Assembly (NCBI GenBank): GCA_020353515.1
Contig: CP070695.1
Location: 151,234 to 172,989 of the forward strand
Length of the DNA: 21,756 nt
Direction: 5' to 3'
DNA from: Candidatus Heimdallarchaeota archaeon
GTDB taxonomy: Archaea; Asgardarchaeota; Heimdallarchaeia; Hodarchaeales; Hodarchaeaceae
In this document: piece after piece, positions 1 to 21,756 of the stretch
Layout of the letters: each line of letters begins with the position of its first letter
How positions within the stretch are numbered: position 1 is the first letter of the stretch
Notes under the pieces: model-generated
The model's input: only the letters and a program-made list of their open reading frames with translations
What the model was told of the DNA's origin: nothing
The model's database searches: none
Translations under genes and position numbers: made by a program

Positions 1-1
1 T

Positions 2-553
2 TTATCCAAAATTTTTAGAAGACACCCAATTAACGTATATGAACATGGCGGCTTTGAACCAGACGAGAAATATAATTGGGACGGAAAACCTGGATGGCTG
101 GATATATGCATAGAATTGCCCCCGCTTCCAATAGACATTTGGTATAGTATTAGAGAAATAATAAGTTGGATTTGGGAATTCCGTTCGTTTCCAAGAGAAA
201 TGATGAATTATTTTCCAGGTTTTCATTCCCGATGGATATTCACTGTGCTACCTTATCATGATATATTAAATGAAATGTCCTTGGAAGATGCTCATACTAT
301 GCTCTATTCTAAAATACCAAAACTTCATACGAAAGATTTCCTTTTGAAAATTGAAAATCCAAATTTTCATCGAGAGTTGTCTGATAATTTGGACGAATGG
401 ATTGGATCAAATCCTATTGTAGAATTCGACAACATATATACAGCAAAAGAATTTTTCACCAGAGACGATGTAATCAAATACACAAAACTTTGGATTCGTA
501 AGTGGTATCCCAAACTAAATAATAGAAAAATTCAATGGAAAGAAATTAAATGA
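2..553 (+). CDS. hypothetical protein, 5'-truncated by the window edge
   Basis: Frame 2 is open from nt 2 (LSKIFRRHPINVYEHGG...) through the ORF-track TTG at 116 to TGA at 551-553, which overlaps the next ATG (ATGA). Confidence 0.7.
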   Translation, partial: LSKIFRRHPINVYEHGGFEPDEKYNWDGKPGWLDICIELPPLPIDIWYSIREIISWIWEFRSFPREMMNYFPGFHSRWIFTVLPYHDILNEMSLEDAHTMLYSKIPKLHTKDFLLKIENPNFHRELSDNLDEWIGSNPIVEFDNIYTAKEFFTRDDVIKYTKLWIRKWYPKLNNRKIQWKEIK

Positions 554-828
554 ACTTTGTTAAATTTGACTGTGGATGTTGTGGGATAATTCCAGATCAC
601 TCTAGTAATCCAATACGTTACGTAGAAGCAGGAGCAAAAACATTAATTTTTCATCACTGTGATAATGACGATGGCATGAGGGATTATCATATCTGTCAAA
701 GAAACATGCTTGACAAAGAATGGACCACTTTGAAAGAAGATGAAATTCTAAAAGTTCTAAACTCTTTTGGAAAACTGATCATAGATGGATATAAATTCAG
801 GGAATTAAAGCTTTTATTGAAAGATTAG
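550..828 (+). CDS. hypothetical protein
   Basis: 92-aa ORF with ATGA overlap to the upstream gene; FDCGCCG and HHCD are possible metal ligands. Confidence 0.7.
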   Translation: MNFVKFDCGCCGIIPDHSSNPIRYVEAGAKTLIFHHCDNDDGMRDYHICQRNMLDKEWTTLKEDEILKVLNSFGKLIIDGYKFRELKLLLKD

Positions 829-832
829 TATA

Positions 833-1009
833 ATGGAAAATAGAGATATTACAATAGACAATGACAAATTTAATAATTTAAATAATAAATGTTCAGGCTG
901 CGGACACCCCATGCCATTACCCAGCTTTCATGGAAAATACTGTCCTAAATGTGGTGAACCAACTATGCCCAATGCTCGATATTGTATAGAGTGTGGCAAT
1001 AAGCTATAG
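833..1009 (+). CDS. small zinc-ribbon protein (double zinc ribbon-like), not in the ORF track
   Basis: ATG 833 to TAG 1009, 58 aa: MENRDITIDNDKFNNLNNKCSGCGHPMPLPSFHGKYCPKCGEPTMPNARYCIECGNKL. Three CxxC motifs; exactly fills the gap between neighbours. Confidence 0.75.
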   Translation: MENRDITIDNDKFNNLNNKCSGCGHPMPLPSFHGKYCPKCGEPTMPNARYCIECGNKL

Positions 1010-1017
1010 GAATTAAA

Positions 1018-1554
1018 ATGCACAATAAAAATTGCAATTGCTGTACCGACAGAAGGCCAGGACATTTTTACCGCAATCGATCATACAGGTATAACCATCT
1101 GACAGGAAAAGCTAGAGAATGGGCTATAAAAAACAGTTTCCCGTTATCTGAAAGAACTGTTCCCGTCAAGGGCGGTAAAAAATTTGGTGGCCCAGATTGG
1201 ATTAAAAATAAGTGCGGCGATGGGAGGATGGGGTTTCAAACGAGAAATTCCAACGCCAACGAAGTTCGTATCGAAATTGGATTGGATGGACAATTTAAAA
1301 AAGTACACCGTTCTATAATTAAGCCCAAATCCGCTAGGGCGGCGACTGGTCGTAGGCCACGCAGGGTAGATGGTAGTAAATTTTGTTTGGTTTCGAAAAG
1401 TCAAATTGCTGAATCTAAATTTACCAAACAAGCGCAAGTTGCTAGGAAAAAATTACTGAGAATGAAAAATAAATCCAGACAAACGTTGAGTAGGAAAGAA
1501 AGAATCGGTAGGGAAAACACAATCGACACATTAAGATTGATATCAATTTATTAA
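1018..1554 (+). CDS. highly basic Lys/Arg-rich hypothetical protein, possibly nucleic-acid binding
   Basis: 178-aa ORF with AGGA upstream and K/R-rich composition. Confidence 0.65.
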   Translation: MHNKNCNCCTDRRPGHFYRNRSYRYNHLTGKAREWAIKNSFPLSERTVPVKGGKKFGGPDWIKNKCGDGRMGFQTRNSNANEVRIEIGLDGQFKKVHRSIIKPKSARAATGRRPRRVDGSKFCLVSKSQIAESKFTKQAQVARKKLLRMKNKSRQTLSRKERIGRENTIDTLRLISIY

Positions 1555-1577
1555 GAATTTGATGTAAGGTATTATAT

Positions 1578-2225
1578 ATGGAAAAAATATTTTTAAGTGT
1601 GGATTTTGACTGGTTTAATGATCAAAAAAATCCAACCAACTCTCTATTGGATTTATTGAAATTAATCCCATCAGATATACCACATTCAATAACAATTGAG
1701 CATCATGAATTTCTACCATTCATGAAACAATGGGTGGAATATGGTATTATATCACTGCCATTTGATATAATTAATATAGATGAACACCATGATTATTATA
1801 CATGTGAACCACCATATCACCCTGGAGGGACAGAAACTCACTGCGGGAACTGGGGTTTTCGTATTCCTCTTGAATGGTATAATAAAATGATTTGGGTAAG
1901 AAATAGTTTTTCAGAAGTCGATGGTGAGTGGGGGTCTGCCGAAGAATGGTTGATTTCAAATAACATTTCATATACAGTCGATACGAAATATTATCCTTTT
2001 GTAAACAATGAAAAAATAATCGCTTGTATATTTAGTGTATCTCCAAATTACATTGCTGAGGCAGTTTATCAAAATATTGAAGAAATGATACGACTTACTG
2101 CGAATCATTTTGGATCAAAAATTGTTCCACAATCTAAAGATAAATGTACGTCAAGGTATCCAGCGGATTGGAAAATGACCCAGTACAGTAGAATAAAACA
2201 ACCTAGGGATTTATCTTATGTCTAA
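1578..2225 (+). CDS. arginase/UPF0489-like metal-dependent hydrolase with permuted motif order
   Basis: Motifs LSVDFDWF (N-terminal), EHHEF and IINIDEHHD resemble the ureohydrolase SxDxD and DxHxD metal-binding motifs. Confidence 0.55.
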   Translation: MEKIFLSVDFDWFNDQKNPTNSLLDLLKLIPSDIPHSITIEHHEFLPFMKQWVEYGIISLPFDIINIDEHHDYYTCEPPYHPGGTETHCGNWGFRIPLEWYNKMIWVRNSFSEVDGEWGSAEEWLISNNISYTVDTKYYPFVNNEKIIACIFSVSPNYIAEAVYQNIEEMIRLTANHFGSKIVPQSKDKCTSRYPADWKMTQYSRIKQPRDLSYV

Positions 2226-2415
2226 TCAAGAAATGTTGTCAGGCAAATTAGAAGCGTTAGTCAATAAATATGGTGGAGACTTAGAAATTATTAACCATTT
2301 AGATGAACTGCCAAAAACGATAAAAAAATTTATATACGGGTCTGAGAAACTAATGATAAGGTTCGGCTTAGTTTGTAAAATAGAAATTTACATTGATACT
2401 GGAGAAAATATATGA
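2218..2415 (+). CDS. hypothetical protein
   Basis: 65-aa ORF overlapping both neighbours. Confidence 0.6.
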   Translation: MSNQEMLSGKLEALVNKYGGDLEIINHLDELPKTIKKFIYGSEKLMIRFGLVCKIEIYIDTGENI

Positions 2416-2585
2416 CAATAGAATTAGATCACAGAGAAAGAAAAATTATAACAATCGCTCTATACATACTAGAATCTCAACTATACGGAGATGAACTTAA
2501 TCATGAATTGGAGAATGAACTAGGATCAACCGAACCGGATGAAGTAAGAAATATTATGAATAAATTGAGTAATGGAACCGTATAA
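2412..2585 (+). CDS. hypothetical protein, not in the ORF track
   Basis: GGAG SD at 2401, ATG 2412 overlapping the upstream TGA, TAA 2583-2585; 57 aa, MTIELDHRERKIITIALYILESQL... Confidence 0.65.
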   Translation: MTIELDHRERKIITIALYILESQLYGDELNHELENELGSTEPDEVRNIMNKLSNGTV

Positions 2586-2605
2586 TTATTGAGAGGAATA
2601 ACAAT

Positions 2606-3025
2606 ATGTGTGCAATAAATGATCCACTCGAATTAGTTAAAATAAAGAGTGGTAAGCGAACAATAACTGCGTACAAGATAATACGTAAGAATGGTCGACC
2701 ATTTTATCGTTCGTCACTTCAACCATACGGTCCAGGATTATGTCGTGTACCAGAAATGCCAAACAAATACGATGTAGACCCATTTTCTGGTAACACACGA
2801 GGAATACACGCCTATTTGAGAAAAGTAGATGCTAAAAGTGAACAAAAACGTACCCATAGACCATCAAGAATTATAAAAATAAAAATAAAACCAGAGCACG
2901 TTGTTGTTCTCGAAAATGCCTATTGTAATCCCAGACAAATTGTTGCCTCTCAAATTGAAATCACACAGAAAGATTGGAATGAAGCTGGATTTCCACATAG
3001 AGTAACAAAACAAAGATTAATATAA
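2606..3025 (+). CDS. hypothetical phage-type protein
   Basis: GAGG SD; ITAYK...GIHAY pattern that I recall from phage hypothetical proteins (not verified). Confidence 0.65.
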   Translation: MCAINDPLELVKIKSGKRTITAYKIIRKNGRPFYRSSLQPYGPGLCRVPEMPNKYDVDPFSGNTRGIHAYLRKVDAKSEQKRTHRPSRIIKIKIKPEHVVVLENAYCNPRQIVASQIEITQKDWNEAGFPHRVTKQRLI

Positions 3026-3059
3026 ATTGATTTAAAATTCAAAGTATTGGATTGATGAA

Positions 3060-3329
3060 ATGAACATAGTAACGATACAACCAACAGAATTCAAAAATGT
3101 CAGAACCGGTGAAATAACCTATGGATTCCGTATGTATGACGATCATGGTCAGACATATGATAATACATGGGAAACTATTCCGGATGACGATATGGAAGTA
3201 TTATCACTTATCATGGAATCTAGTGATAAAGAGACTGAAGAAATGATTGACGATACAATTGGTACTGGATTGTATATAGGTAACGAATGGTATCCATGGA
3301 AAGAAATTGAACATCTTTGGGATTATTAA
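3060..3329 (+). CDS. acidic hypothetical protein
   Basis: 89-aa ORF in the co-directional array. Confidence 0.65.
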   Translation: MNIVTIQPTEFKNVRTGEITYGFRMYDDHGQTYDNTWETIPDDDMEVLSLIMESSDKETEEMIDDTIGTGLYIGNEWYPWKEIEHLWDY

Positions 3330-3332
3330 ATA

Positions 3333-3767
3333 ATGCAAACATTCCTCCCGCATCCAAACTTTGAGCAATCCATTAGGTGTCTTGATTGGAGGCGCCTCGG
3401 AAACCAAAGAAGAGAAGCATTGCAAATCTTCAATGTCGTGTCTGGCATAAATCCAAATAGCAGATGGCGAAATCATCCGGCGGTTAAGATGTGGATGGGC
3501 TATGCTGGCGCAATAGCACATTATATGAATCTGTGTATTGAAGAGTGGATTAGACGTGGCTATAATAATAATATGCATATTCACCCATTAGATGTATATA
3601 AGATGCAATATCCACCGTGGCTTGGCACCGAGGTACTACACGCTTCTCACAGGTCAAATCTTTTAAGAAAAGACCCAGTGTGGTATGGTCAGTTCGGATG
3701 GACCGAATCAGACTATCTACCGTACTATTGGCCAACGCATAATATTAGCGAGAACAATAATCTTTAA
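3333..3767 (+). CDS. pyrimidine dimer DNA glycosylase / T4 endonuclease V-like protein (MSMEG_6728-like family)
   Basis: Characteristic MQTFLP...LDWRRLGNQRREALQI, HPAVKMWMGY, PPWLG...HASHRSNLLRKDP and YYWP motifs. Confidence 0.85.
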   Translation: MQTFLPHPNFEQSIRCLDWRRLGNQRREALQIFNVVSGINPNSRWRNHPAVKMWMGYAGAIAHYMNLCIEEWIRRGYNNNMHIHPLDVYKMQYPPWLGTEVLHASHRSNLLRKDPVWYGQFGWTESDYLPYYWPTHNISENNNL

Positions 3768-3796
3768 ACTACGACGATATATTTAAGGAGTATATA

Positions 3797-4051
3797 ATGC
3801 AACTAAAACTTTTTGAACGTAGAACAGCTACTAAATTAATTGATGGTCAGGAAGAGTGCGAAAATCATTGTGTTTACTGTGGCGCAAAAAATTCTGTTCA
3901 ACAAACAAATGTACTTAATATTTTACGTCCGAACACCCATATGCTTAAGGATGATAAAGGAAACCTTATGATGGAACAAGATGTATATTGTAAAAATTGT
4001 AACAAAACATGGGTAGATGTTTTCTGTAAAACCTATGATACGGGGAAATAA
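3797..4051 (+). CDS. zinc-ribbon protein
   Basis: AAGGAG SD; CVYC and CKNC pairs. Confidence 0.7.
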   Translation: MQLKLFERRTATKLIDGQEECENHCVYCGAKNSVQQTNVLNILRPNTHMLKDDKGNLMMEQDVYCKNCNKTWVDVFCKTYDTGK

Positions 4052-4244
4052 TTTGTCGTCACAACAAACTTTTAAAAAAGAATTAATCAGACGAATTCGG
4101 GAAAAAGCGTTGGATTTAGAATGGGAAAACTACAAAAAATTACTTGACGAATTTAATGTTCTATCTCTGTCTGTTAAGATATTGGGGGATTTGCCACTGG
4201 ATAAACTCCAAGAAATGGATATTTCTATTAAATTCGACAAATAA
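4035..4244 (+). CDS. hypothetical protein
   Basis: ORF-track 4017..4244; ATG 4035 (MIRGNN) chosen for smaller overlap, start uncertain. Confidence 0.55.
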   Translation: MIRGNNLSSQQTFKKELIRRIREKALDLEWENYKKLLDEFNVLSLSVKILGDLPLDKLQEMDISIKFDK

Positions 4245-4255
4245 AAAGTAAAGAA

Positions 4256-4504
4256 ATGAACTTTAATTTATTTAAAAAAATTAATGTAACTTTAGTAAGT
4301 AATGAGATTGACTTTCCAAAGCGTATATCAACAATAGAGAACACCACACTTAAAAATTTTTTTAATATATATTTAAATATGTGTATTGACAGTTATGTTA
4401 TACGTATTAAGACAAATAATACAACGATAACTGGCCGTAATGATTATATTATAAAAGATGGAGATTTAATAAGTATTGTCCCCAAATTAGTTCAAGCGTG
4501 TTAA
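4256..4504 (+). CDS. ubiquitin-like beta-grasp protein, paralog of 8997-9242, lacking the C-terminal Gly-Gly
   Basis: Colinear matches to the 8997 Ubl: INVTLVSNE/IEVTLVSND, TTLKNFF/VTLEDFL, VIRIKTNNT/TVRVRSNGT, DYIIKDGDLISIVPK/DYILQHGDRVSVAPK. Ends LVQAC. Confidence 0.8.
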   Translation: MNFNLFKKINVTLVSNEIDFPKRISTIENTTLKNFFNIYLNMCIDSYVIRIKTNNTTITGRNDYIIKDGDLISIVPKLVQAC

Positions 4505-4527
4505 TTTAAACTGAGAAAGGTAAAATC

Positions 4528-5061
4528 GTGAATCAAAAACAACGAGATTTATTAACCACAATGATAAAAGCAAAAACAGAAAAAATAGTTCAACAACTCA
4601 ATATCACATATCCATCATATCAGAAAGATACATCATACTACGGAGGGCAAAAGGGAATTGAAATTATTGTTTGTCAAAACCCAGATATTGTAGAAAATAT
4701 TAAACCGGTTGATAGAAAACGATATAATCAACTTAAATTTCGTAATAAAAAATTACTGGAAGAATTAGATGCAATAAAAACAATACGTAGTAAAGCAGTT
4801 ACTAAAGCACAAGAAGAATACGAAGAAAAAAGTGCGCAAATTGAAAAGGTTCGCCAAGAAAACGATGGTGAATGGAATCAATTGTTCGATTCTGTCGTAG
4901 AATTCTGTAATCAAAAAGAAATATCAAAACAATCGGCAATTCAAAAATTAAATGAAGCCATGGAAGATGCGATATTACAAATTCAATTCGCAGAAAGTGC
5001 AGAAGAAGCAAAGTCCATACTTGAAAGTCTTCCAACAGTTGAAGAACTGATGTCATGTTAG
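4528..5061 (+). CDS. coiled-coil hypothetical protein
   Basis: GTG start with AAAGG upstream; long K/E/Q-rich helical stretches. Confidence 0.7.
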   Translation: MNQKQRDLLTTMIKAKTEKIVQQLNITYPSYQKDTSYYGGQKGIEIIVCQNPDIVENIKPVDRKRYNQLKFRNKKLLEELDAIKTIRSKAVTKAQEEYEEKSAQIEKVRQENDGEWNQLFDSVVEFCNQKEISKQSAIQKLNEAMEDAILQIQFAESAEEAKSILESLPTVEELMSC

Positions 5062-5324
5062 ATGGATATTTAACTACCACCAAACACGGATGGTTACCAC
5101 ATACAATCATTTATTCACAAATAGACCCAGATAAATATCCGGGGATAGCACAACAACTCAGAAGATTAAGATATTTCCCCGTTAAATATAATTGGCTACA
5201 TATTCCGTCTCGCAAGTCTGGCGAATCAATCGTATGGGTTATAACAGATAAACATGCCCATTTATTAGTAGAATTTTGGAACCGTAGTGGCGGCACTGAA
5301 TGGAAATATTGGTTAGCAGAATAG
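5055..5324 (+). CDS. hypothetical protein (WN..WKYW type)
   Basis: 89-aa ORF overlapping the upstream stop; paralogous to the downstream ORF 5350-5478. Confidence 0.7.
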   Translation: MLDGYLTTTKHGWLPHTIIYSQIDPDKYPGIAQQLRRLRYFPVKYNWLHIPSRKSGESIVWVITDKHAHLLVEFWNRSGGTEWKYWLAE

Positions 5325-5349
5325 AGGATTCGAACCAATAATATTTCAT

Positions 5350-5478
5350 ATGTTAAAAATAAATAGTAACTTACATACTACAGGAACACTTTGGGTTTAC
5401 TTAAAAGTTCATGCTGTGTTTATTATGGATGCATGGAATAAATTGGATTATGATGGTTGGAAATATTGGACAGATTAA
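5350..5478 (+). CDS. short tandem paralog of 5055-5324, possibly a 5'-truncated remnant; not in the ORF track
   Basis: MLKINSNLHTTGTLWVYLKVHAVFIMDAWNKLDYDGWKYWTD aligns without gaps to WLHIPSRKSGESIVWVITDKHAHLLVEFWNRSGGTEWKYWLA. Confidence 0.55.
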   Translation: MLKINSNLHTTGTLWVYLKVHAVFIMDAWNKLDYDGWKYWTD

Positions 5479-5481
5479 ATT

Positions 5482-5553
5482 GCTCCCGTAGTTTAAGGGC
5501 AGAACGCTGGGCCTTCAACCCAGAGGCGCTCGGTTCGAATCCGACCGGGAGCA
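5482..5553 (+). tRNA. tRNA-Glu (anticodon UUC), atypical C33, CCA not encoded
   Basis: Acceptor stem GCTCCCG (5482-88)/CGGGAGC (5546-52); D stem GTTT/GAAC; anticodon stem CTGGG/CCCAG with loop CCTTCAA; T arm TCGG-TTCGAAT-CCGA; discriminator A5553. Confidence 0.85.
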
Positions 5554-5574
5554 TTTTATTAATTGGAGAAGAAC

Positions 5575-5769
5575 ATGGCGACCAATCTAAATAAAGTAGA
5601 AATATGTGAGCGCGACAATAAATATTATTTACGTATTGTATTGAAAGACCCAGTTTACGGATACATACGCTTGTACTCAGATCGTGGTTCATTACATGAA
5701 ATGGATTGTCGAGCAATAGCTGTTGCAAGAATATTAGGATTAGAACGCGATAATCTTCCTGTTCACTAA
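5575..5769 (+). CDS. hypothetical protein
   Basis: GGAG SD at 5565 supports ATG 5575 (MATNLNK) over the ORF-track start at 5563. Confidence 0.65.
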   Translation: MATNLNKVEICERDNKYYLRIVLKDPVYGYIRLYSDRGSLHEMDCRAIAVARILGLERDNLPVH

Positions 5770-5851
5770 TATTTTGCGCTTTGGCGATTTTTATCCATCC
5801 CTATAAGCCAATTTATTGTATGTAAAATCAGTTATATTTAAGGAGAATGTA

Positions 5852-6136
5852 ATGACAGAATTTAAAATTGGAGATAGAATAAAAACTATCGAAAGCATAA
5901 CGTTTGTGAGTGGAGAAATTCTTCCGGTTGGAGAAAGGGGAGTTATTAATTATATTTTTCAAAATGTGTCGGGAAGCGGCGAAAGTTTTGTTAAGGCAAT
6001 TTTCGATTTTTTTGACAGCGAATGTGTCATTCCAATAAAAAGTATACAATTATTAAAGAAAAGTATTATTATGCCAGACGAGCAAGAGTTGAGGCGCAGA
6101 AGGGATAAAGCGATGAGAGAAGCTTTGGGATTCTAA
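5852..6136 (+). CDS. hypothetical protein with an SH3/KOW-like N-terminus
   Basis: AGGAG SD at 5841, ATG 5852; FKIGDRIK...GERGVI pattern typical of small beta-barrels. Confidence 0.65.
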   Translation: MTEFKIGDRIKTIESITFVSGEILPVGERGVINYIFQNVSGSGESFVKAIFDFFDSECVIPIKSIQLLKKSIIMPDEQELRRRRDKAMREALGF

Positions 6137-6151
6137 TATAGGAGATTTATT

Positions 6152-6628
6152 ATGAACAAAGAAATTATGCTTCAAATAGTAGAAGAATTTAAAAGAATGC
6201 CAAAAGAGGTATTAGATTTTGACCATTGGTATCTGGAAGAGAATGGGAAAACTACAATGTGTCCAATCGGGTGGCACATTTTTAATCATCCAGAACTAAT
6301 TGAAAAACTTAATAAGAACTTCTATGAAGCGATAACAATAAGTGAATCAACACGTCTTGGTAAAATCAGAAGGTCTATTATGTGGGTTAGCGGTTATGAT
6401 TTTGCCAAATATCTTGATATTCAAACTTATGAATACTATTATTTATTTGATGATCAATGCAACGTAAAAGATTTTTTCAATAATATAGAAGCCTTTATCA
6501 ACGGAAAGATAGAAATTAGAGAATGTATAGCAGATCATTGCAACTGTGCTTTCGAAACAACTCCAGATGATAAATGTGAGGTTTGTCCGGATTGTAAAAA
6601 TTATATGTTACAGTTATTGGACATGTAA
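6152..6628 (+). CDS. hypothetical protein with a C-terminal Zn-finger-like motif
   Basis: AGGAG SD; C-terminal CIADHCNC...CPDC. Confidence 0.7.
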   Translation: MNKEIMLQIVEEFKRMPKEVLDFDHWYLEENGKTTMCPIGWHIFNHPELIEKLNKNFYEAITISESTRLGKIRRSIMWVSGYDFAKYLDIQTYEYYYLFDDQCNVKDFFNNIEAFINGKIEIRECIADHCNCAFETTPDDKCEVCPDCKNYMLQLLDM

Positions 6629-6629
6629 G

Positions 6630-6806
6630 ATGGGAAGATTTTTATTTAATCAAGAACGAACAACTAATCTAGAAGCAGTCTTATTAGCGATACCAAATCT
6701 CCTAGAAAGTATTGTGATCATCTTAACTCTTGGATTCTGGCGTCCAAGCTGGGGATTTGGCGCTGCTGTCAAATTGATGGAATTAAAATTTCCAGACGAT
6801 GAATAA
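6630..6806 (+). CDS. small putative membrane protein
   Basis: ATG 6630 directly after the upstream TAA; hydrophobic segment VLLAIPNLLESIVIILTLGFW. Confidence 0.6.
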   Translation: MGRFLFNQERTTNLEAVLLAIPNLLESIVIILTLGFWRPSWGFGAAVKLMELKFPDDE

Positions 6807-6855
6807 TAAAATATGGAGTTAATTAATAAATATTGCATAGTTATGGAGATAAAAA

Positions 6856-7074
6856 ATGAAAATAACAAAGGAGGGTGCTAGTCAAGCTGGGGCCTTTAGT
6901 AATCAATACTTTTGGACAGATGACCAACTAAGACAAGTAATTATATTTGAAACTTTAGTAGTTGCCTTTCTTGAAGGGAAGGGGTGTAAGTGGGATTTAG
7001 CAAGATCACCTCTCAGTGCTGAATTGGATAGATTCAAAGATATGTTGAAACAAAGACAAGAAGATGATAAATAG
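6856..7074 (+). CDS. hypothetical protein
   Basis: GGAG SD, 72 aa. Confidence 0.65.
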   Translation: MKITKEGASQAGAFSNQYFWTDDQLRQVIIFETLVVAFLEGKGCKWDLARSPLSAELDRFKDMLKQRQEDDK

Positions 7075-7180
7075 AGAAAAAGCTAGGGAGATGTGAGGAA
7101 AAAATTGAGTTAGATGGTGGTTGAAATTACGAAGGACAGGGTAATGCCGATGATTCATGTTTTAAGAAAGGCATCAAAAA

Positions 7181-7330
7181 ATGAAATAGCATGACATAGG
7201 TGGAATTATTGAACCGCCAGACAAAGAAGGTACAATAAGAAGAAAAGACATATACGGTAATTTAGAAGAAATTCGCAGACCTGGTGATAATAATTATGGA
7301 GAATGGCGAACACTATTTGGTGATTTATAA
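7181..7330 (+). pseudogene. small ORF interrupted by TAG at codon 3
   Basis: Reads ATG AAA TAG CAT GAC ATA GGT..., then an open protein-like frame [46 protein letters not shown] to TAA 7328-7330. Lies in the largest apparent intergenic gap. Confidence 0.4.
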
Positions 7331-7389
7331 TATAATAGTATATCAAATTGCGGTCAATTGAATTAGAATTAATGGATAATGGATGAAAA

Positions 7390-7590
7390 ATGAGAAAAAT
7401 TACATATGAACAAGCGGAGGAAGAGTTGCACGAATTTATTAGAACATGCGATATTAGTGACTTAGCCGCTATATATGAATATGCTTTCGGTAATACTTGG
7501 TACCATGTTGTTAAAAAATGTGAAGAATCTACTGACGAAGATTGTTTAATTATAGAATATTATGATGGATTGGAAGAATATGAAGATTAA
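7390..7590 (+). CDS. acidic hypothetical protein
   Basis: 66-aa ORF with GGA upstream. Confidence 0.65.
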   Translation: MRKITYEQAEEELHEFIRTCDISDLAAIYEYAFGNTWYHVVKKCEESTDEDCLIIEYYDGLEEYED

Positions 7591-7834
7591 TTTTCCTATA
7601 AGAGATATTGTAATAGAACTAGGTCAACCAGACCCCGATAATCCTGGGGCATTTTTGGGGGGCAAAATAATATCTGGGGGCCTGAATGAAGATGATTGTT
7701 ATAATTATATCAATTATTACATGATGGACGCCATAGAATCTGTAATACTAGCACACGCATGCGCAGGAATTGATATAATAAACCCTGCATACTTGAAAGG
7801 TATAAAAACTGTTGTTGATGCGCACACAAATTAA
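7580..7834 (+). CDS. conserved hypothetical protein (DAIESVILAHACAGIDI..PAY motif)
   Basis: ATG 7580 (MKINFPIRD) preferred over 7562; motif recalled from phage/MGE hypothetical proteins, not verified. Confidence 0.65.
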   Translation: MKINFPIRDIVIELGQPDPDNPGAFLGGKIISGGLNEDDCYNYINYYMMDAIESVILAHACAGIDIINPAYLKGIKTVVDAHTN

Positions 7835-7884
7835 AAGAAATTGAGGACAGAACAGATAATTTCAATAATATGGAGTTGGAATAA

Positions 7885-8394
7885 ATGAAAACATTGGTAA
7901 TTGTGGATATGCAGAATGATTTTTTTGATGAAGCAATTACTTTGATTGATAATCCAATGTATAATTGTAATCATAATGTAGAATATATTATTCCAGTCAT
8001 CCAAGGTTTAGTTGCGCACGCAATTAAGTTACATTGGCCAATCATATTTGTCGAATATACTGGCTTCGGCAAAACAATGGAAGAAATATATGAATTAACA
8101 GAAAGCTATCGAAAACAACAAACTATCCCTAAAAATGAACCAAATGGTGCACCAGCAATACTAAACACAGTTCAAAACAAGAATTGGCCATTAAATATCA
8201 TAGTTTGTGGACTATATGGAAATGTATGTGTTTCAGAAACAGTTGCTGGATTATTGTATTTAACAAATGAAATAACAATATCGATAATCACAGATGCTGT
8301 CTGGCCAGATTATTGTTCTAGAACTAAAAATGGAGAAGAAATATTAATAATATCCGATAAAATTTTAAGAGAATCATCGTGTGCTGTAAAATAA
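7885..8394 (+). CDS. isochorismatase / cysteine hydrolase family protein (nicotinamidase-like fold)
   Basis: N-terminal LVIVDMQNDF (catalytic Asp), Lys in IPKNE, and VCGLYGNVCVSET (catalytic Cys) fit the Asp-Lys-Cys triad. Confidence 0.8.
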   Translation: MKTLVIVDMQNDFFDEAITLIDNPMYNCNHNVEYIIPVIQGLVAHAIKLHWPIIFVEYTGFGKTMEEIYELTESYRKQQTIPKNEPNGAPAILNTVQNKNWPLNIIVCGLYGNVCVSETVAGLLYLTNEITISIITDAVWPDYCSRTKNGEEILIISDKILRESSCAVK

Positions 8395-8648
8395 TTAGGA
8401 GGAAACTTTTGAATATTATCGCAAAAAAAATAATTAATAATCAACTTTTATCTCTTGAAGAAGCAGAAAAGGTTTATGATGATCTTACTACACTAGAATC
8501 AACTGGAGTGTGGGAAAAACCAGACTGGGCAATAGATTTATCTAGGATATATCACGTTGGACCAGCAACTCACGAAGTTATTAGTGCGGGGTGGAAAGCA
8601 CTAGCTAAAGCATTTAGATCAAAAATTGTTGTGAGGAGATCAAAATGA
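8379..8648 (+). CDS. hypothetical protein
   Basis: GTG start overlapping the upstream gene; ATGA overlap downstream. Confidence 0.55.
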   Translation: MCCKIIRRKLLNIIAKKIINNQLLSLEEAEKVYDDLTTLESTGVWEKPDWAIDLSRIYHVGPATHEVISAGWKALAKAFRSKIVVRRSK

Positions 8649-8908
8649 CATTAGAAGAAGAATTGGGTTTTAGTATAAAACTTACCAGAGAAAATTTGGC
8701 ACACAGATGTAGAGAATTATCTTCAAGACTGTCTCGACTAGCAACAAAACTTGAAAGCGATAAGCTTCATGACCATTTAACTATTAATAGTTTGGGAGAA
8801 ATTCAATCAAGCGGGACGATTATAGATGCTACATGTGGCAGATTAAGCGCTATGCTTACTATATATACAAAATTAACGAGTTATAAAGAGGATTCAAATT
8901 TAATTTAA
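8645..8908 (+). CDS. hypothetical helical protein
   Basis: GAGGAG SD and ATGA coupling. Confidence 0.65.
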   Translation: MTLEEELGFSIKLTRENLAHRCRELSSRLSRLATKLESDKLHDHLTINSLGEIQSSGTIIDATCGRLSAMLTIYTKLTSYKEDSNLI

Positions 8909-8922
8909 AAATTATGGATAAT

Positions 8923-8990
8923 TAAGTGGATGTCCACTTATTTTTAAGTTGGGTCGTGTGACCCAGTAGTGTTATCTCTTTTATGGGAGA
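8923..8990 (+). promoter_or_regulatory. structured leader of the Ubl gene: three short inverted repeats, the last occluding the SD
   Basis: TAAGTGGA-tg-TCCACTTA (8923-8940), TGGGTC-gtgt-GACCCA (8950-8965) and TCTCTT-ttat-GGGAGA (8975-8990, two G-U pairs, includes the SD). Confidence 0.45.
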
Positions 8991-8996
8991 AAAATA

Positions 8997-9242
8997 ATGA
9001 TTGAAGTAACTTTGGTATCGAACGATGGTGACGGTGAACAGAAAGTCTATCCAGTTGCTGAAGGAGTCACTTTGGAAGATTTTCTAAGGTTGACTTGTGA
9101 AAGAAATGTTGTGGAAGGCGATGACCATACGGTTCGTGTCCGCTCCAACGGAACGAGCACCGAACCCGATTATGATTACATCCTCCAACACGGCGACAGG
9201 GTGTCTGTGGCGCCCAAGAAAATTGACGGAGGAAGTCGTTAA
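8997..9242 (+). CDS. ubiquitin-like protein (ThiS/MoaD/Ub beta-grasp) with C-terminal GG plus a 2-residue extension
   Basis: GGGAGA SD; beta-grasp pattern IEVTLV...GVTLEDFL...VRV..NG...DYILQHGDRVSVAP; ends KKIDGG-SR (GG codons 9228-9233); first gene of an E2/JAB/E1 cluster. Confidence 0.9.
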   Translation: MIEVTLVSNDGDGEQKVYPVAEGVTLEDFLRLTCERNVVEGDDHTVRVRSNGTSTEPDYDYILQHGDRVSVAPKKIDGGSR

Positions 9243-9261
9243 TTTGTTAGTAACCTCAATT

Positions 9262-9291
9262 GGGTGGGAGGAAACCCCTCCCACCCTTTTG
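9262..9291 (+). terminator. Rho-independent terminator or attenuator after the Ubl gene
   Basis: Perfect 10-bp GC-rich stem GGGTGGGAGG (9262-71) / CCTCCCACCC (9277-86), 5-nt loop AAACC, followed by TTTTG. Confidence 0.8.
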
Positions 9292-9315
9292 TCGTTATAA
9301 TAGAGTTATAGACCA

Positions 9316-10623
9316 ATGGATGCAAAACTTGTACGGCGAGCGGCATTCTTTTACCTAAGATGGCTCAAGAAACAACATTCAAAAAAATGTCTAAGGCCAA
9401 TGTCAGAAATACTTTACTGTCTTTCTTCAATAAATAAAAGAACTAAACTCATAACAAAATGGGTAAATAACTGTATCAAAAGATCATATATTACTAATCA
9501 CCAAAGAACTGAATTAAGACAGTGTAACAACGATTTAATATTGAGCACAAAAACATATAGAACTGTTGCCACACGGATGATTCCAAACCTGACAAACGAT
9601 ATCATAAAACTTCTAAACGAAGTAACCCGTAATTATGATTATGTAACTGAACGTTTTAATCATGAGATACCGTCTTTTGAATCCCTTATTCAAGAAGTTA
9701 ATGTGGTCAACAATTCTTGGGATGGAGTAGACTTTAAAGACGGAAAATTGTCTATCGTAACCAGAAACATTTTACTAGAACATAAAGGAAACTGGGTAGA
9801 TTTGGGAAAATTCAGGATCTGTTTAAATCTTAATTCTGGTAAACTGATAATAAACTCGCTAAATAAAATTGAATCGAGTGGTGGATTTTACCATCCTCAC
9901 GTTAAAGGGGGAGAATTGTGTTTTGGGGATGGTGATTTTCAAGCAGTAGAAGCACTGTCATCGGGAAAGCTAGAGGATTATTTTGTCACTATAGAAACAA
10001 TACTTAACACCTATAACCACGACTCCCCACATGAAAGTTTAACAGAATGGTATAATCCAGATCATGATGAAGAATTTGAGTGCGATGAATGTGGAGAATG
10101 GACCCCATTAGATAATAGAATAGACTGTCCTGTATGTGGCGGATTATGGTGTAATAGTTGTTGTTACTATGATGATGGTACATGTACTGACTGCGGATAT
10201 TTCCGGTGCTTAAGCTGTCAATATTTATGCGACCAATGCGAAAGTATCTTGTGCGAAAATTGTCGTATAATATGTACATGCGGTCATAGAACTTGCGGAA
10301 ATTGCACTACCGAATGTGAACGTTGTTCGGAAAATATATGTGACGAATGCCGTAAATTGTGTACGAATTGCGATGATGGTTTTTGTCCAGATTGTGCTGA
10401 AAAATGTGAATGTTGCGGGGAATATTTCTGTAAATTGTGCTCAATCTTCGAAGCATGTGAGGAATGTGGAAAAGAAATATGCGATGGATGCCAGTCATCT
10501 TGTAATGAATGCCAAAAACCTCTATGCAACGATTGCGCAAAAAATGAATGTGAACATTGTGGTATATGCATGTGCGAATTTTGTGAGGATGAACATAATT
10601 GTATACTAGAAGGTGTATCATAA
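9316..10623 (+). CDS. prokaryotic E2 (UBC-fold) ubiquitin-conjugating-like protein with an N-terminal helical region and a C-terminal Cys-rich repeat array
   Basis: YHPHVKGGELCFGD (H193-H195, C202 at codon 9919-21) matches the E2 HPN-x-GxIC signature, followed by ILNTYNHDSP. About 10 CxxC-x4-CxxC units lie in the array at 10081-10620. Sits between the Ubl and JAB genes. Confidence 0.75.
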   Translation: MDAKLVRRAAFFYLRWLKKQHSKKCLRPMSEILYCLSSINKRTKLITKWVNNCIKRSYITNHQRTELRQCNNDLILSTKTYRTVATRMIPNLTNDIIKLLNEVTRNYDYVTERFNHEIPSFESLIQEVNVVNNSWDGVDFKDGKLSIVTRNILLEHKGNWVDLGKFRICLNLNSGKLIINSLNKIESSGGFYHPHVKGGELCFGDGDFQAVEALSSGKLEDYFVTIETILNTYNHDSPHESLTEWYNPDHDEEFECDECGEWTPLDNRIDCPVCGGLWCNSCCYYDDGTCTDCGYFRCLSCQYLCDQCESILCENCRIICTCGHRTCGNCTTECERCSENICDECRKLCTNCDDGFCPDCAEKCECCGEYFCKLCSIFEACEECGKEICDGCQSSCNECQKPLCNDCAKNECEHCGICMCEFCEDEHNCILEGVS

Positions 10624-10636
10624 GGGTAATAATAAA

Positions 10637-11452
10637 ATGGAAATAGAAACTATAAAACCTAAAACAACATATGAAAATATCCTAAGATTTACTCCATATG
10701 CATATGCAAAATTATTATATATGCAAAATGCCGGCCCGACAGAAGTAGCAGGGTTCTGTGTAACCGGAACAGAAGATGCATTATTAGTTACCGATTTCAT
10801 TTTAATTAAGCAAAATTGCACACAGGTATCATTTGACCTAGACAAAGAAGATATCGCTGAATATCAAGAAAGAATGGTAGATAATGGACTAGAAGTTTGG
10901 CAATTTGCTAGAATATTAGCACACACACATCCCGGAAATTCACCGCAACCAAGCCGGACTGATGAGGAAAATTTTAAAAATGTTTTTACAAGACCAAGCT
11001 GGGCAATAATGTTTATTATAGCCGAAGATAAATCAACATATTGCAAACTAAAAATAAGTGTAGGGCCTGGTGTTCAAGTAATTTTAAAAACACAAGTAGA
11101 TTTCACACAACAGTTTGCAGCCAGTGATTTTCCAGAATGGGAAAAAGAATATAACGAAAAAGTAATAAAAGACACTATCTGGCAGGATGATATAGACAAA
11201 CATAAAATGTGGTGGGACCAAGAGCGTAGTATTTTTGGATACGATGACGAACTAGATGAACTTGATTGTCGGTGGGACCAAGATGGTAATGTTATATTCT
11301 TAGATGATGACGGTAATGAATATTATTATGACCCAATAAATAAAGAGTGGTTCATAGAAAATGAAAATGAAAATTTCCTTAGACAAATCTCTGAACCCAG
11401 AACTAATTGGGTTTCAAAAGTAAAAAAGTGGTCACAAAAATATGCTAATTAA
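10637..11452 (+). CDS. JAB/JAMM (MPN+) metallopeptidase; deubiquitinase or Ubl-maturing enzyme
   Basis: Catalytic Glu in PTEVAGF and an exact HxH-x7-S-x2-D motif HTHPGNSPQPSRTD (10922-10963). ATG 10637 preferred over GTG 10613. Confidence 0.9.
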   Translation: MEIETIKPKTTYENILRFTPYAYAKLLYMQNAGPTEVAGFCVTGTEDALLVTDFILIKQNCTQVSFDLDKEDIAEYQERMVDNGLEVWQFARILAHTHPGNSPQPSRTDEENFKNVFTRPSWAIMFIIAEDKSTYCKLKISVGPGVQVILKTQVDFTQQFAASDFPEWEKEYNEKVIKDTIWQDDIDKHKMWWDQERSIFGYDDELDELDCRWDQDGNVIFLDDDGNEYYYDPINKEWFIENENENFLRQISEPRTNWVSKVKKWSQKYAN

Positions 11453-11485
11453 ACGTAATTCTACCAACTAATGCGGAGTAATAAA

Positions 11486-12154
11486 ATGTTGAATCTAAAT
11501 AATAGAAATATCAGATACAAAGAACTAATTCCAGAAGAAAAATTAAACTCAATTCAAGCAACAGTCGTCGGGGTCGGTGCTATTGGAAGACAAGTTGTAT
11601 TACAACTGGCAGCCATCGGTGTCCCCCATATTAGCATTATAGATTTTGACACCGTTGGTGTAGAAAACTTGGGAACCCAAGGATTCCACGAAAGTGATAT
11701 AGGTAGATTTAAGGTCGACGCAGTATCTGATATATGTAGAGCAATCAATTCTAAAATAAATATAAATCCATCAAATACCAAATTTAGACCAATACAATTT
11801 ATAGGTGGAATATTGTTCTGTTGTGTAGATAGAATTGACACTAGAAAATCAATTTATAATGCAATTGGCCATCGTTGCGATTTATTCGTTGACGGCAGAA
11901 TGAGTGCTGAATATTTGAGAGTATTAAGCGCTTTTGATGATAAATCAAGAGAATATTATCTAACCACACTATTCCCCCAACAAGAAGCTTATGTTGGCTC
12001 ATGTACTGCCCAAACAACAATTTACTGCGCAAATATCGCAGCAGGATTTATGGTGGCGCAATTTATCAAGTGGTTGAGAGGATGTAATTTAGATATGGAT
12101 GTAGATATAAATCTTTTAACGAATGAGATGGGGGTTCATCAATATGAGAAATGA
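11486..12154 (+). CDS. ThiF/MoeB/HesA family E1-like adenylyltransferase
   Basis: GVGAIG nucleotide-binding loop, DFDTVGVENLGTQ, FKVDA, CVD and DGRM motifs; Cys in GSCTAQ at the crossover-loop position. GGAG SD supports ATG 11486 (ORF track 11471). Confidence 0.9.
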   Translation: MLNLNNRNIRYKELIPEEKLNSIQATVVGVGAIGRQVVLQLAAIGVPHISIIDFDTVGVENLGTQGFHESDIGRFKVDAVSDICRAINSKININPSNTKFRPIQFIGGILFCCVDRIDTRKSIYNAIGHRCDLFVDGRMSAEYLRVLSAFDDKSREYYLTTLFPQQEAYVGSCTAQTTIYCANIAAGFMVAQFIKWLRGCNLDMDVDINLLTNEMGVHQYEK

Positions 12155-12238
12155 TACTAATGCATTAGCTAAAGTGGTAAATCTAAAGCCAATCTTTGTC
12201 CTCGCCAAGCAAGAATTAGAAATGGATTGAAACCGTGC

Positions 12239-13024
12239 ATGAATAATTCGTTAAATTATGATTATTGGTACAATGTATGGAGAAATAGTAAAGAATCAAG
12301 TGCATGTATTGTGAGAGTTACAAATAAATGTGATCAACAATGCAGACACTGCGCTTTTCGATCTAGCCCATATAATACAGGTCAAATATCTATCGATAAT
12401 TGTGCCAAAATTAATAAGTGGCTTCCTGAAAAAATAGTAATGAATATTATGGGAGGAGAATTTTCAATTCTTCATGACTATGAAAGTATATTAATTGCGT
12501 TATCGCAATATAGATTGAAAGTTGGTATTGTAACAAATGGATTTTGGTCCAAAAATAAACATGAGATTTCAAGATTCATTTCTACCATTAAAACAATAAC
12601 AAAGACTTGCAACGAAGTAATAGTTTGTGTTGCAAATGATCAATGGCACAAAAAATATCCTCAAACAGAATCATTACTAAGAAAAAATAAATTAGATATA
12701 GAAATACAAATTAAAGAAGAATTACCTATTCATAAAATAGTTAGAATAGGAAGGGCATGGGATAATAAAATCAATAAATCAACATCCAATCATCAGTCAT
12801 GTAGAATAATGTCAAATCTAACCATAATAGAAAATGGAATGATAACAAGATGTCCTTATGGATACTTTCCATGGAGACATTTTACAGAAACATCATGGTA
12901 TGATGCACAAGAATATATTTGGGGGTGGAGGTCGGAAAAATTATCGGAGGGAATGACTTGTTCTTTGTGTATGGAGTGTGATTATGCAAATACCCAAAAT
13001 ACAATCGATTCAAATAATATTTGA
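12239..13024 (+). CDS. radical SAM protein with a C-terminal SPASM/twitch-like Cys region
   Basis: TNKCDQQCRHC (CxxxCxxC), MGGE and VTNGFW motifs; C-terminal C..CPY..CSLC. Start uncertain (TTG 12227 or ATG 12239). Confidence 0.85.
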   Translation: MNNSLNYDYWYNVWRNSKESSACIVRVTNKCDQQCRHCAFRSSPYNTGQISIDNCAKINKWLPEKIVMNIMGGEFSILHDYESILIALSQYRLKVGIVTNGFWSKNKHEISRFISTIKTITKTCNEVIVCVANDQWHKKYPQTESLLRKNKLDIEIQIKEELPIHKIVRIGRAWDNKINKSTSNHQSCRIMSNLTIIENGMITRCPYGYFPWRHFTETSWYDAQEYIWGWRSEKLSEGMTCSLCMECDYANTQNTIDSNNI

Positions 13025-13322
13025 ATTACCAGATTGGACAACAGAAGACAAATTCGATCAAGAAATCCCTATCTATTATGAAAAGGGCCATATACGAGAA
13101 GGGCAAATAAAAACATATGAATTTAAAAATTATATGTCGAAACAATTATTCTCAATATCAACAAACAATATAAAGATTGTAGAAACCTGTTTAATTCCTG
13201 GTTATGCTAGTGTTACTGTACAATTTTGTTGCTCAGTTAATGATCTAAAAAAGCAAATCCATTTATTTCAGCATAAATCACAAAAACTTCTTATAAATTT
13301 ATACAAAGAATTAGAAACATAA
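12984..13322 (+). CDS. hypothetical protein
   Basis: GGAG SD at 12973 supports ATG 12984. Confidence 0.6.
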   Translation: MQIPKIQSIQIIFELPDWTTEDKFDQEIPIYYEKGHIREGQIKTYEFKNYMSKQLFSISTNNIKIVETCLIPGYASVTVQFCCSVNDLKKQIHLFQHKSQKLLINLYKELET

Positions 13323-13388
13323 TAGTAAGAAATTCATATAATAATATGGGAATGTTTATTTTTTAATCAATTTAATGGAGAAAAAACG

Positions 13389-13658
13389 ATGTCTTGGGAA
13401 CAAATAAAAACAACGATGTTTAGGTGGGTTAGAAAGGAAGTTCGTAAACATGGAGCAGAATTAATCGAAGAAGTTACTAATCGTTTTGATCGAATGATAG
13501 AAGAACTTTCTGAGGGAATCTCTCATTGCGAAACAGAATGCGACCAAATTAAATCACAAATTCATTCACTAACAGAAAGAGACAATAAATTGTGTCAATT
13601 AATTGATCGCGCTGAGAAAATTTCCAATAATCTGAAAGCACTGGTTGCAAAAGAATAA
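13389..13658 (+). CDS. coiled-coil hypothetical protein
   Basis: GGAG SD; heptad pattern in the C-terminal half. Confidence 0.7.
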   Translation: MSWEQIKTTMFRWVRKEVRKHGAELIEEVTNRFDRMIEELSEGISHCETECDQIKSQIHSLTERDNKLCQLIDRAEKISNNLKALVAKE

Positions 13659-13738
13659 AAATGCCAAATTCAAAACGTCCACATTACAACTAATAAAAGA
13701 TTTTGATTGTAGTTAAATCGTTTTTTAGGAGAATTGAA

Positions 13739-14002
13739 ATGTCAAATAATAATCCAGCGTTCGACGTTAAAGTTGATCTTTCAAGGGGAGAAACAATAAT
13801 AGTTTTAAAAAATAGCATCCTAGGTGCAATATCACATCAATTAATGGAAACTACAAATAGAAGGAGGGGACATACCATCCTACGAAAATTGGGGCATACT
13901 TTATCAGATTGTGGTGATCTCCAGTACGGAAAGCGTACTATAGAAGATACACAAATTGATCCAAAGAAAGTCGTTTATGAATCAGAAATTAGCAACAGCT
14001 AA
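13739..14002 (+). CDS. hypothetical protein
   Basis: AGGAG SD supports ATG 13739 (MSNNNPAF). Confidence 0.65.
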   Translation: MSNNNPAFDVKVDLSRGETIIVLKNSILGAISHQLMETTNRRRGHTILRKLGHTLSDCGDLQYGKRTIEDTQIDPKKVVYESEISNS

Positions 14003-14189
14003 ATTAAAACAAATTCTTAATAAAGAAGATTCTCAAACAGACGGATTAATTAATAGGAAACCATTAGACAATGAAAACGAGTTAGAAGTACTAATCCAAA
14101 ATATTGCAATATTAGTAGCTTATCTAAGATTTGAAGTAGAAGCAACTCGTAGAGAATTATTTTCTGCAAGAAAATTATTAGAACAATAA
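13977..14189 (+). CDS. small helical protein with a YLRFEVEATRRE motif
   Basis: ATG 13977; the C-terminal motif resembles the 'YLxFDLEATRRE' small proteins I recall from Planctomycetota (unverified). Confidence 0.65.
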   Translation: MNQKLATAKLKQILNKEDSQTDGLINRKPLDNENELEVLIQNIAILVAYLRFEVEATRRELFSARKLLEQ

Positions 14190-14204
14190 TACAGGAGAAT
14201 CAAA

Positions 14205-15764
14205 TTGGACGCTTTTCAGACAATGTTCAATCATTATGTCTGTTCTGGTCATGCTTTATTATATGTAGACACATCCGAAAAAGATCGTGCAATAAATTCT
14301 ATAGCCAGCGCAGCCGAAGAAATAGGAAGACATATTTTGATATGGTCTGTTGCTACTGGTTGGAGGGATAAAAAGGGTAAACAAGTTAATAATCCTCCAC
14401 CAAGTCCCCAAATAGAAGATCATATACAATGGATAACTCAATCAGAAAAAAGTACAATTCATATACTACAAGATTTTGGGGAATATCTAAAACATGACAC
14501 ATATCCAAATTATGACCTAGTTATAAGTTGGTTAGATCAACTCCGTAAAATTATAGCTTCTGCTGAACAAACAATAGTGTTCGTTGGACCAGACCTTTTT
14601 ATCCCAAAAACATTACTACATGATATAACCAGAATAGATTTCGAATTGCCGGATACGGCACAAATCACAGAAAGAATAAATTTTATCTGTAGCTATGTTA
14701 TTGATGATAGTGGAAAACAAATCGAGCCAGATAAAAAATTAATTCCACAAATAGTGGATGCATGCAGGGGAATGACCGCCCAACAAGTTTGTGATCGGGT
14801 TGCTTTGGCACTAAGAATTCATAAGGATTTAAACGAAGGTTCAATTCAAACTATTGTTAGAGAGAAAGCTGGAGTAATACGTGCATCAGGATTATTAAAC
14901 TACATAGAACCACCAGATGGGGGACTGTCAAATATTGGTGGATACGATGCATTAAAACGACATGTAATGCTAGACAAACCCTGTTTTTCGCAAACTGCCA
15001 GAGATTTCGGAATAGAATTCCCTCGTGGATTAATGCTGGTTGGAATACCTGGTTGCGGAAAAACATTGCTATCTATTGCAATTGCGTCCGAACTAAATCT
15101 ACCACTAATATCTATGGATGTTGGAAATATAATGGACAAGTATGTTGGAGAATCTGAAAATAAAATTAGAGACGCAATTAAAATGATAGACAGGATAGCT
15201 CCATGCGTTCTACAATTAGACGAAATAGAAAAAGGATTTGGTGGTGCTGGGAACATGGAGGGCGGTGCCACACGCCGTGTATTTGGAACCTTCATAAAAT
15301 GGCTAAATGACAGAACATCTCCGGTATACATTGTTGCCACAGCTAATCAGGTTGAATCACTCCCTCCTGAATTTTGTAGAAAGGGTAGATTTGATGAAAT
15401 CTATGGATTAGACCTTCCTAATGATGATGAACGTCAAGAAATATTTAAAATCCATCTTAATAAAAGAAATAGAAATCCAATGGAATTTGAAATAGAATCT
15501 CTAGCAAATAAAACGAACGGATACACTGGTGCCGATATAGAACAAATAATAAAACTTGGATTAAAAATGGCATTTTTCAGAAAAGAATCATTATTCACAG
15601 CCCATTTATTAGAAGCTATTAAAGAAATTATTCCCCTATCGAAAACGGAAGCTAATCGCATAACTGCAACCAAAACATGGTGTGAAAAACATGCAAAACC
15701 GGCAAACAAAACAAACGATGTAAATATGTCTACAGGAAGAAAAGTTGTTATAGGTTCAGAATAG
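14205..15764 (+). CDS. AAA+ ATPase, Ycf46/SpoVK-like (classical AAA clade)
   Basis: AGGAG SD with TTG start; Walker A GIPGCGKT, pore loop KYVG, Walker B VLQLDEIEK, sensor-1 ATAN, Arg finger RKGRFD, GYTGADIE. Degenerate N-terminal AAA-like domain. Confidence 0.9.
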   Translation: MDAFQTMFNHYVCSGHALLYVDTSEKDRAINSIASAAEEIGRHILIWSVATGWRDKKGKQVNNPPPSPQIEDHIQWITQSEKSTIHILQDFGEYLKHDTYPNYDLVISWLDQLRKIIASAEQTIVFVGPDLFIPKTLLHDITRIDFELPDTAQITERINFICSYVIDDSGKQIEPDKKLIPQIVDACRGMTAQQVCDRVALALRIHKDLNEGSIQTIVREKAGVIRASGLLNYIEPPDGGLSNIGGYDALKRHVMLDKPCFSQTARDFGIEFPRGLMLVGIPGCGKTLLSIAIASELNLPLISMDVGNIMDKYVGESENKIRDAIKMIDRIAPCVLQLDEIEKGFGGAGNMEGGATRRVFGTFIKWLNDRTSPVYIVATANQVESLPPEFCRKGRFDEIYGLDLPNDDERQEIFKIHLNKRNRNPMEFEIESLANKTNGYTGADIEQIIKLGLKMAFFRKESLFTAHLLEAIKEIIPLSKTEANRITATKTWCEKHAKPANKTNDVNMSTGRKVVIGSE

Positions 15765-15772
15765 GAGATATC

Positions 15773-16753
15773 ATGAACAAAGAAAATAATTTTTCGCTTT
15801 TTAATCTTGGATGCTTGGTGAACCTAAGAATCCGTATGTGGTCGGGTAGAAAAATGTTAACAAGAGGAGACTTACAAAGAATAGGATATGACCCCAACAA
15901 ATTACCAAGTGATATCGTAAATCTTGGTAGAAAATTAATGGTTCCCAAGTCAGAATTACATGCGCTAACACATATCGATCAAAAATCACGCAATATTCTT
16001 GAAAAATGGTCAATGCCATTCGGGATAAGTAATGCACATTTTGTACCAGCAAAAATGTTACCAACGGTGGAAGCACAATTAAAAGAATTAAAAGAAGAAT
16101 TTTTCGAAAAGGTTGATAGTCTTATTGCGAGATTCGATGATCTGGTGGATACAGTAAAACAGGCACACCCAGACTTTTGGGAAAAGTGTTTAAGAAATCA
16201 TTATCCAGCAAATCCAAAAGCCCTGAGAAGCAAATTTCAATTTAATTGGTACACATTTAAAATAAGTGGAATAGACACTAAGGAAACAAGTGTTTCTGAA
16301 GCAATGACAGAGCATCAACTACAAATAGAAAAAAATCAAGAATTGCGCAAACAAATGCAAGAAGAAGTAAATAGGTTTGTTGAAGATTATGTAATCACTA
16401 TGAGACAGGAAACTGTTAAATTCTGCGAATTAGTACAAGCGAGAGTTAATGGTACTGCTTTTGGTGATGAAACCGAAAGTAAAATACTAACTCCACGATC
16501 TATTGGTTGTTTTAGAAAATACATTGATAAATTCAAAAATATGAATATATTTGGAGATAAAGAAATTGAAAAAATGTTGGATGAATTCAAGAATCAGTTT
16601 CTTAATAGTGGTGTCGGACCAAAGGATTTCGAATCTTCAAATGTTAAAGCTGGGGTTACAATGGCGCTAGAAGCCATTCGACAAAAAGCGGCAACGGAAA
16701 CCGAAAGTGCTGGTCAATTTATTGGTGAATTAAAGAGAAGAATAGTTTTATAA
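15773..16753 (+). CDS. DUF3150-like protein
   Basis: AGGAG SD; VNLRIRMWSGRK..LGRKLMVP..PFG...HFVP pattern recalled for DUF3150, and position next to a Ycf46-like AAA gene. Confidence 0.65.
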   Translation: MNKENNFSLFNLGCLVNLRIRMWSGRKMLTRGDLQRIGYDPNKLPSDIVNLGRKLMVPKSELHALTHIDQKSRNILEKWSMPFGISNAHFVPAKMLPTVEAQLKELKEEFFEKVDSLIARFDDLVDTVKQAHPDFWEKCLRNHYPANPKALRSKFQFNWYTFKISGIDTKETSVSEAMTEHQLQIEKNQELRKQMQEEVNRFVEDYVITMRQETVKFCELVQARVNGTAFGDETESKILTPRSIGCFRKYIDKFKNMNIFGDKEIEKMLDEFKNQFLNSGVGPKDFESSNVKAGVTMALEAIRQKAATETESAGQFIGELKRRIVL

Positions 16754-17010
16754 TGGACAAAAAAGATGTTTATGGCGCAGCCGTTAATTTATCTGGCCTA
16801 TGGGGACCATATAAAATGTCATGGGATGAAGAATGTAATCAGTATTATGATAAAAGTGGAGAATTTTCTGTAAACCAACTTGGAGAATACCATAGAGATG
16901 GGGTTATTGAATTTGCATCCCAGAATAAAAATGAAACATTTCTATGGGCTAGTGGTGTTAAAGCTGCTATGAAAATGTTAAGAGAATGGGCTTATACTGG
17001 AGAAAAATAA
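16753..17010 (+). CDS. hypothetical protein
   Basis: TAATG translational coupling, 85 aa. Confidence 0.65.
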   Translation: MDKKDVYGAAVNLSGLWGPYKMSWDEECNQYYDKSGEFSVNQLGEYHRDGVIEFASQNKNETFLWASGVKAAMKMLREWAYTGEK

Positions 17011-17011
17011 A

Positions 17012-17428
17012 TTGAGTCGTTATTGTAAAGTTGAAACAGAATTTAAAAATGAATCAGCATTAATAGCTGCATTGATGGAAACACAAAGATGGACCAAACA
17101 ACAGATAGAAGTCCATTCTACTCCAAAACATTTATTTGGATATACAGGGGATAAAAGAAAAGAAATAGCACATATTATTATTCGCCGAAAACATGTTGGT
17201 AGTGCATCTAACGATCTTGGCTTCATTAAAAATTCGAATGGCCAATACGAAGCAATAGTATCTCAATACGATAAACGAAGATATGGAGAAAATTGGTTCA
17301 AACAACTAAAGGGCAATTATGCATTTCATGCATTAAAATTAGAACAAGAACAACGAGGCCGCAGAGTAGTAAGAGAATTTAATAGAACTACTAAAAAACA
17401 ATTAGTTAGAATAACAGGATATAGATAA
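17012..17428 (+). CDS. DUF1257 (Ycf35-like) protein
   Basis: GGAG SD with TTG start; SRYCKVETEFKN..ALIAAL, LFGYTGD, AHIIIRR and NDLGF...GQYEAIVSQYD motifs. Confidence 0.8.
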   Translation: MSRYCKVETEFKNESALIAALMETQRWTKQQIEVHSTPKHLFGYTGDKRKEIAHIIIRRKHVGSASNDLGFIKNSNGQYEAIVSQYDKRRYGENWFKQLKGNYAFHALKLEQEQRGRRVVREFNRTTKKQLVRITGYR

Positions 17429-17429
17429 A

Positions 17430-17684
17430 ATGAATGCATTAGATATCTTAGATTTCCAAAAAAATAAAAAGGCGATAGAAAAAAACGGTTGTTTTATCAC
17501 TGTTGTCTCCGGATGTGGACATTCACTTGGCAGTTTTGTAGTAGGAGATGTTAAACATAAAAAGAAGTGGAAATCGATGCTCGATAAAAAAAATTGTCCT
17601 ATAGGTATTTTTAAATCATTAGAAGAAGCGACAGCTTTTGTAATAGGTTTTACCGTAGCAAAAAATAAAAAATGGAAATATTAA
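17430..17684 (+). CDS. hypothetical protein
   Basis: 84-aa ORF abutting both neighbours. Confidence 0.6.
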   Translation: MNALDILDFQKNKKAIEKNGCFITVVSGCGHSLGSFVVGDVKHKKKWKSMLDKKNCPIGIFKSLEEATAFVIGFTVAKNKKWKY

Positions 17685-18041
17685 ATGTCCCTTACGTTTA
17701 TAAATCCATACACTGGAAAACCAGAAAAAGCAGTTTTCTGTTTTACCGGTAAATCTCCTAAACCAAGAAGTGAAATGCAGAAAATAGCTATTCAGGCAGG
17801 TGGTTCAGTTACAAAATCCATAACTAATCAAACCACTATCTTGGTAATAGCTGATCCACAAAGTCAATCAGCTAAAGCTAAGAGGGCAAGACAAAAACTA
17901 ATTTATATAATCAGTCCAGAAGAATTTTTTAAAATGTGTCAACATGTTTCTACAATAATTCCAGAAGTCAACAAAAAAGTATATTGTTCAATTCCCAAAA
18001 AAGAAAATAAATATTCTCAAAAAAGACGCATCAAATTATAG
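17685..18041 (+). CDS. stand-alone BRCT domain protein (LigA/RFC-type BRCT)
   Basis: FCFTGK..PRSEM....GGSVTKSIT..TTILV......SAKAKRA....IISPEEF is the NAD-ligase BRCT pattern. Confidence 0.85.
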   Translation: MSLTFINPYTGKPEKAVFCFTGKSPKPRSEMQKIAIQAGGSVTKSITNQTTILVIADPQSQSAKAKRARQKLIYIISPEEFFKMCQHVSTIIPEVNKKVYCSIPKKENKYSQKRRIKL

Positions 18042-18049
18042 GAGGAATT

Positions 18050-19072
18050 ATGCAAGACAGAAAATTGTGTTTTAATGATATTTTATTGGTTCCTTACTAT
18101 TCTGACATAGATTCTCGCACAGTTCCAGATATATCTACTAAAATTGCTAACCTGGAATTAAAAATACCAATCATATCATCTCCAATGGATTCAATAACCG
18201 GTGAAGATATGGTAGTATGTTTGGATAAACTCGGTGGATTGGGTATATTGTCTCGTCATATAAACATTCATCCCGATGATGAACTTTGTATGCAAATGCG
18301 TTCTATTAAATCTGCAATAAAACGCGGAGCAAAAAATATAGGATGCGCAATTGGCGTTAAAAATGATATTGTTACAAAAACTAAACATCTATTAAATAAT
18401 GGTTGTAATGTCATCTGTATAGATGTAGCGCATGCTGATCATGCTAAGATATACGAGACAACAAAAATATTAGCTAAATTAAAGGATGTATACAGGTTTA
18501 CTCTTATCGTTGGCAACGTTTGTACGCCTAGAGCGGCAATGAATTTAATTGATTGTAAAGCAGATGTAATAAAGGTAGGAATAGGACCAGGGGCAGCTTG
18601 TAGCACAAGGTTAATAACAGGCTTTGGATACCCTCAATTGTCAGCCATTCAAGAAATACGAAGCTATGCAAATAAAAGATCGGACCTTTATGGGAATAGG
18701 GTATTTATAATTGCCGATGGTGGACTTAGGACAAGTGGAGATATGGTTAAGTCTTTATGGGCTGGCGCTGATGCATGTATGATTGGATATATGCTTGCTG
18801 GAACTAATTGTGCTCCACAGATAAATGGAAAAAGAATATATCGAGGAATGAGTAGCCGCGCAGTATCCGGCAGATCAGACATAGCACCAGAAGGTGTAGA
18901 AATAGAAGTAGGGGATAATGGAGAAACAGAAGAGGTTATAAATGAATATATTAAAGGAATACGTTCTGGTCTTGCTATGGGCGGTGCATCTAATATAGAA
19001 GAATTAAGAAAAGTTGATTGTGTAGTGGTTAGTCCACTGTCAATAGAAGAAACATTGCCAAGGAATAAATAA
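18050..19072 (+). CDS. IMP dehydrogenase / GMP reductase family protein without CBS domains
   Basis: FNDILLVP, PIISSPMDS, IDVAHA, GNV, KVGIGPGAACSTR (catalytic Cys loop), IADGG, YRGMSS and PEGVE motifs; GGAGG SD. Confidence 0.9.
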   Translation: MQDRKLCFNDILLVPYYSDIDSRTVPDISTKIANLELKIPIISSPMDSITGEDMVVCLDKLGGLGILSRHINIHPDDELCMQMRSIKSAIKRGAKNIGCAIGVKNDIVTKTKHLLNNGCNVICIDVAHADHAKIYETTKILAKLKDVYRFTLIVGNVCTPRAAMNLIDCKADVIKVGIGPGAACSTRLITGFGYPQLSAIQEIRSYANKRSDLYGNRVFIIADGGLRTSGDMVKSLWAGADACMIGYMLAGTNCAPQINGKRIYRGMSSRAVSGRSDIAPEGVEIEVGDNGETEEVINEYIKGIRSGLAMGGASNIEELRKVDCVVVSPLSIEETLPRNK

Positions 19073-19371
19073 TGAAAATTAAATTAACAAAAAATTGGCG
19101 TAGACCACATGGTTCTATGAGAATGGAAGCTGCTTGTCATAATTTAAGATTATTATGTTGCTTTGAATGGCCAGATGGCAAACACAACATAAAATATTTT
19201 GGTGTAGTGCACCTATATGACTACAGCGGTTCTATTATTTACTCATTAAGAGGAAAATATAAAGATAGAGAATCAAGGGCTATTAAAGACGCAGAAAAAT
19301 TAGCAGTTGAATTACTCTTAAATCTAAAAGAATCTATTAATATTCTTATTAAAAGTTCAATACTATGTTAA
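19072..19371 (+). CDS. hypothetical protein
   Basis: TAATG coupling, 99 aa. Confidence 0.6.
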   Translation: MKIKLTKNWRRPHGSMRMEAACHNLRLLCCFEWPDGKHNIKYFGVVHLYDYSGSIIYSLRGKYKDRESRAIKDAEKLAVELLLNLKESINILIKSSILC

Positions 19372-19610
19372 AAGATTGCAAAGTAGCCCACAATAAATAT
19401 CATAAATGGTTATACGATCACAATGTATATATATCACAAATTTACTTCTCATCCGATTGTGTAACCGTACATCGTCACTGTTCCTTATGTGGTAAGCATG
19501 AGATCGCCGTTGCCAAAGAGCGGCAAAAATCTCCTGAAGGATTAATATTTCCAGACATTATTCTGGGTTTAAATGGTGAAAAGGTTTATCCCATAACAAA
19601 AAAACAATAA
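19365..19610 (+). CDS. hypothetical protein, possible Zn-binding (HKW...CSLCG)
   Basis: 81-aa ORF overlapping the upstream stop. Confidence 0.6.
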   Translation: MLKDCKVAHNKYHKWLYDHNVYISQIYFSSDCVTVHRHCSLCGKHEIAVAKERQKSPEGLIFPDIILGLNGEKVYPITKKQ

Positions 19611-19683
19611 CTGTATAAAGGATATCAATTAATGGACTTAAAATTAAAAATAAATTTCCAAAATCAAATAGTGAGTTATATCA

Positions 19684-19935
19684 ATGCAGATAATATTCGA
19701 AATAGATGAAGATGGGAATCTTAATGGTCTATATACAGATGAAGTAGATTTATTCTCAATCGGTAGAGTTACTAATATTCGCCGTGCATCAAATGTTGAG
19801 TTTAACGAAACAGACCAACTTTGGGAAGTCATATCTTTAGATGGAAAAGTTCTACATCAAAATAAAAATAGAGAAAAGGCTATAGAATGGGAAATTGAAT
19901 ATTTTTCCCCAGGAAGGATGTATTATAATGGCTAA
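19684..19935 (+). CDS. conserved small protein of AAA/DUF1257-associated clusters (LY.D.VDL..IG...RRASNVE)
   Basis: The pattern IDEDG...LYTDEVDL..IG..IRRASNVEF....W...R..A..WE matches small proteins I recall next to AAA/DUF1257 genes in planctomycete elements (unverified). Confidence 0.65.
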   Translation: MQIIFEIDEDGNLNGLYTDEVDLFSIGRVTNIRRASNVEFNETDQLWEVISLDGKVLHQNKNREKAIEWEIEYFSPGRMYYNG

Positions 19936-20254
19936 AATAACCATGAAATTTAAATTAAAAAAGAATTCATCTATCCGCGCAAATGGTCTATATGATTTAG
20001 AAGAAATAATGGGTGAATGTAGTGGTCATGGATGTGGTAATGGTGGGGAAGACATAGATTGGCTAATAAAAAAAAATAAGAAAGAATTCGATTCATTAGA
20101 TATTCACGAAGAGAACGGATACATTACAATTCGTTATTGTAGATTCCCAGAAGATATTCTAGATACAATAGAATTAGCTATAAATAGTTTACCTAAAAAT
20201 TGGTTAACAAAACTTAAAAAAGTAGTTGAAAAACATTGTGTTGGAAAATTATAA
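19928..20254 (+). CDS. hypothetical protein
   Basis: ATG 19928 (MAKITMK) with AAGGA upstream; preferred over TTG 19895. Confidence 0.6.
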   Translation: MAKITMKFKLKKNSSIRANGLYDLEEIMGECSGHGCGNGGEDIDWLIKKNKKEFDSLDIHEENGYITIRYCRFPEDILDTIELAINSLPKNWLTKLKKVVEKHCVGKL

Positions 20255-21138
20255 TGAATAATTTCACAGAAAAAGACATAGATAATTGGTGGTATAAGAA
20301 ATCATTATCAAACGCTAAGTATCATAAGATATTTGATATTCCTGGTCAATTACAAATGCGATGTGGAAAATTATTAGAAGCTGATAAGTCTAAGCTTGAC
20401 AAGAAAAGGAAGCCATCTAAAACAGAAAGATGTAAAAAATGTGAGCGTAGTAGACCAAAAGGTGTAGAGAATACTATTCAAATATTTACATCTGGACTCT
20501 CAAAACTAACTACGAGAGGATATTATGGTGATAATTCCTATAATAGCACAGATTGCACAGGACAATGTGATGATTATTGTAGATGTGCAAGAATAACTGA
20601 TACAAAAGTTAATGAATTATACTACAATAGTATATTAAATACTGTAATACCGCAAAAGCACAAACAAACAATTCTTGGCTATTGTGTAGAACGTATATTA
20701 CAATTATGTGGCGCACTAGATAAGGATAATTGGGAAGTTAGGGTAGAAAGTGGATATTACGGAGAAGAAACTCGCGGAATTAGTTTAAGCTTTTTAGTTG
20801 GCAAAACAGTCATAGGCCATATCCTTAAAATAATAAATCTTCCATCGTCTAAACAAATCGAATATATATTAGAATTAGAGTACGGATATGTTCTACCATC
20901 ATTGCTCGGAAGAAATTGGCGAATAACTGAGTTCCCAAGAAATTCTATAAATCTAGGACAAGAGAAATATTACGATAAAAAATTATCTCAAGAAATTGTA
21001 AAGAAATATCAAGATCATGAATTTCCAATTTGTATATGTATAAATGAAGAATATGGAATTTATAGATTAATAGACGGATATCATAGATTTGCTGCAACAA
21101 AAGGTAAAGAAAAAATTCCTATAATTTTAGGGAGTTAA
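20254..21138 (+). CDS. protein with a C-terminal ParB/sulfiredoxin-like domain and Cys-rich N-terminal part
   Basis: C-terminal FPICI....YRLIDGYHRFAA...KIPII is the ParB/Srx DGxHR motif; also CKKC and DCTGQCDDYCRC. ATG 20254 is coupled to the upstream TAA. Confidence 0.65.
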   Translation: MNNFTEKDIDNWWYKKSLSNAKYHKIFDIPGQLQMRCGKLLEADKSKLDKKRKPSKTERCKKCERSRPKGVENTIQIFTSGLSKLTTRGYYGDNSYNSTDCTGQCDDYCRCARITDTKVNELYYNSILNTVIPQKHKQTILGYCVERILQLCGALDKDNWEVRVESGYYGEETRGISLSFLVGKTVIGHILKIINLPSSKQIEYILELEYGYVLPSLLGRNWRITEFPRNSINLGQEKYYDKKLSQEIVKKYQDHEFPICICINEEYGIYRLIDGYHRFAATKGKEKIPIILGS

Positions 21139-21145
21139 GAATATT

Positions 21146-21376
21146 ATGAAGAAATGGTATTGGTGGGTAAGAATTCATAGATCATGCGTTAAAAGTGATA
21201 AAGATGCAGAAACATTGACTGATCTCCTTCTAAAATATAAAGGTAGTTTTAATACAGAAAATAATAGAAATATGTGGTTTGATTTTGACCACAAACTTTG
21301 CGCAATAGGATTTTTAAACAATATAACGGGGAAATTACCATACTTAAAAATATCAATGGGGAACGCACATGATTAG
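21146..21376 (+). CDS. hypothetical protein
   Basis: GGGAG upstream, 76 aa. Confidence 0.6.
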   Translation: MKKWYWWVRIHRSCVKSDKDAETLTDLLLKYKGSFNTENNRNMWFDFDHKLCAIGFLNNITGKLPYLKISMGNAHD

Positions 21377-21596
21377 AACAAAAAATTATTTAATAGTAAA
21401 ATTTAATAAAAAACATGGATGGTTACCGGTAAAAGAATATGGTAGTATAGAATTTTATTCATGGAGAGATGCCCAAGAAGTCTTACGAGACATACGGAAT
21501 GGAGAAATAGAAGGACATTCTAAAAATTGTCAATACAAGATTATGCAACTTTCTTATTGTGATATTAACCAAGTAACAAATTTGCTTCTGGTATAA
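21369..21596 (+). CDS. hypothetical protein
   Basis: 75-aa ORF overlapping the upstream stop. Confidence 0.6.
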   Translation: MIRTKNYLIVKFNKKHGWLPVKEYGSIEFYSWRDAQEVLRDIRNGEIEGHSKNCQYKIMQLSYCDINQVTNLLLV

Positions 21597-21608
21597 AGGA
21601 ATAATAAT

Positions 21609-21755
21609 ATGAACAAAGAACAATATATTAAAGCATCGGAAAAAAGAATAGCAGATTGGTGTAAGGCATGTGGATGCGAAATTCCACCACCAGCATGGAT
21701 AGCAGTAATAAGTGAACTAAAAACAATGTATGACATTAATGGTCTGCCTTTACTG
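21609..21755 (+). CDS. hypothetical protein, 3'-truncated by the window edge
   Basis: AAGGA SD, ATG 21609, MNKEQYIKASEKRIADWCKACGC... open to the window end. Confidence 0.55.
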   Translation, partial: MNKEQYIKASEKRIADWCKACGCEIPPPAWIAVISELKTMYDINGLPLL

Positions 21756-21756
21756 G

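What the first reader, a model, noticed from the sequence alone, without database searches (positions are those of the whole stretch)
4256..4504. Second Ubl paralog without the C-terminal glycines: decoy, inhibitor or adaptor
Seen: this 82-aa ORF aligns colinearly with the operon Ubl (VTLVSN, TL..F, RI/RV..N.T, DYI...GD..S..PK). Where the operon Ubl has KIDGGSR it has LVQAC-stop. It lies 4.5 kb from the operon and is about 24% GC versus about 47% for the operon Ubl (hand counts 60/249 and 116/246). Established: E1 activation normally requires a C-terminal Gly. Inference: it is probably non-conjugatable and could jam E1, JAB or AAA binding sites, either the element's own or those of a host Bil/CBASS-type defence, which would make it an anti-defence candidate. 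The terminal Cys could also allow disulfide trapping of catalytic cysteines. Alternatively it is a decaying duplicate.
Basis: partly seen in the sequence, partly recalled or inferred. Interest (0 to 1): 0.75.

Follow-up and report, generated by a model that had tools for sequence, protein, structure and literature searches.

The report
Tail-less second ubiquitin-like gene in phage
A fragment of a large uncultured phage that carries its own ubiquitin-style tagging kit also keeps a second, highly diverged copy of the tag that has lost the glycine tail needed for attachment, so it probably works by binding partners, although its actual role is untested.

Summary
ORF 4256-4504 (82 aa) is a true paralog of the cassette Ubl at 8997-9242 (31% identity, E 2e-14). 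It ends in LVQAC where the cassette Ubl has KIDGGSR, and the GC counts (60/249 and 116/246) are exact.

In 98 related loci, every Ubl next to the E2-JAB-E1 genes ends in K-[IV]-[DE]-G. In the 30 closest phage-type Ubls the Arg of GDR, that Lys and that Gly are invariant. This ORF has lost all three.

It is not simply decaying:
- The frame is open against odds of about 2.5e-4.
- AlphaFold gives a confident beta-grasp (pLDDT 88).
- It keeps 20 of 39 conserved family positions.

It has no ortholog, not even in three complete ~165-kb relatives, and it has drifted far towards AT-coded residues (pI 9 against about 4.5).

A second tail-less paralog (ending SPAF[VI]TP) sits directly upstream of the canonical Ubl in another phage lineage. 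It is under purifying selection (dN/dS 0.24, against 0.02 for its neighbour).

Best reading: a non-conjugatable Ubl acting non-covalently, probably on its own cassette. The decoy, inhibitor and anti-defence ideas remain untested. The scan has noted similar tail-less Ubl paralogs on other DNA.

The parts
4256..4504 (+). Tail-less Ubl paralog (P0001, 82 aa). It has a beta-grasp fold, a 7-residue N-terminal extension, and ends in KLVQAC with no Gly.
   Evidence: homology; fold; frame retention; loss of the GDR Arg, tail Lys and tail Gly; GC 24%, pI 9.0.
8997..9242 (+). Canonical conjugatable Ubl of the cassette (P0002, 81 aa), ending in KIDG-GSR.
   Evidence: It carries the family end motif K-[IV]-[DE]-G and sits directly upstream of the E2-like gene, as in all relatives.
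9316..10623 (+). E2-like protein (HPH...C motif) with a Cys-rich C-terminal array. It is the cassette partner of the canonical Ubl.
   Evidence: Sequence. Conserved next to the Ubl in 20 loci. No Pfam hit. The E2 assignment is an inference from the motif and the gene order.
10613..11452 (+). JAB/MPN peptidase, the presumed tail-trimming enzyme.
   Evidence: Pfam Prok-JAB, 8.2e-7; PADLOC JAB models.
11471..12154 (+). Minimal ThiF-type E1 (227 aa) with an invariant Cys178.
   Evidence: Pfam ThiF, 6.4e-26; 45-sequence alignment.

Best explanation
ORF 4256-4504 encodes a real, folded beta-grasp protein. It is an old, lineage-specific paralog of the phage's own conjugatable Ubl. It has lost the whole C-terminal recognition motif (the Arg of GDR, the tail Lys and the tail Gly), so E1 cannot adenylate it and JAB cannot trim it in the canonical way. 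The frame and fold are nevertheless kept, so it most likely acts non-covalently, as a type-2 (tail-less) Ubl. It would bind a component or reader of the phage's own Ubl-E2-JAB-E1-AAA cassette and modulate tagging, without being attached itself. Shown here: paralogy, fold, loss of the tail determinants, frame retention, absence from close relatives, and an independently observed tail-less paralog under purifying selection inside the operon of another lineage. Inferred: that it is expressed, that it binds anything, and which partner it binds.
For: Paralogy: E 2e-14 and 111 bits to the family HMM. Fold: AF2 pLDDT 88.4 with beta-beta-alpha-beta-beta-beta order; Foldseek top hits are SUMO, UBL domains, a ThiS-like protein and the Rad60 SUMO-like domain, and viral ubiquitin-like proteins. 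Tail: every cassette-linked Ubl in 98 loci has K-[IV]-[DE]-G followed by 0-86 variable residues. In 30 phage-type canonical Ubls, R74, K81 and G84 are 100% invariant; here they are L, L and A. Maintenance: the open frame has p about 2.5e-4. It keeps 20 of 39 positions conserved at 80% or more, and most other changes are conservative; the radical changes cluster in the beta1-beta2 loop, the NG turn and the tail. Analogue: P0009 and P0012 end in SPAF[VI]TP, lie 76 nt upstream of the canonical Ubl and E2 gene, and show dN/dS 0.24 against 0.02 for the adjacent canonical Ubl. They lost the same three residues. They group with this ORF at 92/86 support and share the rare residues D13, F14, T51 and G59, which occur in 0-1 of 30 canonical Ubls. 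That operon position links the tail-less class to the phage's own cassette.
Against: There is no ortholog in 5.8 billion or 1.84 billion-representative protein sets. There is no second Ubl in five related phage records, three of them at least 97% complete, nor within 8-10 kb of the Ubl in the other loci. Selection on this gene itself therefore cannot be measured. The composition has drifted strongly: FYMINK residues are 50% against 14-28%, and pI is 9.0 against 4.1-5.5. The terminal branch is 4-5 times the median. Both are signs of relaxed constraint. No SD-like GGAG lies upstream, although the E2, JAB and E1 genes lack one too. Kinship with P0009/P0012 may be long-branch attraction, and trees placing each tail-less copy beside its own genome's Ubl are not rejected (AU 0.42 and 0.48). 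There is no evidence of expression or of any binding partner.
Confidence: 0.55

Rival explanations
1. It is a functionless duplicate on its way out. The frame is still open only because loss has not yet happened, and the fold signal is inherited.
For: It is a singleton with no ortholog and is absent from complete relatives. It has the longest branch in the tree, extreme AT-driven amino-acid drift with charge reversal and no SD-like motif.
Against: At 24% GC an 82-codon open frame is expected about 2.5e-4 of the time, and the other frames hold 3-13 stops, yet divergence from any relative is 60% or more, so it is old. Twenty of 39 conserved positions are kept and the AF2 model is confident. A comparable tail-less copy elsewhere is under purifying selection.
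Confidence: 0.2
2. It is an anti-defence decoy. The tail-less Ubl occupies the E1, E2 or DUB of a host Bil/CBASS-type defence system, not the phage's own enzymes.
For: The related cassette also occurs in Planctomycetota and Lentisphaerota assemblies, so hosts may carry cognate enzymes. The gene lies among small genes of unknown function upstream of the cassette. Non-conjugatable mimics are a plausible inhibitor design (inference).
Against: It has no similarity to any PADLOC defence model. The host is unknown. The residues invariant across the family, and so most likely read by such enzymes, are the ones lost. The analogous tail-less copy sits inside the phage's own operon, pointing to the phage's own system. 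It is not conserved among related phages.
Confidence: 0.1
3. It is still attached covalently, through an atypical end. For example, E1 activates an Ala or Cys terminus slowly, giving conjugates that the JAB cannot remove.
For: The Gly position is Ala and only one residue (Cys) follows it. From general knowledge, ubiquitin G76A is charged and conjugated poorly and resists deubiquitinases.
Against: Besides Gly, the invariant tail Lys and the GDR Arg are lost. The analogous paralogs have Pro at the Gly position. No family member with an Ala end is linked to the enzymes in 98 loci.
Confidence: 0.07

Closest known systems
Canonical single-beta-grasp Ubl of Ubl-E2-JAB-E1 cassettes: this phage family's own Ubl, with the same gene order as BilABCD (Chambers et al., bioRxiv 10.1101/2023.09.26.559546)
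   Same: Same sequence family (E 2e-14), same length and same beta-grasp fold. It is encoded in the same phage, on the same strand.
   Different: It lacks the K-[IV]-[DE]-G end, the GDR Arg and the Gly-rich beta1-beta2 loop. It is not adjacent to the enzymes. It is basic instead of acidic, and it has no orthologs.
Eukaryotic non-conjugatable (type-2) Ubls: Hub1/UBL5 and the Rad60 SUMO-like domain SLD2 (PDB 3rcz, 3goe)
   Same: A beta-grasp paralog of a conjugatable modifier that has lost the Gly end. Rad60 SLD2 appears among the Foldseek matches (ranks 45 and 49). From general knowledge these proteins act by non-covalent binding, SLD2 on the E2.
   Different: There is no sequence kinship, and the system is a phage one. 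Non-covalent binding is not shown here.
N-terminal beta-grasp domains of multi-domain bacterial Ubls: ISG15-like Type I BilA and the Ubl2/Ubl3 proteins of Bil and Bub operons (Gong et al., PMC11601603)
   Same: An extra beta-grasp unit without a free Gly accompanies the conjugatable one. In locus L007 the tail-less copy lies immediately upstream of the canonical Ubl, like a split two-domain Ubl.
   Different: Here it is a separate gene 4.5 kb away, not fused. The fused di-Ubls seen in this family (L064, L081, L086, L093, L104) keep the EGA motif in both units.
ThiS/MoaD sulfur carriers
   Same: Small beta-grasp proteins partnered with a ThiF-type E1. The cassette Ubl has weak ThiS and MoaD hits.
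   Different: This ORF has no Gly-Gly end and no ThiS hit, and no thiamine or molybdopterin genes are nearby.

Membership tests
Phage/Planctomycetota Ubl family of the Ubl-E2-JAB-E1 cassette (sequence family) | Significant sequence similarity over the whole beta-grasp | tested here: met
   BLASTP E 2e-14 to the cassette Ubl; 111.5 bits to the family HMM; phmmer hits only to family members.
Phage/Planctomycetota Ubl family of the Ubl-E2-JAB-E1 cassette (sequence family) | Beta-grasp fold | tested here: met
   AF2 pLDDT 88.4, pTM 0.76; SUMO, UBL and ThiS-like top matches.
Conjugatable (type-1) Ubl of that cassette | C-terminal K-[IV]-[DE]-G motif: the Gly exposed for adenylation | tested here: not met
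   It ends in K-L-V-Q-A-C. The Gly column is 30/30 in phage-type canonical Ubls and present in all cassette-linked Ubls of 98 loci.
Conjugatable (type-1) Ubl of that cassette | Invariant Arg of the GDR motif and invariant tail Lys | tested here: not met
   R74 is replaced by L and K81 by L, where both are 30/30 in canonical Ubls.
Conjugatable (type-1) Ubl of that cassette | Gene directly upstream of the E2-like gene | tested here: not met
   It lies 4,493 nt upstream with about 12 ORFs and a tRNA between. The canonical Ubl is adjacent to the E2 gene in all loci with enough sequence.
Non-conjugatable (type-2) Ubl, Hub1 / Rad60-SLD kind | Beta-grasp paralog of a modifier, lacking the terminal Gly, maintained by selection | tested here: inconclusive
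   Fold and Gly loss are met. Frame retention has p about 2.5e-4. dN/dS cannot be measured for this gene; it is 0.24 in the analogous P0009/P0012 pair.
Non-conjugatable (type-2) Ubl, Hub1 / Rad60-SLD kind | Non-covalent binding to a pathway component | not testable with these tools
Pull-down, ITC or in vitro competition is needed.
Pseudogene / decaying duplicate | Frame disruption or loss of fold-defining residues | tested here: not met
   The 82-codon frame is intact, 20 of 39 conserved positions are identical and most others are conservative, and the model is confident.
ThiS/MoaD sulfur carrier | Gly-Gly C-terminus and linkage to thiazole or molybdopterin synthase genes | tested here: not met
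   No GG end, no ThiS or MoaD HMM hit for this ORF, and no such genes in the window.

The most novel reading that the evidence does not exclude
Tail-less Ubl2 proteins are a recurrent, selected class of natural 'ubiquitin variants' in phage Ubl cassettes. They would be trans-acting, non-attachable beta-grasp proteins that gate or inhibit a Ubl cascade by occupying an enzyme or reader site. The cascade could be the phage's own or a related host defence system. That would make this ORF a phage-encoded regulator or anti-defence inhibitor of prokaryotic ubiquitin-like tagging.
Probability: 0.15. Interest if true: 0.8.

Novelty: new variant of a known kind. Interest (0 to 1): 0.5.

Why it matters
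Ubiquitin-like tagging cassettes have been studied experimentally as bacterial anti-phage defences (Bil, Bub, type II CBASS). Here a large phage carries one, and what it tags and how it is controlled are unknown. A separate, non-attachable copy of the tag, seen in two phage lineages and under selection in one, would be the prokaryotic-virus counterpart of eukaryotic type-2 Ubls such as Hub1 and the Rad60 SUMO-like domains. It would also give a simple handle for dissecting the cascade: a natural protein that should bind without reacting. If instead it is drifting towards loss, it documents how readily these tags duplicate (dispersed, tandem and fused copies all occur in the family). It also shows which residues are dispensable once conjugation is no longer required.

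Tried and rejected
- Complex prediction of this protein with the cognate E1, both given as alignments: no verdict (median score 0.29, mark 0.32). This is evidence neither for nor against binding.
- Sequencing runs: no RNA holder listed. There are two DNA holders from one sediment study.
- Laying their contigs on the window: identical sequence over the gene, so no variants to read selection from.
- INPHARED phage collection: no DNA or protein match.
- The E2-like protein as a single query in genome contigs: no hit.
- A profile of the two tail-less proteins against viral contigs: no hit.
- Host-genus relatives: 0 of 21 genomes matched with this query. This is moot, since the contig is a binned phage fragment.
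- ESM Atlas feature search: only sub-threshold viral hypothetical and ThiS-like clusters.
- PADLOC and NCBIfam: nothing for this ORF.
- Literature searches found no description of a phage tail-less Ubl paralog or Ubl decoy. This is not proof that none exists.
- Locus L042 (Ubl ending SKIQPR) was considered as a third tail-less case and set aside. It is 87% identical to canonical Ubls. The divergence begins exactly where a convergent minus-strand ORF overlaps it, near a contig end and with no E2 gene downstream, so it looks like a rearrangement or assembly junction.
- Read-through of the TAA stop gives no Gly-containing extension (sequence).
- An apparent upstream ABC/FtsX 'host context' was an artefact of reading across the N spacer.

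Full report
**Setting**

The 21,756-base window is one complete contig of a binned assembly. In the 4.94-Mb 'genome' it is bounded on both sides by 100-N spacers, and the contigs are simply concatenated. An apparent ABC/FtsX gene upstream was an artefact of reading across a spacer.

All convincing genes lie on the + strand. Many have homologs, in the same order, in IMG/VR phage contigs of 113-168 kb. One of these has direct terminal repeats, and three are rated 97-100% complete. The window is therefore a fragment of a large tailed phage from sediment. Its host cannot be inferred from the bin.

**The cassette**

- 8997-9242 encodes an 81-aa Ubl.
- 9316-10623 encodes a 435-aa protein with an E2-like HPH...C motif and a Cys-rich tail (sequence; no Pfam hit).
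- 10613-11452 encodes a JAB peptidase.
- 11471-12154 encodes a minimal ThiF-type E1.
- A peptide-maturase-like radical SAM gene, an AAA+ ATPase and a DUF3150 protein follow.

The gene order Ubl-E2-JAB-E1 is that of BilABCD operons (Chambers et al., 10.1101/2023.09.26.559546). I confirmed only the Pfam assignments and the synteny.

**Checking the observation**

ORF 4256-4504 encodes 82 residues ending in ...PKLVQAC. BLASTP against the cassette Ubl gives 31% identity, 57% positives and E 2e-14 over 77 colinear columns. A family HMM scores it 111.5 bits. The gene ends 4,493 nt before the cassette Ubl starts.

**What the family looks like**

Searches with the two proteins and their alignment produced 98 loci holding a family Ubl. 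These fall into a phage-type subfamily and a bacterial-type subfamily, the latter in Planctomycetota and Lentisphaerota assemblies.

Every Ubl that sits next to the E2-JAB-E1 genes ends in K-[IV]-[DE]-G. A variable residue (A, G, S, E, D or N) follows, and then 0 to 86 further residues. The family is therefore made as a precursor with one invariant Gly, which fits JAB trimming as shown for Bil (abstract). In 30 canonical phage-type Ubls twelve columns are 100% invariant, among them the Arg of GDR, the tail Lys and the tail Gly.

**What this ORF kept and lost**

It keeps 20 of the 39 columns conserved at 80% or more, and most other changes are conservative (L/F, V/I, R/K, F/Y). The radical changes cluster in three places:

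- the Gly-rich beta1-beta2 loop (DG.G becomes E-ID);
- the NG turn (NG becomes NN);
- the tail, where R74 becomes L, K81 becomes L and G84 becomes A.

AlphaFold2 with a 59-sequence alignment gives pLDDT 88.4 and the beta-beta-alpha-beta-beta-beta order of a beta-grasp. Only the last residues are disordered. Foldseek returns SUMO, UBL domains, a ThiS-like archaeal protein and the Rad60 SUMO-like domain, and ubiquitin-like proteins of giant viruses. It is therefore a folded Ubl that has lost exactly the features expected to be read by E1 and JAB. That the tail residues are the enzyme determinants is an inference by analogy with ubiquitin R72, R74 and G76.

**Is it decaying?**

Against decay:

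- With its base composition (A 41%, T 35%) an 82-codon frame stays open by chance about 2.5e-4 of the time. The other five frames carry 3-13 stops.
- The gene is nevertheless at most 39-41% identical to any relative and fully adapted to the AT-rich genome, so it is old.

For relaxed constraint:

- No ortholog exists in 5.8 billion clustered proteins or in 1.84 billion representatives.
- Five related phage records, three essentially complete, hold one Ubl each.
- Its terminal branch is four to five times the median.
- Half of its residues are AT-coded (F, Y, M, I, N, K), and its pI is 9.0 where canonical Ubls have 4.1-5.5.

**The GC contrast**

Canonical Ubl genes are 3-14 points GC-richer than their locus in all 13 relatives checked, at third positions too in 12 of them. 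The cassette Ubl is therefore the constrained outlier, and the paralog is the one that drifted. The contrast says nothing about foreign origin.

**A second tail-less paralog**

The phmmer search found P0009 (75 aa, ending SPAFVTP). It lies in metagenomic locus L007, 76 nt upstream of a canonical Ubl (ending KVDGAGS), which is followed by the E2-like gene.

A profile search then found its ortholog P0012 (ending SPAFITP) on another contig with the same layout. For this pair dN/dS is 0.24 (dN 0.15, dS 0.63). For the adjacent canonical Ubl pair it is 0.02 (dN 0.007, dS 0.39). A tail-less Ubl can therefore be a selected gene. It evolves about 20 times faster than the conjugatable copy at non-synonymous sites, and it is tied to the phage's own operon.

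These proteins lost the same three invariant residues: R74 became S or I, K81 became F and G84 became P.

**Is it related to the window's ORF?**

In maximum-likelihood trees that exclude the tail columns, the window's ORF groups with P0009 and P0012 (96/84 without P0012, 92/86 with it). It shares with them four residues found in 0-1 of 30 canonical Ubls. The tool flags long-branch attraction and odd composition, however. Trees that place each tail-less copy beside its own genome's Ubl are not rejected (AU 0.42 and 0.48). Whether this is one old Ubl2 lineage or two convergent losses stays open. Either way the same pattern arose or persisted twice.

**Mechanism**

I commit, at about 0.55, to a non-conjugatable Ubl that acts by non-covalent binding, most likely on its own cassette. 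It may be best thought of as the in-trans equivalent of the N-terminal beta-grasp of two-domain Ubls (Gong et al., PMC11601603).

- The single complex job returned no verdict (listed under Tried and rejected).
- The residues a competitive E1 or JAB inhibitor would be expected to keep are the ones lost.
- The terminal Cys is not shared by the analogous proteins.
- No defence-system model matches this ORF.

The rivals are plain drift towards loss (0.2), a decoy against a host system (0.1) and atypical covalent attachment through the Ala/Cys end (0.07).

**Novelty**

Tail-less Ubl paralogs are textbook in eukaryotes, and extra beta-grasp domains are described in bacterial Bil and Bub Ubls. I found no description of a separate non-attachable paralog accompanying a phage Ubl cassette. 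Other notes of this scan report tail-less Ubl genes on other DNA (e1-5408378, e1-5340291, e1-5603356). I did not test those. I rate this a new variant of a known kind, of moderate interest, which would rise if a binding partner or regulatory effect is shown.

Noticed in passing
L064, L081, L086, L093, L104 (fused); L057 1475-2024 (two tandem genes): In the bacterial-type subfamily, five loci encode head-to-tail di-Ubl proteins in which both units keep the KIEGA motif, like a polyubiquitin precursor. One further locus has two adjacent Ubl genes, the first ending AELKGD. Ubl duplication is recurrent in this family.
   Followed up: partly
window 8997-9242 and the canonical Ubl genes of 13 related loci: The canonical Ubl gene is GC-richer than its surrounding locus in all 13 relatives checked, by 3-14 points, and at third codon positions too in 12 of them. 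This suggests a family-wide constraint on composition or codon use, for example high expression.
   Followed up: partly
window 5481-5554 (+): A phage-borne tRNA-Glu (anticodon TTC) lies between the paralog and the cassette.
   Followed up: no
window 12227-13024 (+): The radical SAM gene directly after the E1 is conserved in the related phages. Its best matches are peptide-modifying maturases (YydG epimerase, AlbA, SPASM types), all below cut-off. It could modify a peptide or the Ubl tail.
   Followed up: no
L007 341-415 and L110 377-451: The 75-nt spacer between the tail-less Ubl and the canonical Ubl is nearly identical in the two contigs (4 differences, all but one in its first nine bases), whereas the tail-less gene differs at 20% of its bases. 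It holds two hairpin-forming repeats. It may be a regulatory RNA element or an attenuator.
   Followed up: no
window 3333-3767 (+): The 144-aa product carries a precomputed Pfam Pyr_excise hit (pyrimidine-dimer glycosylase, T4 endonuclease V type) on the independently assembled 7,189-bp contig. It is 75% identical to a protein of phage contig L014.
   Followed up: no
window 1 and 21756 (G000:C1:151134-151233 and 172990-173089): The 'single-contig' 4.94-Mb genome is 114 contigs joined by 113 N spacers, 112 of them 100 N long. This phage contig is therefore in the bin by binning only, and contamination is rated 7.4%. Earlier notes hint that the bin is an Asgard archaeon, which says nothing reliable about the phage's host.
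   Followed up: partly
L042 7998-8231: A Ubl 87% identical to canonical ones ends in SKIQPR. Its last 60 nt overlap a convergent ORF, a terminase gene lies upstream and no E2 gene lies downstream. It is probably a rearrangement or assembly junction inside the Ubl tail.
   Followed up: partly

What the first reader, a model, noticed from the sequence alone, without database searches (positions are those of the whole stretch)
8997..12154. Complete ubiquitin-like conjugation operon (Ubl-E2-JAB-E1) in a phage-like genome
Seen: four contiguous genes encode a beta-grasp Ubl ending ...IDGG-SR, an E2-like protein with HPHV-x5-C (C202), a JAB peptidase with an exact JAMM motif and a ThiF E1 with an intact adenylation site. 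The GG is masked by two residues, so a maturing protease is needed, and the JAB supplies one. Established: the same four components form the bacterial Bil (ISG15-like) antiviral systems, which conjugate Ubl to phage proteins; related parts occur in PRTRC cassettes and in CBASS Cap2/Cap3. Inference: here the cassette sits among phage-type early genes rather than in a host defence island. The element may therefore run its own ubiquitination pathway to tag host proteins, exclude competing phages or counter host Ubl-based defence. No ThiG, MoaE or cysteine-synthase partner is present in the window, which argues against a simple sulfur relay.
Basis: partly seen in the sequence, partly recalled or inferred. 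Interest (0 to 1): 0.92.

Follow-up and report, generated by a model that had tools for sequence, protein, structure and literature searches.

The report
Phage-borne ubiquitin-like protein-tagging cassette
A fragment of a roughly 160-kb uncultured tailed phage carries four adjacent genes that look like a complete ubiquitin-style protein-tagging kit (tag, activating enzyme, carrier enzyme, trimming protease). Such kits have so far been studied only as bacterial anti-phage defences, and what this one tags is unknown.

Summary
Window 8997-12154 encodes, in order:
- a beta-grasp Ubl;
- a 435-aa protein whose core folds like a UBC/E2, with invariant H193-P194 and conserved C202;
- a JAB peptidase with an exact JAMM motif;
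- a minimal 227-aa ThiF-type E1.

The window is one whole contig of a metagenome bin, not a chromosome. It and a second contig of the bin are collinear with a 160.7-kb viral contig that has terminase, portal and prohead protease.

The cassette recurs in the same order in seven related large-phage contigs. A sister clade occurs in at least 80 genome loci, nearly all Planctomycetota, some on chromosomes beside methylase, transposase and STAND-NTPase genes.

- Only one Gly is conserved in the Ubl, followed by 1-4 variable residues, as in Type II BilA. The "GG" is therefore incidental.
- The E1 lacks the MoeB R73-type arginine.
- The E2 belongs to no Pfam, PADLOC, PHROG or NCBIfam family. It carries a coiled-coil hairpin and a Cys array with 21 CxxC motifs.

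New here: a GC-rich terminator hairpin right after the Ubl gene, conserved in all seven relatives compared.

Best reading (about 0.6): a Bil-like Ubl conjugation pathway carried by a phage, targets unknown. The scan has noted phage Ubl cassettes on other DNA many times. I found no paper in the held library that describes this family.

The parts
8997..9242 (+). Ubl precursor: 81 aa, beta-grasp, conserved ...K-K-I-D-G78 followed by the variable tail GSR.
   Evidence: Translation. Weak ThiS/MoaD hits. Atlas structure neighbours are ThiS, Ub-RnfH and Ub-Mut7C at TM 0.69-0.78. C-terminal pattern in seven relatives.
9262..9296 (+). GC-rich hairpin (10-bp stem, 8 G-C pairs) plus a T-run between the Ubl and E2-like genes. 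It looks like an intrinsic terminator or attenuator.
   Evidence: Terminator scan. An equivalent hairpin plus T-run, different in sequence, lies right after the Ubl stop codon in L006, L008, L011, L012, L014 and L026.
9316..9654 (+). E2-like protein, residues 1-113: long two-helix hairpin (coiled-coil-like).
   Evidence: AF2 model, pLDDT 93, helices 3-63 and 78-113. Structure hits are only generic helical hairpins.
9655..10065 (+). E2-like protein, residues 114-250: UBC-like core with H193-P194-H195 and the candidate catalytic C202 (codon 9919-9921).
   Evidence: Domain model, pLDDT 89. VIA-align: the best rows are canonical E2s and about four fifths of the top 50 are UBC, UEV or RWD folds; best is UBE2S, Z 7.9, rmsd 3.9, 118 aa. 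The best Foldseek hits are E2s, E 0.1, TM 0.47-0.50. The first Pfam-named Atlas neighbour carries UQ_con, TM 0.49. Conservation.
10066..10623 (+). E2-like protein, residues 251-435: Cys-rich array with 46 Cys and 21 CxxC motifs 7-8 residues apart. Probably a string of Zn-binding knuckles or ribbons, possibly a target-binding or E3-like module.
   Evidence: Counts. The Cys columns are conserved. The model shows beta-hairpins. The only PDB sequence hits are weak ones to FYVE, RING and p44 Zn fingers, E 5e-5 to 0.01.
10613..11452 (+). JAB/JAMM metallopeptidase, 279 aa (an alternative ATG start lies at 10637), with a family-specific C-terminal extension of about 130 aa. JAMM motif codons are 10922-10963.
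   Evidence: Prok-JAB E 8e-7. PADLOC JAB models down to 2e-6. Motif positions. 34-47% identical in phage relatives.
11471..12154 (+). Minimal ThiF-type E1, 227 aa, a single adenylation domain with no Cys domain, UFD or rhodanese. C178 is invariant (codon 12002-12004) at the MoeB C187 / ThiF C184 position.
   Evidence: ThiF E 6e-26. Alignment to MoeB 1jw9. Invariant residues. 55-64% identical in phage relatives.
4256..4504 (+). Second Ubl-like paralogue, 82 aa, ending ...VPKLVQAC. It lacks the conserved Gly and is not seen as a separate gene in relatives.
   Evidence: It hits the same Ubl ORFs of relatives as the main Ubl. Translation. Alignment.
14205..15764 (+). Cdc48/PAN/FtsH-type AAA+ ATPase, 519 aa. 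It lies 2-11 kb downstream of the E1 gene in the window and related phage contigs. It is a possible, unproven functional partner.
   Evidence: PF00004 5e-29. NCBIfam CDC48 3e-35 and PAN 2.5e-33. phrog_8638 1e-121. Positions in G001, G003 and G004.

Best explanation
This is a phage-encoded ubiquitin-like protein-conjugation pathway of an undescribed, Bil-like family.

The proposed steps are all inferred by analogy. None was assayed.
1. The 81-aa Ubl is made as a precursor. A conserved terminator-like hairpin after its gene would let its mRNA outnumber that of the enzymes.
2. The JAB peptidase cuts after the single conserved Gly (G78, removing GSR), as BilC does with Type II BilA. It may also reverse conjugation.
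3. The minimal ThiF-type E1 adenylates the Gly carboxylate. Either its invariant C178 takes the Ubl as a thioester, or the E2 cysteine attacks the adenylate directly.
4. The UBC-fold protein carries the Ubl on C202, next to the HPH motif, and passes it to lysines of target proteins. Its helical hairpin and Zn-finger-like Cys array would serve as built-in docking or target-selection modules.

The targets are unknown. They could be host proteins, proteins of competing phages, or the phage's own proteins.
For: Parts and motifs are confirmed.

UBC fold of the second protein:
- The models are confident (pLDDT 93 and 89).
- About four fifths of the top 50 VIA-align rows are UBC, UEV or RWD folds, up to Z 7.9 over about 115-118 residues.
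- The top Foldseek hits are E2s.
- The nearest Pfam-named Atlas cluster carries UQ_con.
- By interpolating the aligned ranges, C202 falls at the catalytic Cys of UBE2S (C95), Ubc13 (C87) and UBE2E1 (C131). Those residue numbers are from my own knowledge.

Resemblance to Bil:
- The gene order Ubl-E2-JAB-E1 equals that of Bil operons.
- A conserved Gly followed by non-conserved residues that the JAB removes is exactly what Chambers et al. showed for Type II Bil.

Conservation of the whole set: the four genes stay together, in order, across E1 identities down to 48%, in 7 phage-type contigs and about 80 genome loci. This argues for one functional unit. The terminator hairpin after the Ubl gene is conserved in structure but not in sequence.

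Phage origin:
- The window is a whole contig of a bin.
- It is collinear with a 160.7-kb IMG/VR contig that CheckV rates 97% complete.
- That contig encodes terminase, portal and prohead protease.
- A second contig of the bin covers that structural module.
Against: - There is no biochemical evidence.
- The structure matches are middling. Z is below 8 and the Foldseek E-values are 0.1 or more, a range where a shared arrangement is possible without homology.
- No sequence model of any E2 family hits the protein or 105 of its homologues.
- The E1 is a bare ThiF/MoeB-type domain. It lacks the Arg equivalent to MoeB R73 and any E2-docking domain.
- Ubl + JAB + E1 with a masked Gly also fits sulfur-carrier systems of the QbsCDE or CysO/Mec type (my own knowledge).
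- No target or E3 is identified.
Confidence: 0.6

Rival explanations
1. Sulfur-carrier pathway. The Ubl is trimmed by the JAB, adenylated by the E1 and converted to a thiocarboxylate that donates sulfur to a cofactor, nucleoside or peptide, as in ThiS/ThiF, CysO/MoeZ/Mec+ or QbsE/QbsC/QbsD. The UBC-like protein would be an accessory Zn protein, not a carrier.
For: - The Ubl's only sequence hits are to ThiS and MoaD.
- The E1's best models are ThiF and MoeB, and it is a bare adenylation domain.
- A radical-SAM gene follows the E1 in the window and in L011.
Against: - The E1 has no rhodanese or sulfurtransferase domain.
- No ThiG, MoaE or CysM-type acceptor enzyme was found among the 34 ORFs scanned.
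- The radical-SAM gene is absent from most relatives, and its best model is a peptide epimerase or maturase.
- The partner that is always present is the UBC-fold protein with a near-invariant Cys.
Confidence: 0.12
2. A defence or exclusion system that merely rides on the phage. The cassette works as it does in its cellular sister clade (presumably anti-phage or anti-mobile-element, Bil-like) and protects the infected cell, and so the resident phage, against competing phages. It is not a host-takeover tool.
For: - Bil systems with the same order and logic are anti-phage.
- A sister clade of the E1, with the same four genes, lies in Planctomycetota genomes. This includes a complete chromosome and contigs of 0.4-0.9 Mb, next to an N6 methylase, a DDE transposase and a STAND/NACHT NTPase.
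Against: - The phage-borne E1s form their own well-supported group (SH-aLRT 98). They are retained at a syntenic place in a family of large phages whose E1s are only 55-64% identical to the window's. This suggests a long-standing phage function rather than recent cargo.
- The defence role of the cellular clade is itself unproven. Only two neighbourhoods were annotated.
Confidence: 0.15
3. Counter-defence. The JAB strips host Ubl or CD-NTase conjugates (anti-Bil or anti-CBASS), and the phage Ubl, E1 and E2 act as decoys or re-tag host immune proteins.
For: - The JAB gives weak hits to the Cap3 and desampylase models and to PADLOC JAB models of E1-E2 systems.
- Phages commonly carry homologues of host immune components (my own knowledge).
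Against: - The hits are far below the cut-offs.
- All four genes, not just the JAB, are conserved together.
- No host Bil or CBASS partner is known, because the host is unknown.
Confidence: 0.07
4. Not a phage feature at all. The contig is part of the cellular chromosome of the binned organism (a prophage-free island).
For: The tool reports the window inside a 4.94-Mb 'single contig' genome.
Against: - That 'contig' is 114 pieces joined by 100-N spacers, and the window is exactly one piece.
- No cellular housekeeping gene was seen on it.
- It is collinear with a 160.7-kb viral contig.
- The bin is an Asgard-type archaeon. The cassette's cellular relatives are almost all in Planctomycetota and the terminase's nearest cultured kin are bacteriophages, so mis-binning is likely.
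Confidence: 0.04

Closest known systems
Type II BilABCD (CEHH/6C operons; Chambers et al., bioRxiv 10.1101/2023.09.26.559546) and Type I Bil (Hoer et al., 10.1101/2023.09.04.556158)
   Same: - Four separate genes in the order Ubl, E2, JAB-type DUB, E1.
- A single-domain beta-grasp Ubl with one conserved Gly followed by non-conserved residues, which the DUB removes in Bil.
- An E2 of UBC fold with a catalytic-type Cys.
   Different: - BilD is a multidomain E1 of about 450 aa or more with inactive and active adenylation domains, a Cys domain and a Zn site. Here the E1 is a 227-aa single ThiF domain.
- BilB has the C...H (CEHH) signature and no HPN. Here an HPH motif precedes the Cys as in eukaryotic E2s, and the protein adds a helical hairpin and a Cys array with 21 CxxC motifs.
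- There is no PADLOC BilB hit, and only a weak BilD hit (4e-5).
- Bil operons sit in bacterial defence islands. This one sits in a large phage.
PRTRC cassette (ParB-related, ThiF-related; NCBIfam TIGR03734-03742) of plasmids and ICEs
   Same: A small ThiF-type E1 of similar length, together with E2-like and Ubl-like proteins, on a mobile element.
   Different: - The PRTRC ThiF model scores 35 bits against a cut-off of 144.75.
- No PRTRC A-E or ParB model hits any of the four proteins.
CBASS Cap2/Cap3 and Bub (6E/DUF6527) operons (Ye et al., PMC11601596)
   Same: E1, E2 and peptidase logic in conflict systems. The E1 N-terminal half hits PADLOC 'E1-E2' models (down to 5e-12).
   Different: - Cap2 is an E2-E1 fusion that conjugates a CD-NTase, and no CD-NTase is present here.
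- Bub uses oxyester intermediates and an E1-peptidase fusion with a serine protease. Here the Cys is conserved and the peptidase is a separate JAB.
Sulfur-carrier systems with a JAMM trimmer (QbsCDE; CysO/MoeZ/Mec+)
   Same: A Ubl with extra residues after the Gly, a JAMM peptidase and a MoeB/ThiF-type E1.
   Different: Those systems have a rhodanese or sulfurtransferase and an acceptor enzyme, and no UBC-fold protein. Here it is the reverse.

Membership tests
UBC/E2 superfamily (fold level) | alpha1, four-stranded beta-meander, loop with HPN-type motif, catalytic Cys, then alpha2-alpha3 | tested here: met
   The model shows H121-134, strands 136-181, HPH193-195, C202 and helices 204-230. VIA-align gives Z up to 7.9, and about four fifths of the top 50 rows are UBC, UEV or RWD folds. 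Foldseek and Atlas agree. The scores are middling, so this is fold-level support only.
UBC/E2 superfamily (sequence level: Pfam UQ_con, Prok-E2_A-E) | Match to a curated E2 profile | tested here: not met
   No Pfam family for P0002 at E up to 1, and none for 105 homologues at E up to 0.01. No NCBIfam, PHROG or credible PADLOC hit.
UBC/E2 superfamily (activity) | Thioester with the Ubl on the active-site Cys | not testable with these tools
   Needs biochemistry.
Bil (Type I/II BilABCD) | Gene order Ubl-E2-DUB-E1 | tested here: met
   the Bil order is given.
Bil (Type I/II BilABCD) | Ubl with a conserved Gly at or near the C-terminus; the extra residues are trimmed by the DUB | tested here: met
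   The sequence pattern is met: [DE]-G followed by 1-4 variable residues in 7 relatives. The cleavage itself was not tested.
Bil (Type I/II BilABCD) | Multidomain E1 (BilD) with a Cys domain | tested here: not met
   The E1 is 227 aa, a single ThiF domain. The PADLOC BilD hit is E 4e-5 over 109 residues only.
Bil (Type I/II BilABCD) | BilB-type E2 (profile match; C...H signature) | tested here: not met
   No PADLOC BilB hit. The motif is HPH-x6-C rather than C-x-E-x-H-x-H.
Bil (Type I/II BilABCD) | Encoded in bacterial defence islands; protects against phage | tested here: not met
   The location test is not met: this copy lies in a phage genome fragment. The phenotype was not testable here.
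PRTRC | PRTRC ThiF plus PRTRC A-E plus ParB models above their cut-offs | tested here: not met
   TIGR03736 scores 35.1 bits against a cut-off of 144.75. There are no other PRTRC hits.
CBASS Cap2/Cap3 | E2-E1 fusion, Cap3 JAB and a CD-NTase effector operon | tested here: not met
   E2 and E1 are separate genes. The Cap3 model scores 18.7 bits against a cut-off of 200. No CD-NTase was found among the scanned ORFs.
ThiF/MoeB E1-like superfamily | Rossmann GxGxxG, Asp for ribose, Asn/Lys/Asp for ATP-Mg, and an Arg equivalent to MoeB R73 | tested here: inconclusive
   PF00899 E 6e-26. G34, G36, G39, D58, N66, Q70, K81 and D120 are invariant. The R73 position is T, A, S or P. A family-specific invariant R40 might compensate.
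JAMM/MPN+ peptidases | E...HxHx7Sx2D metal site | tested here: met
   E44, H104, H106, S114 and D117 are present. Prok-JAB scores 29.3 bits against a cut-off of 25.
Sulfur-carrier pathways (ThiS/MoaD/CysO/QbsE) | Sulfurtransferase or rhodanese domain, and an acceptor enzyme (ThiG, MoaE, CysM) nearby | tested here: not met
   None was found among the 34 window ORFs scanned against Pfam. About 20 small ORFs were not scanned.

The most novel reading that the evidence does not exclude
The phage runs its own ubiquitin-like degradation or remodelling pathway. Its E2, with a built-in Zn-finger target-binding tail, tags host or rival-phage proteins with the phage Ubl. The Cdc48/PAN-type AAA+ ATPase kept 2-11 kb downstream in the window and related phage contigs recognises and unfolds the tagged proteins. 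That would be a virus-encoded analogue of the ubiquitin-Cdc48/proteasome axis in a prokaryotic system.

A still bolder variant, which I rate at no more than 0.05, is that the binning is correct. The virus would then infect the Asgard archaeon it was binned with and interfere with that host's eukaryote-like ubiquitin system.
Probability: 0.1. Interest if true: 0.9.

Novelty: new variant of a known kind. Interest (0 to 1): 0.6.

Why it matters
Bacterial ubiquitin-like conjugation (Bil, Cap2, Bub) has been characterised only as host immunity against phages. A complete, conserved cascade owned by a family of large phages would show that viruses of prokaryotes also use this chemistry, as eukaryotic viruses do.

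The E2-like protein defines a large family that current catalogues do not recognise:
- 1,243 cluster representatives match at E up to 1e-3.
- It keeps a eukaryote-like HP(H/N)...Cys signature.
- It is fused to a possible substrate-selecting Zn array, so it may be a one-protein E2/E3.

The minimal 227-aa E1 would be among the smallest enzymes feeding an E2. Together with the Planctomycetota sister clade, the family offers a compact and tractable system for asking how E1-to-E2 transfer works without a Cys domain or UFD.

Tried and rejected
- Complex prediction with E1 + Ubl(1-79) + E2 core as partner: no verdict (score 0.01). This is neither for nor against binding.
- Full-length E2 model against PDB: Foldseek gave only weak, scattered matches, none to an E2. 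VIA-align was dominated by the helical hairpin. Both are uninformative for the core and for the Cys tail.
- Profile of 150 homologues against PDB sequences: only weak FYVE, RING and p44 Zn-finger hits to the Cys tail, and none to the core.
- JAB against PDB sequences: nothing at E up to 0.1.
- Ubl profile against PDB: nothing significant; Urm1 at E 0.79.
- Cassette DNA and the E2 protein against 50,697 phage records: no match. The putative capsid of G001 also gave no match.
- The word-index protein search found only 5 homologues, which wrongly suggested rarity. The exhaustive search found 1,243.
- Phylum-wide search with alignment A3: most of the 82 'positive' genomes matched only the Cys-rich tail (noise). 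Core matches were limited to G000 and about 3 others. I should have used the core alone.
The E1 alignment was used instead.
- Sequencing runs: no RNA holder listed. The holders are sediment metagenomes from 2 studies.
- No exact or near-exact matches (candidate CRISPR spacers) between the two phage contigs and the rest of the bin, and no end overlap between the two contigs.
- No archaeal SSU rRNA was found in the bin.
- Radical SAM as part of the cassette: rejected, because it is conserved only in L011.
- A second E2-like paralogue in the window: none. It was seen only in L026/L027, and two core hits in L089.
- Literature searches found no paper that describes this phage family. Rambo et al. 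(10.1101/2021.07.29.454249) report only E1-like genes in Asgard viruses.

Full report
WHAT IS THERE

The window has long ORFs almost only on the + strand.

- **Ubl, 8997-9242.** An 81-aa protein ending KKIDGGSR. It gives only sub-threshold ThiS and MoaD hits. The ESM Atlas model of this exact protein superposes on ThiS, Ub-RnfH and Ub-Mut7C clusters at TM 0.69-0.78 over 72-75 residues. A beta-grasp fold is therefore well supported.
- **E2-like, 9316-10623.** A 435-aa protein with no hit in Pfam, NCBIfam or PHROGs and no credible hit in PADLOC.
- **JAB, 10613-11452.** A JAB peptidase with an exact JAMM site: E44, H104-x-H106, S114, D117. It also has a family-specific C-terminal extension of about 130 residues.
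- **E1, 11471-12154.** A 227-aa ThiF-type E1, PF00899 6e-26.

IS THE SECOND PROTEIN AN E2?

The word-index search found only five homologues. An exhaustive phmmer search with residues 1-262 found 1,243 cluster representatives at E up to 1e-3, and 103 at E up to 1e-10.

Across 150 of them, H193 and P194 are invariant. H195, C202 and G204 are at least 90% conserved. None of 105 members matches any Pfam E2 family.

AlphaFold2 models are confident: pLDDT 93 for the full length and 89 for residues 100-262. They show four parts:
- a long helical hairpin (residues 3-113);
- a helix, a beta-meander, the HPH loop, C202 and two helices, which is the UBC order of elements;
- a tail of beta-hairpins.

The domain model was searched against structure libraries.
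- Aligned without Foldseek to 48,161 PDB representatives, the best rows are canonical E2s and about four fifths of the top 50 are UBC, UEV or RWD folds. The best is UBE2S at Z 7.9, rmsd 3.9 A, 118 residues.
- The best Foldseek rows are UBE2L3 and other E2s, at weak E-values of 0.1 or more and TM 0.47-0.50.
- In the ESM Atlas the nearest clusters are unnamed (Planctomycetota, Uroviricota). The first Pfam-named one carries UQ_con, TM 0.49.

I interpolated the aligned ranges to place C202. It falls at the known catalytic Cys of UBE2S (C95), Ubc13 (C87) and UBE2E1 (C131). This is an inference, and the residue numbers are from my own knowledge.

I conclude that a UBC-like fold with a plausible active site is supported at fold level. 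Membership in any described E2 sequence family is not.

The tail (residues 251-435) holds 46 Cys in 21 CxxC motifs spaced 7-8 residues apart. It gives only weak FYVE, RING and p44 Zn-finger similarities. It is probably a string of Zn sites. Its role as a docking or E3-like module is a guess.

THE UBL END AND THE E1

In seven relatives the Ubl ends K-x-[VI]-[DE]-G followed by 1-4 variable residues: GSR, AVC, ALA, E, P, ATL, AVTL. The conserved feature is therefore one Gly (G78 here), not GG.

This is the pattern Chambers et al. report for Type II BilA: a universally conserved Gly, then up to nine non-conserved residues. They showed that the JAB-type BilC cuts right after that Gly. By analogy, the JAB here should remove GSR.

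The E1 keeps G34xG36xxG39, D58, N66, Q70, K81 and D120. It also has an invariant C178 where MoeB has C187 and ThiF has C184. At the position of MoeB R73 it has T, A, S or P. It has no Cys domain, UFD or rhodanese.

A CONSERVED RNA-LEVEL FEATURE

Twenty bases after the Ubl stop codon lies a 10-bp, 8-GC hairpin followed by TTTTG (9262-9296). The genome is about 33% GC.

Each of six related contigs compared has a different GC-rich hairpin plus T-run at the same place, between the Ubl and E2 genes. The structure is conserved but the sequence is not, which argues for function.

The simplest reading is an intrinsic terminator or attenuator that gives more Ubl than enzyme mRNA. That suits a tag consumed stoichiometrically. 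This is an inference.

WHERE IT SITS

The 4.94-Mb "single contig" genome is 114 contigs joined by 100-N spacers, and the window is exactly one of them.

- The window is collinear with positions 134-160 kb of a 160.7-kb IMG/VR contig (G001), which CheckV rates 97% complete.
- A second, 46-kb contig of the same bin is collinear with its first 42 kb.
- That region encodes a large terminase, a portal and a ClpP-like prohead protease.
- The terminase's nearest cultured relatives are Bacillus and Rhizobium phages at about 26% identity.

Other genes on the window are typical phage accessories:
- a pyrimidine-dimer glycosylase;
- an isochorismatase-family protein;
- a radical-SAM protein;
- an IMPDH/GMP-reductase-like protein;
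- a BRCT protein;
- an AAA+/DUF3150/DUF1257 module.

The cassette is conserved in order in L006/L015, L008-L010, L011, L012/L013, L014, L026/L027 and L029. These lie on contigs of up to 169 kb.

THE BIN AND THE HOST

The bin is an Asgard-type archaeon.
- Canonical UQ_con occurs in 210 of 301 genomes of its phylum, five times in this genome, and in none of 14 control genomes.
- The genome encodes a full-length actin, E 1e-132.

This is probably not the host.
- A scan of 185,579 species genomes with the E1 alignment found 154 loci. The best 80 are almost all in Planctomycetota MAGs: Sedimentisphaerales, Phycisphaerae and Pirellulales.
- The Atlas neighbours of both the Ubl and the E2 are Planctomycetota or Uroviricota.
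- The hairpin terminators and the phage-type AAA+ module (phrog_8638, 1e-121) point to the bacterial virus gene pool.
- I found no spacer-like matches within the bin.

I rate a bacterial host at about 0.8. It remains open.

A CELLULAR SISTER CLADE

Nearly all of the 80 genome loci carry the same Ubl, E2-like, JAB, E1 order wherever the flank is present. The counts are E1 79, JAB 75, E2 core 67 and Ubl 57.

Some lie on a complete 4.9-Mb chromosome (OY775912.1) or on contigs of 0.4-0.9 Mb. Their flanks share nothing with the phage.

Two neighbourhoods were annotated.
- One has an N6-methylase fragment, a weak MORC-like ATPase hit, and PEP-CTERM and FG-GAP genes.
- The other has a DDE transposase and a STAND/NACHT NTPase.

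Several MAGs hold 3-4 copies.

A quick maximum-likelihood E1 tree separates the phage-borne sequences, plus one 27-kb contig binned with a Thermoplasmata MAG, from the 79 Planctomycetota-type rows. The separating branch has SH-aLRT 98. This was the quick method, rooted at the midpoint only.

So this is a broad, undescribed family with a cellular or mobile-element branch and a large-phage branch.

HOW IT MOST LIKELY WORKS

My estimate for this reading is about 0.6.
1. Precursor Ubl is made in excess.
2. The JAB trims it after G78.
3. The E1 adenylates the Gly.
4. The Ubl passes to C202 of the UBC-like protein, directly or via C178.
5. It is then transferred to lysines of targets chosen through the hairpin and/or the Zn array. 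The JAB may also reverse the conjugation.

Shown here: the parts, the motifs, the fold-level similarity, the conserved linkage and the phage location. Inferred: every chemical step and the targets.

A Cdc48/PAN-type AAA+ ATPase stays 2-11 kb downstream in the window and related phage contigs. It is absent next to the cellular copies. In phages, synteny alone can explain this, so a functional link is only a hypothesis.

RIVALS

- A sulfur-carrier pathway (0.12). It is weakened by the absence of any sulfurtransferase or acceptor enzyme and by the ever-present UBC-like partner.
- Defence cargo used for inter-phage competition (0.15).
- Counter-defence (0.07).
- Not phage at all (0.04).

COMPARISON AND NOVELTY

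It works like Bil in order, in Ubl maturation logic and in having a UBC-fold E2. It fails the tested membership features of Bil (E1 architecture, BilB profile and signature, location), of PRTRC and of Cap2/Cap3.

I class it as a new variant of a known kind. The library searches found no paper describing it. The nearest statement is that some Asgard viruses carry E1-like genes.

The scan's own notes list many phage Ubl cassettes on other DNA.
- One close relative was noted whose "E2" could not be confirmed and which was linked to a Cdc48-like ATPase (e1-3429187). Here the E2 fold did get support.
- A planctomycete mobile-element operon was also noted (e1-3871904). It agrees.

Because the kind is known and recurrent in the scan, I score interest at 0.6 rather than 0.92.

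Noticed in passing
G000 (whole bin); e.g. G000:C1:2936847-2937953 and G000:C1:3976260-3982469: The genome the window was binned with is an Asgard-type archaeon. It has a full-length actin (E 1e-132) and five canonical UQ_con E2 genes. One of these lies about 6 kb from an E1-like gene, so the host has its own eukaryote-like ubiquitin cluster. UQ_con is present in 210 of 301 genomes of the phylum and in 0 of 14 controls. The phage contigs are probably mis-binned, but a real Asgard host is not excluded.
   Followed up: partly
G000:C1:47485-93855: A second contig of the bin (46 kb) belongs to the same phage. 45 proteins match G001 1-42 kb in order, including terminase, portal, prohead protease and a DNA methyltransferase.
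   Followed up: partly
window 4256-4504 (+): A second Ubl-like paralogue (82 aa) ends ...KLVQAC, with Ala where the family's conserved Gly sits. It is possibly a non-conjugatable or decoy Ubl. No separate orthologue was seen in relatives.
   Followed up: partly
window 14205-17428 (+), and L006 17402-21267: A conserved module: a Cdc48/PAN-type AAA+ ATPase (phrog_8638, 1e-121), DUF3150 and DUF1257, plus DUF2997 in L006. The AAA+ gene (about 30% identical) is shared with Rhizobium phage L338C and Pseudomonas phage PaMx31-like phages. Its function is unknown.
   Followed up: partly
L026 7123-7839 (+); L089 2565-3818 and 4184-4942: Some distant relatives carry two E2-like paralogues in the cassette. 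One has the Cys-rich tail and one is a bare 238-aa core that keeps HPHV...C.GDG. They might form an E2/E2-variant pair.
   Followed up: no
L056-L135 (genome contigs), e.g. L080 = OY775912.1:3655325-3667966: The same four-gene cassette occurs in at least 154 loci of species-representative genomes, almost all Planctomycetota. There are often several copies per MAG, and E1 branch lengths do not follow taxonomy. Annotated neighbours include an N6 methylase, a DDE transposase and a STAND/NACHT NTPase. This suggests a mobile or defence-island system.
   Followed up: partly
window 3333-3767, 17685-18041, 18050-19072, 7885-8394, 12227-13024 (+): Accessory genes: a T4 endonuclease V-type pyrimidine-dimer glycosylase (2.6e-26), a stand-alone BRCT protein (1.4e-11), an IMPDH/GMP-reductase-like protein (5e-77), an isochorismatase-family protein (1.7e-14), and a radical-SAM protein whose nearest model is the YydG-type peptide epimerase (1.6e-11).
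   Followed up: no
window 8923-8967 (+): Two more hairpins lie just upstream of the Ubl gene, one followed by a T-run. The Ubl gene may therefore be a separate, terminator-flanked transcription unit.
   Followed up: no
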